Below are positions 1 through 59,921 of a DNA stretch of 59,921 nt, one piece after another (the stretch's first letter is position 1; each line of letters starts with the position of its first letter). The notes beneath the pieces were generated by a model that saw only the letters and a program-made list of their open reading frames with translations, was not told the origin of the DNA and ran no database searches. Made by a program: the position numbers and the translations under genes. Location of the stretch: positions 1-59,921 of the IMG/VR virus record IMGVR_UViG_3300037560_000117. One strand, written 5' to 3'. Source of the DNA: a virus. Its lineage: Duplodnaviria > Caudoviricetes.

Positions 1-167
1 GGCCAATACATAATACCACCGGCTTCTAACAGTAGAGAATACATCGGCGTTTTTGTAATGTTGCCACTGTTATCCACACGAAAGATTGTGGCTCTGGGTC
101 CATCACTCATATTACTACAAGCCATAAATATCCCCGCACCAACTTTTATGACCTCTACCCCAATCAC
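1..167. repeat. Terminal direct repeat (circular-assembly overlap), copy 1
   Basis: Identical to 59755-59921 except G63 vs A59817. Confidence 0.97.
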
Positions 168-380
168 CGCCCCCGCATAGTAGTTCCATGAATCTAGCTC
201 AGTTATGGATGTGCCATCGTCTGAGATATCTACGGCACCCACATACGGGTATCCGCTGCTGTCGGTGTATGCGATCACATAGGTGGTACCGGAGTGATGA
301 ATGATGCTGTATGCGTCGGTACTCGTAGATTCTATCTGGGTTTCGGCCAGTTTCGATTTTGTAATGTCTCCGATAATCAT
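1..380 (-). CDS. 5' part of the tail protein that continues at 59921-57459 across the junction (about 891 aa in total)
   Basis: ATG at 380-378 overlaps the upstream TAA; 71 open codons (MIIGDITKSKLAETQ...) run in frame into the GTG at 167/59921. Confidence 0.9.
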   Translation of the reverse strand, partial: MIIGDITKSKLAETQIESTSTDAYSIIHHSGTTYVIAYTDSSGYPYVGAVDISDDGTSITELDSWNYYAGAVIGVEVIKVGAGIFMACSNMSDGPRATIFRVDNSGNITKTPMYSLLLEAGGIMYW

Positions 381-1240
381 TAGTGGTACTTGTCCTTCTT
401 TACGACGGGGATTTCGACCAGATTGAGTGTGAGTCGATTTAATCCCACATCAAGTATCTCTTCTTTGATTTGATCCGTACGAAATTTGCATAGTCGTCGC
501 ACACCATCTGCCTCCACCAATATAAACGGACGATACTGGCCATTGCAAGCAGTGATAACACCTCGTAGAATATCATATTCTGCCTGCGGTGCCGTCCACG
601 TACGAGTAAATACTGTGTGATGATTTATATTATGCCCCGTACGATATACTTTACCGTGTGGGAGTTGTGCGGTTTTATCTGGATATACGATTTGATCGTC
701 GACAGGAAAATTAGAACCGAGATCGATCTGATGAATATTGAACAACCATAGCATACTGACACGTGCATTGTCCGGCGCAAAAAACGGAGTCACCGGTGAC
801 CTTATTGTAAATCTCCAATAACGGGCCGTGCACCGGATCGGTGTTGTACCATCTACGAAGTGACGTAGTTTAAGTTGCATATTCAGGTTTACCAGATCGT
901 TTGGGGTCTGGGTTCCATCGCTGTTAGGTGCTAAGGTTACTCCATCATAATTGGAGCCGTCATTTGATTTTTCTAGTAGAACATCGACCGCGATAATGGC
1001 ACCCCCGAAATCAAGTTCCAGTTCATGATGTACAAAACTGAAACCGTCACATGTGCGAGATTCGCCAAGGTCTACAATGATCGTGTGTTGGTCATCTGAT
1101 CCATCGGCCTCCCACGCGAAATTAGGCTCTAGAGGCGACACGCAGTGTTCAGCAGGGTGCCCTGTGGCCTCACTACTCACACTATCAATAATCACACCCT
1201 CCATTACCTCGTATGTGTATATTTCAGTTAACATCGACAT
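380..1240 (-). CDS. Distal-tail-like protein with discoidin/F5-8-like domain
   Basis: Directly after the tape measure gene; IIVDLG...ARYWRF discoidin-type motifs. Confidence 0.6.
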   Translation of the reverse strand: MSMLTEIYTYEVMEGVIIDSVSSEATGHPAEHCVSPLEPNFAWEADGSDDQHTIIVDLGESRTCDGFSFVHHELELDFGGAIIAVDVLLEKSNDGSNYDGVTLAPNSDGTQTPNDLVNLNMQLKLRHFVDGTTPIRCTARYWRFTIRSPVTPFFAPDNARVSMLWLFNIHQIDLGSNFPVDDQIVYPDKTAQLPHGKVYRTGHNINHHTVFTRTWTAPQAEYDILRGVITACNGQYRPFILVEADGVRRLCKFRTDQIKEEILDVGLNRLTLNLVEIPVVKKDKYH

Positions 1241-3167
1241 CTCGTCCTCCGGTCACTTGTTCTGGTGTGGTAGCCAACAACGTACGACCGTCACTTGCTA
1301 GTTGCTTGATCTTTGGTGCGACGGTACCCTCGATGAACTCGTCGGACATAACATTTCCTGTGATGTATACGTTCATCATCATCATTCCACCGCCACCACC
1401 GCCGCCCTGTGCTACAGGGTCGATGCGGGTGGAAGATCGGGTGATACCAACGGCGAGTTCGGACCCGCCCTGTGCTTCTGCCAATGCTCCACGTGTGAAC
1501 CACTGCATGAAGTCGCGTCCTTGGTTAGCTGCCATGCGATCATTGACAGGTGTGTCGAACATGCCACCCAGCAATTTACCAAGGCCGGGGATAAACGCAG
1601 TCACGACCGCATTGAGTGCGGTCTTTATGAAGAAGATCATAAAGTCCTGTGCGATGCCTTTGAAGATTTCAGCCATGCTGTGTCTGCCAGTTACCATATT
1701 CTCTATCATACTACCCACGGCCCAGCCGATTGAGTTCTTCATGTGATTTGCCATACTATCGATGCCAATTCTCACTTGACTCACATTCGCCAGTGTGGAT
1801 TTCGCTACCATAGCCATCTGTTCGTCCAGTAACTCTGCTATTTCGCCATCATCCTCAATCATAGCGGGAATGTCCACTGTTGGGATGATCGCATCGACTT
1901 TCTCTTGTAGTCCTTGTGCGTTGATCGCTATCGTGCCGACCTGTAGTGCGAAATCAATAACGGCCTGTTCTGAATCGTTGATCGCATCTTTGATGTCTTT
2001 CCAGTCGCCAGTCAGGCCATCCATCGAGGACGAGATGATATCGCCCGCAGCCGACCATGCGTCGAGATTGAACGGATCGGAGAGTGCGGTTGCGAAAGCA
2101 GCAACTGCGGATGCAGCTAAGTCAAGCGGGCCGATGACCATGATCTCCATGACGTTCCACATGACCTGCCCGAAGTTGAATGCTAGCTTCGTGCCAAGCA
2201 CTAATCCAGCTGTGATTTCACCAATAGTCTCGCCAAGGCGCACAGCGTCATCGCCTGTGTCACCTTTAAACGCCACATTTAGGCCCTTGATCATCGTTGT
2301 TAGCTCTTGTGTGAGGATGCCAAGTGATGGTGTGAAACCCTGCCCAATTGTCACCTGTAGATTCTGGATGTGACGATCCATAGACCGGAGTTGCTTAGAT
2401 GCAAAGCCCATGGCTGTATCGTACGCTCCGGCAATAGTCACACCGCCTGCGAATACGAGATTTAGCCTTGCTTGCCTTTTTTCAGCTTCGGTCAATTCGA
2501 CTTGCGTTTTGCCGAGTGTTTTTGCTAGTCTTCGATACTCGGCTTGGAAAGTGCCCTGAATACCGAGACTCTTGAGCATAACCACACGACCCTTAACAAC
2601 CGCATCGATTAGCGTTTGGAACGCCTCCGACGAATTGACTTGGCCAATCGTGGCTGCGTCCTGTGCGATCCTGCCAAGCTTTACCGCATCGGATAGTGCG
2701 ATGTTACCCTGAATAGAACGCAACAGTGCTTGGTTGGTTTCTTTCTGTGCGATGCCGTTTTTCATCAGCTCTTCGCGATAGCCTTTGAGCTGTTCAGTGG
2801 AGTAACCCGCTCTTTGGCCGACGAAGGTTAACACACCGGCTAATTCTTCTACATTAGCTGCAACCATAATCGCATCGCCCAGTGCAGTTATACCTGATGT
2901 GAGTAGGCCGATCACCTTGGTAACAGCCGTGGCTGCTAAATTGCCAATAGCGATACCGTTGGTAAACTTGGAAAAGACGCCGGTCGATTTCTTCGTAGTG
3001 CCAGTGAGTGAGTTGATATCGCGCTCTAGCTTCTTGATTGCCTTTTGCGACTTGACGAGCTTCGGACCGCCCATCGCCGCGAGTGTCTTGTTGAGGTGTG
3101 CGATCTTCTTGGACGCATGTTCCTGTGCCTCGAATACGAGTTGGAACTTCTCCCTACTTGTTGCCAT
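1224..3167 (-). CDS. Tail tape measure protein
   Basis: 647 aa, Ala/Gly/Leu-rich and helical; follows the tail assembly chaperones. Confidence 0.9.
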   Translation of the reverse strand: MATSREKFQLVFEAQEHASKKIAHLNKTLAAMGGPKLVKSQKAIKKLERDINSLTGTTKKSTGVFSKFTNGIAIGNLAATAVTKVIGLLTSGITALGDAIMVAANVEELAGVLTFVGQRAGYSTEQLKGYREELMKNGIAQKETNQALLRSIQGNIALSDAVKLGRIAQDAATIGQVNSSEAFQTLIDAVVKGRVVMLKSLGIQGTFQAEYRRLAKTLGKTQVELTEAEKRQARLNLVFAGGVTIAGAYDTAMGFASKQLRSMDRHIQNLQVTIGQGFTPSLGILTQELTTMIKGLNVAFKGDTGDDAVRLGETIGEITAGLVLGTKLAFNFGQVMWNVMEIMVIGPLDLAASAVAAFATALSDPFNLDAWSAAGDIISSSMDGLTGDWKDIKDAINDSEQAVIDFALQVGTIAINAQGLQEKVDAIIPTVDIPAMIEDDGEIAELLDEQMAMVAKSTLANVSQVRIGIDSMANHMKNSIGWAVGSMIENMVTGRHSMAEIFKGIAQDFMIFFIKTALNAVVTAFIPGLGKLLGGMFDTPVNDRMAANQGRDFMQWFTRGALAEAQGGSELAVGITRSSTRIDPVAQGGGGGGGMMMMNVYITGNVMSDEFIEGTVAPKIKQLASDGRTLLATTPEQVTGGRDVDVN

Positions 3168-3531
3168 ATCTGTTTCGTCCCATCATACGCAACATCGACG
3201 CCTGTTGCTGTTTTGCCTTGTCAGACCGTACCTTATCAATGCGTGCGGTTTCTCTCTCGATTACGGCGCACGCGTCCACCCAGAATGCGGGTAGGTTGTT
3301 GTAGCTTTCGTATGTCTCGTTGGTTGTGCCCTGTATGCGTTGATACAAAAACCACAGCTTCATAGACAGTGGTGTGACCAACGATGGTATACACACACTA
3401 TAGTAGTTCACCAGTGCGCTCCACATCGGGAGATTCGGGTCGCCCGCTTTTATGCGTGCGGCGTCGATTATGCGCTCCCACTGGTCGGGCCGCACGGTGA
3501 TCGGCTTCATGTTCTGGCCAGTGACCGTCAC
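3154..3531 (-). CDS. Tail assembly chaperone, C-terminal -1 frameshift extension (gpGT-like)
   Basis: Lies between chaperone and tape measure; the -1 frame is open from the slippery site at 3645 into this ORF. Confidence 0.8.
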   Translation of the reverse strand: MTVTGQNMKPITVRPDQWERIIDAARIKAGDPNLPMWSALVNYYSVCIPSLVTPLSMKLWFLYQRIQGTTNETYESYNNLPAFWVDACAVIERETARIDKVRSDKAKQQQASMLRMMGRNRYGNK

Positions 3532-3545
3532 ACACCCACTATCAT

Positions 3546-3947
3546 CTAGGTTGTAGAAGCAGGCTCTTTGTCCGGACTTGCATCGTTGTCCACATTCCCC
3601 GCCGATTCCGGAGTAGGCTGCTCCGACGAGGATGGTGAGTTTTTTGCTTCTGTAAGATTCAGACTGCAGTGTGCGATAATCGCCTTCATAACCGCACGTA
3701 GCTGTTCGAAATCCTCAAGTTTCCGTAGCACTTCGACTGGCTTTTGGCCCTCGAAGCCATCGATGCTTACAATCGCATCGCCCAGTAGTGAGAGTAGACG
3801 ATCGAATGCGTTCTTTGGGTCGCCCAGATTGAGTAGGCCGTCGAGCAGCTCGCTCTTTTCGCCGATAGACATGCTGATGATGTTGATGTTGGTATCACAC
3901 GCTACAACGGCATGTGTGCGGTTCTTGTTTACTAGTCTTAGTGGCAT
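3546..3947 (-). CDS. Tail assembly chaperone (gpG-like)
   Basis: After the tail tube gene; AAGGAG RBS; ends EAKNS over A AAA AAC. Confidence 0.8.
   Translation of the reverse strand: MPLRLVNKNRTHAVVACDTNINIISMSIGEKSELLDGLLNLGDPKNAFDRLLSLLGDAIVSIDGFEGQKPVEVLRKLEDFEQLRAVMKAIIAHCSLNLTEAKNSPSSSEQPTPESAGNVDNDASPDKEPASTT
3639..3645 (-). promoter_or_regulatory. Programmed -1 ribosomal frameshift slippery heptamer A AAA AAC
   Basis: GCA AAA AAC in the chaperone frame; the -1 frame reads KLTILVGAAYSG...DDSGCVTVTGQ without a stop. Confidence 0.85.
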
Positions 3948-4006
3948 AGTTTCTCCTTAGAGAATGCCCGCAACCAGTAGCCACGGGCATTTGTGTTTAA
4001 GTTCGA

Positions 4007-5023
4007 TTAAGCGTCGGGCCATCCGCGATCTACGCTGTTGGCAATAACAAGTGTGAAGCACTCGCCCACGGAGCCTGTTGTGTAACTGGACAGCATGCGA
4101 CATGTGATTTCGTTGACTAACAGTCCCTCGGTATCATACTCAAGTGACTCGATCTTTCCAGTCACGGAGATGGTCACTGTGGTTCCAAATGCGACGTCAA
4201 ACTGGATAAGCTCGCCTTCCTTCATGCTAATGAGCGATTGGTCAGCGGTCGCATCCCGTAACATCTTAATTTTGAAGGTGCCAGAGCGATTTTTCATTCC
4301 GTGTTGTTCGAAGCCGTTGGTTGCATCGTGTCCCACTTGCTCGTGGTCGAATGTGCCCTCAACTTCGAATGACGCCAATGACAGGGCGACCGGTGACGAT
4401 AGAGACGCGCCGTGTGTGAGTGTGGCACTTGAAATGCTGTTGAAGTACAGATAGTTTGTGCCATCTCCCGGTGTTGGTGTCCATGTGCCCGATGGTGTCG
4501 CGCTGTCCTCAGTGGTGCCTAACCCGACCCACTCAGTCTCAAACATCATCATCTCGTTTCGCTCGCCTGAAATCTTAAAGCGCGTTGCGATACAGCCTTT
4601 GACCTTTTGCGATGTTCCATCTTCCGGCATGCGCTTCATCCATGTGAGGAAGTGGCCACTGTCCGCACTAAAGTCGGGGTGGTCGACAAAGTAAGTGAAG
4701 GTCTTCTCGTATGTGCCTGCACCTGCCTCTATGACCTTCTGAAAGTGTGCGTAAGCGAACTGGTCGATGTCGGTCAACTCGATAGGTCCATTGACAGGGA
4801 GTTTGGAAGCACTGCCTTGTGTTGAGTGTGATGTGGTCTGTTCGACGGGCTGTCGTGTGCCGTGGTTATGTGGTGTCTCTGCGATCATCACATCTGGGTC
4901 AATATCGAACGGGTCACACGTGACTTCGCTTACCGCAACGCCATCGGCCTCAGCGGTAGCGAATACCGACTGCTCCGCGTACCCGAATCTGGTCTGTCGA
5001 CTCTCGTATGTGTTATCTGGCAT
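4007..5023 (-). CDS. Major tail tube protein
   Basis: 338 aa, acidic and beta-rich; N-terminal FGYAEQSVFATA motif; gene position. Confidence 0.8.
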   Translation of the reverse strand: MPDNTYESRQTRFGYAEQSVFATAEADGVAVSEVTCDPFDIDPDVMIAETPHNHGTRQPVEQTTSHSTQGSASKLPVNGPIELTDIDQFAYAHFQKVIEAGAGTYEKTFTYFVDHPDFSADSGHFLTWMKRMPEDGTSQKVKGCIATRFKISGERNEMMMFETEWVGLGTTEDSATPSGTWTPTPGDGTNYLYFNSISSATLTHGASLSSPVALSLASFEVEGTFDHEQVGHDATNGFEQHGMKNRSGTFKIKMLRDATADQSLISMKEGELIQFDVAFGTTVTISVTGKIESLEYDTEGLLVNEITCRMLSSYTTGSVGECFTLVIANSVDRGWPDA

Positions 5024-5384
5024 CTAGCTCTTCCTTATCTTTGTCGTCGGGAATAACGTCCACGGATGTGACGATTTCCTCGGTTGTGTTGTCTGCGGCG
5101 TCAACGAGTGTGTTTGTAACTTCAGTATCCGCTGTGTCCGCTGTGTTTATGCCATTCACACGTTCTTGTTGGGAGCGTGGCTTTTTCTTTGCGCTTTTAG
5201 CGAATCCGGCACCGATCATCTTCTCTGCGACGGGTGCGGGTAATTCTACGACAAACCCGCCCTGTAGTTCACGTATGTCGATGGGTGCCACACCAAATCG
5301 GCGTGCGAGTCGTTTAACACGGCGTTGATCGGCTTTGCCAGTCTTCACTATGCGCTTGGTTTTCTGTTCGTCAGGTTTGCTCAT
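5013..5384 (-). CDS. Hypothetical virion-module protein
   Basis: Overlaps both neighbours; basic N-terminus, acidic C-terminus. Confidence 0.6.
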   Translation of the reverse strand: MSKPDEQKTKRIVKTGKADQRRVKRLARRFGVAPIDIRELQGGFVVELPAPVAEKMIGAGFAKSAKKKPRSQQERVNGINTADTADTEVTNTLVDAADNTTEEIVTSVDVIPDDKDKEELDAR

Positions 5385-5808
5385 AGAACTCTACCTTATG
5401 TATGTTAACGGTTATTTCGGCCCCCGTTGTCCCACTCGATGTGTGTTCCACATTATATACACTACCCGCCACTTCAAACACACGGAACCCATCCCCCAGC
5501 TCGATGTTCTCTCTGAGCCATCGAATCACGGAATCGGCGATTTGTGAGGCACCATCGGTATCGACAGGGCCTAGGCGGTAGTTCATGTGGACACGCACTG
5601 TAAGTTGTGTGAGCCTGTTATCTTGTAGTTCTTGTTGGTTGATGGCACCTTGATTTTCCATCGGTATGTCGGTTTCAACCTCCACACTGAGTGAGGGCAC
5701 TGCCAAGTCTGCCTTTTCGTGGGTTGGGTACACGGCGGACCACAACGGGTCTACCTTGGCTCGTAGTAATGCCACGATCAGCGAGTGTGCGGTACGTGAT
5801 GCACTCAT
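5371..5808 (-). CDS. Tail terminator/completion-like protein
   Basis: 145 aa, upstream of the tail tube gene; typical size and alpha/beta pattern. Confidence 0.55.
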   Translation of the reverse strand: MSASRTAHSLIVALLRAKVDPLWSAVYPTHEKADLAVPSLSVEVETDIPMENQGAINQQELQDNRLTQLTVRVHMNYRLGPVDTDGASQIADSVIRWLRENIELGDGFRVFEVAGSVYNVEHTSSGTTGAEITVNIHKVEFYEQT

Positions 5809-5809
5809 G

Positions 5810-7924
5810 TTAGAACGCTCCTTTTGCTGCTACGTAGGTTATGGTCATTACGATTCGTGTGGAGCTGAAAGAATCCACGTCAATTAACGCTACTTCTTCT
5901 TGACCTATCACACGTACCTGTAACGCACCGATATCTGTGGCTAGTGTATTGGCATACAGCAGGGTCTCAACAGATGCCAGCATCTCTTCTATGTCGCGTC
6001 CTTTTTTCAATAGGATAAGATCGACGTCCAACTCGTATCTAACGTGCGTGGTATCTTCCACTATCTTTTCTTCGGTACCGGATATCAAACCCGCATAAGG
6101 CGAGTGCTTCCGTGCCGCACTGGGCAACAGTAATACGCGCGTGGCCGTGGTCACTGCCGGTAAACTGCCAATCTGCACCACCAAGGCATCAAGTATCACG
6201 GTCTTCTTATGTAAGATGGCGGTGCTGGTAAGGGTAACATCTATGCCGGTTAGGGTGAACACACCCTCTGCCGCTGAGAGGATATAGCCCTTGTCTAACC
6301 CGACGTCTATGCCAGTAAGAGTGAACACACCCCTGCTTGTTGTGAGTGTGCGTCCTTTCGGTAACCCAACGGGCAGGCCATTTAACGTAAAAGCACCCTC
6401 TATCGCTGTCAATATGCGATCAGCAATCATCGCTGTCGAGATTCCTGTGAGGGCAAAGGCACCCGACGATGCCGTAATAGTGCGATCCCTTGTTATTGTG
6501 GGGTTAACCCCAACAAGGGCAAACACGCCCGTTGATGTGGGTAATTGCCGATCCGCGGTTATAGGTGTACTAACTCCGGAGAGTGTGAATACACCTACCT
6601 CAGCCATCAAGGTAAACGCACCGACTTTTATTAAGTCAACATCGATGCCAGTAAGAGTGAATACGCCCTCTGCCGCCGGTAGCTGTCTGTCTGCGACCAT
6701 GGGTGTGCTAGTGCCAGTAAGAGTGAATACACCCTCCGCCGCTGATAGCTTTCTTGCCGCCACTAAGTTTGCATCAATCCCAGTAAAGGCAAAGGTGCCC
6801 GTGTCTGCTGTGAGCACCTTATCGGCAACCACTATCAAGCCCGCATCGATGCCAGTAAGGGTGAACACACCCTCTTCCGTAGCAACAGTGCGGCCTTTCG
6901 TTATCGTGGGGTTAATTCCACTGAGGGCAAATGCGCCCTTTGCCGCCGTAACTGTGCGACCTTTCGTTATCGTGGGGCTAATTCCAGTTAAGGCGAAGGT
7001 ACCCTCGGAAGCGGGTAGCTTTCTTGCTGTTATTGTGTCCGCATCAATGCCGGTAAGTGAAAACACACCCTCTGAGGCAGGTAACTGCCTAGTTGCAACC
7101 GTGGGTGCACTAATGCCGGTGAATGTGAAGGTACCCTTAGATACGGGCAGTTGTCTTTCTGCCCTTGGGTTCGTATCTATCCCAGTTAGTGTGAAAACTC
7201 CTGTCTCCGCTGTGAGTGTTTTATCCTCGCCTGCTTCGGTCGGTTGTTGTGTATATTCATCAAATCCGAATGCGGTTGCTACAGGAGCGTGATCGGCTTG
7301 AATCGCACCCGTAACTGTCATATCTAAATCGAGCGAATTACCAGCAAGTTCAGGCTCTTGTGCACCATTACCGTATAAGGGATAATAAGCCACTAGATTT
7401 TGTCTACGTATTTTAAGCGGAGATACACCTCGTGCGAGTGCGTTTATCTCTTCGAGGCTGAGTGCGACATTCCAAATTCCCACTTCTGCTACTCGTCCAT
7501 CGAATCTATTCGAATTAGAGCTATTTGCAATCTGTCCAATAGTCGTTTCGTTAACGGATACTGGAGTTATTCCCGGATCGACACTTCCCTTACTTCCACC
7601 ATCAATATAGGCATCGACCGAGGATGAACTAGTCCACACACCGCACGCATGGTGCCATGTATTAGCTGAAAATCCGGTAGTTGTTACGGCATAACGATGA
7701 GAACTAGCGGATGTCCGTGCGCGAACTGGATCACCAGGAGTACCTCCTCTGGCTTCCAGTGAGAAATGATTATTATTGGAACTATTATTGCCGATTGATA
7801 CAAGGGCACCATCATTGTTAATAACATCCGGTCGAAACCAAGCTGCCATCGTAATAGGATAAGTAGATGTCGCATCATTGTTAGCAGTTAGATTATCAGT
7901 TGAGCCATTAAATAGGCGTGCCAT
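5810..7924 (-). CDS. Virion fibre/collar-like protein: LamG domain + 15 x ~23-aa GxFxLTGI repeats + terminator-like C-terminal domain
   Basis: ITMAAWF/WHHACGVW/YIDG/FDGRVAEVGIWNVALS LamG motifs; repeats counted in the translation; C-terminus paralogous to 9158-9565. Confidence 0.75.
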   Translation of the reverse strand: MARLFNGSTDNLTANNDATSTYPITMAAWFRPDVINNDGALVSIGNNSSNNNHFSLEARGGTPGDPVRARTSASSHRYAVTTTGFSANTWHHACGVWTSSSSVDAYIDGGSKGSVDPGITPVSVNETTIGQIANSSNSNRFDGRVAEVGIWNVALSLEEINALARGVSPLKIRRQNLVAYYPLYGNGAQEPELAGNSLDLDMTVTGAIQADHAPVATAFGFDEYTQQPTEAGEDKTLTAETGVFTLTGIDTNPRAERQLPVSKGTFTFTGISAPTVATRQLPASEGVFSLTGIDADTITARKLPASEGTFALTGISPTITKGRTVTAAKGAFALSGINPTITKGRTVATEEGVFTLTGIDAGLIVVADKVLTADTGTFAFTGIDANLVAARKLSAAEGVFTLTGTSTPMVADRQLPAAEGVFTLTGIDVDLIKVGAFTLMAEVGVFTLSGVSTPITADRQLPTSTGVFALVGVNPTITRDRTITASSGAFALTGISTAMIADRILTAIEGAFTLNGLPVGLPKGRTLTTSRGVFTLTGIDVGLDKGYILSAAEGVFTLTGIDVTLTSTAILHKKTVILDALVVQIGSLPAVTTATRVLLLPSAARKHSPYAGLISGTEEKIVEDTTHVRYELDVDLILLKKGRDIEEMLASVETLLYANTLATDIGALQVRVIGQEEVALIDVDSFSSTRIVMTITYVAAKGAF

Positions 7925-7940
7925 TAGCTACCCCCTAGTT

Positions 7941-8447
7941 TTAAGCGTCTGCGTATTCGAACATTAATGCGAACAACAAAGCCGCCGCCGCCATGGTATC
8001 AGAGCCATTGGCTCCATTACGGATAAACTTAAATAATACGGTATCACCTGCGGCAAAGTTCCCAGAAGTCAATGTGATAGTTGGAATTAACCGCTCTAAT
8101 GCGGCACTGGGCGCGGTATCTGTAACCGTTGCTTGTTCATCTTGTCCTGACTGGTCTAGACTTTCTGTGTCATCGCCGCTATGCGCTCGATAATCGAAGT
8201 CCCACACTACATCGCCCGATTCAGCAGTCGATGTCCATATTGGCATTATCTTAGCTGTGCCGACGTAATTTTCCGGCACCGTAAATGAGCCATACAATAC
8301 AAGATCGGTGCCTGAGTCATTAAACACCCACACTGCGGATTTCCACACGTCGTTTGTGGCTTTGATGTCGAAAGGCTCAGGGAATATATCACCGCTCGTA
8401 TCCGGCAAAGTGCCGAATCCAAGTATCGGTATTCTGTGTGTCGCCAT
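7941..8447 (-). CDS. Putative virion structural protein
   Basis: Beta-rich, acidic, within the structural operon. Confidence 0.6.
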   Translation of the reverse strand: MATHRIPILGFGTLPDTSGDIFPEPFDIKATNDVWKSAVWVFNDSGTDLVLYGSFTVPENYVGTAKIMPIWTSTAESGDVVWDFDYRAHSGDDTESLDQSGQDEQATVTDTAPSAALERLIPTITLTSGNFAAGDTVLFKFIRNGANGSDTMAAAALLFALMFEYADA

Positions 8448-8698
8448 TATGCACCGTCCTGTTTAGCTTGTTGTGATATGAATAGTGCGACTAGTTTCTT
8501 CTTTTGCGTCACCGTAAATACCGGCCCACCAGTCGCATTGTTAATTATGATAGAGACATTGCCCTTTTCTGACTCGAACCACTCTTCGAGGGCTTGTATG
8601 GCCGCATCAACAGTGGGCTTGTCCCACGGCACGGACGCTCGACCGCGTGCCATGCCTTGTCTTATTTGTGCTAATTGCTTTGTGGTTAATGCTACCAT
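8447..8698 (-). CDS. Hypothetical protein
   Basis: Tightly packed ORF in the structural operon. Confidence 0.6.
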   Translation of the reverse strand: MVALTTKQLAQIRQGMARGRASVPWDKPTVDAAIQALEEWFESEKGNVSIIINNATGGPVFTVTQKKKLVALFISQQAKQDGA

Positions 8699-8701
8699 GG
8701 C

Positions 8702-9130
8702 TTACTCTATGGTCAACACGCCATTTGCACCGTCGAAGTCGATAGTGAGTGTCTCCGTATCCAACAGAGTGATACTTGAGCCGTAATCGTAATAGCCAAC
8801 TAGCTCTTTACTGACCGCATCATTATTGAGTAACACAACGTATCTGAATGGTCCTATCGATCCACCTGCCGCTGTGATCACTTTGTCTGCGATGTCTAGT
8901 TTGTAAACCCCGCCTGTTTGTGCCGATCCCGTCGCTGTTCCGACTGACACACCGCCTGCGGTGTAGCCGAATTCGGTCGATAAATCAGCCGGTAAGTCTG
9001 TCTCTACCGCATCAGCCGCCCCGTCAGGTGCTGAGTTCATAAGCTGTACGTAGAATTCATCTGTTCCCAGATCGTGCTTTTTCTCGGCTGCGGCTTCCAC
9101 GAACGATTCGAATTTGTTAAAGATTGCCAT
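8702..9130 (-). CDS. Putative virion structural protein (fibre anchor/collar type)
   Basis: GYTAGG, IGPFRYVVL and LVGYYDYG motifs typical of small phage structural proteins; RBS present. Confidence 0.6.
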   Translation of the reverse strand: MAIFNKFESFVEAAAEKKHDLGTDEFYVQLMNSAPDGAADAVETDLPADLSTEFGYTAGGVSVGTATGSAQTGGVYKLDIADKVITAAGGSIGPFRYVVLLNNDAVSKELVGYYDYGSSITLLDTETLTIDFDGANGVLTIE

Positions 9131-9157
9131 GTGAGATTTCCTTTGTATGTGTGTGTA

Positions 9158-9565
9158 CTAGAGCGCACTTTTGCTGCTCACGTAGGTTATAGTTGCCACA
9201 ACGCGTGTGGAGCTGAAAGAATCCGCATCAATTAATGCGACTTCCTCTTGGCCTATTATACTTATTTGCAAGGCTCCGATGGTAACAGCCAAAGAATCGG
9301 TGTGTAGTAGCTGCTTAACGGAATCTAGCATGATTTCTATGTCGCGCCCTTTTTTCAACAGGATAAGATCGACGTCCAACTCAAATCTAACATCGGTGGT
9401 GTCTTCGACGATCATTTCCTTGGGCCCCGCTATTAGCCCGATGTACGGTGCCTTTTTGCGGGCACTGGCGGGGGATAGCAGTATGCGTGTGGCTGTAGCC
9501 ACTGTCAACATGCCCCCCAGTTGTATTGTTAGGGCATCTAAGATGCCAGTTTTAGTGTTGGCCAT
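9158..9565 (-). CDS. Neck/tail-terminator-like protein
   Basis: Likely start MANTK at 9565 (GGAG RBS); paralogue of the C-terminal domain of 5810-7924. Confidence 0.6.
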   Translation of the reverse strand: MANTKTGILDALTIQLGGMLTVATATRILLSPASARKKAPYIGLIAGPKEMIVEDTTDVRFELDVDLILLKKGRDIEIMLDSVKQLLHTDSLAVTIGALQISIIGQEEVALIDADSFSSTRVVATITYVSSKSAL

Positions 9566-9971
9566 GGCTCCACCATATCTGCGCCGTGAAATCGCGCAGG
9601 ACACGTCGCACAGCGGTTTTCTTTTTCATCACGGCCTTTGATACGTAACGTGTTTTCTTAATTTTAGTGGCGTAGTTAGCACCTGTCCATCCACCGAATT
9701 CGTGGATGCGTGCGTATACTACATCACTGCCAATAATTAACCGCCATCCTCGGTTTATCGCTTCAACGGCCCACTGCCATGAGTTGTACAAGTCGCCTGA
9801 GCGTCGCTTGAGAATGCGACCGGAGACGTTGCGTTTGATTTCACCTGTTATCAGATCACCGATCTTGGCCAATTGGAGCGGAAGCTTACCCAGATTGGCC
9901 AGTGCTGCTGTCAAGTGTGGGCTCTTAAATCCGCGAGGGTGTGTCTTCGAGTAGACCTTAATGCTTACCAT
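9552..9971 (-). CDS. Neck/tail completion (virion morphogenesis) protein
   Basis: RSGDLYNS and GSDVVYARIHEFGG motifs. Confidence 0.8.
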   Translation of the reverse strand: MVSIKVYSKTHPRGFKSPHLTAALANLGKLPLQLAKIGDLITGEIKRNVSGRILKRRSGDLYNSWQWAVEAINRGWRLIIGSDVVYARIHEFGGWTGANYATKIKKTRYVSKAVMKKKTAVRRVLRDFTAQIWWSHGQH

Positions 9972-10537
9972 GTGTGCTTGTACCTTCGCACGACCTTGGC
10001 CATTTCTTCGGGTGGCTTGTGGTCATACCAGAAGTTCTGCTCCCCGTCCTCCTGTCGTTTTATGCCAAGTCGCTCAGAGTTGTCTACTTCGTGCTTGGCC
10101 ATGAGGTAGCACGCATACTTGAGGTCGGTGGGGAAGGCGGAGGCATACCCGTACTCAAATGTCACACGTATGTTGTCGCGCCCTTTGTAGAATTTGTGAC
10201 CCTGTGTGAAGTAGATGTGGTTGGTTCCGGTTTTGAATGTGTAAGGTGTGGTTATGGCGTCGTATTCGACCCACGCTCTGCCGTCCCAATACTCCAGTGT
10301 GGTTAGGGCTGTGATCGGCGAGTTGGCTACGTAGAGGTAGCGTCCGCCCAGTCCACTGACGATTACGGTCTCGACTACGGGTGAAGGATCACCCACAACC
10401 TCGAACACACGACCTGTCTGGTTTTCGATCCATGCGGTGGCCGATGCGATTGCGTTTTGAATTTGTGTGGCGTTGTCGGCGGGACTTGGCAAGTCGTCAT
10501 AGGCGTCATACTCAGAATATGTGATGATGTTGGCCAT
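9965..10537 (-). CDS. Head-tail connector (adaptor) protein
   Basis: IASATAWIENQTGR, IRVTFEYGY and PTDLKYAC motifs; likely start MANII at 10537. Confidence 0.8.
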   Translation of the reverse strand: MANIITYSEYDAYDDLPSPADNATQIQNAIASATAWIENQTGRVFEVVGDPSPVVETVIVSGLGGRYLYVANSPITALTTLEYWDGRAWVEYDAITTPYTFKTGTNHIYFTQGHKFYKGRDNIRVTFEYGYASAFPTDLKYACYLMAKHEVDNSERLGIKRQEDGEQNFWYDHKPPEEMAKVVRRYKHTW

Positions 10538-10553
10538 GCGTGTGTTTCCTTTC

Positions 10554-10580
10554 AAAAGTGCGGGAGATTAAACCCGCACT
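10554..10580 (-). terminator. Putative rho-independent terminator
   Basis: AGTGCGGG-loop-CCCGCACT followed by a short T run. Confidence 0.5.
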
Positions 10581-10603
10581 CTATATTGTATGTGTATGTG
10601 CGA

Positions 10604-11413
10604 TTATGCTAGGTCGTTTGCTTTCTGGTAAAAGCAGAGCATCTTAGACCCTGCGGTGGCCGACGTAGGCGACGGTTCACCTGTGATGAGTATTTCGTCA
10701 TCGGATGCTACTGTGATAAGACTTGCGAATTCGTCGAGGATGTCATAGTCGGTCTCGTCTACAGTTAGTGCGACCAACACAGTATCACCTACTCTTACGC
10801 CTGTGAGTGTGGCAGTCGACGGCTGTAAGGTAGGCGATGCATCGATGGTGGCGATACCTACCTGCAAGTTAAGTGAACTGAAAGCACGCGGACCAGTTCG
10901 GTCCATGTACATACACCACACGCTATTGCCTGCAGTAGAATCAGAACACTGGATCGTGTCAGCGTCCGTAATCGAGCTATTACCTGTGCGATCAGTCCAC
11001 GCACCGGTGGTGGCATCTATCTCGATCACACTAATCAGTAGATCGGAGGTAGCAATACCCGTGATCGTGATGTCACTGGAACTGCCCGCACCTGCGCCGA
11101 CTTCTGATGCGACGAAGGGTGAGGCCACTTGTCGTCCTGCGTCGGTGGCCATCCACCAGATCGCTACGGTGTCCGATGCCGAGTTCGGTATCGTCACCTT
11201 TCCGCCTGCGATTATCTCCGCATCGGCGGTTATCTCGTCCCACGCGTTGGTTGTTGTTGCCAACTCCAACACGCCTATGAGAATGTCGCTAGTTGTGATA
11301 GCCACACCGTCCTGTGCCGCAACTGCGATTCCTGCCGTAGCTGAATCTGCGGCTCCACTTACGAAGGCAAATTTAATCAGCCCCGCACGTGTAGCTTGTG
11401 TCATTCCGCCCAA
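10604..11413 (-). CDS. Capsid decoration-like protein with three internal repeats
   Basis: Directly after the capsid gene; repeated IT(V)TGIxTSDxLIxVxExD units. Confidence 0.6.
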   Translation of the reverse strand: MGGMTQATRAGLIKFAFVSGAADSATAGIAVAAQDGVAITTSDILIGVLELATTTNAWDEITADAEIIAGGKVTIPNSASDTVAIWWMATDAGRQVASPFVASEVGAGAGSSSDITITGIATSDLLISVIEIDATTGAWTDRTGNSSITDADTIQCSDSTAGNSVWCMYMDRTGPRAFSSLNLQVGIATIDASPTLQPSTATLTGVRVGDTVLVALTVDETDYDILDEFASLITVASDDEILITGEPSPTSATAGSKMLCFYQKANDLA

Positions 11414-11427
11414 ATTAGGCTCCTTTC

Positions 11428-11455
11428 AAAAAAGCGGGCCGTGTGACCGACCCGC
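11428..11455 (-). terminator. Rho-independent terminator after the major capsid gene
   Basis: GCGGGTCG-GTCACA-CGGCCCGC-TTTTTT. Confidence 0.8.
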
Positions 11456-11483
11456 GATATGTCATTGTAATTAGTGCCGCAAC

Positions 11484-13586
11484 TTAGGTAGTGTGCTGCA
11501 TGTTGATCATACCAGAAACTGGCGTGATCGAGTCGGCGGAAATCTTACCGAAATCCCAACGACCTGTGGCAACGAACTGCTGCTGCTGTGTGAGGACGTT
11601 CTTTGCAAATTCCAGTGTGACACCTCTACGCTGACCAATTCGGAAGGAAGGCTTGTGGATGCACGCCATGGAGGTGTGCTTCACATCAGCTGTGGAGTCC
11701 TGAATGCCTGCTGAGGACAGTGTTTCGACGTACTGGCCAGAGACATAAATTTCGGAACCGTCGATGTTCGGCAGTGTACCGGAAATCATGAATGCGAGGA
11801 CACCAAGCGCATCTTCTTTGAAGAGAGCCTGTTGTACCTGTGTGCGGCCCTTAATGCCGGTGAGGTAGATGCAGTCGCTTGGATTGAGGCCTGCAACACC
11901 AAGGTCCTGCTTGGCATCGGTGAAGTTGACAAGTTCGAGCGCGTTCACACCGGTGGATGCAGACGAATCTTCGATGTCACGTGCGTTCCCAATGGCCAAC
12001 TTACGGAAGCCCTTAAACGTAGTTTCGACGTTGTAAACCGCGTAAGGTGTAGTTCCTGCGGCATTATCGAAGTGTGTGCCACTGTCATCACCGTTACACA
12101 TTGCGGATTCGAGACCTTCGAGCAATGCGGTAGCAAGTTCGTTGCGGATAAAGGCAACCATATCGAGAATCGCATCCTCTGTCAACTCTTCGGAAGCGAC
12201 AAGCGCACCGATGAAAAGTTCCGGAGTGAAGGTCTTCACACCTGTTGCGATCTGCGTTTTGCGTGCTTCCTCAGCGTTGTCGACTAAGGCCTCGCCACCC
12301 TTATAAACGACAGCCTTGCCATTCTGGAATGGGTACTTGGCTGATCCGCCCTTCGGCATGTTCCATGTGATGATTTTGGATGCGAGTCTTGGCTGCACAC
12401 GGAGGATTTCGTTGAATTCAGACGACAGCTCGGACGGGAGCCACTCAGCACCGTATCCGGCGTTGCCACCAGCCATAGCCAATGCAACTTCCTTATCGAA
12501 CTTCTCGGTCTGTACGATTAGCTCTTTGTGTAGTGCGAGTGTCTGGATGCTGTGGCGTTCACGACTACGGAATCGAGCCATCGCATCGGCGATTAGTGTG
12601 GCATCATGAAGATCACGGAGATTCTTCAACTGATAACCATTCTCCATCTTGTCGTAGTCGACAGGCATCTGGAAGAGGCAGTACGCACGCTGTGCGACGC
12701 CACCTAGCCTATTGCCGTTGTCATCAGTGAGCCATGTAAAGCTCGTAATCATTGAGCGGTAGTCTTTGAATGCGAGTCTGCCATCCATGACGTTTCGTTC
12801 GGTTTGCGAGGCTTCCACCTGCGCCTTAATCGTAGCGAGTTCAACAGAGATGGTCTCCATGCGCTCGGCAAAGTCGGTCTTTGTGATAACACGATCACTG
12901 AACTGTGACTGTGTGTCCTTGACGGCGTTAAGTAGTTCTTGTAGCTCGGTAACCTTTGCGCCAAGTGATTCTTGGTCGGTCATGTACTGGTCAAGTTTTA
13001 CAGTGTTCTCAGACAATGTAATACTCCTAACTTGTGTGTGTTGTGTGTTTATTTCTTCGAGTGAATTGCGTACTTCGAAGAGTGCTTTGGTATCGGCCCC
13101 GATGTTAACCACCGAGATTTCTTTCATGCGACCCTGTGTCACAGTTATAATCTCGGTCTTTTCATCAAATGACCACTTATCGATAGCGAAGCCAATCGAG
13201 AATGCGGATAGTGTGCCTTCATGTATGGCACGCTTCAAAAGCTCGCTGTTTTCGCGGAAGATTCGTACCTTACCGCGTAGGCCCTTGCCCTTGATTATCC
13301 TAAACTCGGTGACCATGCCGATTGGCTCTTTGCCGTCGTCGTGGAAGGCCAGAACGCGACCATTGAAGAGCGACATGCCCTTCGCATGACTAAAAGCATC
13401 GGCTTTTACGATCATGTTTCGTGACTCGATTAGCGATTCGGTAACGAACCACCCTTCGATGTCAATGTCGCCTTCCGCTCCCACGGACACATCAGCGAAC
13501 TGAGTGTCACACGACAGGAGGACCGTATCGGTGCGTGTTTCGTCGTATAGTTGGCTGAGGGCTTCTTGCCCCCGCTCGGATACCAT
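11484..13586 (-). CDS. Prohead protease-major capsid protein fusion (HK97 type)
   Basis: N-terminal VLAFHD, LSAFSIGF and EISVV protease motifs; coiled coil; capsid motifs GAEWLP, SEELTEDA and NGDD. Confidence 0.9.
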   Translation of the reverse strand: MVSERGQEALSQLYDETRTDTVLLSCDTQFADVSVGAEGDIDIEGWFVTESLIESRNMIVKADAFSHAKGMSLFNGRVLAFHDDGKEPIGMVTEFRIIKGKGLRGKVRIFRENSELLKRAIHEGTLSAFSIGFAIDKWSFDEKTEIITVTQGRMKEISVVNIGADTKALFEVRNSLEEINTQHTQVRSITLSENTVKLDQYMTDQESLGAKVTELQELLNAVKDTQSQFSDRVITKTDFAERMETISVELATIKAQVEASQTERNVMDGRLAFKDYRSMITSFTWLTDDNGNRLGGVAQRAYCLFQMPVDYDKMENGYQLKNLRDLHDATLIADAMARFRSRERHSIQTLALHKELIVQTEKFDKEVALAMAGGNAGYGAEWLPSELSSEFNEILRVQPRLASKIITWNMPKGGSAKYPFQNGKAVVYKGGEALVDNAEEARKTQIATGVKTFTPELFIGALVASEELTEDAILDMVAFIRNELATALLEGLESAMCNGDDSGTHFDNAAGTTPYAVYNVETTFKGFRKLAIGNARDIEDSSASTGVNALELVNFTDAKQDLGVAGLNPSDCIYLTGIKGRTQVQQALFKEDALGVLAFMISGTLPNIDGSEIYVSGQYVETLSSAGIQDSTADVKHTSMACIHKPSFRIGQRRGVTLEFAKNVLTQQQQFVATGRWDFGKISADSITPVSGMINMQHTT

Positions 13587-13615
13587 AGACGTCTCCTTGT
13601 GGTAGAATTTAGCTG

Positions 13616-15409
13616 TTATTTAGTGAAGATAACCGACGTGCGGTCATCTTGGCGGAGGTGCTTCATATCCGACAGTGTGCTTACTGTGTCGGCGATAAAG
13701 GCACGTAGAATCTGGTGTGCTATGCCTTGGGTGCGAGTTTGTGACAGGATACCTCGTATCCGTCTTTCCAACTGCCAGTACGTCCAGTGGTACTGGTCGG
13801 CGTCGCTAAACGCAACCTGTAGCATGGCGGTATTTTGCTCTATGACACTCTCGATCTTAAAGTCAATCTCGCGCAGTAGTCGCACCACCCTCATATCGGA
13901 CATGTCAGGTGTGAATGACAGGGCCTTGGCCCCGCGTTCCATTACGATCTTACGTAAGATTGGCTTGAGTGCGTTGCCTACGATCCTGTTTGCTGATACC
14001 CCGTCATATAGGCGGGGAACCTGTGTGACCGGATCACATAGCACACTCATAAGTGAGCCACTGGCTGTAAGTTTACTCAGATTAGCCAACAGCCTCGTGC
14101 GTTGGAATCGAGTCGCTCTAGCCAGAGCGTTGTCGACTTCATTCTGCTCCTCCTTCGTGGGTTGTTCTTCATCAGTATCATTAACCGGAATCGCATCCGG
14201 ATCAATTATCGCTTCATCGGGCTTCGCATTTTCGTCGATGTTTAGCTGTTCCCGCACGTAACCTGCACTCACTATGCCTTTTTGTTTTAGTTTCAGTAGG
14301 CGATCTTCAATTTCAGTTCGTGTGCCTTTAATCGATGCCACGCTGTCGAGATCGAATTTCAATCGTACCTCAGGACCGTAAATCGGCCAGAGAAGTTGCT
14401 TATTAAATGCATCTTCGATCACTTTAAGTATCGGTTGTATCGTGTTAAGCCAGAAGTCCTTATCTTGTGCGATTGCGTTCGCATAGTTAGCGAATCGCAT
14501 TACACCGCCACGGAATGGTGGCAGTCCATAGACACCGAAGATTTTCTCACGGTTCATTTCAAGGAGTTCCTTGAATGCGATATCCTTGTGTTTTTGTTCT
14601 GGTGTCTCGAATTTACCCGCATAACGATTTATGAAAATCTTAAAAGCCTGATCCGCACCGCCCACTTCGGATGACATCGCATCTAGTATCTGTAAATGCT
14701 GATCTTCGGTTAGGTCGTGGTCGGGTGTGAACATCAGGTTAATAGTCGCACCATACCGGAAGAAATTCGAATTGAAGCGATTAATGAAGTAATCCATCAT
14801 AATCTCTTCCCGCACGGTGTTTATGCGGCCTACACCCCAGAACGGATCGTCCACATCCATATCACGAATGTGAATCACACGGTTGCGTGGGAATGTCTTC
14901 TGTGCGGTGGTGTACACACCAAATCGGTAGCTTCTGTCTCTGGTGTTGATGTCCAGATTGCGCGGATCACGTGGCCATATTTCAACGTTGGTGTTGGGAC
15001 CGGTCTTCTTTTCGATTGTGAGGACCGCGTTGCCGTCGTTAAGGTACGACTTCGTGACGTGATCGATCACATCGGACCACGAGTGTTCCGTGTTAGGATT
15101 ACGTAACATTTCATTTGCGGGGTGGTCGTTGTTTATCTCTCGTTCGATTCCCCCAATCGATTCAACTTCTACCACATGTACTGGTAAGCTCTTAATCGCA
15201 TCAGAGATGGCACGTGTGGCGATGTACACGTTCGCATTGACCTTGGGTGCGTCGATGTCGTGTCTCGTTTTCGGGTGACGCTGTGCCCATTCTTGATTTC
15301 CGTATTTTTTGAATATCTCCACACTGCCTGCTGTGTCTTTGAATTTGACAAAGCGTGTGCGTACCTTGGTCCACAGGTGTCGTACGGCGGTTACAAGTTC
15401 CACTATCAT
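13616..15409 (-). CDS. Portal protein (HK97 family) with C-terminal extension
   Basis: ISDAIKSLP, MLRNPN, YLNDGNA, VIHIR, WGVGRI and IFGVYGLPP motifs. Confidence 0.92.
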   Translation of the reverse strand: MIVELVTAVRHLWTKVRTRFVKFKDTAGSVEIFKKYGNQEWAQRHPKTRHDIDAPKVNANVYIATRAISDAIKSLPVHVVEVESIGGIEREINNDHPANEMLRNPNTEHSWSDVIDHVTKSYLNDGNAVLTIEKKTGPNTNVEIWPRDPRNLDINTRDRSYRFGVYTTAQKTFPRNRVIHIRDMDVDDPFWGVGRINTVREEIMMDYFINRFNSNFFRYGATINLMFTPDHDLTEDQHLQILDAMSSEVGGADQAFKIFINRYAGKFETPEQKHKDIAFKELLEMNREKIFGVYGLPPFRGGVMRFANYANAIAQDKDFWLNTIQPILKVIEDAFNKQLLWPIYGPEVRLKFDLDSVASIKGTRTEIEDRLLKLKQKGIVSAGYVREQLNIDENAKPDEAIIDPDAIPVNDTDEEQPTKEEQNEVDNALARATRFQRTRLLANLSKLTASGSLMSVLCDPVTQVPRLYDGVSANRIVGNALKPILRKIVMERGAKALSFTPDMSDMRVVRLLREIDFKIESVIEQNTAMLQVAFSDADQYHWTYWQLERRIRGILSQTRTQGIAHQILRAFIADTVSTLSDMKHLRQDDRTSVIFTK

Positions 15410-16158
15410 TCAATTTCTCCTTTGACGAACATTACACGCTTGATGTCACCCGCTTTTATCTTCTCGGCTGATACTTGGTCGTATGGGCGTGCGAATCGAT
15501 AACCGTGCGCCTGCATGAAATTCGATAGCTGCTGAGGTGTATAGCCGTACTGTGCGAAGTGACCGATTGAGTATTCAACCATGACGAGCATCTGTTCATT
15601 TTCGGTTAAAACGCCTCGTGCGCCGTTAAGTACCATCAGCTCCGCACCCTCTACGTCGATTTTGATTACGTCCACTAAGCGATTACCGCTCTCCGATACA
15701 GTATCAAGTGTGACTGCCTGTACTTTTAGGGTATCTTCTGCGTTACCGACCACGGACTCAATCACACGATGGCGACCCGGATTTTCGTTCATCTTTAAGT
15801 GTAGGTGTGTATTTTTGTTCCAGGCAGCGACTTGTGCGGGCACAATTCCCGTAACGCACGTCTGCGCGTTGCGTCGTAGCTCGATGTAGTTTGACGAATC
15901 TGGCTCCATTGCATAGATAGTCGGGACGATGTGATATCGTGCTTGGTAGTAGTGGCTCATATTTATCGACCACAAACCAACGTGCGCACCCACATCAACG
16001 AATATGCCGCTGAGCAGTTTAGCCTCGGCCACACGGTCGAGGTAATTGCACACAAAGGCGATCTCGGTGGATTCGTAGTCCTTCATATAACACGGCGAGC
16101 ACTTATCATACCCGCACGTGTGGAATTTTGGTTGTAATGTGTGTGTGTTAGATGTCAT
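15406..16158 (-). CDS. FkbM-family SAM-dependent methyltransferase
   Basis: FVDVGAHVG, YAMEP and VIKIDVEGAELMVLNGA motifs. Confidence 0.92.
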   Translation of the reverse strand: MTSNTHTLQPKFHTCGYDKCSPCYMKDYESTEIAFVCNYLDRVAEAKLLSGIFVDVGAHVGLWSINMSHYYQARYHIVPTIYAMEPDSSNYIELRRNAQTCVTGIVPAQVAAWNKNTHLHLKMNENPGRHRVIESVVGNAEDTLKVQAVTLDTVSESGNRLVDVIKIDVEGAELMVLNGARGVLTENEQMLVMVEYSIGHFAQYGYTPQQLSNFMQAHGYRFARPYDQVSAEKIKAGDIKRVMFVKGEIE

Positions 16159-17888
16159 AAATGCCAGCTCCTTCGTGGCCTCCCATTATTGGGCTTTTCT
16201 TGGATTTGGCCGATTACTCGTGCTTTCGGTTCACCGTGATTCCTCGCTAGGTTTGTCGATCCGGCACGCCAACTCACATCGCCTGCGATGCTGTTATTCA
16301 CACCACTTACTAGCTTGGCAAGGTAACGATATCCGCTTGAGTGGAAGAAGTGATCGACACCCTTAGTCCACACAGGACGCCCTGCGGTATTAGTGATGCG
16401 TGACGGCACTAACATTTGTTTCATAAAACTGCCGCCCTCGGAAGATTGGAAGTCATGTTTAGCATGAATTTTCTTATCTAAAATGCCCTTGACCATAAGA
16501 TCAAGCATCTCCGTGCGATTGGTATCGACAATGCGGTCTTTGTAGTTTAGCTTGTAAGCTTTATTTCCTTTTATCTGGTCTTTAGGTCGATAGTAACACA
16601 TCCATCGGTTGCCTTTTGCCATCACAAAATCGCGTGTGTCAGCATAACCACCGCCCTGTGCGTCAATAACGGTACAGATCACATTCCATCGATCCTCTAA
16701 CGCCTCTACATCGGTCCATCGATCAACGTTGGTGTAGTGTAAATCGATAATCTCACCGTCCCACACCATAGAGATTACACAGGTAAATTTCTTGCCTTGG
16801 TCAACTCCCATGATCGTGCGACAAGCCTGTACGTCAAAATCGAATTTGTCCATATCAGGGAATACGGATCGTTTGAGGATCGTTTCAGTCAACTTGAACT
16901 CGATATTTTCATATGTCATACCGAGATAATTGTTATGAAAATTTTGTAATGCGGTCGGATCGTTCTGTGCGGACATAAATTTACGGAACAAGTGAATCAT
17001 ATCACTCGGTTTTTTCTTTTTGTCAACAAACAAACGAGTAATGCGATAGCCACTCGCTCTGTTTTTGCCAGGATTCATTGCGATCCATCGCCCGTACCCC
17101 ATGCGATCAAAACTTCGGTCACACTCGCTACATACTGCCAATCCGGCAGGGTGTCGTAACTTCCATGAGTTGTGGTATGGCTCGACGAAATGCTCGTACC
17201 AGTCTAATATCTGTTCTTTGCCACAGTGCTCGCATTCTACGTGCCATTCCTTCTGATCGGATGCCATGAATTCTTTGTGTATGCCTTTGCCGTCGATTGT
17301 GGGGTTGCCAAATTTCCAAATTATCGGATTCGCAACATCCTCTACACGGTCATATGCGTACCACAAATTCGCTTGATCGAGTTGGTCATATTCGTCAAAG
17401 AATAACACTTCACACGGGAATTCAAAGAAATCTTTTCGCACATTGGAACCAACGAACTTCCAGCCTTTACCAAAAATCGATTTATATACGTTGCTGTCAG
17501 ATTCGTTACTGATAGTCTTAATCGCATTCTCATACAAGGGTGAGAAATCTCGCATGTGATTAATGCGATCCTGTACAAATGTCTTTCGATGCTCTTTACT
17601 TGGTAGCACATACATCCCACGCTTACCTTGGTTAGCAAATGTATACATGGCGCATAGTGCGTGTTCTGTCATGTGAACCTGCGAACACTTAACGATAACC
17701 ATCTCGTGTGATTGGTCTTTGTAGATAGCTGTTAACCATGGTTTATCACGGAATTTCATCCGGTCGCCTTTGGTCGTGCGATGATGTACCATGCCCATAA
17801 ACAAACGTGGATGCTTCTCTGACACAACATCTAAGCCACACCCTAACATTTGCTGTGCGTCTCTTGAGAGTGATGATTTGTTACTCAA
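16155..17888 (-). CDS. terL: Terminase large subunit (lambda GpA-like)
   Basis: KCSQVHMTE Walker A-like, LFFDEYD Walker B, GNPT, CxxC pairs, MGVDQG nuclease motif, DHFFH. Confidence 0.9.
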   Translation of the reverse strand: MSNKSSLSRDAQQMLGCGLDVVSEKHPRLFMGMVHHRTTKGDRMKFRDKPWLTAIYKDQSHEMVIVKCSQVHMTEHALCAMYTFANQGKRGMYVLPSKEHRKTFVQDRINHMRDFSPLYENAIKTISNESDSNVYKSIFGKGWKFVGSNVRKDFFEFPCEVLFFDEYDQLDQANLWYAYDRVEDVANPIIWKFGNPTIDGKGIHKEFMASDQKEWHVECEHCGKEQILDWYEHFVEPYHNSWKLRHPAGLAVCSECDRSFDRMGYGRWIAMNPGKNRASGYRITRLFVDKKKKPSDMIHLFRKFMSAQNDPTALQNFHNNYLGMTYENIEFKLTETILKRSVFPDMDKFDFDVQACRTIMGVDQGKKFTCVISMVWDGEIIDLHYTNVDRWTDVEALEDRWNVICTVIDAQGGGYADTRDFVMAKGNRWMCYYRPKDQIKGNKAYKLNYKDRIVDTNRTEMLDLMVKGILDKKIHAKHDFQSSEGGSFMKQMLVPSRITNTAGRPVWTKGVDHFFHSSGYRYLAKLVSGVNNSIAGDVSWRAGSTNLARNHGEPKARVIGQIQEKPNNGRPRRSWHL

Positions 17889-18349
17889 TATGACCTTTGT
17901 GCGCGGATGAACTCCAATAGGAGGGCTTCACCTTCTACGCTTACTCCAAATGCTAAGTTGTGTGTGCGACCATGTAGAATTATCAGGCACTCGCCTTCCT
18001 TTTTCAGTTGCCTGCGTAATGCACCCGCATGGACGCTGTAGTCGAAGACCTCAAGTGTGCAATCGTCGTCGATTGGTATGATCTCGCCACCACGTCGGAC
18101 TGCCGGTAGGTGTACGGAATCGATTAGGCTGTAGATTGTAATGTCTCGCACTGCGATTGTGCTATCACACATAGCTAACATTCCCACGAAGTGGTAGTCG
18201 TTGTCGGCCTTGCGTACGAATCGGAAATCGACTGGGCTTTGGTTGTATATGATAACCTGATCTGGCGGTCTGGACTGCGACAGGGTAGAGGGACTAAGAG
18301 CCAGAAGCAACGCAGTAATCATAAGCGCATGCAGTAGTCTTCGTATCAT
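17885..18349 (-). CDS. Secreted/periplasmic hypothetical protein
   Basis: Signal peptide MIRRLLHALMITALLLALSP after an AAGGAG RBS. Confidence 0.6.
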   Translation of the reverse strand: MIRRLLHALMITALLLALSPSTLSQSRPPDQVIIYNQSPVDFRFVRKADNDYHFVGMLAMCDSTIAVRDITIYSLIDSVHLPAVRRGGEIIPIDDDCTLEVFDYSVHAGALRRQLKKEGECLIILHGRTHNLAFGVSVEGEALLLEFIRAQRSY

Positions 18350-18488
18350 GTGTGTCTCCTTGGGCGTTATAAACCTGCGAATGCACGATAACATGCCGTG
18401 TGTTACGGTGCATTTTGTAATTTACATGGGATCGGTCACACACCGCTATAACCGATCCCACTTTGAGACTAATGCCGACAAGCACAGT

Positions 18489-18941
18489 CTAGCTTTTAAT
18501 GGACAATATTTCTGTCAGTGCCCTGATATCGCTGATTTCGTCTTGGTACACCTTACGCCCTATTAGGGCCTTAGTAGCAACTACCAGCTCTGGGTCTATG
18601 AATGTCTCCAACACACCATAAACACGGCCGCACAGCGTACTGATTACAGACTGGTAACTGTCATGTAATTCTCTTTCGGTGCCGTTTTCAATTTGCATCA
18701 GTTCATACGTGCGACATTCAATTTTACGCATTAACTCATCACGCAGGATGGTGATTCCGCACGCAACTCTACGCTCACTTTCAATTTGCGCACCCAAGAT
18801 ACTCTGTGCCCGACTCATGAATGCGTCGATAGTTGTCATCAGTACTCGGTGTACTTTGCGCTGTGCGCTACAGTTGCTTGTGTCATTAAACGGATAAGCC
18901 TCTGGCAGCCCACCCATCACTTTGTTGTTGTTTTCGGCCAT
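18489..18941 (-). CDS. Hypothetical protein
   Basis: GAGG RBS; 150-aa ORF. Confidence 0.6.
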   Translation of the reverse strand: MAENNNKVMGGLPEAYPFNDTSNCSAQRKVHRVLMTTIDAFMSRAQSILGAQIESERRVACGITILRDELMRKIECRTYELMQIENGTERELHDSYQSVISTLCGRVYGVLETFIDPELVVATKALIGRKVYQDEISDIRALTEILSIKS

Positions 18942-18996
18942 TACTGGACCTCACTTTACGTTACGTTACTTTGGTACGATATGTACCGTGTGATAC

Positions 18997-19605
18997 TCAG
19001 TCTCTTTGCCGGATCGCATCACATACCAAGATAGCCTTGGTGTCCGACGTCTGAATTTTTACTACGGCGTTAATGCCAAGCTTGCCTCGGTAGTACGCCT
19101 GCACACTATCGGTGTCTGGGTAGGTTCGTAGGTGTGACTTGCTATCGAAATTGGGCACAGAGAAAATCACACGCGTTCTGGCAGGTATATACTTGAGGAT
19201 GCGATGATCGTCCAGATGTTCGAACACCTCGACCGCGATCACGCAGGTGAAATTTCGATTGTGTGCTACCCACGTCTCTCGATCATAAGCTGATCCGCAC
19301 CACACGGACTTTTTCACACGATTCGGACATCGGTTGATACCCGCTTGACTAAAATCGAAGCCGTTGTATGTGGCCCGCAGTGTGTCATCTGCAATCAAGC
19401 CGATGATCTGCTCGCCCAGTGCGCCATTTCCACACCCAACTTCCAAGATCGATAGGTCTTGGCGTTGAGGGAACCGCACTAGCCAATCAAGTACCACGTC
19501 GTATATGGGCTGAAAGCGTGTCGTGTTGTACCCACCTTTCCGTGCGTATATCCTGTTGTAGTAGCGGTGGTCTTCTTCGAGTCGACCTGTATATTCTACT
19601 GCCAT
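18997..19605 (-). CDS. Class I SAM-dependent methyltransferase
   Basis: ILEVGCGNG, GFDFS, EVFEHL and SVPN motifs. Confidence 0.88.
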   Translation of the reverse strand: MAVEYTGRLEEDHRYYNRIYARKGGYNTTRFQPIYDVVLDWLVRFPQRQDLSILEVGCGNGALGEQIIGLIADDTLRATYNGFDFSQAGINRCPNRVKKSVWCGSAYDRETWVAHNRNFTCVIAVEVFEHLDDHRILKYIPARTRVIFSVPNFDSKSHLRTYPDTDSVQAYYRGKLGINAVVKIQTSDTKAILVCDAIRQRD

Positions 19606-19787
19606 AGTAAGTTCGTGTATGCAGGTTCGCGATTATCTACCAGAAGCGATGGCACATTGCACTTATCGCACATAACCGGTATGTCATCCTCATGCTCGAT
19701 GGTATCATATTTAATACCGCAGTGAGAGCATGTGACTTCGCACCAGTCCATTTTTGCGCCTGTTTGGTTGATGAATTGTGAATTCAT
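19596..19787 (-). CDS. Small zinc-ribbon protein
   Basis: CSHC...CDKC. Confidence 0.5.
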   Translation of the reverse strand: MNSQFINQTGAKMDWCEVTCSHCGIKYDTIEHEDDIPVMCDKCNVPSLLVDNREPAYTNLLWQ

Positions 19788-20035
19788 ATTCGTGTGTCCT
19801 CGCCGACTTTTTCAACAAGCCTAGCTTCTTCTTTTACTAAGTCATTCACACGTACAATAAACGCTTCAACTTCTTTTTTAGTGACTTTTCCTGTTGCAAC
19901 AAGCAAATCAACTAAACAAAGTACACACTCACCCCCGCCACGTCTGGACTTACGCCCGCACGGGCACTGTGAGAAGGTCGAGACACCGCGTGGGAAGTTG
20001 TACCATACCGCGCTGAACCAGTCATATATTCGCAT
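19784..20035 (-). CDS. Hypothetical Cys-containing protein
   Basis: Overlapping start and stop codons with neighbours. Confidence 0.5.
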   Translation of the reverse strand: MRIYDWFSAVWYNFPRGVSTFSQCPCGRKSRRGGGECVLCLVDLLVATGKVTKKEVEAFIVRVNDLVKEEARLVEKVGEDTRI

Positions 20036-20232
20036 TAGATTTGTCCTGTTCGTTTGGTGTCACCCCACTTGGAAGGAGTGCTACCGATTACGGAGACCTG
20101 TGGCCTCAGTCTACCGGCGCAACAATCCTCGCACATAGGAGCAGGCATCTGCTCGTGCTCCTCGTGTGTCAATAGTCTCTCGATTTTTTCGTCGCACTTG
20201 GGGTTGTCACACGCGTATTCGTAGAGTGGCAT
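20035..20232 (-). CDS. FmdB-family zinc-ribbon protein
   Basis: MPLYEYAC...C...CEDC. Confidence 0.8.
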   Translation of the reverse strand: MPLYEYACDNPKCDEKIERLLTHEEHEQMPAPMCEDCCAGRLRPQVSVIGSTPSKWGDTKRTGQI

Positions 20233-20249
20233 TAGAGCTTCCTTTGATT

Positions 20250-20840
20250 TTAACCCCGAAAGACGGGTTCGGTTACGTGTGAGTTTGAGCCTTGTGGCAT
20301 CTTGTCTATATCGATAGGCCGTGTGGCCTTCCCTTGCGTCATCTTGGCCTTATCTTCGGTCCGTTTTTGGCGCACTTCGAATTGTCTGCGCCATCTACGG
20401 AGCCACTTGTGTGCCTCTTTGTGGATTTTACGGGACTGTTGGCGTGAGTGGCTCTTGTCATGCGACATTTGAAGTAGGGACTCATACATGTGGCGTGCGT
20501 GGTCTGGACACTCAGCTGTGTCGTGTTGTTTACCATCCCGCAATATCGCATGTTTTCCACAACCCATACAGGCCAAGATCGGTACCTCGACGCAGTGCCG
20601 TGGCAGTTTGAGTATCTCGCCCCATGGCGTACGGGCTATCACATGCTCGTCTAATATATCGCCGATCATCAGAGGTGTGCGAGTGGCATCAACCGAGTAG
20701 GATGTGAATACCAACTGTCCCATGCCCTTGATCGGGTGTTCTGCTGTTTTGTCTATGTCTTCGGTGACTGTCAGTTTCATACGTCCCCCGAATTTATCTT
20801 CGCACCACAGGCGAAGCATGTAACGTTCTCGTGTGAGCAA
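20250..20840 (-). CDS. Hypothetical protein (start probably near 20780)
   Basis: ORF containing CxxC; coupled to neighbours. Confidence 0.5.
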   Translation of the reverse strand: MLTRERYMLRLWCEDKFGGRMKLTVTEDIDKTAEHPIKGMGQLVFTSYSVDATRTPLMIGDILDEHVIARTPWGEILKLPRHCVEVPILACMGCGKHAILRDGKQHDTAECPDHARHMYESLLQMSHDKSHSRQQSRKIHKEAHKWLRRWRRQFEVRQKRTEDKAKMTQGKATRPIDIDKMPQGSNSHVTEPVFRG

Positions 20841-21100
20841 TCGGCGTGCTCACCGTCGTAACGTGACCAGATCACACTATAGCATAGGCACCACAGGGAG
20901 ATTTGGTGTGTGAGGAAGCTACGCGGGTCACACTGGAAGGTGAAATCCAAGTCCCGTGCGTCTGGACCTTCAATCCCGACCGCAATTTCGATGCTCCCGA
21001 TACGTGTGTGCCACTTCTTTTCGTACCAGTGCGGGCCAAGAAAACCCACGACGAGGTTTGCCACAATCAACAGCGCAAGAATGTATAGTAGTGTAATCAT
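20777..21100 (-). CDS. Membrane-anchored hypothetical protein
   Basis: N-terminal hydrophobic helix. Confidence 0.55.
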   Translation of the reverse strand: MITLLYILALLIVANLVVGFLGPHWYEKKWHTRIGSIEIAVGIEGPDARDLDFTFQCDPRSFLTHQISLWCLCYSVIWSRYDGEHADCSHENVTCFACGAKINSGDV

Positions 21101-21483
21101 TAGTCGAACTCCCTGTCTATTACGATTGGGTTCCCGTCAATTTCTCGTGGGCCATTTTTCCCTGCGAAGTTTTCGAGTGCGTCCTTTTCCACCTTACGTT
21201 CAATGATACCGATGATGTCAGATTCCCGCATAACGAGGACCTGTGCGCCGTCGATGGTCAACTTGGACCCGACGAACTTAGACCATAGCACGTGATCGCC
21301 TACCTGTAGTGAGGTGGGGATTAGCACGCCATTGTCGTAGCGTCCTGTGCCCGCGCTGATAACAACGCCGGATGTTGGGATTTTGTTGTTGTCTGATGTC
21401 GTTATGATGATGCCCTGTGCGGTTCTTTCTTCAACCGAGTCGGGTACAATAACGATGCGATCTAATAGCGGTATGAAAGCCAT
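21100..21483 (-). CDS. groES: Co-chaperonin GroES
   Basis: MAFIPLLDRIVI, TAQGIII, GVVISAGTG, VGDHVL and MRESDIIGII; start 21483 after AAGGAG (the longer ORF overlaps tRNA-Trp). Confidence 0.95.
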   Translation of the reverse strand: MAFIPLLDRIVIVPDSVEERTAQGIIITTSDNNKIPTSGVVISAGTGRYDNGVLIPTSLQVGDHVLWSKFVGSKLTIDGAQVLVMRESDIIGIIERKVEKDALENFAGKNGPREIDGNPIVIDREFD

Positions 21484-21584
21484 GTGTGGCTCCTTTTTAG
21501 AAGTTAATAATAGACGATGGGTGATCTGATCTACTAGTAAATTTTCACCAGCTAGACCATCTATTACATATTGTGTGTGTGATT

Positions 21585-21659
21585 TGGCAGACCCAGTAGG
21601 AATCGAACCTACCCAGTCGATTTTGGAGACCAACTCGCCGCCTTGGAACATGCGGGCCT
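21585..21659 (-). tRNA. trnW: tRNA-Trp (CCA)
   Basis: Acceptor AGGCCCG/TGGGTCT, anticodon loop CTCCAAA, T-arm GTAGG-TTCGATT-CCTAC, encoded CCA. Confidence 0.85.
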
Positions 21660-21667
21660 GTGTGATT

Positions 21668-21793
21668 TGATTTGCTCGGTAGGATTCGAACCTACAGCTT
21701 GGCCTTACGGTTGTCAATTGTCCTGCCGGTATATCACGTGCAGGGTGCTCTGCCTTGCAGGGGAGTGTTCCCGTGTCTTCGAGCTACGAACTC
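21668..21793 (-). ncRNA. tRNA-like RNA with expanded D-loop, 13-nt anticodon loop and long variable region
   Basis: TA-GCTC...GAGC D-stem, CCTGC/GCAGG stem, perfect T-arm GTAGG-TTCGAAT-CCTAC, partial acceptor stem. Confidence 0.65.
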
Positions 21794-21801
21794 ATGTAAT
21801 T

Positions 21802-21892
21802 TGTGGTTGTAGTCGGAATCAAACCGACGTCTTTATGTGTGTGTGATTGTGCACGTCACACACATACTGTTCTGCCACTGAACTATACATCC
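21802..21892 (-). ncRNA. tRNA-like RNA with anticodon arm replaced by a long hairpin
   Basis: Acceptor GGATGTA/TACAACC, D-arm TAGTTCAGTGGCAGAAC, hairpin TATGTGTGTGA...TCACACACACATA, T-arm GTCGG-TTTGATT-CCGAC. Confidence 0.7.
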
Positions 21893-21898
21893 GTAATT

Positions 21899-21985
21899 TG
21901 GTTACGCGACAGGGCAGACCGGATTTGAACCGGCGACCTTGCGAACTCGCCGCTCTACCAACTGAGCTACTGGCCCTGTCGTCGC
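21899..21985 (-). ncRNA. tRNA-like RNA lacking an anticodon loop, with extended acceptor stem and 3' ACCA
   Basis: Canonical D-arm TAGCTCAGTTGGTAGAGC, mini-arm GCGAGTTCGC, AGGTC, T-arm GCCGG-TTCAAAT-CCGGT, CGACAGGG/CCCTGTCG extension. Confidence 0.75.
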
Positions 21986-21990
21986 ATTTT

Positions 21991-22151
21991 GTGAACACTC
22001 ACTACGTAATGCGGGGAACCTAATATCCCGCGCCAATCAAGGTCGTTACCATGGTAACTGGCTCGATCCCGTCACATACTCGGATTCGTCAATCGACTCA
22101 GTGTGATGGCTCTTTAAGGCTACGTGAGCTAATTACGCAGTGAATGTTCAT
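21991..22151 (-). ncRNA. ~160-nt giant cloverleaf RNA
   Basis: 19-bp closing stem whose two mismatches are G-U pairs only on the minus strand; TA-GCTC...GAGC D-like arm; three further hairpins. Confidence 0.65.
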
Positions 22152-22160
22152 GTGTGATTT

Positions 22161-22230
22161 TAGGTCCCATCATGATAACTTTACCTGAACGGTCGCGAGC
22201 CGCCCTCGAAGTTATCAATGATGGGGTCCG
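22161..22230 (-). ncRNA. ~70-nt rod-shaped structured RNA
   Basis: CCCATCAT/ATGATGGG and GATAACTT/AAGTTATC stems, internal loop, GGCGG/CCGTT apical stem. Confidence 0.5.
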
Positions 22231-22234
22231 ATTT

Positions 22235-22309
22235 TGGGCGGAGCAACCAGATTTGAACTGGTGACCTCCCGCTCCATAGCGGGTGCGCTACCAACTGTGC
22301 CATACTCCG
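22235..22309 (-). tRNA. tRNA-Pro(TGG)-like with a 6-nt anticodon loop (atypical or pseudo)
   Basis: 5' CGGAGTA/TGCTCCG acceptor, CCCGC-TATGGA-GCGGG anticodon arm, ACCAG-TTCAAAT-CTGGT T-arm, C73 + CCA. Confidence 0.7.
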
Positions 22310-22314
22310 CAATT

Positions 22315-22389
22315 TGGTGTACCCACAAGGATTCGAACCCTCGATCTCACTGGGTATAAGCCAATGCGCTTTCCTTAAGCTATAAGCAC
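22315..22389 (-). tRNA. tRNA-Ile (TAT), atypical
   Basis: CATTGG-CTTATAC-CCAGTG anticodon arm, GGTTCGAATCC T-loop, A73-CCA; G-U-rich acceptor stem. Confidence 0.7.
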
Positions 22390-22400
22390 GTGTGATTTAG

Positions 22401-22484
22401 TTTGCGGGTGATCGCGTACAGGTACCGGATGTGCGCACATCTAATGGTACCGGAGGACGGCCCTATTGGGACACAGCCCGCAAA
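22401..22484 (-). ncRNA. ~85-nt multibranch structured RNA
   Basis: TTTGCGGG/CCCGCAAA closing stem; GGTACC/GGTACC and GATGTG/CACATC internal stems; same spacer motif as the rest of the array. Confidence 0.45.
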
Positions 22485-22983
22485 TTTTGTGTGAAGCGTT
22501 AGGCCCGCAATGCGGGGGTCGCGCCTCCTGCTCTTATCGAAAATTTCCCAAAGTCGAGAGATGCCCTCAGGCAAATCAATCGCATTGCTCTAGCTCTGTG
22601 TGACATCACACGCCGCACACTACTTAGTGAGTGACGCACGCATGATACCGTGTGTGTGACCACGGCTACTGTGTGAGTGTGTGAACAAGTCGATGGCGCA
22701 CTGGCGGCTCGCACACTAACTGCCGTGTGTGCGATGCGGGGCTACACCATCAGCTTGTTTATTGGCACGTGTGCTGTGTGAGTGGGAGACACCGACGTTG
22801 ATCAGAGCGTACGTGTCAACGGCGTGTGTCTGCTACCATCACACGTATTTTAGAGTGTGTGGGCAGTCCGTATCTCACGGTCGTGGATATCACATGGACC
22901 GTGCGGGACACTGCCGCACACTTACTCAAGCGTGTCACACTACTTTCACACGCCATGAACGTGTTACATTTCGTGTGAGGTGC

Positions 22984-23379
22984 TTATTTTGGGATATGTG
23001 CAATGCGTCGTATCACCTCGTTTATAACGTGTGATTGTATGACACTGCTTCCGCGTGCTTCACGTATCAGTTCACCGGAGATTGTCACACGATCAAGATC
23101 GCTACACTGAGTACAGGGGAAACAATGTGACGTCGCATCAGGCTTCAGCACACACTCACTATCTTCTACTTCGGTGAATCGCACGTACCGACGCCAGATG
23201 CGCTTGAATAGTCGGTCGTACGGATACCACGTAATCGCACGGAAGGTAGGATATACCAAGCCAAGTGCGAGAGCTGATTCACGGTCACCGGTAATGGCCC
23301 ACGTGTAAAGGAAGAGGATCACACAGCCGAGCAACTCCCAGAGTACGCCCTTGGCGAGTGTGTTATATTTGATTTTCAT
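22984..23379 (-). CDS. DUF2061-like small membrane protein
   Basis: TLAKGVLWELLG...AITGD...ALALG...WYPYDRLF pattern. Confidence 0.6.
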   Translation of the reverse strand: MKIKYNTLAKGVLWELLGCVILFLYTWAITGDRESALALGLVYPTFRAITWYPYDRLFKRIWRRYVRFTEVEDSECVLKPDATSHCFPCTQCSDLDRVTISGELIREARGSSVIQSHVINEVIRRIAHIPK

Positions 23380-23641
23380 GTGTGTGTGCCTCTATTAGAT
23401 TATGCTGTACCCCTGTTAGAATGCGCTGTACGGCGACGCGGAACTCTCGGCCCTTGAGCCGTGTGAGTTGCTTCGCCTGCTGTGTGATGTTACACTTGCT
23501 GAGCCAGTCCGCATTCGAAAGCAGCGATGCGTATACTGAGTTGGGGTGCCACGTCGCAATGTCAGTGACGGTCACTTTAGCGTGCGGCTGTTTAATGCCA
23601 CGGTAAGCGGCTATATCGGAGGGGATGTGTGTGACGGTCAT
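23363..23641 (-). CDS. Hypothetical protein
   Basis: AGGAAG RBS; overlaps the next gene. Confidence 0.55.
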   Translation of the reverse strand: MTVTHIPSDIAAYRGIKQPHAKVTVTDIATWHPNSVYASLLSNADWLSKCNITQQAKQLTRLKGREFRVAVQRILTGVQHNLIEAHTHENQI

Positions 23642-23711
23642 ATAAACTTCCTGTGTGTGCGTGTGTCACTCACTATATAGTGTGTGAGTGGCGTGTGTGT
23701 GACGAAGCCCG

Positions 23712-23943
23712 GCAGCAAACGGGAGCGATAGATGGCTGCTGGTCGGCCCTTGGCCGGTTTACGCGGAGCGTTCCGGATTAGTTGATGCGAGTGTGTGACG
23801 GCTTAATATGCATTGCGTCTCTCCTGTGTATGTGACTCGCATCGGTTTGCGGTTGCGTGTGTGCGTCGCTCACTACTTAGTGTGTGTGTGATGTCACACG
23901 CGGCGGAGGATGCGACGCAGCGAACGGGAGTAATAGATGGCTG
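23712..23943. repeat. Two copies of a 27-bp motif (23712-23738 and 23917-23943) in a non-coding region
   Basis: GCAGC(A/G)AACGGGAG(CG/TA)ATAGATGGCTG. Confidence 0.8.
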
Positions 23944-24170
23944 TTTACGCCCTGCGTTTCCTCCGTGCGTCGGTCGCCGTCCAGCCCCTATAAGTTTAGC
24001 CGTATGATCGACCCGCCCGTACCGAGAGGAACGACTAACCTGACTATGCAACGCATTGCACATACACCCCCCTAGAGGGCCTCCAATGCGACACACCCCG
24101 TCCACAGTGCGATGCCTTGGAATGCCTGCCCAAGCGTGCAGTATACCTCGTATCCCTTAGGGATATAGAG

Positions 24171-24454
24171 TCCTCACGGTCCTGACGGTACTGACGTGTT
24201 CCGGAGTGTGTATGTAACCGTACGCTGAACGCAGGGCGGTACCTCTCCGTGCCTCGAACCCTCATTGGACCCGTTAGACGGTACGTTCCGACGTGTAATC
24301 GAACGCCATACGTACCACGGTAGCCATGTGTCCCGGAAAGTGCCCGCCTAACGCTCCGATATGTATCCGGCGCACGGGGAGGGGTCACCGTTACATTTGC
24401 GTACTCCGAATGGATGTCCACAGAGCCGTTAGGACCGTCAGGACCGTCCGGACC
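24171..24454. repeat. Inverted clusters of a 9-bp iteron-like repeat (ACGGTCCTG) at 24171-24196 and 24426-24454
   Basis: tcctcacggtcctgacggtactgacg versus ccgttaggaccgtcaggaccgtccggacc; same motif at 52435-52529. Confidence 0.75.
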
Positions 24455-24836
24455 TTGAGCTAATACCGGACTTATTAGGTGTGAACTTCACCGTGCCATC
24501 GGCGATGCCCTTTTTTAGAGCGTTACTACACCTTGGCATTGCTAGTCGCCTACTGGGCTTAACTTCATCCTTCATGGCCCTGACTCCCCGATACAACTCG
24601 CCTAGATCGGCACCGGCCCTGAGACGAAACACCGTGCCACCTACTCTAATAACCGCACGCTCCTTGGACCGAATTGTAAAAGCCGTACGTGTAAACGCCG
24701 TGCAATTATCCTTGAGCCAGTACACAAACTCCGACACTCTAGTTATACCAGTGGGAGCGTTGTCATCGAGCGGTATCTTGTCTAACTCGATAAACATCAG
24801 TTGCTTGAATTTTTTATTGGTCATTTTCGCCTCCAC
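24438..24836 (-). CDS. Hypothetical basic protein
   Basis: ORF coupled to the upstream paralogue cluster. Confidence 0.55.
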   Translation of the reverse strand: MEAKMTNKKFKQLMFIELDKIPLDDNAPTGITRVSEFVYWLKDNCTAFTRTAFTIRSKERAVIRVGGTVFRLRAGADLGELYRGVRAMKDEVKPSRRLAMPRCSNALKKGIADGTVKFTPNKSGISSRSGRS

Positions 24837-25083
24837 ACGGATTGTATTGTTTCTTTGACAGAGTGTCGCGCCACTGCCTCGGACAATACCACCACGGTTC
24901 GGAGTATGGATTACCTTTGGGCAGGTAGCTGTACATATCGAATCCGCAATCTGGGCAGATGTGCTTGCAGGTCAACAAGTACCACCGTCGTACGGCAGGC
25001 GCGTACGCCCATGTGATGCCGATTATCATAAGGGCACCGACAACGAGATTTATGATAACGGACGGGTGTGAGAACATTGTCAT
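24814..25083 (-). CDS. TM + zinc-finger protein, paralogue 3
   Basis: TM helix, PAVRRWYLLTCKHICPDC...WYCP...YNPC. Confidence 0.75.
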   Translation of the reverse strand: MTMFSHPSVIINLVVGALMIIGITWAYAPAVRRWYLLTCKHICPDCGFDMYSYLPKGNPYSEPWWYCPRQWRDTLSKKQYNPCGGENDQ

Positions 25084-25403
25084 GCGTTCCTCCTTCGTTT
25101 GGCCCGTTGGGACTTTGAGTAAGAATGGTGCGGTGACGCGACTGGTACTTCACCGCACGGGTTATAACTTCTAAGGAAGTCGTAGTTATGGGTGAGTTTT
25201 GGACAGTAGAACACACGATCATCAGCTCCACAACCTCGAACCATATAGCTTACCATAAGGCGGCGACAGTCTGAGCATTGGTGCCTGCAAGTCAACAGAT
25301 ACCAACGGCGAACTGCGGGTATAAAATAATACAGCCCGCAGAGTATCATGCCACCTAAAGCGATACACATTACCCACGCTGAGCCGGTTTGTAGTTCGGT
25401 CAT
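25080..25403 (-). CDS. TM + zinc-finger protein, paralogue 2
   Basis: PAVRRWYLLTCRHQCSDC...FYCPK...YNPC. Confidence 0.75.
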   Translation of the reverse strand: MTELQTGSAWVMCIALGGMILCGLYYFIPAVRRWYLLTCRHQCSDCRRLMVSYMVRGCGADDRVFYCPKLTHNYDFLRSYNPCGEVPVASPHHSYSKSQRAKRRRNA

Positions 25404-25672
25404 CGCCTATCTCCTTGTCTTTCGCACGGGTTATACATTCTGGAATTATAATTTCTGTGCGTCAACTTCGGACAATACCAGATGGTAATAACCGAGAAAG
25501 GATCACTGCCACAACCTCGAATACGACTTACCATATTAAATCTGCAGTCTGGACAGATGTGTTTGCGTGTCAACAGGTACCACCGCCGTATGATCGGTAT
25601 TACTTCCCGCACGGCTCCGGCCACTACTATTGCAAGTGCGACCAACACCACCAACATCGATGGGTGTGTCAT
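25400..25672 (-). CDS. TM + zinc-finger protein, paralogue 1
   Basis: PIIRRWYLLTRKHICPDC...WYCPK...YNPC. Confidence 0.75.
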   Translation of the reverse strand: MTHPSMLVVLVALAIVVAGAVREVIPIIRRWYLLTRKHICPDCRFNMVSRIRGCGSDPFSVITIWYCPKLTHRNYNSRMYNPCERQGDRR

Positions 25673-26055
25673 TGTTTGTCTCCGTAATCTATCGCTACGA
25701 TCTCATTGTTTAACCAGCCCCAACTATCGGCTTTGTGTTCTGCTAATACCCATGCGATTTCTCTGTCTCCGAGGTCGCCTTGCCTTATACTGCCCTCAAA
25801 CAACCCAAATTCGGTGTCTGTTAGTTCCTTCGCCCTTAGCATCACATTGCAAAATCCCCACACACAAAATACAACAGGGCATAGGTGCGTGTGACCAGCC
25901 TTGAACAGACGATACTCGTTGATGTTCTGGATGATTCCCTTGCACAGACTATCGAGATAACCAAAAGCGAAGTTGTAGTTATGGCAACGGGGGAATTTGA
26001 GGGCGTATTTTCCTGTTAAAACAACCCAACGTGTACAGCCTCGTTTAATTGTCAT
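25669..26055 (-). CDS. Minimal protein-kinase-like fold protein
   Basis: GCTRWV, YALKFP, NINE, EHKADSWG and VAIDYG correspond to kinase subdomains. Confidence 0.55.
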   Translation of the reverse strand: MTIKRGCTRWVVLTGKYALKFPRCHNYNFAFGYLDSLCKGIIQNINEYRLFKAGHTHLCPVVFCVWGFCNVMLRAKELTDTEFGLFEGSIRQGDLGDREIAWVLAEHKADSWGWLNNEIVAIDYGDKQ

Positions 26056-26292
26056 AGGCCTCTCCTTTGTTTACGTTCAATTTCGCGGTCCTCTCGGTAG
26101 CTTCGCATCAGCGGCGGTAGTTTGCTAAGCAACACGACTATTGCAAGGACGCAAACACCTATAATACATAGGGGGTAGTTCATTATTCTTTCCTTCGGTT
26201 ATAACATTTAGGGCACCAACAATCCCAGTGGTTAAAACGGCCCCACAGGCGACGGAGTACGGCGGCGGCGGTTTTGATTACAGCATGTACAT

Positions 26293-26541
26293 TCACTTGG
26301 TCTCACCTCCCCGCACTCTACGGACCAGATCGTCCAGTGTGTCTGCGATGGTCTTGGCGATGGTAGGGTCGCACATGGAGTCAAGCCCACGTCTCAACAG
26401 GAGAATGAGGACCTGACCTTCGGTGGCGTTGGTATCCTTGGCTATGCGCTGGATTGTCTCTAGTGCCTTGCCACTGACGTTGATCTTGTATTGTGTCTTT
26501 AGTGTTGACATTTTGACCACTCGGCCGTTTTTCATTCCCAT
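26293..26541 (-). CDS. Ribbon-helix-helix-like DNA-binding protein, copy 2
   Basis: YKINVSGKALETIQRIAKD...QVLILLLRRGL. Confidence 0.55.
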   Translation of the reverse strand: MGMKNGRVVKMSTLKTQYKINVSGKALETIQRIAKDTNATEGQVLILLLRRGLDSMCDPTIAKTIADTLDDLVRRVRGGETK

Positions 26542-26687
26542 TAGATTTCTCTTTGCTTCTTGTAATGTGACGTTGGCTAAAATCTCGGCTCATTTTTCAT
26601 CTTTACGGCGTTGACGGTACCGCACTTGGGTAAAGTACCAACATAGCCAAGCCACACCAAACAGAATGACGCCGATTTGTGCGATGG

Positions 26688-26900
26688 TCATTTGTTCTTC
26701 TTCGCGGAGTATATCTTTGATTCCACCGCATTTAGTTTTAACTCGATGTCGATTGCTTGAACGGGCATTTCACGTAACGCCTGCACACCAAGTCTGAGAG
26801 CGGTCAACACGACTTGAACAGGTAATATCTCTCTGTCTTTGGCTATCTGCTCGATCAACTCCGCCGCATTGCCCTTGGTTGTAATTTTAAATTTTCCCAC
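26688..26900 (-). CDS. Ribbon-helix-helix-like DNA-binding protein, copy 1
   Basis: GTG start at 26900 after AAGGAG; FKITTKGNAAELIEQIAKD...QVVLTALRLGV. Confidence 0.55.
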   Translation of the reverse strand: MGKFKITTKGNAAELIEQIAKDREILPVQVVLTALRLGVQALREMPVQAIDIELKLNAVESKIYSAKKNK

Positions 26901-27061
26901 GGGTTCTCCTTCGTGCTTCTTGTAATGTGACGTTGGATAAGATTTCTGCGTGCTTTCTGTCTCGTTTGTCATTCATTCGTCTATCGTACATCCTCCCTGC
27001 CACAAACACGAAAATACCCGCTATCCCTACTATTCCCAATAAATACCACATTCGCTTCTCC

Positions 27062-27406
27062 TTAGTAAGTGACACACCACATACGGATGCCACGTTTAAT
27101 TGCTAGTCTTGCCATGTGCTGTGTGCCCTTGGACTTACCGTCCCAGAACAGGAGTACAGCATCACATTTGAGTAACATGTCTTCATTGCGCACAAATCCG
27201 GCCGCATTGCCGAACTCTTCCCAGTCGGCGGGCATCTGGATCAATTCAAGGCCGTGTTCTCTGGCGTACCGTTCTCCGAGTCTGTCGGCACCTCTGGCAC
27301 AACCCGATATGATGATTGGCTTGACACCCGCACAAAACTGGCGCACCTTGGCTTTCAACAGGGAATAGTCGGTGAAGTCTCTACTGCCCGCTATGATCAG
27401 CTTCAT
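27062..27406 (-). CDS. SLOG-family (YspA/DUF2493-like) protein
   Basis: MKLIIAGSRDF, ISGCARGAD, AGFVRNEDM and FWDGKSKGT motifs. Confidence 0.88.
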   Translation of the reverse strand: MKLIIAGSRDFTDYSLLKAKVRQFCAGVKPIIISGCARGADRLGERYAREHGLELIQMPADWEEFGNAAGFVRNEDMLLKCDAVLLFWDGKSKGTQHMARLAIKRGIRMWCVTY

Positions 27407-27637
27407 CGCTCGGCCTCGGTATAACCGCAACGTGAACAATAATCGTAATAAGGCGCACATCCGCAGAGCGGACATTCGGGTGGTTCGGTTGGGTCAGGTG
27501 TCTGGACGACCCACTCGATCTTGGTTATTCGCATGACGGTACTCCGCACAGCGAGCATACTACGGCGGCAATACCCGTCGCCACAATAATAATACCGAAT
27601 CCCACGCACAATGAAATGAAATCCCAACATAACTTTT

Positions 27638-28210
27638 TCATAATGACTCCTTAATCCACGTGCGCCAGTCACGCAACCAGAGTGTGACAGTGCTTTTGGC
27701 AACGCTGTGTTTTTCGGCTACCTGTTCCATGGTTAATCCGTACAACAGATCGGCGATTAAGTCGTACGCGGTAACTTCGAGTAGTTCATCACACACGTAC
27801 ATCTCGGCTAACTCTAACGCCTGCTCGATGCGTGTGACGTTGGGGTTGTCCGTTATCTCTCCCCACTTCCGGAACGCGATCTTGTCGAGTTCTGGGTGGT
27901 CACCGGAGAAGCCGTCGCCGGTGATGATGATCGACTGCTCCATAGTTGGTGTGCGCCCCGATTTGCGCATGTGGTCAATTGCCATATCGCGGGCGATTTT
28001 AGCACAGAAGCCTCTGGGCGTCCGTACGGTCGATAGGTCGCGGTCCGATTCTAATAGCCGCAGGTAAATGTCCTGCCGTGCGTCTTCACAGTCATCGGGC
28101 TTCACACCATAGAGGCGTAAGCATCGCAACAGGTAGTCGCCGTATCCCGCATGTAGATTATGCACATTGAGCATCTTCTGCTCATTCACGTGCGATTTTT
28201 TAGTTGTCAT
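27638..28210 (-). CDS. ECF-type sigma-70 family RNA polymerase sigma factor
   Basis: Region 2 DCEDARQDIYLRL...KIARDMAIDHMRK; region 4 HTH GLTMEQVAEKHSVAKSTV. Confidence 0.85.
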   Translation of the reverse strand: MTTKKSHVNEQKMLNVHNLHAGYGDYLLRCLRLYGVKPDDCEDARQDIYLRLLESDRDLSTVRTPRGFCAKIARDMAIDHMRKSGRTPTMEQSIIITGDGFSGDHPELDKIAFRKWGEITDNPNVTRIEQALELAEMYVCDELLEVTAYDLIADLLYGLTMEQVAEKHSVAKSTVTLWLRDWRTWIKESL

Positions 28211-28436
28211 TTGATCCCACCAATCCCAGCTTTATGAGGAAGCAGTACCACCACGTCCGGCACGTTGCTTGGCTGTACAACATGTATGAGCTATCGCCTC
28301 GCGGTACCCACGTCACACTCACACCCCCAACAGGTCTCCACCCATAGCCCATGGCGGAATTTACCTGATTGGCTAGGTCGGTTTCATTGCTTGAGTCTAG
28401 TACCATGTACGATTTCATCAGCTTTCTAATTGTCAT
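28200..28436 (-). CDS. DUF1737-like protein
   Basis: VNSAMGYGWRPVGGVSV...YSQA. Confidence 0.6.
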   Translation of the reverse strand: MTIRKLMKSYMVLDSSNETDLANQVNSAMGYGWRPVGGVSVTWVPRGDSSYMLYSQATCRTWWYCFLIKLGLVGSNDN

Positions 28437-28544
28437 ATGCGAACCTATGCCTCCTGTGTACAAACCACGCTGGATTAATATACACCAGTAAAAATTGCGA
28501 TGCCATCCATGTGAACTTCAAATACGATTCCACACGATCTATGA

Positions 28545-29093
28545 TCATAATTGATCCCCTTTCTTTACATCGCGCACACTGGGGTGAGTGTATGCGTCGC
28601 AATTTTGAGCGTGGATACCTGCATGCTTGTGGGCTTCACACGTACACTTTAATACCGATCCTTCACTGCGATAAAGCAGGCTGGGACAGAACGGTTCGTG
28701 TATACCCTTCATGCGATCCACTATGGGACAATTACATTTTGGTTCCGACTTCGGACACACACACGGATTGCCTTTGCAGGCGCAATCCCACGAGTGCGGT
28801 TTGGCTCTTCCCCCAGATAGGCCCTTGAATTCGCCATACGGGCAACCTACGTGGTGCAGTGGGGCGAGACGCGGTTTCTTGTCTGCACAGTCACACGGCG
28901 GGACTAGAAGTTGGAGGCCTTCGAGTTCGGTGCTGTCAGTCGCCTCGATGGTCATGTTGTATGTCTCCTGTGTACGTGGTCGGCTGAGGTAGCGATTTAG
29001 CCACTTGCCCCATGCGACGAGTGTGACGTGCATGAACATCGACATCCAGATCAGTGCGACAGCGAGTATAAGTTCTTGTGGTGTTGCGTTCAT
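28545..29093 (-). CDS. Membrane-anchored Cys/His-rich protein
   Basis: TM helix then three CxC-xn-H-x3-C units; start MNATP after AAGG RBS. Confidence 0.6.
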   Translation of the reverse strand: MNATPQELILAVALIWMSMFMHVTLVAWGKWLNRYLSRPRTQETYNMTIEATDSTELEGLQLLVPPCDCADKKPRLAPLHHVGCPYGEFKGLSGGRAKPHSWDCACKGNPCVCPKSEPKCNCPIVDRMKGIHEPFCPSLLYRSEGSVLKCTCEAHKHAGIHAQNCDAYTHPSVRDVKKGDQL

Positions 29094-29094
29094 T

Positions 29095-29319
29095 TTATTT
29101 TCCTTTTCTATATCGACATTTAGATTGGTGTGTGGTAGGGTCTGCTTTACCCCACTCGCTACCCCAGTGATCTTTATCACACGTACACGCAAGATTACAA
29201 ATATGAAGACTGCACTTTTCTTTATGTACGCCATCCCAACCACTATCACATGTACATGAGTACGTACATACGGGCTTAAAAGGATCGTCGTATTTTCGTG
29301 TCATTGTGGTGGGTCCCAT
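29095..29319 (-). CDS. Small Cys/His-rich protein
   Basis: Two CTC-xn-H-x3-C units. Confidence 0.55.
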   Translation of the reverse strand: MGPTTMTRKYDDPFKPVCTYSCTCDSGWDGVHKEKCSLHICNLACTCDKDHWGSEWGKADPTTHQSKCRYRKGK

Positions 29320-29870
29320 GGACCGCCACTATTAACAGGGCCTCTGTCCTGTGTGAATTCACGTTTACCAACTTCGGCCCACGCATCGATTATACAACTC
29401 TCAAGGCTAATGCGCGATCTCTTGCAGAAATCCGCAAGAAAGATAGTAATATCGCCTACCGCATCGCGCATTTTAGCTTTGTAGTCGATGTCCGGTTCAC
29501 GACTTCCCATTTGACTTTTAAGTACAGCGTGCGATAACTCCCCTAGTTCCTCTATCAAACCAAGTACAGTGAGAGTAGGGGTCGAGTTAGGGAAATTGCG
29601 ATCACTCCACACCCCGACTTCATTTTGAAACCGTACCAGATCAAGTCTGCCCGTTGTCGCATTGTTGAGTTCACTGACATTCACTTTAGTTTCAATAGAC
29701 ACAACTTCGTCCATCGGTATCGAATCCCAGACTTCACCTTCATCGGTTGTATATTTGATTTCATAATACGCGCCATTTACACCGTGCGCTTTTATATTAT
29801 TGTATGTGAATCGCGAATTAGGTTTGTCGGCTCCACTCTTGTTTATCATTGTCAGTATTAGTTTATTCAT
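29301..29870 (-). CDS. MazG-like (d)NTP pyrophosphohydrolase (MazZ candidate)
   Basis: FQNEVGVWSDRNF, LGLIEELGEL and DAVGDITIFLADF motifs. Confidence 0.85.
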   Translation of the reverse strand: MNKLILTMINKSGADKPNSRFTYNNIKAHGVNGAYYEIKYTTDEGEVWDSIPMDEVVSIETKVNVSELNNATTGRLDLVRFQNEVGVWSDRNFPNSTPTLTVLGLIEELGELSHAVLKSQMGSREPDIDYKAKMRDAVGDITIFLADFCKRSRISLESCIIDAWAEVGKREFTQDRGPVNSGGPWDPPQ

Positions 29871-30417
29871 TGTGTCCTTTCGACGGCCACTCTGGAAGGA
29901 ATGATGCCGTGTATGTTAGTTCTTTGGCTAAGCTGAAATCGACAGTGTACCCTTGACCATGGCATCGTCTTTCACAGATGCGAGTCTCCTGTATGATATA
30001 TTGCAGACATTGTTGGTCACTCCAGCCGTTAATATCACGTAGATGTTCGATCATTCGTTGTATATATCGAGGTGAGGCGGATTTTGCAGTCTGCCAGTAA
30101 TGCGCAATACGATGGCACAAAGGACAAAGTGCGATAACACTTGCGAGTCTTTGTATTTTCTTAGTGTCGTCATATTCGTATTGCTCATGCGCCTCCACAG
30201 GCCATTTTTCCCCGACACCGCCGCATACCTCACATTGATAGTTGGCTTGTTGGTACACGTACCGAGTAATACGCTTCCACAGATAAACCGGAATGTACTT
30301 TCCGTCATTACTGGACAACCGCTCGCCATGGAGAGACGTTGGCACCAACATGAGTGGCAATTTACTGGTTATCATTGTCACACACCTAATTTTATCAATT
30401 TCAGGGATCGCATACAA
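29863..30417 (-). CDS. HNH-family endonuclease-like protein
   Basis: YQCEVCG, EAHEQYEY and ALCPLCHRIAH motifs. Confidence 0.8.
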   Translation of the reverse strand: MYAIPEIDKIRCVTMITSKLPLMLVPTSLHGERLSSNDGKYIPVYLWKRITRYVYQQANYQCEVCGGVGEKWPVEAHEQYEYDDTKKIQRLASVIALCPLCHRIAHYWQTAKSASPRYIQRMIEHLRDINGWSDQQCLQYIIQETRICERRCHGQGYTVDFSLAKELTYTASFLPEWPSKGHNE

Positions 30418-30983
30418 CCCACAACGTACTCGGCCTGTGTCATTGCATCGTGGAGCGCATTATGAGGGGTACGACCTGTACGCTCGCAGGTGCTGTTATT
30501 ACGTTTCATTGTGCCATAGTTAGGGAATACATCCTGTACCTGTTGTCCCATTAAACGCAAGGCTCGCATACAACACTCGGCTTTACGATGCCACGGTACA
30601 GAAAATCCGCACGAAAGAAAAGCATGGCGTAATATTCGAAAATCGAATGTCGCACCGTTAACCCAGATGCTGTGCCCTTTTTTACGGGTCGGTACGTTGT
30701 GTTGTTCGAGATAACATCCGAGGTCGTTAAGTGCGCCTAGTAACGTCACATCAAATTCCTGTGGTTGTAGTTCGGCCCGTGCTTTATCACTCTGTGCCGT
30801 CCACCACCGCACGGTTTCAGGGTCCATACTCCTATTGCGTTGTGTTTCGCAATCAATCGGTATTGTGCGATAGAATTCGGTATCCTTAACAATACCCTCC
30901 TGTGTGAAACCTATTGCGCCAATAGCGACGATTTTCGCATCGTCCTGTCCACCCATAGTTTCAATGTCAATCATTATATTCAT
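30378..30983 (-). CDS. DEDDh 3'-5' exonuclease
   Basis: IMIDIETMG, WVNGATFD and HNALHDA motifs. Confidence 0.9.
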   Translation of the reverse strand: MNIMIDIETMGGQDDAKIVAIGAIGFTQEGIVKDTEFYRTIPIDCETQRNRSMDPETVRWWTAQSDKARAELQPQEFDVTLLGALNDLGCYLEQHNVPTRKKGHSIWVNGATFDFRILRHAFLSCGFSVPWHRKAECCMRALRLMGQQVQDVFPNYGTMKRNNSTCERTGRTPHNALHDAMTQAEYVVGCMRSLKLIKLGV

Positions 30984-31687
30984 TATTCATCATCCTCATT
31001 TGCTTCGTCGGACGTCACATCAGCCGACTCCGCTTCTTCTATGGCATTTAGTTTATTAGTGATCTCACGGATCACCGCATCTCGAAGTTGTTCTAGCTCT
31101 ATCATACTCAGTGCGGTCATATCGAGGTTGTGAAGACCGCCGATCTCTTCGCGATATACCAATATCAACTCTGACACGTACTCGCTGTTTATTACCACGC
31201 TCTTTGGATTGGCTAGTAGAATGCGAGTTCCGCTTGCCGAGAGTGCTTTCCGGTCGGCGTCCGCGTGGACTTCCTTTCGGATTTGTTCGTACAAGCCACG
31301 TAGCTGTGCGACCAAAGCTGCAAGCGTGCCTGTGGTGTCCTTCTCGTATGTGTTATCGTCGATCTGCTTTGTGACCTTATCCACTAAATCCGAGATGCCT
31401 TGTAGTCGGGCTTTATCCTCGGCCCACCGAATCGCACCAGTCTCAAGTTGCCATTCATGGTGCGCATGCGCAACCGTATCTTTTGGTACACGTGCACACC
31501 GCATCCGGAATTGGTCGTAATTGTGGACTATAGGGTCCAAGGGTGGAATACCGCTTGACTCTTTCTCAAAGTCAGGTCCGGTTACCTTAATCCAGATGTC
31601 TTTGTAAGGTATCCACTGTGCGAGTTGTCCGATAATGTACAACCGCATTGACTTTGACCATTTAGGGGCTATTGTATTTTTGCCCAT
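30983..31687 (-). CDS. DUF2280-like protein, candidate terminase small subunit
   Basis: RLYIIGQLAQW, IRWAEDKARLQGI and LYEQIRKE resemble the DUF2280 pattern as recalled. Confidence 0.5.
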   Translation of the reverse strand: MGKNTIAPKWSKSMRLYIIGQLAQWIPYKDIWIKVTGPDFEKESSGIPPLDPIVHNYDQFRMRCARVPKDTVAHAHHEWQLETGAIRWAEDKARLQGISDLVDKVTKQIDDNTYEKDTTGTLAALVAQLRGLYEQIRKEVHADADRKALSASGTRILLANPKSVVINSEYVSELILVYREEIGGLHNLDMTALSMIELEQLRDAVIREITNKLNAIEEAESADVTSDEANEDDE

Positions 31688-33759
31688 TAGTTACCTCTTG
31701 TTAGATCAGATGCCTTAGCGGGCTGTGCGATCTTATATGTTAAACCAGAACCTACTACTTTGGTCCCCATACCAATTTCTCCGACTTTTCGGAGTTCGGA
31801 CAGTGCGCTTTTAAACGCACGCCCTTGGTCGGGGTCTTCTTTGAAATGGTCGCGGTACGCTTGTGCGCATTCGCTTCTCTCAAATGTATCACCATCGTGT
31901 GTTTTTACGAAATCACGGAGCCAATCAAGCACTATCTCGTTTTTCGACTTTTCGTCATGTTCGTTTTGCACTTTCGGGTCCCAATCTTTCACGTGCTTAT
32001 AACCTCGAACTTCGTCGATATAGTCAATCGCACAGTTATTACTTGAATTAACACGGCGACCGATAAAGGACAATTGCCGCCTATTTTCTTTACGAGCAGG
32101 TGTCATAGTGACAATCGCATCCACAGCGGATGTGATACCAATCGAGCCTGTTGATAGGCCGGTCGATTTGTTGGCGTGATGTAACCACACAATAGCAGTG
32201 TTAAGTGCAATGGCTAACGGTCGTAATTTGGATACGAGTTTTTGCCACTCCGCGCTTTCTGAACTATCGGGTATTTTACCGTTATTAATGATCGGAAAGA
32301 TCGAGTGAATCGAATCTAAAATCACAATATCCGGCTTTGCCTCTGCTATAAAGCTACCCAATTCGGACCACGATGTCGGTACATTCATATCCCCAGCAAT
32401 GATGCATTGATCGGAAAACTCACTACCTCCGGCTTTTGCGAAACGATATACGATGTCTTCGCATGGTTCGTCTGGTGAAATCCACAGGACACGGTAACCT
32501 TTACGTAAAGCGGCCACACACTCGAAAGTGCAGATGGTCGATTTACCGCTTAGTTTTTCACGCCCAACAAGTAATGTGATGCGCTTACGCCACGAAAACC
32601 ACTCACCGACAAGCTCTGGCATCGGTGGTGCATCGCCTCCGTCCAGTAATTCGGTCAGTGTGCGAGGACGGCGCACGAATACTTCATCGTCATCATCGGT
32701 GCCAATGTCACCGGACAATAATGCGTCAACGTCTATCTCTTCTATTGATTTGCGTCCCGCCTCTCGCGCCTCTTTTAACGAGGGGTGATGTGTCCCGAAA
32801 TCGTACCCTGCGCCGGTAAACGCCGATACAATCACACGGTCCACATCCGGTGAACTCAAGGGCGGGTCATTTAATTTATTCCATGTGAGCACTTTGGTTA
32901 GGGTATCGTCTTCGGAGAACCCTAACTTTCGACACTCGGAAGCCCGTAATAGGGCTTCATTGTCGCGGTCGCCTCGTGTGGCTCCACGTGCCAACAAGAT
33001 ATCTAAACTTGCCAGCATCATTTTTGCGCGACTATCCGACAGCGGAGGTGCGTCCCAGTTTGCGCTTTTTTCAATCGATCCCACACTGGTTTCATGGGAT
33101 AGTTTAACTAAGGACTCAACAGGGACAACGTTATCACACAACACGTAACCGCGATGGCCGCGATTCTTTGAGGACGATGCGATCTTTTTGATATCTTCGA
33201 TTGAAGATTCCATCGCAATGCCCATGTCTAATTGTGTCTTTCGCAGTTTGGTCTTGCTATGGTATGTGTTAGGCACACGCCACAGCCTGTTGTGATTATA
33301 TATCTTCGTGTCGATTTCTACGTGAAACAAGGACGCGATCTGGGTGCACGTATATCGCATTCGATCTGGGAGGTCTTGAGACGGCTCAAAGCCGAACACT
33401 CCCGAATCAATGCCAACGTGATACCCCTTCGATCCGGAGAAATAGACGATTGTTTCGTCAATCACTCCCATCGACTTAATCCCACGCAAGAGAGCTTGCA
33501 TATCAATCGTCGCATCCTGTAAATCAGATGCGTCAATATCAAACCAAAGATAATCGGACCAAACCTCAAACTTACTCGCCCCCCGCACACTACCTGTTGT
33601 ATCAACGTGCTTTTGGTATTCCTCGCGGAACCTAAACATCGTTGTGTACGTGTCGGTAGCGTCTTTGGGTATCGGTAGTTTGTCAAGTTTGACAACGTTG
33701 TTGCGCTTAGTTGCGCCTCCTACTGCCAGATCAACAAATGTGAATTCCGTATGTCTCAT
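31687..33759 (-). CDS. AEP primase-polymerase fused to a RepA/AAA_25-type helicase
   Basis: WFDIDA, FSGSKGYHV and RLWRVPNT (AEP); GREKLSGKS Walker A, VILDS Walker B, LHHANK. Confidence 0.88.
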   Translation of the reverse strand: MRHTEFTFVDLAVGGATKRNNVVKLDKLPIPKDATDTYTTMFRFREEYQKHVDTTGSVRGASKFEVWSDYLWFDIDASDLQDATIDMQALLRGIKSMGVIDETIVYFSGSKGYHVGIDSGVFGFEPSQDLPDRMRYTCTQIASLFHVEIDTKIYNHNRLWRVPNTYHSKTKLRKTQLDMGIAMESSIEDIKKIASSSKNRGHRGYVLCDNVVPVESLVKLSHETSVGSIEKSANWDAPPLSDSRAKMMLASLDILLARGATRGDRDNEALLRASECRKLGFSEDDTLTKVLTWNKLNDPPLSSPDVDRVIVSAFTGAGYDFGTHHPSLKEAREAGRKSIEEIDVDALLSGDIGTDDDDEVFVRRPRTLTELLDGGDAPPMPELVGEWFSWRKRITLLVGREKLSGKSTICTFECVAALRKGYRVLWISPDEPCEDIVYRFAKAGGSEFSDQCIIAGDMNVPTSWSELGSFIAEAKPDIVILDSIHSIFPIINNGKIPDSSESAEWQKLVSKLRPLAIALNTAIVWLHHANKSTGLSTGSIGITSAVDAIVTMTPARKENRRQLSFIGRRVNSSNNCAIDYIDEVRGYKHVKDWDPKVQNEHDEKSKNEIVLDWLRDFVKTHDGDTFERSECAQAYRDHFKEDPDQGRAFKSALSELRKVGEIGMGTKVVGSGLTYKIAQPAKASDLTRGN

Positions 33760-33999
33760 TTACCATCTTTTTATTGTATAAGTGGGCAGTTGTATTTTAG
33801 GATAGTTGGCAACAAATAGCCATCCCATGCCGAGACAGTTAGAACACCGCGCTACAGGTGCGTCTATATTTCGACTGAGAACGTGTGGGAGCTTACCGGT
33901 ATTAGAAATTGTGCGAATCACGAGCTTGCGTTCTTCCACACTGAGTTCAATACCAAAACTCACACACCGCTTGCATATTTGGGTGCCGTATCTGATCAT
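33760..33999 (-). CDS. Small zinc-finger protein
   Basis: CKRC...CSNCLGMG. Confidence 0.5.
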   Translation of the reverse strand: MIRYGTQICKRCVSFGIELSVEERKLVIRTISNTGKLPHVLSRNIDAPVARCSNCLGMGWLFVANYPKIQLPTYTIKRW

Positions 34000-35057
34000 T
34001 GTTGTCGTCTTATTACACTAAGTTTTGGACCGCCTGTGCCAACGAATGTGACAGGCAGGCCAGTTAACTTTTCAAGACTCGAAACAAAACCACGGCTTTT
34101 TTCGGATAGCCAATCATAGAGGTCTTGCCCTTCGTCGTCGGGGTTAACATAATCAATAAAAGTAAGTGCAATCTCAGTCGGCCCATGCAACAACACACAC
34201 TGTCTAGCCAATTCGTCATCCCACTTGCCGATGCGGCGTGTTTTTAAGGTAACAGTCGTTATCTCGGTAGTTTCACGTCCGAGACGTTTCGACATTTCCT
34301 CCCACGTCATTTCGTCCTTTAGCGGGCCGCTAGTGCCTGCCACACGAATCGGGAATGTGCGGAATACAGCGATAATGCGACCAATGTCTTTTAACGGAAT
34401 ACCGACATCAGCGCATAACTGAGCGGGGCCGGGGTCTGTGCTCGTGCAATGCGGCCATGGACCGTGGATCAATGACAGCCCTTGACCCTGTGCGCCTTCA
34501 AGTAATACCTTGTACCCGTGTGCGGTGCGTAACGCCTCTATGTAGGCGGGTGTATCTTCACGCTCAAATTGCGCAAACCACACATCCTCTTCGGCAAGGT
34601 CCCTGTATAGGCGGAATCGTTCAGGATCACGTGAAATCCGGGCTTCACGTGCGGGGCCGACACCCTCACCTGTCGAACCAATTCTGTCGTGCATTTCTCC
34701 GTGAATACCGCCCTCCATTTCGTGAAAGACAAGATCAAGAATACCGCACAACGGGTCAATCACCAGTCTGGTGTAAATGGACGGGTCAACCTCGGCAATG
34801 GCCTCAACTTCACGACGCAACAGTACAGGATCGATTAAACCACCACGACCGATAATTAACACGGCCTCAGGATTAGCCCATCCGCACGGTATTGTCTGCA
34901 TTTTCCACAGCCTATCGTACGCTATAAACGAATGACCCGCATTAGGTGCACCAACACGGATGTGGACGTCGTAGTCATCTGCAAGGTGTCCGGCTATTAC
35001 GCCTTTGCCCTCTGACCCGAACTGGCCACCGAATATAATATCAACTTTGGGTTTCAT
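33996..35057 (-). CDS. purZ: PurA homologue of PurZ/PurZ0 type (N6-succino-2-amino-deoxyadenylate synthase)
   Basis: GGQFGSEGKG (Ser in place of the PurA catalytic Asp), NAGH, IGSTGEGVG, LEGAQG, TTVTLKTRRIG, LTFIDY. Confidence 0.85.
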   Translation of the reverse strand: MKPKVDIIFGGQFGSEGKGVIAGHLADDYDVHIRVGAPNAGHSFIAYDRLWKMQTIPCGWANPEAVLIIGRGGLIDPVLLRREVEAIAEVDPSIYTRLVIDPLCGILDLVFHEMEGGIHGEMHDRIGSTGEGVGPAREARISRDPERFRLYRDLAEEDVWFAQFEREDTPAYIEALRTAHGYKVLLEGAQGQGLSLIHGPWPHCTSTDPGPAQLCADVGIPLKDIGRIIAVFRTFPIRVAGTSGPLKDEMTWEEMSKRLGRETTEITTVTLKTRRIGKWDDELARQCVLLHGPTEIALTFIDYVNPDDEGQDLYDWLSEKSRGFVSSLEKLTGLPVTFVGTGGPKLSVIRRQQ

Positions 35058-35066
35058 TGTATCTCC

Positions 35067-35474
35067 TTATGTCCAGTCACATTCGCCACAGTGGCAGTCC
35101 GGAAAGTTACACGCCTTGCTTTCGATGACGGCTGAGGGGATTGGGATAGTGGTGCCAACGGCCTCTGTGAACTGTGGTGCCGGTGTCGCATTCTTACGCA
35201 TTCTTGCGAGTTCTTCGTTGCGTGCCGTAGCTTTGAGGTTCATTCCGGCCAGAGTCTCGGCTTGATTGTCAATCTTCCTCTGCATGATGATCGTCTCTTG
35301 CCGGAGGTGATTGTTGCTCTTACGATATTTACGCACCTGATCACACAGCTCACCTATGCGTCTGATGTGCCAACAGGCTTGGTTCGGCAAAGCCGCCGTA
35401 CACGATCTACGTCGTCTTTTTGAACTTTGGGATTTTGTTTCTTTCATATTAAGTGATGTCCTTTCGCACGGCAA
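35067..35474 (-). CDS. Hypothetical coiled-coil protein
   Basis: ORF within the nucleotide-metabolism cluster. Confidence 0.5.
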   Translation of the reverse strand: MPCERTSLNMKETKSQSSKRRRRSCTAALPNQACWHIRRIGELCDQVRKYRKSNNHLRQETIIMQRKIDNQAETLAGMNLKATARNEELARMRKNATPAPQFTEAVGTTIPIPSAVIESKACNFPDCHCGECDWT

Positions 35475-36109
35475 TCGTCACAATCGCCTTGGTCAGTGCA
35501 ATTACCACAACGAGTTTTCGGTTGTGAGTCTTGGATTCCTTGACTACATGTACCATCACAGCCCGCACAATCAGCACAATCACAACCGCGACCATCAAGC
35601 GGTGTGGCTTCCTGCGCCATTGTCGGGTTATTATAGACTTCTTCTTCGACTAACTCTCCGTACCAATGTCCGATGTGAGTGGCCACTTTGAGCAGTGCTT
35701 CGTCGAGTGTTTCCCCAGCTTCTTCATCAATAAATACAACATGCGAACAAAGACCCCTGACCCAGAAATGTTTAGCGAGATACGCTTCATTAGTGATTAA
35801 AATGACGGGAGTGCGTTGCATCCAAGCGTACATAATCTCACAGGGCGTACCAAAACTGGCATCTTCACATTTCATCGACACAGCCAACATACAATGTGCA
35901 CGGTCGATATCTTGTAAGTCCCGGACTACTACCTCATTTGGCGATAGTGAGTCCCAAGATTGCATCGCGTATTTTGCTCTTAAGGGATCGAGGCTGTAGA
36001 TACCAAACTTAGCAAGGATAGGAGCAATAATCGCACGATACCCAGTTGCGCCATGTCCCAACTTAATTTTCCCCGCTAAGTAAATGTAGCGTTTGTTTGA
36101 AAAAGCCAT
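35444..36109 (-). CDS. Nucleoside 2-deoxyribosyltransferase / dNMP N-glycosidase family protein
   Basis: IYLAG, LDP, VVRDLQDID and SFGTPCEIMYA motifs; Cys-rich tail. Confidence 0.85.
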   Translation of the reverse strand: MAFSNKRYIYLAGKIKLGHGATGYRAIIAPILAKFGIYSLDPLRAKYAMQSWDSLSPNEVVVRDLQDIDRAHCMLAVSMKCEDASFGTPCEIMYAWMQRTPVILITNEAYLAKHFWVRGLCSHVVFIDEEAGETLDEALLKVATHIGHWYGELVEEEVYNNPTMAQEATPLDGRGCDCADCAGCDGTCSQGIQDSQPKTRCGNCTDQGDCDDCRAKGHHLI

Positions 36110-36110
36110 A

Positions 36111-36755
36111 TCAGCTTCCTTTCGGTGTTTCGTTTGGTCTGTCCCACCGGATAGGTGTGAACATCTTCTGTATTTGCTTCGGTTTAATTGTTTGTCGGTC
36201 GTCGTTGCCCTGTCCTGTGGTCACGTACTCCATGAGAAATAGGCAGTTGGCGATCACATGTGCGAGGTGGCTGACACCAGATTCGTCGTCGTCATTTTCA
36301 CCAAGGCTCCACTTGAGGAAGTGTCGCCAGATAGAGCCGATACAGCGCGAATAACTGAACCCTTCCTCCCAGTTGCGATCACCGTAAGTGAACGCTCCGA
36401 AAGTGAAGACCTGTGCGACGGCGGTTAACGGTCCGAGAGGCAAAAGATCGAATCGCACTTTCTGTTTTGGTGATCGTGCGGCGATGCCATCTTGCTTATT
36501 GGAAGTTGGACCACCGCCATCGACGGGTGTGCTCTTCCAGTTCTCAATTTCGTAGAACTCAGGTCGCACGGACCCTGACACCATATCAGCCAACATGCCG
36601 ATTTCTTCGACAAGCTCCTTATGTGCGAGAGCGTAGAGGCCCTGCTGTGTGTCAGCTTCTACCTCGTACTCGTACTCTTTGCGGTTCGCCATGAAGAATC
36701 GTACTTTAGCTTTCATCCGTACTCTCCCTCTCCTTTTCAGTTTGTCGTTTCGCAC
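36111..36755 (-). CDS. dATP/dGTP diphosphohydrolase-like (DUF5664) protein
   Basis: KVRFDLLP, VFTFGA..YGDRNWE.G, RH...W..GE..D.ESG..HLAH. Confidence 0.85.
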   Translation of the reverse strand: MRNDKLKRRGRVRMKAKVRFFMANRKEYEYEVEADTQQGLYALAHKELVEEIGMLADMVSGSVRPEFYEIENWKSTPVDGGGPTSNKQDGIAARSPKQKVRFDLLPLGPLTAVAQVFTFGAFTYGDRNWEEGFSYSRCIGSIWRHFLKWSLGENDDDESGVSHLAHVIANCLFLMEYVTTGQGNDDRQTIKPKQIQKMFTPIRWDRPNETPKGS

Positions 36756-37035
36756 TGTCTTTTAACTTCTCTTTGTAGTCTAACAATAGACCTGCAAGTG
36801 TGGCACGGATCGTGTTGTCCGGCTCACCAATCACACGCTGACCGGCTACTGTGTTGATGTACTGACTTATCGTGTATGCCGCGTCATCAATCAGCTTACC
36901 TGCGAGTTTTTGTAGTTCACCTTCGATGGCAGTTTGCGATATTGCGTCTGCCTGTTCACTGTTACCCATTATAATCTCCAATCTAGAGTTAGTGGGCAAT
37001 TGCCCAATTAGCACCGGACCCGATATCGACAACAA
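36706..37035 (-). CDS. Hypothetical protein
   Basis: ORF between polymerase and DUF5664 gene; start probably MGNSEQ. Confidence 0.5.
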   Translation of the reverse strand: MLSISGPVLIGQLPTNSRLEIIMGNSEQADAISQTAIEGELQKLAGKLIDDAAYTISQYINTVAGQRVIGEPDNTIRATLAGLLLDYKEKLKDSAKRQTEKERESTDES

Positions 37036-39055
37036 GCGGGACCCACCCTTCGGCGAGTTGCTTGAATTCCATCGCTTCGCGAATCATCGGATAAAAATCA
37101 TTCGACATCTCCGGCGGGTGATCGAATAATAATTCATCATGCACTGTTAAAATCATCTTCACGTGTTTTCTTGTTGGACGATCTTTTTGAATGGCACGGT
37201 GCATTCGAACTAATGCTATTTTCATAATATCGGCCGCAGTTCCCTGTACCACATGTGATAGTCCTTGGCGTTCGGCCGCTAAAACGAGATTTCGACGTGC
37301 GACAGCGGCCACTTCTTCATACGTTTTGTTTCTAGTCCATGGTCGTTTCATTAAATTCTGTACCGTCTCTGCAACTATCTCGACCGAAGGACACACAGCA
37401 TCGGGAAGTGGACGCACACGACCAAAGAAGGTCACAGCCTCACCGTGTACCCGTATTTGACGTTTGATTTCATTGGCCCATCTGTTAAGAACTGGCAACG
37501 CCGCCCACCACTTATCGATAATATCTATACCGTCTTGTGCCGTAGGTAGTGTGTGTCGATTTCGAGCCGATAAAGTGTACCCTGAAATGCCGTTTAATAT
37601 CGAGAAATTAGCGATCTTGGAAATATCACGCATCCAAGATTCTACATTTTCTAGTGTCACATCATACATAGAACATGCAGTTTGAGCGTGTACATCAACA
37701 TTGCCCGCCATATAAGCGTCATATAGTACAGGCTCGTGGCACAATGACGCAGGGATACGCAATTCAATTTGCGAATAATCTGCCGCAGTTAGTATATTCC
37801 CTCTGCTTGGAATAAAGCACGTACGAAGTTGTGCAGGGTCACCGTCTTTGTGATCCTTACTCACACCCTGTAAGTTGGGATTAGAGCAGGAGAATCGACC
37901 GGACTTCGTACCTGTGGACCACAGTGAAGGATGGATGCGACCAGTTACCGGATCAGCTAACTTTGCAAGTTTGGTCTTTGTGAACGAATTACGACGTGAA
38001 TTTAGTTGGTTGTATCGCATAATAAGAGGTATAATGTCATGTTCACCTTCAATTTCAACCATCGCACGACTGTCGGTACTATATCCGGTATCTGTCTTGC
38101 GCGTGTGTGGCATGTGAAGTTCATCGAATAACAATATCTGCTTTTGTTTAAAGGACCCAAGATTCAGTCCTTTTTTCTTCGATAGTCGTTGTAATTCTTC
38201 GTTGTCGAAGCACACAGCACCTTCATCGTCTTTGTGAGTGGCACAATCACGTAAGGCCATTGTATGTACCTGTTCGCTACACTTCCCGCATTCGGTTTCG
38301 AGTATCTTGTCTATTTGTGCCACGATTTTTAGATCACATCCGATACCGTTTTTTTCCATCTCAATTACGGGCTGTATTACTTCATTTTCCAGTGTCCAAA
38401 TTTCACCCGCTTTTTCAACGGCCTTTTGTATAGACGGTAGCTGCCATAACATTAATGTGATATCAGCATCCTGACAACCGTAGATACGTTGTTGTTCCAG
38501 TGTCAACAACAAGAAATCAATTTCGTCTTTCTTAATTTTTTTGCCGAGGTTAGCTGAAATTATATCGATCATTTCAACAGTGGGCAGTGACAACCATTGT
38601 TCGGCCTGTGCTTTCAATCCGGCATTGCGCTTGTACCCGTTAATGTCGTGTAAGTGGCATGCGATCATCACATCCTTGACTCGTTCTTCCGGCACGTTAC
38701 ACCTATATTTGCGGATGATCGGTAAATCGTAACCCGCATTAAAGAATATGATGTCCTTGCCCTTTATTAGTTCTTTGAGTAACTTCATCCGTGGGTCCAT
38801 TTTTATCGGTACCCAATATGCGACGTGTGGCTCAAAAGCGAACGAATAACCATGACATTTAGCCACTCTTGTATTAAGGCTCGATGTCTCTGTATCGAGA
38901 GACATGAACGTCTTATCCGCATTGGCGCGAATTAGTCGTTCCAACTCCGGCGTTGTTACGGTAGTGTAAGTTGACATCGCATCCCACTGATCGAGAGTCG
39001 ATAGGATTGGATGCCCTCCTAAGCACTCAGTTTCGGTTTCTGTCTTTGATGACAC
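36989..39055 (-). CDS. polA: Family A DNA polymerase with 3'-5' exonuclease
   Basis: LDTET, NAGYD and YGCQD exonuclease motifs; SGRFSCSNPNLQ; ADYSQIELR; KIANF; VQGTAADIMK; VHDEL. Confidence 0.96.
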   Translation of the reverse strand: MSSKTETETECLGGHPILSTLDQWDAMSTYTTVTTPELERLIRANADKTFMSLDTETSSLNTRVAKCHGYSFAFEPHVAYWVPIKMDPRMKLLKELIKGKDIIFFNAGYDLPIIRKYRCNVPEERVKDVMIACHLHDINGYKRNAGLKAQAEQWLSLPTVEMIDIISANLGKKIKKDEIDFLLLTLEQQRIYGCQDADITLMLWQLPSIQKAVEKAGEIWTLENEVIQPVIEMEKNGIGCDLKIVAQIDKILETECGKCSEQVHTMALRDCATHKDDEGAVCFDNEELQRLSKKKGLNLGSFKQKQILLFDELHMPHTRKTDTGYSTDSRAMVEIEGEHDIIPLIMRYNQLNSRRNSFTKTKLAKLADPVTGRIHPSLWSTGTKSGRFSCSNPNLQGVSKDHKDGDPAQLRTCFIPSRGNILTAADYSQIELRIPASLCHEPVLYDAYMAGNVDVHAQTACSMYDVTLENVESWMRDISKIANFSILNGISGYTLSARNRHTLPTAQDGIDIIDKWWAALPVLNRWANEIKRQIRVHGEAVTFFGRVRPLPDAVCPSVEIVAETVQNLMKRPWTRNKTYEEVAAVARRNLVLAAERQGLSHVVQGTAADIMKIALVRMHRAIQKDRPTRKHVKMILTVHDELLFDHPPEMSNDFYPMIREAMEFKQLAEGWVPLVVDIGSGANWAIAH

Positions 39056-39533
39056 GATGCACCATCCTTTCTATGAATTGCATGTCCCAATGCGTGTATG
39101 CTCCTGTGCGCTGTGTACCAGTGCGACAGTTTTCGAATAACTCTTCAACGCGGACCGACTTTCTGCCGTCTTTTATTGCCATCCTAACAGCCGAGTTCCA
39201 CTGGGCAATGGGGATGATGTACACACACTTGTCTTTTGGTCCTTTGTATTTGGCGATCATCAACAGCCCGACTCCGCCTGCGACCTCGATGTCACACAGC
39301 GTAGCAACTTGACCGTCTCTCACACGCTTTATCGGAAAAGCGCGATCATCTTTTTTCAATTTCCATTCCATACCGATAAATATACCGTCGTAACACGCGA
39401 CCACATCCACTGCTCTACCACCAGTCACATCCCCGCCGAAAGTAGGGTCAGCGATCTTATGATACCATAACATACTAGGTTGCTGTCGATGCCAATTTTG
39501 CATCACTTGGCGTGTGATTGTAGTCTCATTCAC
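39027..39533 (-). CDS. PD-(D/E)xK nuclease, Holliday junction resolvase-like
   Basis: YHKIAD, AVDVVAC and GMEWK motifs. Confidence 0.75.
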   Translation of the reverse strand: MNETTITRQVMQNWHRQQPSMLWYHKIADPTFGGDVTGGRAVDVVACYDGIFIGMEWKLKKDDRAFPIKRVRDGQVATLCDIEVAGGVGLLMIAKYKGPKDKCVYIIPIAQWNSAVRMAIKDGRKSVRVEELFENCRTGTQRTGAYTHWDMQFIERMVHRVIKDRNRN

Positions 39534-39678
39534 TTTGAATCTTTCGTTATCTGCCTACTAATCATACGTGATATCGAAGACACCTCTTGTTCATGGGTCG
39601 AGTAGGTTCCTGAGGTTGTATCGGAGTTTCTTATATCCGTTATTCTATTTAAGATTCTCTCTGCTAACTTCTCATATT

Positions 39679-39972
39679 TCATAGGTTAAAACTCCATCCG
39701 GTCTTTATGAGGCTGGTGATATTAATGATAAAATGCGGGTGAATGGTAAAGTCTGACGAACTTTTAGATCGTGCGACAATCCCCAACTCGACCGCGATAT
39801 CGCGTTGTAGCTGTTGTAGTCTGTGTACTTCCTCAACTAAGTCTTCTTTCGATTTGTTTTTTAGTTGCGCCTTGGACGTCACCTCGTAGGTGTTGGCCCT
39901 CTGTACTGTATTAGGTAAACGAATCCGCTTTTCAGTTTTGGGTAAAGGTGCCCAACCATCGTCGCCTATCAT
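39679..39972 (-). CDS. Hypothetical protein
   Basis: Coupled ORF. Confidence 0.5.
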   Translation of the reverse strand: MIGDDGWAPLPKTEKRIRLPNTVQRANTYEVTSKAQLKNKSKEDLVEEVHRLQQLQRDIAVELGIVARSKSSSDFTIHPHFIINITSLIKTGWSFNL

Positions 39973-40949
39973 GATTTAACCCAACAACCGAATGCGCCTG
40001 TTTCAATTTCACCGGTGTTATCACGAATAGCCCTTAATACCTTCCAGTATTCTTTCACACGCTGTTCGAGTGTGTGGTATATCAGCACCTGTCGTTGACC
40101 ACTGCGAGCTATATACTCACGAAGTCGATCCTCTCTTAAATAAAAGTCGATTTTGGCACACATATCTTCGAATGTATTGTCGTGTGATACCAAGTCATCG
40201 CCTTCCTTGAATACCAAACCAAGGTCGGTGACAGGGTGATTCAGGAAGAATGCGCCACTGCCCATCGCATTGTATATGCGATTGCTGACGACATACGATC
40301 CACAGTTGGTGAATGCGGTGCGTTGTATATTGATCGCGATCTTGCTTTGTGCATACATCTGCGCCATTCGGTAACCACGCACCTCTCGACCACGGCGGAT
40401 AGCGTCACGAGAGAATGTGCAATTATATCGATCCCTTAGCTTATCGAGCCACTCGTTCCGGATGCCATCACACGACCCAATAAAGCACACATCGTAGATC
40501 GGCTTTGTCGGATCGAGTCGTGCGGGCAGATTACCTCGTGGCGAAGAACAGAAGCGATGGTCGAAATACTGAGGCATCCACAGCACTGTGGGAGCTAAGT
40601 GCTTGTATCGCTGTGCGGTTTCCTTAATCGAGAAGATCAGGACATCAGCGACGTTGGCCAGTTTAGTGCGCCACATGTAATCGCGGGTTCTCTCTGTCAT
40701 GTCTGGGTACCACAGGACAAGCTTGGCTCCGGTGTTTTTGATCGCTTGGTAGTACGAGCCGAAGGTTGGCCGTATGGCAAAGCAGAACACCACATCGGGC
40801 TTGTACTCTGCCAGTGCTATCATCGCCTCTTGTGGCTTCGTGCGACTTCCTGTTATCCGCACTTCGAGTCCTTGGCGTTGTGCTTCTCTGCCTAAGTGTG
40901 GTCCGGCGAATCGACCTTGGTGGCCACACGCCCATATTAGCACTTTCAT
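39969..40949 (-). CDS. GT-B glycosyltransferase (CgeB/GT1-like)
   Basis: YDVCFIGS, YAQSKIAIN, SNRIYNAMGSGAF and HTLEQRV motifs. Confidence 0.88.
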   Translation of the reverse strand: MKVLIWACGHQGRFAGPHLGREAQRQGLEVRITGSRTKPQEAMIALAEYKPDVVFCFAIRPTFGSYYQAIKNTGAKLVLWYPDMTERTRDYMWRTKLANVADVLIFSIKETAQRYKHLAPTVLWMPQYFDHRFCSSPRGNLPARLDPTKPIYDVCFIGSCDGIRNEWLDKLRDRYNCTFSRDAIRRGREVRGYRMAQMYAQSKIAINIQRTAFTNCGSYVVSNRIYNAMGSGAFFLNHPVTDLGLVFKEGDDLVSHDNTFEDMCAKIDFYLREDRLREYIARSGQRQVLIYHTLEQRVKEYWKVLRAIRDNTGEIETGAFGCWVKS

Positions 40950-40950
40950 T

Positions 40951-41505
40951 CTAGTCCCACCTTTCGGGTGAAATAGTGTCGAATTTGGCTATATTCTCAG
41001 CAGGGGCGTTATTCAGTGCTTTTGCTAAATCTCGAATGGTGCCAATACAGGGGATGTACCCTTGTTTCGCATACTTGAATGCCCGACGTAAACTGTCAAT
41101 CTCGTAACCTGCCTGTATCACATTCACCCCTAAATGTTTCCGTAGTGTGCTAGTGATCGCATTGGTAGTTGTAATGATCGACTTACCGTCCCACGCAAAC
41201 TGACAAAGTGTATAATCAAAACTCTCTATAGTTTTTTCAGCGTTGGCAAATAATGGCCGAAGTATGATCTGCACGGGACTACTATAAAACATAATCATCC
41301 GCGTATTCTGCACTCGTATATTTAGCCCATTCTCCGCTATAAAATTCTCGGCGGATGTAGTATCACGACAAAATACATCGATGTCATTACACAAAGGTTC
41401 ACCGGTAAACCAACGCCGCACAGCACCGCCTGCCACCCAAGTACCTTCGACTAACTTAACTGGCGGCTTAGTTCCTCGCATGTGCATTTCTAATAACTCG
41501 ATCAT
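40951..41505 (-). CDS. Nucleotidyltransferase (class II CCA/poly(A) polymerase head-like)
   Basis: VAGGAVR, NDIDVF, FDYTLCQFA and RAFKY motifs. Confidence 0.8.
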   Translation of the reverse strand: MIELLEMHMRGTKPPVKLVEGTWVAGGAVRRWFTGEPLCNDIDVFCRDTTSAENFIAENGLNIRVQNTRMIMFYSSPVQIILRPLFANAEKTIESFDYTLCQFAWDGKSIITTTNAITSTLRKHLGVNVIQAGYEIDSLRRAFKYAKQGYIPCIGTIRDLAKALNNAPAENIAKFDTISPERWD

Positions 41506-41705
41506 TTGCAGGCCTCTTTCACTTCATCTGTGATGTCTTCGGTTGTGACCGTCTGTTTTGTGACTGTCACATCGAAGACGTCATCTTTCAATCCGGCGTA
41601 CCGCTCTTTGGCAGAGCCAAGGTCCGGACAGCTGTTGCCCGTTGTTGTACTCCCCATATACCTGCCGGTGACATAGTAGGTCGTGGTTGTATTCATTGTG
41701 GACAC
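41502..41705 (-). CDS. Hypothetical protein
   Basis: Coupled ORF. Confidence 0.5.
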   Translation of the reverse strand: MSTMNTTTTYYVTGRYMGSTTTGNSCPDLGSAKERYAGLKDDVFDVTVTKQTVTTEDITDEVKEACK

Positions 41706-41790
41706 TCATGCGCGAACGCCATCAGAAAATAAAACCACCCGATGCCGAATATGACACACCCAATAAGGTAAGCTATAAATTTTTTGTTAC

Positions 41791-42090
41791 TCATACGACA
41801 CCACAGCAGTACTTGTACTTGTTCACTTTGGTGACGTCGCGGTCGCCTGTGCGCATCTTACCACACGGACACGGCGCATTCCGTCCAATCTTCGGGGCCT
41901 GTCGGCGATAGGTACCGTGTCGGCCACTGTCCCAGATCAGTTTTCCCTGACCCTTGTATTTATTGCCTGTTATAGTGTCGATTAAGTCGCACGCTCTGTC
42001 TTTCATTGCGTGGGCAATTCCCCGCCAACCACCACGTGTGGTGAGTAGTGCCGATAGCCATCTCCAGATTCGGTGTGTGAATGATCTCAA
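41791..42090 (-). CDS. SEC-C motif protein
   Basis: KIGRNAPCPCG...KYKYCCG; TTG start overlaps the upstream TGA. Confidence 0.75.
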   Translation of the reverse strand: MRSFTHRIWRWLSALLTTRGGWRGIAHAMKDRACDLIDTITGNKYKGQGKLIWDSGRHGTYRRQAPKIGRNAPCPCGKMRTGDRDVTKVNKYKYCCGVV

Positions 42091-42305
42091 GACGCGTCTC
42101 CTTTTGTTACATTTTTCCGGTCTTCCGATTCGAATCGGTCGATGTTGGCGAGTGGGAATTGCATGATGCCATTGTTCGACAGTGGCACCTGTAAGCAACC
42201 CTCAGTGAGAACCCAAGACAGGGCGTCGCCTGTGTTCCAATCAGAGCTGGCATTTGCGCCATTACCCTTAAACCACACACGTACCCAGTATCTATTCACG
42301 GCCAT
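42087..42305 (-). CDS. Hypothetical protein
   Basis: AAGGAG RBS. Confidence 0.55.
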   Translation of the reverse strand: MAVNRYWVRVWFKGNGANASSDWNTGDALSWVLTEGCLQVPLSNNGIMQFPLANIDRFESEDRKNVTKGDAS

Positions 42306-43200
42306 TGTGTATGTCTCCTTCTATTACGGATAGCGTACGCTCGATTGTATAATCGAGAGTCGGTACCCAGAGGTTACGATTCTTCCAATACGAGTCATTG
42401 CCCGCACATAATGTCTCTACCTGTGTTTCGTACGGGTTCCACGCCACCGATACTCGGCGAGCGTGTTCTTTGCAAGTCTGCCAACAGACCTGAGGTAGTT
42501 CACACAGTGTGGCGAAGTGCGTCGGCCCGCATTGTGGCCCGACTATCACCTTCGAGTTGCGCATGACATCTGCCAACTCTACAAGCGGTATGTCTCTCAG
42601 ATCGACGGTTCCTGCGATGTGCGCGGACGATTCAGACTTGCCAACGCAAGCGACAGTGTGACCACGGGCGACCATGGAGTTTGCGAAGTCGGTTGCATGT
42701 GTCCTTGGCCAGTTACGAAATCCGGTATCGCACTTGTGGGTGTTTCGCACTATCATCAGTACAGTGAAGCCGAGTTGCATGTTATAACCACTGCCAAGTT
42801 TCCTGAGGTCTTGTCTGAGACTCCAGTGCTCGCCTTGGACGTGCTCGGTTTTCCAACCACCGTGGCCATCCGGTACATTACCACTGCGAGTAGCCCACCA
42901 CCGTGCGGTGTAACGATCACCTCTGACAAAGGTCAGCTCGCCATGGTGATCACCGAAGGTGAAGAGGTCCTCCGCTTTTCGTCGTGGGCCTTTCCTGTTG
43001 TGCCACATGTCGGTTTCTTCGTATAGTGGATCGAAATGCATGATGGTGTGAGCGAAGTCGTCGTAGAGTACGTCATGTCCTGTGCGACAAACAACAATGG
43101 TGCGGTCGAATTGCTTGGCATACCGTCGCAAAAAGCCCTGCCAACAAAACAACTCCCACCCAAATTCACCAATCCACGGTCCTGCTATCACTGTTTTCAT
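42292..43200 (-). CDS. GT9 (heptosyltransferase)-like glycosyltransferase
   Basis: GEFGWEL, RNWP, DLR...LVELADVM and VGPQCGPTHFA motifs; start MKTVIAG at 43200. Confidence 0.8.
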   Translation of the reverse strand: MKTVIAGPWIGEFGWELFCWQGFLRRYAKQFDRTIVVCRTGHDVLYDDFAHTIMHFDPLYEETDMWHNRKGPRRKAEDLFTFGDHHGELTFVRGDRYTARWWATRSGNVPDGHGGWKTEHVQGEHWSLRQDLRKLGSGYNMQLGFTVLMIVRNTHKCDTGFRNWPRTHATDFANSMVARGHTVACVGKSESSAHIAGTVDLRDIPLVELADVMRNSKVIVGPQCGPTHFATLCELPQVCWQTCKEHARRVSVAWNPYETQVETLCAGNDSYWKNRNLWVPTLDYTIERTLSVIEGDIHNGRE

Positions 43201-43276
43201 GTGTGTTCTATTTCTCTTTTGTTTTACAAGTCCGAAGCGATTAAACTTCGGACTGTGTAATTTGACCGGTGTTAAT

Positions 43277-43963
43277 CTAACTTTTAGTGGCTTGGCTAGC
43301 ACTACCTTTAGGGGCACTGCCCGTAGCACCGTTCACACCGACTGCTTCTTGTAGCTCGTCCTCGGTAACAGTGCGTGCGATCCACTTATTAGCATCGCGG
43401 TATTGGTACGCGGCGAATTCAGTCTCCACGCGCTCTTTGATTCCGGCCTGTAGGCACACAGCATCTTTGGCCGCTATCGCGAGTTCGGCATTGAGATATC
43501 TGCCCTTTTTTATACCGGTAACAAGTATGTCTTTCTTATTGAAGTCATCAATTCCCCATTCCATCACCATACCGAAAAGTTTCTTATAATCGGCGGCATA
43601 AAAACTCCACAGTTGGAATTCGTATTCGATGTTAGCGGGTTTTTTGTTTCCGACTGATCCCTTTTTGTCGGTGTCATACACCAGCACTGGGACCATCCAC
43701 ATTAGTTGCGGTTCTTTGCCGAGAAGTTCCATATCCAGACCTTCGTTCTCTAATATCAACACGCCATTGACATCTTTATATTCTGTGAACGAACGAATGA
43801 AACCGAGTTCTTTTACGTACTGAACGTGCGCCCGCACAGGGTCACCCATCAGTTTAATGCGTCTAGTTTTGCCGTCCTCCGGTTTGAAAAAGGAACGATC
43901 ATTGATTCCGAGATTCTTCGGGTCAGCCCATGTGTTTTCGGCTGTTGTACCATTTTTAGTCAC
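43277..43963 (-). CDS. Putative single-stranded DNA-binding protein
   Basis: FFKPEDGKTRRIKLM...VLVYD pattern as in phage gp32-like SSBs; sits in the replication module. Confidence 0.6.
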   Translation of the reverse strand: MTKNGTTAENTWADPKNLGINDRSFFKPEDGKTRRIKLMGDPVRAHVQYVKELGFIRSFTEYKDVNGVLILENEGLDMELLGKEPQLMWMVPVLVYDTDKKGSVGNKKPANIEYEFQLWSFYAADYKKLFGMVMEWGIDDFNKKDILVTGIKKGRYLNAELAIAAKDAVCLQAGIKERVETEFAAYQYRDANKWIARTVTEDELQEAVGVNGATGSAPKGSASQATKS

Positions 43964-44132
43964 TGTGTGACTCCTTGTTTATTGTTTTTGTTTACTGCTG
44001 TTTGTCTATCACGCTTCGCGCTATTGCGCCATTGTTTAGTAGATGTTGCACCACCCCCAATCGCGGGTTCTTCTTAACACTTCACCGTGCGTAGGGTATC
44101 AACCTGAGCACGTCCTACACGGCTTTTCCTGA

Positions 44133-44732
44133 TTACATGCCCTCTTTTATATGATCTACTGCCCTGTTGACATCCGAGACTTTCCACCCAACAACAACAG
44201 CGATACCCTCTACAGAACGTGTGTCCATCATCGCACGTATCGTCTTGAGGTCTTTCTTTGCTTTTGCTTCCTGTTTCTCTGATGTCCGGTATCCATTAAG
44301 CACTTCACGAAAACTTACCATCCGTGGTTCGGCGGGAGTGGGGATATGCCCCTGTTGAATTTTGAGATACTTCGACTCACACGCCACTACAGTACGAGAG
44401 AGAGCATCGGAGATCGCGAGCGGACTTTCACCAATCTTGACGGCTTGTACTAACGTATCGATTTCTTGTTGTGTCCAGTCTGTCTGTCGTAACAGGAAGT
44501 CGTTTTTTGATACCACTGTTCGGCGAAATCCTGTCGGGTGTATTTTTCCGTGTGCGGATGCTATTGTCGCGGCAGGAATTTTCCAAAGTCGGCTTAGAGT
44601 ATTCCAGTCTCGTTTTTTGCATAAATCCGGCTCAAGATCAAATAAGCGAATCCAAGCGGCGTGTGTTGTATGACCTTGACGCGGGCAGTTAACCCTGCTT
44701 TTTTTAACGGTGGGTGCGGCGAGTATTGTCAT
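44133..44732 (-). CDS. HTH (Myb/GcrA-like) DNA-binding protein
   Basis: DWTQQEIDTL...GESPLAISDALSRTVVACESK. Confidence 0.6.
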   Translation of the reverse strand: MTILAAPTVKKSRVNCPRQGHTTHAAWIRLFDLEPDLCKKRDWNTLSRLWKIPAATIASAHGKIHPTGFRRTVVSKNDFLLRQTDWTQQEIDTLVQAVKIGESPLAISDALSRTVVACESKYLKIQQGHIPTPAEPRMVSFREVLNGYRTSEKQEAKAKKDLKTIRAMMDTRSVEGIAVVVGWKVSDVNRAVDHIKEGM

Positions 44733-44770
44733 TTTAACTTTTTCTATTCGGTTGTTTATCGGTTCGAGGT

Positions 44771-44797
44771 AAAAAAGCGGGCCGGTTATCAGCCCGC
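44771..44797 (-). terminator. Rho-independent terminator
   Basis: GCGGGCTG-ATAAC-CGGCCCGC-TTTTTT; same stem family as 11428-11455. Confidence 0.85.
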
Positions 44798-44831
44798 TTG
44801 GATTGACTAGATCAGACGGATCAAATTAAGA

Positions 44832-45242
44832 CTACTTAGAGGCTCTGCCTTTGGCCTTGCTTCTTCTAGTGGTCTTAGTTGCTGTCTTTCTTGTTTTGGC
44901 CTTTGCCTTGGTCTTCGTCTTGGCTTTTCCGGTGCCCTTGTTGGCAGGGGCGATGCCGGTTTTTATGCCCTTATTCCAAGGCGCAATACCAGTCTTTACG
45001 CCCTTGTTCCAAGGCACGATACCGGTCTTTACGCCTGCATTCCACGGCTTACGGCCTTTGTTAGCCTTGGATAGCTTCGCCTTGTGTTCAGCCGACAGAG
45101 GTTTTCCGGTTGTCGTCTTGGTCTTCGCTTTGGCGTTGACCCTTGTTTTCGCGGTTGTCTTCTTCGCGGCTTTTCTGGTTGTCTTCTTCGCGACCTTTTT
45201 GGCGGTCTTCTTCTTGGCGTTTGTTTTTGCGGTTGCGTTCAT
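44832..45242 (-). CDS. Histone H1-like Lys/Ala/Thr-rich protein with NUMOD3 motif and KTGIxPWNKG repeats
   Basis: Composition; GKPLSAEHKAKLSKANKG; four 11-aa repeats. Confidence 0.8.
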   Translation of the reverse strand: MNATAKTNAKKKTAKKVAKKTTRKAAKKTTAKTRVNAKAKTKTTTGKPLSAEHKAKLSKANKGRKPWNAGVKTGIVPWNKGVKTGIAPWNKGIKTGIAPANKGTGKAKTKTKAKAKTRKTATKTTRRSKAKGRASK

Positions 45243-45277
45243 GTTACGGTCTCCATTTAAGTTAAGTGGTGTGTTAA

Positions 45278-45745
45278 TTATCTACAAATACAGCCCAGAT
45301 GCGTCTTACCAGTTTGCATTTTTCGTACATCATCGACAAAAGCCCGTGGTGATTTACGTTGAGTGCGTTCGCATCTTGAGCAACTATGGCACGTCAGAGG
45401 ATGAATATGGTGTGTACGACATTCACACTCCCAAAAATCGATCTGTGTTACTTGACCATTACGTGCGGCCAATACTCCGATCTCGCCATTCTCTTTAGCC
45501 TTTTCATTTTCATACGGCACGACGTGTTTTCGATAAAACTCAGAGGCCGCACAAGTCAAACAACCCATCAGGGCGTTAGCCATAAAATAACGACGTGTCT
45601 TGGTCCACAGGGTCAGGACTAGTACAGTGATGATGTAGTTAAGAAAACCGATTACTTCATTCGATTCCTTTTGCACCAATATTACTGCCAATTGATGTAA
45701 CGCCGGATCGACTTCGGCGCGTTGTTCGGGTGTGATATACGGCAT
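45278..45745 (-). CDS. Conserved phage protein (MPYI...GxLNY...EFYR...PYE..K..ENG family)
   Basis: Recognisable motif string; function unknown. Confidence 0.65.
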   Translation of the reverse strand: MPYITPEQRAEVDPALHQLAVILVQKESNEVIGFLNYIITVLVLTLWTKTRRYFMANALMGCLTCAASEFYRKHVVPYENEKAKENGEIGVLAARNGQVTQIDFWECECRTHHIHPLTCHSCSRCERTQRKSPRAFVDDVRKMQTGKTHLGCICR

Positions 45746-45963
45746 CAGTTAATACCTCTTTCGAAATAAGGGACAGCCTGATTAATTCGCTCTTGCAAAC
45801 CAGAACGAAATTGTCTCATAATTTCTTTCCCTATACAGGGCCACCAGCAACTTAGGCCGTGCTTAAATTCCCTGTGCGGGTTTGACTTAGCCAGTTTGAT
45901 AGCAGTCACATACTGGCCGATTGTAACTGCCTTACCAATGGCAGGTAGATTGATCAGTCTCAT
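45745..45963 (-). CDS. Hypothetical protein
   Basis: Coupled ORF. Confidence 0.55.
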   Translation of the reverse strand: MRLINLPAIGKAVTIGQYVTAIKLAKSNPHREFKHGLSCWWPCIGKEIMRQFRSGLQERINQAVPYFERGIN

Positions 45964-46307
45964 TAGCTAATTTCTCCCTCGAATGTGACCTTCTTCGGGG
46001 TGACATACTCCTGCCAATCACAGTCACGACAACAATTAAACCCGCTCAATAGGCCGAAATCGGCGAAGCGGCCAACGTCCACCGATAAACAATCGGGGCA
46101 GGCTCCATCGTCGCGGAGGGGTCGGTGTTTACGGACAATCAACTTTCTTTCCTGTGCCTCTTGCGATTCTTGCGCCTCTTGTTCGGCGTGTTGTTCATCG
46201 GTCATGTGATTCCAACAACAATATCCAGTCCCGTTAAGGTAGGCACCATCGTTGTCGTGATCGAGATCGACGTAATGGTCGCCTGTGTGACAATATTCAA
46301 CAGGCAT
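45963..46307 (-). CDS. Hypothetical zinc-binding protein
   Basis: CPDC...CRDC. Confidence 0.55.
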   Translation of the reverse strand: MPVEYCHTGDHYVDLDHDNDGAYLNGTGYCCWNHMTDEQHAEQEAQESQEAQERKLIVRKHRPLRDDGACPDCLSVDVGRFADFGLLSGFNCCRDCDWQEYVTPKKVTFEGEIS

Positions 46308-46309
46308 AA

Positions 46310-46495
46310 TTATCCCCGCCTTTCATGGTTGTAGCGATAGTACGGTAGGTCCTGCCAATCAGGGCCCTTGCGTATGCTGTCGGCAACCGGCACATCACGG
46401 CCATCGTCGGACGGATAATCCATTATCGGATTTTTTTCACACGCGGCAAGACTCAATAGAATTGCCATTGTAATAAGGATTGCGATTCTTTTCAT
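46310..46495 (-). CDS. Small lipoprotein
   Basis: MKRIAILITMAILLSLAAC lipobox. Confidence 0.75.
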   Translation of the reverse strand: MKRIAILITMAILLSLAACEKNPIMDYPSDDGRDVPVADSIRKGPDWQDLPYYRYNHERRG

Positions 46496-46567
46496 TTTCT
46501 GTTCCTTCCGTTTCTTCCGTTTCTTTTGTTGGTTTCGTTTCTACAATATCGGTATATTATGTCTTAA

Positions 46568-47557
46568 TTAGGACGGGCCAGTACAATCACCAAAAGCACC
46601 GACCGGCTGAGCCCAGTCACCTTCAACGATAATCGGTTGTGTGTATTCTAATGAAGTGGCCGCTATAATATTTTCATCTGTCATTGATTCGTATGCTGTG
46701 CCGTTGGCGATTTGTTCCATCACAGCCTTAGTCCGATGGATGGTCTTACCAAATGCAGATTCGTAATTAGCAATTTTCGTCACCTTATCCGGTGAAATTT
46801 TGAAAGTCGATGCCCATTGGTTTGCATTGCCGAAAATACAAGTCATACAAGATAGCCGCCCCCAGCCTAAACGGTAAGCCGGATGCGGGTTGATCTTCCA
46901 GCTTTTCATAATACCCCATATCCGCGATTCGGTCCACTTGTGAACCGGTCGCCATTGATGTACTACACGATTAAGATTACCGCCTTCGCGATTGCAGGCA
47001 TGCGGTTCAAATGTCTCGTACTTGGCTCTGGCTGATGATTCCTCTGCACGTTCACCAGAAATAAACAAAGTACGGTTACTTAAAAAACGCTTTTGGTTGT
47101 TGATGGCAATACGGCCAACATCGATCTTCAAATAGGCCGAACACCAGCGAACCGACAACGAAGCCGATGTCTGTGGAAATATTTTGCGAGTCGATAGTTT
47201 ACCTCTGATACCACCGGCTTGCTGTACTGTACCGTCAGGACATTCAAATTTCACAGGCGCGGTTAGTGAGTTTTCTCTGTTCATCTCGCCCTCGAAACCG
47301 CCCACTTTCCAGCTGAAATAGATTTTGATTCCCATAGCGTCAGCAAACTTTCTACAATAGTCCCTTGTGCAAGACCAGTCCATCAACGTCGAACCCTCCC
47401 GACCATCGATATCGTGATGCCACAGTTCTATCCGATCTCTGCTGATTCCCCTATCTAGTAAATGAAGCACACAGGCCACGGAGTCTTTACCGCCAGAGAA
47501 GGCAACAATGTAGATGTTGTAATTGTACAAATCAAAAGTCCTACTTTGCTTGTTCAT
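46568..47557 (-). CDS. PAPS reductase-family (PP-loop) protein
   Basis: AFSGGKDS, RWCSAYLK, GERAEESSARA and HPAYRLGWGRLSCMTCIF motifs. Confidence 0.92.
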   Translation of the reverse strand: MNKQSRTFDLYNYNIYIVAFSGGKDSVACVLHLLDRGISRDRIELWHHDIDGREGSTLMDWSCTRDYCRKFADAMGIKIYFSWKVGGFEGEMNRENSLTAPVKFECPDGTVQQAGGIRGKLSTRKIFPQTSASLSVRWCSAYLKIDVGRIAINNQKRFLSNRTLFISGERAEESSARAKYETFEPHACNREGGNLNRVVHQWRPVHKWTESRIWGIMKSWKINPHPAYRLGWGRLSCMTCIFGNANQWASTFKISPDKVTKIANYESAFGKTIHRTKAVMEQIANGTAYESMTDENIIAATSLEYTQPIIVEGDWAQPVGAFGDCTGPS

Positions 47558-47570
47558 CTCCTACCTCTTT

Positions 47571-48740
47571 CTACACCACTTCTATTATTTCTAATTCACT
47601 GTGGAAGTGCGCGCTGTCTCCGTTAGTTAACTTAGCTTCGATGTCCATCCAGTACGGGGTGTCATGTGTGATGCCGTCATTGAAAGAACACCTGTATAGG
47701 GTGTCGGCGTTGTTGGGGCAATCTTCGGGCAATATTATTTCGGCAATAGTCGCCGTACGACCTACATTGCGGGGATCGCCGGTATCGGCAACAGCGATAA
47801 TGCGAACCAGAGTTCCGGGAGGGTAGGCTCGATTATTCATCTGAGTCCGACACACAGGACATTGACTAACACCGCGATTTGTTGCTTTAATTACGTGAAA
47901 TTCGTCGATAGTTAGTTTAGGGAAACACCGAGTGCCGCTAGCACGTATCCAAAAATGAAGACAAAAGCCACACACCGCGTAATTCTCAGGCTCATTATCA
48001 TAAAGAGCAAGACGGGCATCGCGTGGTTCACCGAAGGCCATCGGCGGTGGTATTGGGGCATCTGGATCGATGTGGTTTCCGTGGGCAGATGGTCCGCCAC
48101 AGCCATCAAAACAAATACTACAATCCTGCGCAGGACCAATGTTCGATAAACACGAGTCGTCGGACTCCCCCGTGTTACGGTCCTCCTCCTTAAGCGGTAT
48201 GTCCCGCATTACATTTCCGAGTTCGATCATTCCACGTTTAACAGCGTCTGGTCCTGTGCCGTGGTCGTCATTCTCCGCGTCCCAGTCACACTCAGTACAG
48301 CCAAGTGCACCTTCATCGATGCTGTAGGCAGGTCGCGTAGCAAGACTATCCTGTCCACAGTCGGGGCATAGTCCTTTGGTCAGCCGTTGTTCTCGGATGT
48401 AATATCGTAAGTTGTCCATTTTCTCGGCCGCTGTGTCATCGATTTCCTCAAATGGAATGTTCTTACTGGCATAACGACCACTACATGTCTCCGGCTTTTC
48501 GGGGTCGCGGTCCACGACAATCTTAGCAGTGGGGATGCTGATCTCCACGAGTTCGGCGTCTTGTTCTGCTTGTTTTATGGTTTCCCAATCTTTCAATTTG
48601 AGGTTATGATACACGCCGTATGTGCCATCTCCGTATTTTACGTGGGCCAGATAAGTCTTGTCGTCGTTCTGTGCCCAGTAGTGGATTTGCTCAACATCGG
48701 TCAAGCGATCCATTCTGTTCTGTTGGCTTTGGTTGTTCAT
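47571..48740 (-). CDS. Multi-domain hypothetical protein with zinc fingers
   Basis: Several CxxC pairs; start MNNQS after the conserved RBS leader. Confidence 0.6.
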   Translation of the reverse strand: MNNQSQQNRMDRLTDVEQIHYWAQNDDKTYLAHVKYGDGTYGVYHNLKLKDWETIKQAEQDAELVEISIPTAKIVVDRDPEKPETCSGRYASKNIPFEEIDDTAAEKMDNLRYYIREQRLTKGLCPDCGQDSLATRPAYSIDEGALGCTECDWDAENDDHGTGPDAVKRGMIELGNVMRDIPLKEEDRNTGESDDSCLSNIGPAQDCSICFDGCGGPSAHGNHIDPDAPIPPPMAFGEPRDARLALYDNEPENYAVCGFCLHFWIRASGTRCFPKLTIDEFHVIKATNRGVSQCPVCRTQMNNRAYPPGTLVRIIAVADTGDPRNVGRTATIAEIILPEDCPNNADTLYRCSFNDGITHDTPYWMDIEAKLTNGDSAHFHSELEIIEVV

Positions 48741-48757
48741 TTTCCGTTCCTTTCTGT

Positions 48758-49177
48758 TCACACACCAGCGGTCGGGCTAGTGTTGTTCTTTTGTTCCTCT
48801 AACCACTCATTAAGGAAGTCTTCGCCGTTCTCCGAGTACCACTCGTTAACAGCATCGCAGATATAATAGTATATAGCCGTCATTCCGTTGTTTTCGAGCG
48901 GGTTGTTACCGGCTCCCGCGTTTTCGTAGGCTTCTTCGAGTTCGGACTTATGTAAGAACCACTGGGCTTCGATTTCGTAAGTCTGTACAGGGACATTGCT
49001 GTCGATGATTTGATTGACTTGGCCGTCGTGGTCAAGTTCTCCTATCTCCGGTACGCTGTCTCCTTCTTCAAGTCGATCATCCTTGAATGCGACGATCAAG
49101 ATTGCTTTTACCTCTTCTATTGCCGTATCGCAATAGTCTTGGAGGTTGTCTTCGATTTCGATTGTTCGCTTGCTCAT
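48758..49177 (-). CDS. Ocr-like acidic DNA-mimic anti-restriction protein
   Basis: IDSNVPVQTYEI, EAYENAG, AIYYYI and ENGEDFLNEWLEE align with T7 Ocr segments as recalled; very acidic. Confidence 0.65.
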   Translation of the reverse strand: MSKRTIEIEDNLQDYCDTAIEEVKAILIVAFKDDRLEEGDSVPEIGELDHDGQVNQIIDSNVPVQTYEIEAQWFLHKSELEEAYENAGAGNNPLENNGMTAIYYYICDAVNEWYSENGEDFLNEWLEEQKNNTSPTAGV

Positions 49178-49210
49178 TTTTCTGTTCCTTTTTGTTTGGT
49201 CGTTCTTATC

Positions 49211-49780
49211 CTATATTGTGGCTTCGGTATTTTCGGATTCTCCGCACTGGTCACAACCGTCTCCGCAAGTGCCCTGTCCACAGTTGGCGCAATATCTGTC
49301 GAGGTCTTCTTCTTCCTTAATAGGGGTAAGTTGAACCGCCGTAAGGAAGTCAGTTTGAGTGTATCGGCCACACAGCTTGGCACCGGCCAAAGCGCACGCT
49401 TCTTCGTAAGAGTTCAGGACTTCCGGTGTCAGGACTCTTGGGATGACCGAATCTAGTCGGGCCTCTCGTAAAATTAGACGAGTGACAGGAACAGCAGCGA
49501 ATAGGCGATCAGGGTCGTGCCTGAGTATGTGCCCGAATCTACATTTGATTACATCGGCCAATCTGCCGACTTGGGCCTCGGTCAATGCGCCCTCCTTTTT
49601 TGCCTCTGCTTCTGTACAGTCGGCGTGATGATCGCCGGATTCATTGCGTGTGACTTTCGAAAAAGAGCCGTCCCTGTTCTGAAAATACGTAGTGTAATAT
49701 TCGCGGGCACGGTCGGTCCATACGGTACGGAGGATTGTGGCTCCGCCATCCGTCTTGTTCTGTTCGTTTGATCTGGTCAT
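49211..49780 (-). CDS. Early hypothetical protein
   Basis: Conserved AAGGAACAGAA leader; C-terminal Cys cluster. Confidence 0.6.
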   Translation of the reverse strand: MTRSNEQNKTDGGATILRTVWTDRAREYYTTYFQNRDGSFSKVTRNESGDHHADCTEAEAKKEGALTEAQVGRLADVIKCRFGHILRHDPDRLFAAVPVTRLILREARLDSVIPRVLTPEVLNSYEEACALAGAKLCGRYTQTDFLTAVQLTPIKEEEDLDRYCANCGQGTCGDGCDQCGESENTEATI

Positions 49781-49809
49781 TGTTCTGTTCCTTTCGGTCG
49801 TTTCTTCTA

Positions 49810-50016
49810 TTAACTGCGGATAATCAAATACGCGGGGTTCGAGCCGTTACGATATCGCATGCCAAATCCGGCTTGACATACGGCCCTGTTAAGTCCGCCT
49901 GAACCGATGCTATTATAATCGAGAGTCGATATGTCGATTTCCGTTTGGCCGGTCATCCGATCACGGATCACCTGAGCGAGTAGGGCGATTTTGGTTTTTT
50001 GTGTTGGCTTTCTCAT
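49810..50016 (-). CDS. Early hypothetical protein
   Basis: Conserved AAGGAACAGAAAA leader. Confidence 0.6.
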   Translation of the reverse strand: MRKPTQKTKIALLAQVIRDRMTGQTEIDISTLDYNSIGSGGLNRAVCQAGFGMRYRNGSNPAYLIIRS

Positions 50017-50073
50017 TTTTCTGTTCCTTTTCCAAAGGGCACCGGGATTAGCCGATGCCCCCTTATATAATTG

Positions 50074-50214
50074 TTAACTTCGCGGACAGGTGCCATACTC
50101 GAAATAGTCGAACATTTCATCTGCGGTGATGGTGTCCGCGTTAACTGCGTCCGTGGCCTGTTCGCTGTTCAGCGTTCCGGCCTTCATCATTCTGATTGTC
50201 TTCGTTCTGGTCAT
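50074..50214 (-). CDS. 46-aa early protein (not in the ORF track)
   Basis: AAGGAACAGGAA-ATG; MTRTKTIRMMKAGTLNSEQ...YGTCPRS; first gene after a sigma-54 promoter. Confidence 0.6.
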   Translation of the reverse strand: MTRTKTIRMMKAGTLNSEQATDAVNADTITADEMFDYFEYGTCPRS

Positions 50215-50259
50215 TTCCTGTTCCTTCCAGTTAGTGGGTTTTGTTTCACCCTAATAAAA

Positions 50260-50276
50260 AGCAAACATCGTGCCAG
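50260..50276 (-). promoter_or_regulatory. Sigma-54 (-24/-12) promoter P1
   Basis: CTGGCACGATGTTTGCT. Confidence 0.8.
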
Positions 50277-50588
50277 AACGACCAAAACAAAGAGGAGGCA
50301 CTGCCCTTGAATTCTCCTTGCGCCTGCTCCCAAATAGCCCTGCCTCCAAGGAAGGCCAAGGGCGACCCCTCTACGGACGCCGGAGAGGTAAGAGGCGGGG
50401 GTGTTGTTGTTTTGCATATATATGCAACGGAGGGGTATAGGGAGTTGCCCTTTTGCATACGTCGGGCACCTATACGTATAAGCCGAAAACCCGCGCGGAG
50501 CGCGGGCTTCTGGCTGTATGTAAGGAACGACCAACCATAGGGGGAACAACCCTATATTTTTGCTCTGGGGCATCATACCCCTAAGTAA

Positions 50589-50605
50589 AGCAATTAACGT
50601 GCCAA
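50589..50605 (-). promoter_or_regulatory. Sigma-54 (-24/-12) promoter P2
   Basis: TTGGCACGTTAATTGCT. Confidence 0.8.
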
Positions 50606-50675
50606 ATTTTAAACGGGGCGGCATTTTCATAAACCACCGCCCCGCCCAGAATAGAACAGAAGAAAGAATCATAGA

Positions 50676-51593
50676 CTAGCCTCTCGGCTTTTGAAAGTTG
50701 CTCTTGGTCCGTGTGATCGGCACCAATGGTCGGGGTTTTCGTCCGTCGATTACAATGTCCGTGCCGATTAAGGTACACTGCCCGTTGATAATTGGGACAG
50801 CGTGTACCGAGAAAAGACCGCCTGCGTAGAAATCAACAACACCGAACATGTGTGCCCAGTTGACGGGTCGCTTGTTGAGCCATGTATTCGCTTCGGGGGT
50901 CATGTCCTTTAAGCAACCAAGGGAGTAAGCACCCTTCGGACCGTCAGCGTGTGTGACGTGCATCGCTTGATAGTCGTGCCAGTGGCCATAGACGATGTTC
51001 ACACCCATGCGGAGCAGGTGGTTTCGAGCGTGATGGATGCCACCGTACAAGTGACCATGGTAGAAATTCAACTTTCCGATTTTAAGTAACTTGCCACAGG
51101 GGAGGACCTGCCACCCGCGTTTCCTCCAATCGAATATCTGTTTGAATTGATACCCAGTCGCTTCGTCAAATGGCGTGTCAGCGTAGTCTGGGTTAGTTTC
51201 CACGAATCGATCTAACCATATATCGTGATTGCCAGTTAACATATGCTTTATCTTCACACCCGCTTTTTCACAGGCACGGTCAAGTGGATCGAGTATGTAC
51301 TTTCTAACCATACGGGCATCGTGCCGGATACCGACAGCGACTTCGCAAGGGTCGGGAGTTCGTGTTCGTTTATGTCTATGGTGGTTAACGCTGATCCACT
51401 CACCGAGGTCGCCCAGATGAATAATGCCCGTGGGTTTTATTAATTCAATTGCCTGTAGTACACACTCAAGCGCAGGCCGATCAACAAGGTCACCATGTGT
51501 GTCCGGTAATACAATATACCGTTGTGTTATCTTCTTTTTCTTCTTAGTCACTCTCATTCGTGGGCTTACCCTTCTTTCGTTCTGTACCGGCAA
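50676..51593 (-). CDS. Calcineurin-like metallophosphoesterase
   Basis: PDTH, HLGD, GNHD, YHGH and YGHWH motifs. Confidence 0.92.
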   Translation of the reverse strand: MPVQNERRVSPRMRVTKKKKKITQRYIVLPDTHGDLVDRPALECVLQAIELIKPTGIIHLGDLGEWISVNHHRHKRTRTPDPCEVAVGIRHDARMVRKYILDPLDRACEKAGVKIKHMLTGNHDIWLDRFVETNPDYADTPFDEATGYQFKQIFDWRKRGWQVLPCGKLLKIGKLNFYHGHLYGGIHHARNHLLRMGVNIVYGHWHDYQAMHVTHADGPKGAYSLGCLKDMTPEANTWLNKRPVNWAHMFGVVDFYAGGLFSVHAVPIINGQCTLIGTDIVIDGRKPRPLVPITRTKSNFQKPRG

Positions 51594-52245
51594 TCACAAC
51601 CGTGAAAGGTCCTTCTATTCCAAGGGAAGCGAAGGTCCGAGCCACGGATAGATTGATGACTTGTTCTATTTGTTGTGTTGTTTTTGCTGTGAATATTCGC
51701 ATCTGGCCGGTTAACTCTACACCTTGCGTGTGAATCTTATAATCAACGGCTGTGTGCTCTCTTGGTAGGGCAGGGGTGAAACTTGGCTGGGTCGAGTCGG
51801 TGGAGGAGGGGGGATGCTCTTCACCATCGACGGGTGAAGGCACGGAAGCAACCTCCGCATTGGTGACGTCGGCTTCTCCGGTGGTAAGGTCTGTGAGGTA
51901 AGCACCAGATACTAAATCCATCGATGCGATGATGATGGCTCCGACATACGTGTTGAGGTCGGCGAGGAAGTGCTTCGATACCGGTATTTTCTTCTTTTTC
52001 CCTGTATTGATGGTCTGCTTGATTCTGCTATCGCAAATCAATCTATCTGTTATTGGGGTTGATGGTATATCAACCGCGAGTGTGGTCACACTTACCTTAT
52101 TGGCAGGGTGCTTACCGGTTAGAATGGTGACGCGCTCGATTTCTTCTTCCAGTTGTTTTAAGAATTCCTTGGTGATTAGCGTCTTTTCTGTGCGCTGTGC
52201 CTTTGCGAATCGCTTCACTTTTGAATCTACTGTGTGTCCGATCAT
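51544..52245 (-). CDS. Candidate tandem bacterial-type histone-fold protein with extra C-terminal domain
   Basis: Two repeats: DSKVK..ITKEFLKQL..I..TLAVDI and DSRIK..VSKHFLADL..V..II.AS. Confidence 0.5.
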   Translation of the reverse strand: MIGHTVDSKVKRFAKAQRTEKTLITKEFLKQLEEEIERVTILTGKHPANKVSVTTLAVDIPSTPITDRLICDSRIKQTINTGKKKKIPVSKHFLADLNTYVGAIIIASMDLVSGAYLTDLTTGEADVTNAEVASVPSPVDGEEHPPSSTDSTQPSFTPALPREHTAVDYKIHTQGVELTGQMRIFTAKTTQQIEQVINLSVARTFASLGIEGPFTVVIAGTERKKGKPTNESD

Positions 52246-52322
52246 GTGTGGGTGTGTCTCCTTCTATTCTGTTGTTTATCTGGCTTGTCGGGCACCGGTC
52301 GGCCGATACCCACCCCGTATAA

Positions 52323-52339
52323 AGCAAACTTCGTGCCAA
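52323..52339 (-). promoter_or_regulatory. Sigma-54 (-24/-12) promoter P3
   Basis: TTGGCACGAAGTTTGCT. Confidence 0.8.
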
Positions 52340-52415
52340 ATTCTCAGAGCGGTCCCGCGCGGGCACCCGTCCACAGGAGATTTTAAGCGGGGCACGGGCT
52401 TCGAGGCGTCCGGAG

Positions 52416-52604
52416 TATCTTAAGATATACAGACTCCTGACGGTCCTAACGGTCCTGACGGCAACGCGTTGCGTAATCTTGTATGTCGGATTGCATACTC
52501 AGTCGGCACGTTAGGACCGTCAGGACCGTGCGGAGTCTGTACGGGGTCCCGACAGTTTATCGCACTGCGTTGCGTAATTTTGTATGTCAGATTGCATACT
52601 GAGT
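52416..52604. repeat. Repeat complex: inverted 9-bp iterons (52435-52461 and 52509-52529) plus a ~38-bp direct repeat (52466-52503 and 52567-52604)
   Basis: GCGTTGCGTAAT(C/T)TTGTATGTC(G/A)GATTGCATACT(C/G)AGT twice, 101 bp apart. Confidence 0.85.
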
Positions 52605-52628
52605 TGCAATGCGATGCATCCGGCTCCT

Positions 52629-53303
52629 CTACGGTAACAGTCTCGGACTGCCATCATTGACAATCCATGATCTTTGTGCTCTGCCTGTGTGTTCGATTAG
52701 CGAATCTGGGTGAATGCTCGCGTTAACGTACCCACGGCCCCGTGCATTCCGGTAATACGAGGTGTCCACAGTTCGGATTAGTCGCCTAGTGTCGAAGGTA
52801 CCATTCGCACGATACATTTCAGCCGACATTAAGATACAACAACCCATCGGGTATTTGGTCACACTGATCTGTGTTGTTGATCCTTCTTTAACGTTGAGTT
52901 TGGTGGAAGGCCAACGGGCACCGGACAGCCCGCACAGTAGTAAGTCCTTATGTTCTTCGTATGCACGGGTTAATTTCTCATGCCACCCGTGCTTGAAGTC
53001 GAGATCACTATCACAGAATAGATAGTGTGTGGGTTCCTCTATCTTCCCTACAATACACCGCTCCTTTGCGACCGATGCACCGAGATTCCAGCCGTACGGC
53101 TTACCTCTGTTGACACGTAGGAATACGAGGTTGTCAATTCGATCTCTAAATTCAGCCAATAGCTCGATCATCTCTGGCTGTGATCCGTTGTCGATTACGG
53201 TGACCGACACCTTATCAGGACTGATGCCACTGTTGAACAACGTCTCCAGTGTGCGTCGTGTCAGAGCTACACGCCCAAAGGTGACGATGATGACCGCCGT
53301 CAC
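52629..53303 (-). CDS. GT2 glycosyltransferase
   Basis: VIIVTF, VIDNGS, NRGKPYGWNLG and FCDSD (DxD) motifs. Confidence 0.9.
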   Translation of the reverse strand: MTAVIIVTFGRVALTRRTLETLFNSGISPDKVSVTVIDNGSQPEMIELLAEFRDRIDNLVFLRVNRGKPYGWNLGASVAKERCIVGKIEEPTHYLFCDSDLDFKHGWHEKLTRAYEEHKDLLLCGLSGARWPSTKLNVKEGSTTQISVTKYPMGCCILMSAEMYRANGTFDTRRLIRTVDTSYYRNARGRGYVNASIHPDSLIEHTGRAQRSWIVNDGSPRLLP

Positions 53304-53737
53304 TCTGCAACTCGCTCGAAGTGTGGTCCATCAAAGAAGCCCTTAAAGCTACCGCCCCAACGAAGCTTGACGCCCTTGGAGTAAGCAACAGTGAGGATCA
53401 CACCCGCTAGCATGTAGAATGCGCCCATGCGCTTTACATATTCCATGGTGGTTTGTTTGCGGATATCAGGCCACTTAATCGGGAAGGGCGCAATATCAAC
53501 CGCATCGGACTTTTCTGTGTTGTATGTACCGTCATCATTACGGGACCGATTGTGCCGACTCTTGGGATACGTGGCCTTACTGCGGCCATTAGCTACTGCC
53601 GCGTTCTGTGCTTCTTCGCCTCGTAAGCCGTCAAGGACCGAGAAGTCTACGATCTCGATGGCGGTATACAGTACATCCTGTATGTCCTTGTGCAGTGTGG
53701 CGATTGTCTTTTTGCTTCTTGTGCTGAAATGTGGCAT
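53300..53737 (-). CDS. Endolysin, M15 (L-Ala-D-Glu) peptidase
   Basis: GLR..E.Q, SRHN, AVDI, LRWGG and DGPHFE motifs. Confidence 0.9.
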   Translation of the reverse strand: MPHFSTRSKKTIATLHKDIQDVLYTAIEIVDFSVLDGLRGEEAQNAAVANGRSKATYPKSRHNRSRNDDGTYNTEKSDAVDIAPFPIKWPDIRKQTTMEYVKRMGAFYMLAGVILTVAYSKGVKLRWGGSFKGFFDGPHFERVAE

Positions 53738-53738
53738 G

Positions 53739-53972
53739 TCATGCTCCTCTTCGTTTAGTGGGTCTTGATTGACGAATCATCAGTCTTGCTTTGCGAGCTG
53801 CTTTTCTTTTACAATCCTCACACCAAAGTGCTCTGGGTATGCCTGGCACCAGTGTGACATAAATGTCGCCGTTGTGTGCAGTGGTAGTGGTGACTGTACC
53901 GCCCTCACACTCCGCGATTTGAGTTAACAGACTCTCGATTAAGTCTTGTCGATGCGTACTTAATTCAGCCAT
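53739..53972 (-). CDS. Hypothetical protein
   Basis: Start MAELST after GAGG RBS; lies in the lysis module. Confidence 0.5.
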   Translation of the reverse strand: MAELSTHRQDLIESLLTQIAECEGGTVTTTTAHNGDIYVTLVPGIPRALWCEDCKRKAARKARLMIRQSRPTKRRGA

Positions 53973-54250
53973 CCCATCGCCCTCGCTCCGGTAGCCAACA
54001 GCCCAAGACCCCCACCTGTGGAGACTACCCACACGAAGATTCTGGTTGTTGTGCGCCGATATTGCGAGTTCTTTGCGACGCGCCTATCGACGCTAATGTG
54101 TACTTCATCGTGCTTGGCTAGGTGTTGCTCGATTTTCAACACCAAGCTACCCATCTTAGTATGGACTTGGTGTTGTTTTAGTTCAATAACGCGCAGTCGC
54201 TCTGCATCACCACGTGTGAACTCGACAGGCTCGTTTTTGCCATTTCCCAT
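53960..54250 (-). CDS. Membrane protein (lysis module)
   Basis: Coiled coil plus C-terminal TM helix. Confidence 0.6.
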   Translation of the reverse strand: MGNGKNEPVEFTRGDAERLRVIELKQHQVHTKMGSLVLKIEQHLAKHDEVHISVDRRVAKNSQYRRTTTRIFVWVVSTGGGLGLLATGARAMGWLN

Positions 54251-54256
54251 GGTTGT

Positions 54257-54661
54257 TTATTTCCCTCCGAGTTTATTGACGATCTGCGGTATAATCTTTT
54301 CTGCTCCTCTACTCCCAATATAACCGCCAATGCCGATTTGTAACAACGTCCACATCTGGTCGGCAATTTCGAAAGCCAATATTCCGCAGTAGTGTGCGAC
54401 AATTAGTGTTAAGAACGTGAGCATAGTGAGGGGCCGCCAGTTGCGCTGTAGCCATGAATCGCCCTTGGCCTCCGTCATAATGACGTCGGCTTTCATTTGT
54501 GTGATCTTAGCTTCGTAGTCGAGCACACGCTCGGCGAAGCTGTTCTCGATACTGGACAACTCATTGTGTAGTGTGATCTTTTCTTCATCAGATGTGTGAA
54601 GGTTGTCGATCAGGCTTGTGACCGGCTTGAGTATACCGCCAATTAAAGATAAAACGCCCAT
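54257..54661 (-). CDS. Holin (3TM, GTA-type)
   Basis: IDNLHTSDEEK, EAKGDSWLQRNWRP and GGYIGSRGAEK motifs. Confidence 0.85.
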   Translation of the reverse strand: MGVLSLIGGILKPVTSLIDNLHTSDEEKITLHNELSSIENSFAERVLDYEAKITQMKADVIMTEAKGDSWLQRNWRPLTMLTFLTLIVAHYCGILAFEIADQMWTLLQIGIGGYIGSRGAEKIIPQIVNKLGGK

Positions 54662-54676
54662 GTGTGGCTCCTTATT

Positions 54677-57457
54677 TTAGTACATGAACAGCTCTGCTAA
54701 GCCCGCAGGACTCGCATCGCCGATTGAATTATTAATGTAAACTTTCCAGAACAGCGCACTAGTGCCACTTGATCCATTAGCGTGGACTCGCACATTTGCA
54801 GAACCTATGATAGTTAGACCGCCATTTGCAACCGTGCGTGTGGTTCCAAACTTGGTCCAGTTGTAGTTGTCGTCGCTGTAGTAAATATCCAGCGACCCCT
54901 GTTGTAGTTTTGGCACACCTGTCAACGGCCGATCTAGTGAGATATTAAAGGTTGTGGTCGGAACTTGTGCCTCTTGTGCGATATCAAATTCAAGACAATA
55001 ATGATCGGTAGGGGCTATATACCCGTGCCGTGCGCCAATCTCAGTACTTGTATCTCCGTCGAAAACTGCGGGATGTAATGGAAGTGTCACTTCATCGGCC
55101 CCTGTCTCGTGGTCGTATCTACCCCGTGGGAAGGATGGTGATGGACTCGGTGACGGACTTGGAGATGGTGATGGTGATGGACTCGGTGACGGACTTGGAG
55201 ATGGTGATGGTGACACACTCGGACTCGGAGACGGTGACGGCTCCGGGCTTGGTGATGGGTCCACCGACGCCGATGCGACAGTCTCGTACAACTCCATCGC
55301 TGTCACTTCCACACCATCCATCTGCTTTGATAGGTCTGTGACCAGTAGCTGCTTGCCCTGCCAACTCACACCAAACGCGGTCTTGAGTGCGTCGATGTCG
55401 TCATTAAACTCGATCCAGTCTCCTGTCTGTAGGTGTGACAATGCGAAGCCGTCCACTGCAAAGCTGACTTGGATGTGTTCCTTTGACCACACACCATCGC
55501 TGTCGTTGATATAATGTTCAGCCACGTGATCTACAGAGTCGCCCGCTATGTTCTTCCAGTCGAATGTAGCGTTTCTATCTCGAAGCGCAGTCTTGGAGTC
55601 AGAGTCCTCGTACACGGTGCGATTTAAGAATCGTTGGTACTCTTCCTGCCATCGCGAGTTTATCGTTGCGTTATTAACGATAAAGCGTGTCTTCGTCAGT
55701 GTGAAGTCGTCGTTTGCAAGTTGACCACGACGGATGATCTCCTGTGTGATCGGTGCCTTGTCATTAAGGGCGATGCACCGGAGTTTGCCTGCGCCGGAAG
55801 CTGACACGATGACGGTCGACTGCTCGGAGATCAACTTCACGACCGCACTCACTTTAGTGCGATTGAGTATCTGGATACGTGCTTCCACGTTGGTGTTGTA
55901 CGCATTGTCGAAGCTGTCCATGTCAATATCGGCATCCACAAGGCCTACCTGTGAGCGGTATAGGTCTTCGATGATGTAGCACGGGTCCTGTATCCCCGCG
56001 ACAACGCTGTAGTTATTGTCGCGTGTGTCTTTGCCCAGATCGCCATATTTCTTACCCACACAACTGAGCCACCCATAAGGCAGGTACGGTAGATTGTAGA
56101 TGTACCGCAAGTCGCTGTGTCCCATAGATGCGATGTGCTGGTTACCGATTATCGAATCCCCAGGTGACCCTACGGCTCCTGCCTGCCAATAGATACCAAC
56201 AGCCCACTCCGCACCAAGCAACTCCGTGTCACCTAAGCTTGCTCCATTGAAGCGGTGTGTTTCGTCTCCTGGGAAGCGTGTGATGAGTGAGTTGAATGTG
56301 AACAGACTCGACCCAAAGTGGATCAAGTCTGATGCATAGCCACAACTCGCACGCTCATCACTCACACCAAAGTAAATATAGAACTTGAGGTCGTGTATTT
56401 GACCTTCTACCCAGTCCATGTTGTCGATGTTCACATACGATGCGCTGACGTAGCTTGTGCTATTACCTAGTATATGTCCGCGCAAGATAGGCTCGTACTC
56501 GATACCCCATAGGGCAAGGCCCTCAACGTCATCGCCATCATCAGACAGACGATCTGCGAACTCACACAACACGAACGGATCACTGTTGACGAGATTTGCT
56601 CTCTCGGTGCCATTCTCGACGTAGCTTTCGTCACTGTACACATTAGGCAGATCAACAGACAAGTCGAAGTGAATCTGGCCGTTTTGGTGAACCTTGATAA
56701 ATTGTGCGATATCAGCATCGGTGTCACTCCCTAGGCCTTGGCCCACAGGGAGCACAGTAGGACCACCATTCGAGTAGTATGGTGTGATATAGCCGTTTAT
56801 GTTGTGATCGCAAATCGTAAAGTCGCCGCTAGTGCGATCTTCTACAGCTAGAATCTTCGCCAGTCCTGTCGCACTGTTGAGTTCGTCGTTGAACACGTCC
56901 GCCACTGTAAAGTTGCCGTACAGAATCGGAATCGGACGTAGTAGGTTGTCCTTTGGTGCGTCGGGCCACTCTTGTTCGATGATGCGAGAGGGGATGGTCG
57001 CATCCCACAACTTGCTTTTGTCCTTGGCTGTGAACCTGACTGTGCGCTTATCCGCAACTACCGACTGTAGGATGTAGCCATCGAATATGAGCAGGCAGTC
57101 GTCGATGTCGGTGATACCATTAGTCCAGTGGTACAACTTGCATACTTCGCCGTTGAGGTCACCCAACAGCTCCGATACTCGCACAGCTGGTTCACCGCTG
57201 ATAGGGTAGAACTTCTCCTCCGATAGTACAAAGCTAATGTCTGAGATGGACCACTGCTTAGCGAAGATATCGATGCCCTCACTCAGTGCGCCATGGCTGA
57301 GTAGCATCGGGTACACGGGACCTGTATTGAGTCCGCGTGGCATTGGTCGACGCGAGAAGTAATAAGTCACATCATTTTGTGTGATCGATAGGATAACATC
57401 ACGCTGATGCCCAGACGCCGAAGCGTAAGTTTCGAAGATAGATGATCGTGTGAGCAT
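54677..57457 (-). CDS. Tail tip/hub protein with (Ser-Pro)n linker and C-terminal discoidin-like domain
   Basis: PIPILYG and DPCYIIEDL tail-tip motifs; SP tract; YYSDDNYNW. Confidence 0.75.
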   Translation of the reverse strand: MLTRSSIFETYASASGHQRDVILSITQNDVTYYFSRRPMPRGLNTGPVYPMLLSHGALSEGIDIFAKQWSISDISFVLSEEKFYPISGEPAVRVSELLGDLNGEVCKLYHWTNGITDIDDCLLIFDGYILQSVVADKRTVRFTAKDKSKLWDATIPSRIIEQEWPDAPKDNLLRPIPILYGNFTVADVFNDELNSATGLAKILAVEDRTSGDFTICDHNINGYITPYYSNGGPTVLPVGQGLGSDTDADIAQFIKVHQNGQIHFDLSVDLPNVYSDESYVENGTERANLVNSDPFVLCEFADRLSDDGDDVEGLALWGIEYEPILRGHILGNSTSYVSASYVNIDNMDWVEGQIHDLKFYIYFGVSDERASCGYASDLIHFGSSLFTFNSLITRFPGDETHRFNGASLGDTELLGAEWAVGIYWQAGAVGSPGDSIIGNQHIASMGHSDLRYIYNLPYLPYGWLSCVGKKYGDLGKDTRDNNYSVVAGIQDPCYIIEDLYRSQVGLVDADIDMDSFDNAYNTNVEARIQILNRTKVSAVVKLISEQSTVIVSASGAGKLRCIALNDKAPITQEIIRRGQLANDDFTLTKTRFIVNNATINSRWQEEYQRFLNRTVYEDSDSKTALRDRNATFDWKNIAGDSVDHVAEHYINDSDGVWSKEHIQVSFAVDGFALSHLQTGDWIEFNDDIDALKTAFGVSWQGKQLLVTDLSKQMDGVEVTAMELYETVASASVDPSPSPEPSPSPSPSVSPSPSPSPSPSPSPSPSPSPSPSPSPSFPRGRYDHETGADEVTLPLHPAVFDGDTSTEIGARHGYIAPTDHYCLEFDIAQEAQVPTTTFNISLDRPLTGVPKLQQGSLDIYYSDDNYNWTKFGTTRTVANGGLTIIGSANVRVHANGSSGTSALFWKVYINNSIGDASPAGLAELFMY
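55134..55260 (-). repeat. Ser-Pro repeat tract (about 20 dipeptides)
   Basis: PSPSPEPSPSPSPSVSPSPSP...; includes a duplicated 36-bp unit. Confidence 0.95.
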
Positions 57458-57458
57458 A

Positions 57459-59921
57459 TTACATTCCCCATGTGCCGTAGTCAACACGGCCTGTGTAGCG
57501 GTTTAAGATTTCGGTCGCACTCATGGCAATACTGGAGATGCACAGTTCGTCTCGTTGTACCACGTCATCTTCCGTGAGTTGGTATATTCTAAGTACCGTG
57601 GATATGCCGATGTCATCTCCGGAGAGTGCGGCGATAGAAGTGGTAGACTGGTACACACCATCAGCATAGAACTTGACCTCATTGGCCGAGCGGTCGATGG
57701 TTATCGTGTGCAAGTGCCATATGTCATCGTTTATGGGGTCTCCGCCGCTAACGGCACCGATGAAGGTGACACCATCCCCCATGTTTATTCCGACTTTGTA
57801 CGCGCCGTCGAATGTGATGTTCCATCCCGTAGTGCCGGAGATGTGTCTGATAACGGAACGATCAGCTCCGGTTACGGACGATGATACCATCATCCACATC
57901 TCGACCGTGAAGTCGGTCGTGCCAAATTTAAAGTCGTCTGCGTCACCGGCGTCGATTTCGAATTTATCACCCACAACACCGGACCATGCGGACGGCCCTT
58001 GGTCCAGTATGCCTGATATGAAATCGTCGGCGACGATGCCAGTCATCGTGAAGTCATGGTCATTTGTGGTTTCATCGAGACCGTCTTGTCTGAATCGCCA
58101 CAGTCCCACTGTGTCGGTGGTAACAGTCAGTCGCCTATCCTGTGTGGGCACACGTAGGTGGCCGAGTTCGCGAAGAAGGATCGACGGCTCATGCCGTTCA
58201 TGCTCTGTCTGGTTCAACTTGAGTGAGCGTTCGAATTGGAGTGCGTAGTATTCGTTAGAGTCGAACTCGGTCTGCATGATGATCGGTAGGTTGCGACCCT
58301 TAGATGCGTGGTACGCGTCTGCCAGTCTCGCACCCTGCTCGGCATCGCCATTAAAGACGAAGTTGCGCTCTAATATACGTTGTTGACCAATAGTAGCCGG
58401 AGACGCAAACGGCGTACCTGATACAGCGGTCGATGTGTTATTAAAGTACAACAGCGTGTTACGCTCTGGATGTTCGTGCTTCCATCGCATGGAGTAGTCG
58501 TTCATAAACCACATAGCACTGATCTCAGGTCTAATAGTCTCCGGTATATTGTCAAAGTGCAGGAACTCCAAACACCAGTAGCGAGCTGTAATCGGCACGA
58601 CAAGTTCATCCACCACAATCGGCGACCCTGCCGTGTGATATGTTGCGAAGTCTTTAATTTTCAGTCGATAATAGGTCACATTATCGTCTGAATAGGATAC
58701 GGCCCATGATTTCTTATGATCTGTGCCGGTGACAGCGTAGATTTCGTTGTAGTTATGCAGCCAGAATGTGATTGCGTCCAACTCAACTAACGATCCAAGA
58801 TCGTAGTACAATTTACTAGTCACCCACCATGTAGGCTGCCACCATGTATCGGGGTCGTTATCAAGTGTGTACTTGGCGTCGTGCCCTGAGCTACTTCCGC
58901 CCTGTGGCGGTCGACCATTAGTCAGTACGGGGAGTGCGTCAACAGGCGCAAATAATCGGAGGGACCGAGATGGTGTGGGTCGCAGATCGGCTTCAATGGT
59001 AAGCGTGGTGATAGTACCGTACTCATTGATTGTGCGGGCTTTAAATACAGCAAATACGCCGGAGTTAAGATCGCCAATGGGCACCCATCGTGGGTTGCCG
59101 ATTGACGGGTTGATCCACTCCTCCGCTCCCATGCTCCACGTGTCTATAGAGTTGGATATGATACCTTGTGTATCAACCGAGAAGGTTTTCAGCCAACCGG
59201 CATCACTTGGTCCGTTATAACCAATTATGAAGTGGCCAGTGTGGCTGAGTTTTTGTATTTCCGGAATCCACCCATCGATTGTGTCGAATTCCTTGTTATC
59301 CAGTAGTGTGATTGCGCCTGATATGGTATCTATTCTGGCGGTTTGGAGGAAACCATCCTGATTTACTCCTTGATACGCAAACAACACCATATCACCACCA
59401 TTCTCATATACAGAGACTATGCTACATTCAAAAAATGCGGCACCGCCAGTCATGGATGTGTTATTATCCAAGTACGCCGATAAGTCACCTGTAACCGGAT
59501 CGACAGTGAACGTGCGAATGTGGCCTTGGAAAGTGCTATCGTTAGATACACTCACCATCATGTGATTATCTAGCTGTGTGATTCTTGACGAAATACCGTA
59601 AGAATCAGCTTCTGCAAATAACGAAGCCTGTAAAGCAGGCTCGCCGGTTACGGGGTTTAATTCTACGCTCCGTGTAACGAGTACATTAATTCCAGTGTTG
59701 GTATAGCGATATGTGATCAAGTAGCAATCGGTGTCCGTCACTCGCACTATACTGGGCCAATACATAATACCACCGGCTTCTAACAGTAGAGAATACATCG
59801 GCGTTTTTGTAATGTTACCACTGTTATCCACACGAAAGATTGTGGCTCTGGGTCCATCACTCATATTACTACAAGCCATAAATATCCCCGCACCAACTTT
59901 TATGACCTCTACCCCAATCAC
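57459..59921 (-). CDS. Tail protein (3' part): beta-propeller-like repeats, F5/8 discoidin, distal-tail-like and LamG domains
   Basis: LDNDPDTWW/YDLG/ARYW discoidin motifs; DFTVEMW/WHLHTIT/YADG LamG motifs; starts at 380 across the junction. Confidence 0.8.
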   Translation of the reverse strand: MIGVEVIKVGAGIFMACSNMSDGPRATIFRVDNSGNITKTPMYSLLLEAGGIMYWPSIVRVTDTDCYLITYRYTNTGINVLVTRSVELNPVTGEPALQASLFAEADSYGISSRITQLDNHMMVSVSNDSTFQGHIRTFTVDPVTGDLSAYLDNNTSMTGGAAFFECSIVSVYENGGDMVLFAYQGVNQDGFLQTARIDTISGAITLLDNKEFDTIDGWIPEIQKLSHTGHFIIGYNGPSDAGWLKTFSVDTQGIISNSIDTWSMGAEEWINPSIGNPRWVPIGDLNSGVFAVFKARTINEYGTITTLTIEADLRPTPSRSLRLFAPVDALPVLTNGRPPQGGSSSGHDAKYTLDNDPDTWWQPTWWVTSKLYYDLGSLVELDAITFWLHNYNEIYAVTGTDHKKSWAVSYSDDNVTYYRLKIKDFATYHTAGSPIVVDELVVPITARYWCLEFLHFDNIPETIRPEISAMWFMNDYSMRWKHEHPERNTLLYFNNTSTAVSGTPFASPATIGQQRILERNFVFNGDAEQGARLADAYHASKGRNLPIIMQTEFDSNEYYALQFERSLKLNQTEHERHEPSILLRELGHLRVPTQDRRLTVTTDTVGLWRFRQDGLDETTNDHDFTMTGIVADDFISGILDQGPSAWSGVVGDKFEIDAGDADDFKFGTTDFTVEMWMMVSSSVTGADRSVIRHISGTTGWNITFDGAYKVGINMGDGVTFIGAVSGGDPINDDIWHLHTITIDRSANEVKFYADGVYQSTTSIAALSGDDIGISTVLRIYQLTEDDVVQRDELCISSIAMSATEILNRYTGRVDYGTWGM
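59755..59921. repeat. Terminal direct repeat, copy 2
   Basis: Matches 1-167. Confidence 0.97.

What the first reader, a model, noticed from the sequence alone, without database searches (positions are those of the whole stretch)
21991..22151. 160-nt giant cloverleaf
Seen: a 19-bp closing stem, then TA-GCTC-loop-GAGC (D-like), a ~40-nt arm (CCATCACA...TGTGACGG), a branched variable arm (GCCAGTT...GATTGGC containing GTTACCATGGTAAC) and a GCGGG...CCCGC arm abutting the 3' strand. This is tRNA topology with every arm enlarged and no TTC loop. I do not recognise it as a known family.
Basis: partly seen in the sequence, partly recalled or inferred. Interest (0 to 1): 0.7.

Follow-up and report, generated by a model that had tools for sequence, protein, structure and literature searches.

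The report
tRNA-shaped phage RNA, two known copies
A roughly 160-base stretch inside a phage's cluster of tRNA genes folds into an oversized tRNA-like shape that a distant relative of the phage also keeps at the same spot, so it is probably a new small non-coding RNA whose job is still unknown.

Summary
On the minus (gene) strand, 21992-22150 is closed by an uninterrupted 19-bp helix (17 Watson-Crick, 2 G.U). It is the longest stem in the window, and 0 of 25 shuffles produced any stem of 17 bp or more.

The inner arms exist but fold no better than shuffles (z -0.92). Alone, they are not evidence.

The decisive result is a homologue, L015:88-225, in a metagenome contig of a related phage (TerL 67% identical). 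It lies 31 nt upstream of the same groES-like gene, on the same strand. Of the 19 closing pairs, 6 changed on both sides and stayed paired. The D-like arm with its 13-nt loop and the last arm are conserved, the two middle arms vary, and a 5-bp helix may join the two conserved loops.

No Rfam family, tRNA model or ARAGORN setting matches it. A complete relative has an empty slot there, so the element is accessory.

Best reading: a new, non-decoding, tRNA-shaped small RNA made with the neighbouring tRNAs. Its function is unknown. Only two copies are known, there is no expression data, and a DNA-level inverted-repeat element is not excluded.

The parts
22132..22150 (-). 5' strand of the 19-bp closing helix
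   Evidence: Pairs with 21992-22010. Against L015: 10 pairs invariant, 6 changed on both sides and kept, 1 changed on one side and kept, 2 broken in L015.
22109..22131 (-). 2-nt connector (UA), then arm 1: GCUC, a 13-nt loop, GAGC (D-arm-like)
   Evidence: AGCUCA-N6-CUUAAAGAG is identical in both copies at all 15 specified bases. The stem is 4 bp in both, with one G-C to G.U change.
22069..22108 (-). Arm 2 (anticodon-arm position), 40 nt here
   Evidence: CAUCACA/UGUGACG stem with one A.C, plus an inner hairpin. In L015 it is replaced by a 5-bp stem with a 6-nt loop. Variable, so no covariation test was possible.
22032..22068 (-). Arm 3 (variable-arm position), containing GUUACCAUGGUAAC
Evidence: L015 has a 7-bp hairpin with a 7-nt loop at this position.
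22011..22031 (-). Arm 4: GCGGG, an 11-nt loop, CCCGC, abutting the 3' strand (T-arm position; no GTTCRANY loop)
   Evidence: GCGG/CCGC is invariant in both copies. In L015 the fifth pair would be G.U, read by eye from the sequence; one search scores that pair as a gap in alignment A8.
22117..22121 (-). Arm-1 loop bases AGCCU, proposed to pair with the arm-4 loop bases AGGUU at 22017-22021
   Evidence: RNAalifold proposed this pairing on the MAFFT alignment. All 5 pairs are kept in both copies: 1 changed on both sides, 2 on one side. Only suggestive: 41 of 300 column shuffles give some shared helix of at least 5 bp.
21992..22010 (-). 3' strand of the closing helix
   Evidence: As for 22132-22150.
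22152..22160 (-). Spacer motif AAAUCACAC just 5' of the element
   Evidence: 4 of the 5 exact copies in the window lie in this RNA array on the minus strand. They abut tRNA-Ile (22390-22398), this element, and tRNA-like K (21660-21668), and one follows K (21577-21585).

Best explanation
The element is the gene for a small, structured, non-coding RNA of about 160 nt with a tRNA-like layout. It belongs to a so-far unnamed family with two known members. It sits in an accessory slot between a DUF2061 gene and the groES-like first gene of the structural module, in a clade of uncultivated marine-sediment tailed phages.

Shown:
- A terminal helix of about 19 bp is kept by compensatory changes.
- Sequence blocks are conserved at both ends of the interior: arm 1 with its 13-nt loop, and arm 4.
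- The connector lengths are tRNA-like: 2 nt, then 0-1 nt, then 0 nt.
- The middle arms vary.
- The element has the same strand and the same spacer motif as the flanking tRNA genes.

Inferred:
- It is transcribed on the minus strand together with the tRNAs and tRNA-like genes. No sigma-70-type promoter or intrinsic terminator is predicted on that strand within the array.
- Host nucleases cut it out at the A-rich spacers and at the base of the helix (RNase E, P or III type).
- It folds into an L-shape. The closing helix stacks on arm 4 (about 24 bp), arm 1 stacks on arm 2, and a 5-bp loop-loop helix replaces the D-loop/T-loop contacts of tRNA.

It has no 7-nt anticodon loop, no T-loop consensus and no free 3' CCA end, so it cannot decode. 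The most likely role is a tRNA mimic that binds (as decoy, sponge or adaptor) a host or phage factor that recognises tRNA shape or a long RNA duplex. That role is a hypothesis, not a result.
For: - The helix is real and not chance.
- The single-sequence covariance model R1 found L015:88-225 at 33.2 bits, E = 2.7e-6, in 242 kb. The 15-base motif AGCUCA-N6-CUUAAAGAG is identical in both copies. The position (31 nt before the groES start) and the strand also agree.
- Pair counts: 96.9% of 65 cells are paired. 7 pairs changed on both sides, against 0-1 when the 3' partners are slid by 1-3 columns.
- The two phages are far apart: TerL 67% and GroES 45% amino-acid identity. The flanks are not alignable, yet the element is 68% identical, the same as TerL DNA.
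- The conserved bases are read in different frames by the only short ORFs present, so it is not coding.
- It lies among four Rfam-level tRNA hits and two weaker ones on the same strand. The spacer motif abuts it as it abuts tRNA-Ile.
- No minus-strand terminator or sigma-70 promoter is predicted in 21000-24600.
- The slot is empty in a complete relative: 26 nt separate the DUF2061 gene from groES in L027. L002 holds a different tRNA-like gene there. The element is therefore accessory and not needed in cis for groES.
- A second assembly of the same run covers 20900-23500 without any difference.
Against: - Only two copies are known, so no statistical covariation test such as R-scape is possible. 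With two rows the shuffle control is weak: 11 of 500 shuffles reach 7 double changes.
- The interior of both copies folds no better than shuffles (z = -0.92; z = +0.92).
- The loop-loop helix is only suggestive (41 of 300 column shuffles).
- The imperfect pairs of the closing helix do not pick a strand. The window has 2 G.U on the sense strand. L015 has 2 A.C on the sense strand, which would be G.U on the antisense. The plus strand of the window scores 33 bits with R1.
- The tRNA model and ARAGORN do not recognise either copy.
- There is no evidence of expression.
- Four relatives (G001-G004) lack it, and in L002 (G005) the slot holds a different tRNA-like gene.
Confidence: 0.5

Rival explanations
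1. A cis-acting RNA module of the late (structural) transcript. The long duplex would be an RNase III-type processing site or a 5' stabiliser that defines or protects the groES-terminase-capsid mRNA. It would not be a trans-acting RNA.
For: In L015 it ends 31 nt before the groES start on the same strand. It lies at the head of the structural module, followed by GroES, TerL, portal and capsid. The array holds other long-helix hairpins: F at 22165-22230, about 16 bp, z = -3.8, and one at 21500-21570, z = -2.9. No terminator separates it from groES.
Against: In the window about 500 nt and four tRNA-like genes lie between it and groES. A complete relative expresses groES from a 26-nt spacer without it. 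Conserved loop sequences and tRNA-like connector lengths are not needed for a plain nuclease site.
Confidence: 0.2
2. A miniature inverted-repeat (MITE-like) DNA element, or another DNA-level site. The 19-bp arms would be terminal inverted repeats kept alike because one protein binds both ends. Any RNA fold would be incidental.
For: The ends are conserved and the middle varies in length and sequence. Presence in the slot among relatives is patchy. All four imperfect pairs are transition-type with no strand preference. The interior folds no better than chance.
Against: There is one copy in the window. None of the 43 IMG/VR loci that carry the core motif is a copy: the best reaches 17.2 bits, and the three with 11-bp stems are coding. 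There is no consistent target duplication: CA/CA in the window and AA/UU in L015, read. Site and orientation relative to transcription are the same in two phages with 67% TerL identity. The two conserved inner blocks are not inverted copies of each other. No transposase family was among the 25 Pfam families listed of 31.
Confidence: 0.12
3. A Y RNA of the Deinococcus Yrn1 type. The terminal helix would bind a host Ro60 (Rsr) protein, and the tRNA-like module would tether a nuclease.
For: The layout matches the Yrn1 description in the passages read of PMC4201824. There the terminal helix takes the acceptor position, a 5-bp 'anticodon' stem carries a 6-nt loop as in L015 arm 2, and likely Y RNAs are reported in more than 250 bacterial and phage species.
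Against: No TROVE/Ro60 gene is in the phage. The motif GNCGAAN0-1G is absent from the closing helix of both copies: the only GNCGAA is in the variable arm 2 of the window copy, and there is none in L015:88-225. No Rfam family matches. There is no canonical T-loop.
Confidence: 0.06
4. A decaying tRNA pseudogene or a chance fold with no function.
For: Neighbouring tRNA-like genes also look aberrant. The interior is not thermodynamically special.
Against: The element is conserved at the level of TerL DNA across phages whose intergenic flanks are unalignable. There are six compensatory pairs. The helix is absent from all 25 shuffles.
Confidence: 0.04

Closest known systems
Bacterial Y RNAs, especially Deinococcus radiodurans Yrn1 (PMC4201824; abstract and passages read)
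   Same: A non-coding RNA of about 100-160 nt. A helix made by the 5' and 3' ends closes a tRNA-like module. The helix takes the acceptor position. The anticodon-like stem is 5 bp with a 6-nt loop (L015 copy). Some are phage-encoded and lie near tRNA genes.
   Different: No Ro60 gene is nearby. There is no Ro-binding motif in the helix and no canonical T stem-loop. The helix is uninterrupted and longer. An extra variable arm is present. No Rfam match.
Class II (long variable arm) tRNA, Rfam RF00005
   Same: The order of helices matches. So do the 2-nt connector, the 4-bp GCUC/GAGC stem with A at the positions of A14 and A21, and a 5-bp last arm stacked directly on the 3' strand. It lies in a tRNA gene array on the same strand.
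   Different: The 19-bp helix replaces the 7-bp acceptor stem, with no free discriminator or CCA. The D-like loop is 13 nt without GG. The last loop is 9-11 nt without the T-loop consensus. There is no 7-nt anticodon loop. The tRNA model gives no hit at E up to 10, and ARAGORN gives none.
Small stable RNAs in the phage T4 tRNA cluster (species 1 and 2, rnaC/rnaD). Recalled from memory; no paper was read and no sequence compared.
   Same: Non-tRNA stable RNAs of roughly 120-140 nt, encoded among phage tRNA genes, presumably processed with them, and of unknown function.
   Different: The phage lineage is unrelated.
Bacterial MITEs that are transcribed into long hairpins (Correia, ERIC). Recalled from memory.
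   Same: 100-160 bp, with terminal inverted repeats of about 20 bp, inserted in transcribed intergenic DNA. The RNA hairpin can be a nuclease target.
   Different: Single copy, no consistent target duplication, a conserved asymmetric interior, and the same slot and orientation in two diverged phages.
phi29 packaging RNA (pRNA). Recalled from memory.
   Same: A 5'/3' terminal helix plus two loops complementary to each other. It is phage-encoded and lies near the packaging genes.
   Different: This phage has a classical large terminase. pRNA has a three-way junction, and its loops pair between molecules. No similarity was found by Rfam.

Membership tests
tRNA (RF00005) | Scores with the tRNA covariance model or is called by ARAGORN | tested here: not met
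   There is no tRNA hit on 21992-22150 at E up to 10 or on L015:1-300. ARAGORN makes no call with introns allowed and thresholds lowered to 80%. It makes no call on L015 with the default tool.
tRNA (RF00005) | 7-bp acceptor stem with a free discriminator and 3' CCA end | tested here: not met
   The helix runs for 19 uninterrupted pairs. The trailer is CAAAAU in the window and UUAUAA in L015.
tRNA (RF00005) | 5-bp anticodon stem with a 7-nt loop | tested here: not met
   In the window the stem is 7-8 bp around a 25-nt insert. In L015 it is 5 bp with a 6-nt loop.
tRNA (RF00005) | T-loop consensus and the GG of the D-loop | tested here: not met
   The loops read AUAUUAGGUUC and AUCAGGCGG for arm 4, and ACGUAGCCUUAAA and AAUACGUCUUAAA for arm 1.
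tRNA (RF00005) | Cloverleaf order with a 2-nt connector, a 4-bp D stem, and a T stem abutting the acceptor 3' strand | tested here: met
   Both copies have these features.
Y RNA (YrlA / Yrn1) | Helix formed by the 5' and 3' ends that closes a tRNA-like module | tested here: met
   The feature is as described in PMC4201824 (passages).
Y RNA (YrlA / Yrn1) | Ro60-binding motif (GNCGAAN0-1G) in the terminal helix | tested here: not met
   The only GNCGAA in the window copy is in arm 2 (window 22085-22090). There is none in L015:88-225.
Y RNA (YrlA / Yrn1) | Ro60 (TROVE) gene adjacent | tested here: not met
   PF05731 gives 0 matches in the 59.9-kb phage record, while the control rings in D. radiodurans. 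A host-encoded Ro60 could not be tested.
Retron msr-msd RNA | Reverse transcriptase gene next to an RNA closed by inverted repeats | tested here: not met
   PF00078 gives 0 matches in the record.
MITE | Terminal inverted repeats | tested here: met
   17 of 19 positions are complementary at the DNA level in each copy.
MITE | Target-site duplication and many copies | tested here: inconclusive
   The flanks are CA/CA in the window and AA/UU in L015. There is one copy in the window and 0 of 43 motif-bearing IMG/VR loci. Prokaryote genomes could not be scanned.
CIRCE operator of groES operons | 9-bp inverted repeat TTAGCACTC-N9-GAGTGCTAA (consensus recalled) | tested here: not met
   0 matches in the window with up to 3 mismatches.
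Any Rfam 15 family (ribozymes, riboswitches, 6S, tmRNA and others) | Covariance-model match | tested here: not met
   The only listed hit on the element is SNORA22 at 12.3 bits, E = 7.2, which is noise.

The most novel reading that the evidence does not exclude
This is the founding member of a new class of phage tRNA mimics. The RNA would be L-shaped, with an acceptor/T-type coaxial helix about twice the tRNA length (19 + 5 bp) and an elbow held by a Watson-Crick loop-loop helix instead of the D/T-loop contacts. It would belong to a cassette-like array of tRNA-shaped RNAs that lack a normal anticodon loop: a 6-nt loop, a mini-hairpin, and a 10-bp arm. The phage would deploy these late in infection as decoys or adaptors against host factors that recognise tRNA shape, for example tRNA-targeting defence nucleases or 3'-end-modifying toxins.
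Probability: 0.2. Interest if true: 0.8.

Novelty: new variant of a known kind. Interest (0 to 1): 0.55.

Why it matters
Phage tRNA clusters are usually read as codon-usage helpers or as spares against anticodon nucleases. Here most members of a 1.5-kb array cannot decode, and one of them is an oversized tRNA-shaped RNA that selection has kept in two phages as diverged as 67% TerL identity.

If it is expressed, it adds a new structured RNA family to the short list of tRNA mimics (Y RNAs, tmRNA, viral tRNA-like structures). It would also be a concrete object for asking what tRNA-shaped decoys do in phage-host conflict. Its conserved helix length and possible base-paired elbow make it an attractive target for structure work. 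If it instead proves to be a mobile inverted-repeat element, it would be an unusual case of such an element maintained in a compact phage genome.

Tried and rejected
**Known RNA families.** None matched with gathering or permissive thresholds.

**tRNA, intron-bearing tRNA or tmRNA.** ARAGORN gave no credible call on the element. One low-threshold 'tRNA-Tyr with a 64-nt intron' overlaps its 3' part and the next tRNA-like gene, and I treat it as spurious.

**Paralogy.** Local alignment scores against the nine other array elements all had z at or below 1.6.

**Coding.** The 17-aa and 16-aa ORFs read the conserved block in different frames.

**CIRCE operator.** 0 matches.

**Retron and Y RNA partners.** No RT and no TROVE gene.

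**Promoters and terminators.** The sigma-70 and intrinsic-terminator scan found nothing on the minus strand of the array.

**Searches for more copies:**
- blastn 'distant' against 50,697 phage records gave no match for the window region or for the L015 copy.
- Five exact or IUPAC pattern scans of IMG/VR. Only the 15-base core gave hits: 43 loci, none of them a copy.
- TerL-based and GroES-based locus searches in IMG/VR and JGI metagenomes were followed by searches with models R1 and R2. Only L015 matched.
- The whole records of five relatives gave 0 of 5.

**Not possible or no result:**
- Scans of prokaryote genome contigs failed three times with 'no answer', and the cap was then reported as used.
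- L017's record is not held. Its contig is cut inside groES, so its slot could not be seen.

**Sequencing runs.** One DNA run was listed, which may be the source. No RNA holder was listed. Laying that run's contigs only confirmed the assembly.

**Literature.** Searches turned up no description of this element. They cover only the held open-access library, and supplements are closed.

Full report
**Setting.** The window is a complete-looking (CheckV 100%) 59,921-bp virus record from IMG/VR. All long ORFs lie on the minus strand. PHROG and Pfam matches identify a tailed phage: large terminase, portal, capsid-protease fusion, family-A DNA polymerase, primase-helicase and GroES. It has no close cultured relative: the best TerL identity by tblastn against 50,697 phage records is below 24%. 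The only run that holds the DNA is labelled a marine sediment metagenome.

The finding lies on the minus strand in a roughly 1.5-kb stretch without credible ORFs. This stretch sits between a DUF2061 gene (22984-23379) and the groES-like gene (21100-21483), which opens the structural module.

**The observation.**
- Read on the minus strand, 22150-22132 pairs with 22010-21992 over 19 uninterrupted pairs, 17 Watson-Crick and 2 G.U.
- This is the longest uninterrupted stem (span up to 260 nt) on either strand of the window.
- None of 25 dinucleotide shuffles of the window contains any stem of at least 17 bp with at most 2 G.U.
- The whole element folds at -61 kcal/mol, z = -4.7.
However, the 122-nt interior alone is unremarkable (z = -0.92; 39 of 200 shuffles fold as well).
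- The plus strand folds almost as well (z = -4.2).
- From this sequence alone, only the closing helix is established.

**What it is not.**
- Rfam 15 gives four tRNA hits around the element and nothing on it, even at E up to 10 on a 176-nt slice.
- ARAGORN does not call it with introns allowed and thresholds lowered.
- It has no detectable similarity to the nine other elements of the array.
- It has one copy in the genome and no blastn match in cultured phages.
- The phage has no reverse transcriptase and no Ro60/TROVE gene. There is no CIRCE operator.

**The second copy.** I collected relatives through TerL and searched them with R1, a covariance model built from the single sequence and its MFE structure.

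One hit appeared in 242 kb: L015:88-225, at 33.2 bits and E = 2.7e-6, covering the full model. The window's own plus strand scores the same 33 bits because the helix is palindromic, so the score alone is not proof. The following points make homology secure:
- L015 is a 4.4-kb metagenome contig whose TerL is 67% identical to the window's.
- Its element ends 31 nt before the start of its groES-like gene (the ORF starts at 257), on the same strand.
- The 15 specified bases of AGCUCA-N6-CUUAAAGAG are identical in both copies.
- GroES itself is only 45% identical in protein, and the flanks are not alignable. The element is 68% identical, the same as TerL DNA.

**Comparative structure**.
- *Closing helix, 19 pairs.* 10 are invariant, 6 changed on both sides and stayed paired, 1 changed on one side and stayed paired, and 2 are broken in L015 (A.C and C.A).
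- *Arm 1.* GCUC/GAGY, 4 bp with a 13-nt loop in both copies. One pair changes from G-C to G.U.
- *Arm 4.* GCGG/CCGC is invariant, and the arm abuts the 3' strand without a linker in both copies.
- *Overall counts.* 96.9% of 65 cells are paired. 7 pairs changed on both sides, against 0-1 when the 3' partners are slid by 1-3 columns. With only two rows the shuffle control is weak (11 of 500).
- *Loop-loop helix.* RNAalifold, run on the structure-blind MAFFT alignment, proposed a 5-bp helix between the arm-1 loop (AGCCU / CGUCU) and the arm-4 loop (AGGUU / AGGCG). All 5 pairs are kept, 1 through a double change and 2 through single changes. It is the only shared interior helix of at least 5 bp in that alignment. 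However, 41 of 300 column shuffles give one, and 23 of 300 give one with at least 3 varying pairs. I treat it as suggestive only.
- *Arms 2 and 3.* They differ in length and sequence: 40 and about 35 nt here, against a 5-bp stem with a 6-nt loop and a 7-bp stem with a 7-nt loop in L015.
- *Interior stability.* The interior of L015 is also not thermodynamically special (z = +0.92).

The picture is a long terminal helix, conserved blocks at both ends of the interior with tRNA-like connector lengths (2 nt, 0-1 nt, 0 nt), and a variable middle.

**Family size and distribution.**
- A two-sequence model, R2, finds no further member in 254 kb of loci or in the whole records of five relatives.
- None of the 43 IMG/VR loci that carry the 15-base core is a member. 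The best reaches 17.2 bits, and the three with an 11-bp flanking stem are coding.
- In the complete relative G001 the DUF2061 gene is followed after 26 nt by groES.
- In L002 the slot holds one odd tRNA-like gene and a hairpin.
- In the window the slot holds at least ten elements.
- The slot is therefore a hotspot for accessory RNA genes, and the element is not required in cis for groES, replication or packaging.

**Array context.**
- The exact motif AAAUCACAC occurs five times in the window. Four copies lie in the array on the minus strand. They abut the 5' ends of tRNA-Ile, this element and tRNA-like K, and one follows K.
- A-rich AAAU-type sequences follow the elements.
- No sigma-70 promoter or intrinsic terminator is predicted on the minus strand of the array.
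- These points fit co-transcription and nucleolytic separation, as in tRNA operons. That is an inference.
- A second assembly of the same run spans 20900-23500 with no difference, so the array is not an assembly artefact of one program. It is the same data, though.

**Mechanism.** I commit to a stable, non-decoding, tRNA-shaped small RNA (confidence 0.5). In this model:
- The closing helix stacks on arm 4, and arm 1 stacks on arm 2.
- The two conserved loops meet at the elbow.
- Arms 2 and 3 are tolerant peripheral helices.
- The RNA cannot be charged or decode as it stands.
- The likely role is to bind a factor that recognises tRNA shape or a long duplex.

The closest described architecture is the Deinococcus Y RNA Yrn1. 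In Yrn1 the terminal helix takes the acceptor position and the anticodon-like stem has a 6-nt loop (passages of PMC4201824). But the Ro60-binding motif and a Ro60 gene are absent here, so I do not file the element as a Y RNA.

**Rivals.**
- *A cis-acting processing or stability module of the late transcript (0.2).*
- *A MITE-like DNA element (0.12).* Terminal inverted repeats would co-vary in the same way as an RNA helix. The four imperfect pairs are all transition-type and show no strand preference, which keeps this rival alive. The single copy, the lack of a consistent target duplication, the conserved asymmetric interior, and the fixed site and orientation speak against it.
- *A Y RNA (0.06).*
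- *A pseudogene or chance fold (0.04).*

The test that would best separate these readings, copy number in prokaryote genomes, could not be run.

**Verdict.** The interpretation as an unrecognised, tRNA-topology structured RNA is partly supported by a second, diverged, syntenic copy with compensatory changes. Function is unknown, there is no expression evidence, and only two copies are known. I rate it a new variant of a known kind (tRNA mimics and stable RNAs of phage tRNA clusters), of moderate interest.

Supplementary files of the papers cited were not seen.

Noticed in passing
window 21585-22389 (minus strand): Most tRNA-like genes of the array lack a normal anticodon loop. E (22235-22309) has a 6-nt loop, and ARAGORN reports 'tRNA-???'. 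H (21910-21976) has a 3-bp mini-hairpin in place of the anticodon arm, and its acceptor stem is extended to about 12 bp. I (21804-21892) has an arm of about 10 bp made of GUGUGUGA/UCACACAC. E and H are paralogues. Only tRNA-Ile(UAU) (22315-22389) and perhaps K (21585-21659, Trp-CCA at lowered threshold) look able to decode.
   Followed up: partly
L002:7281-7351: A relative (TerL 69% identical) carries, in the same slot upstream of groES, a single tRNA-like gene that ARAGORN also reports with a two-base 'anticodon' (6-nt loop). A 7-bp-closed hairpin follows it.
   Followed up: partly
window 22165-22230 and 22402-22481 (minus strand): There are two further non-tRNA structured elements in the array. 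F is a hairpin closed by about 16 bp with one bulge (z = -3.8, 0 of 200 shuffles). C is an element closed by 8 bp (z = -1.5). Neither has an Rfam match.
   Followed up: partly
window 33996-35057 and 36111-36755 (minus strand): An adenylosuccinate-synthetase-like ORF (PurZ-like) and a dATP/dGTP diphosphohydrolase-like ORF (PF18909, MazZ-like) lie beside the family-A DNA polymerase. This gene set suggests a 2-aminoadenine (Z-base) genome. The link between these families and Z-genomes is recalled, not tested.
   Followed up: partly
window 27638-28210 (minus strand): An ORF with a sigma-70 region 2 match (6.9e-8) suggests a phage-encoded sigma factor. That would fit the absence of sigma-70 consensus promoters around the array.
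   Followed up: no
window 22600-24430: This region upstream of the array, interrupted by the DUF2061 gene (22984-23379) and a 92-aa ORF (23363-23641), holds 7 copies of a GTGTGTGTGAC-like motif. It also holds two 75-85-nt direct repeats (23654-23738 and 23854-23943). These may be promoters, operators or further RNAs.
   Followed up: no
window 52435-52525, 24170-24196 and 24427-24453: A perfect 17-bp inverted repeat (TCCTGACGGTCCTAACG) lies at 52435-52525. Related GTCCTGACGG repeats form a 27-nt inverted pair 230 nt apart at about 24.2-24.45 kb. These may be protein-binding sites.
   Followed up: no
L027:1459-1486, L002:7425-7455, L015:226-256: The short groES 5' leader keeps a related AAUCACA/ACUCACA motif in three relatives. 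In the window the same motif is multiplied as the spacer of the RNA array. This hints that cassettes were added at, or together with, this motif.
   Followed up: partly
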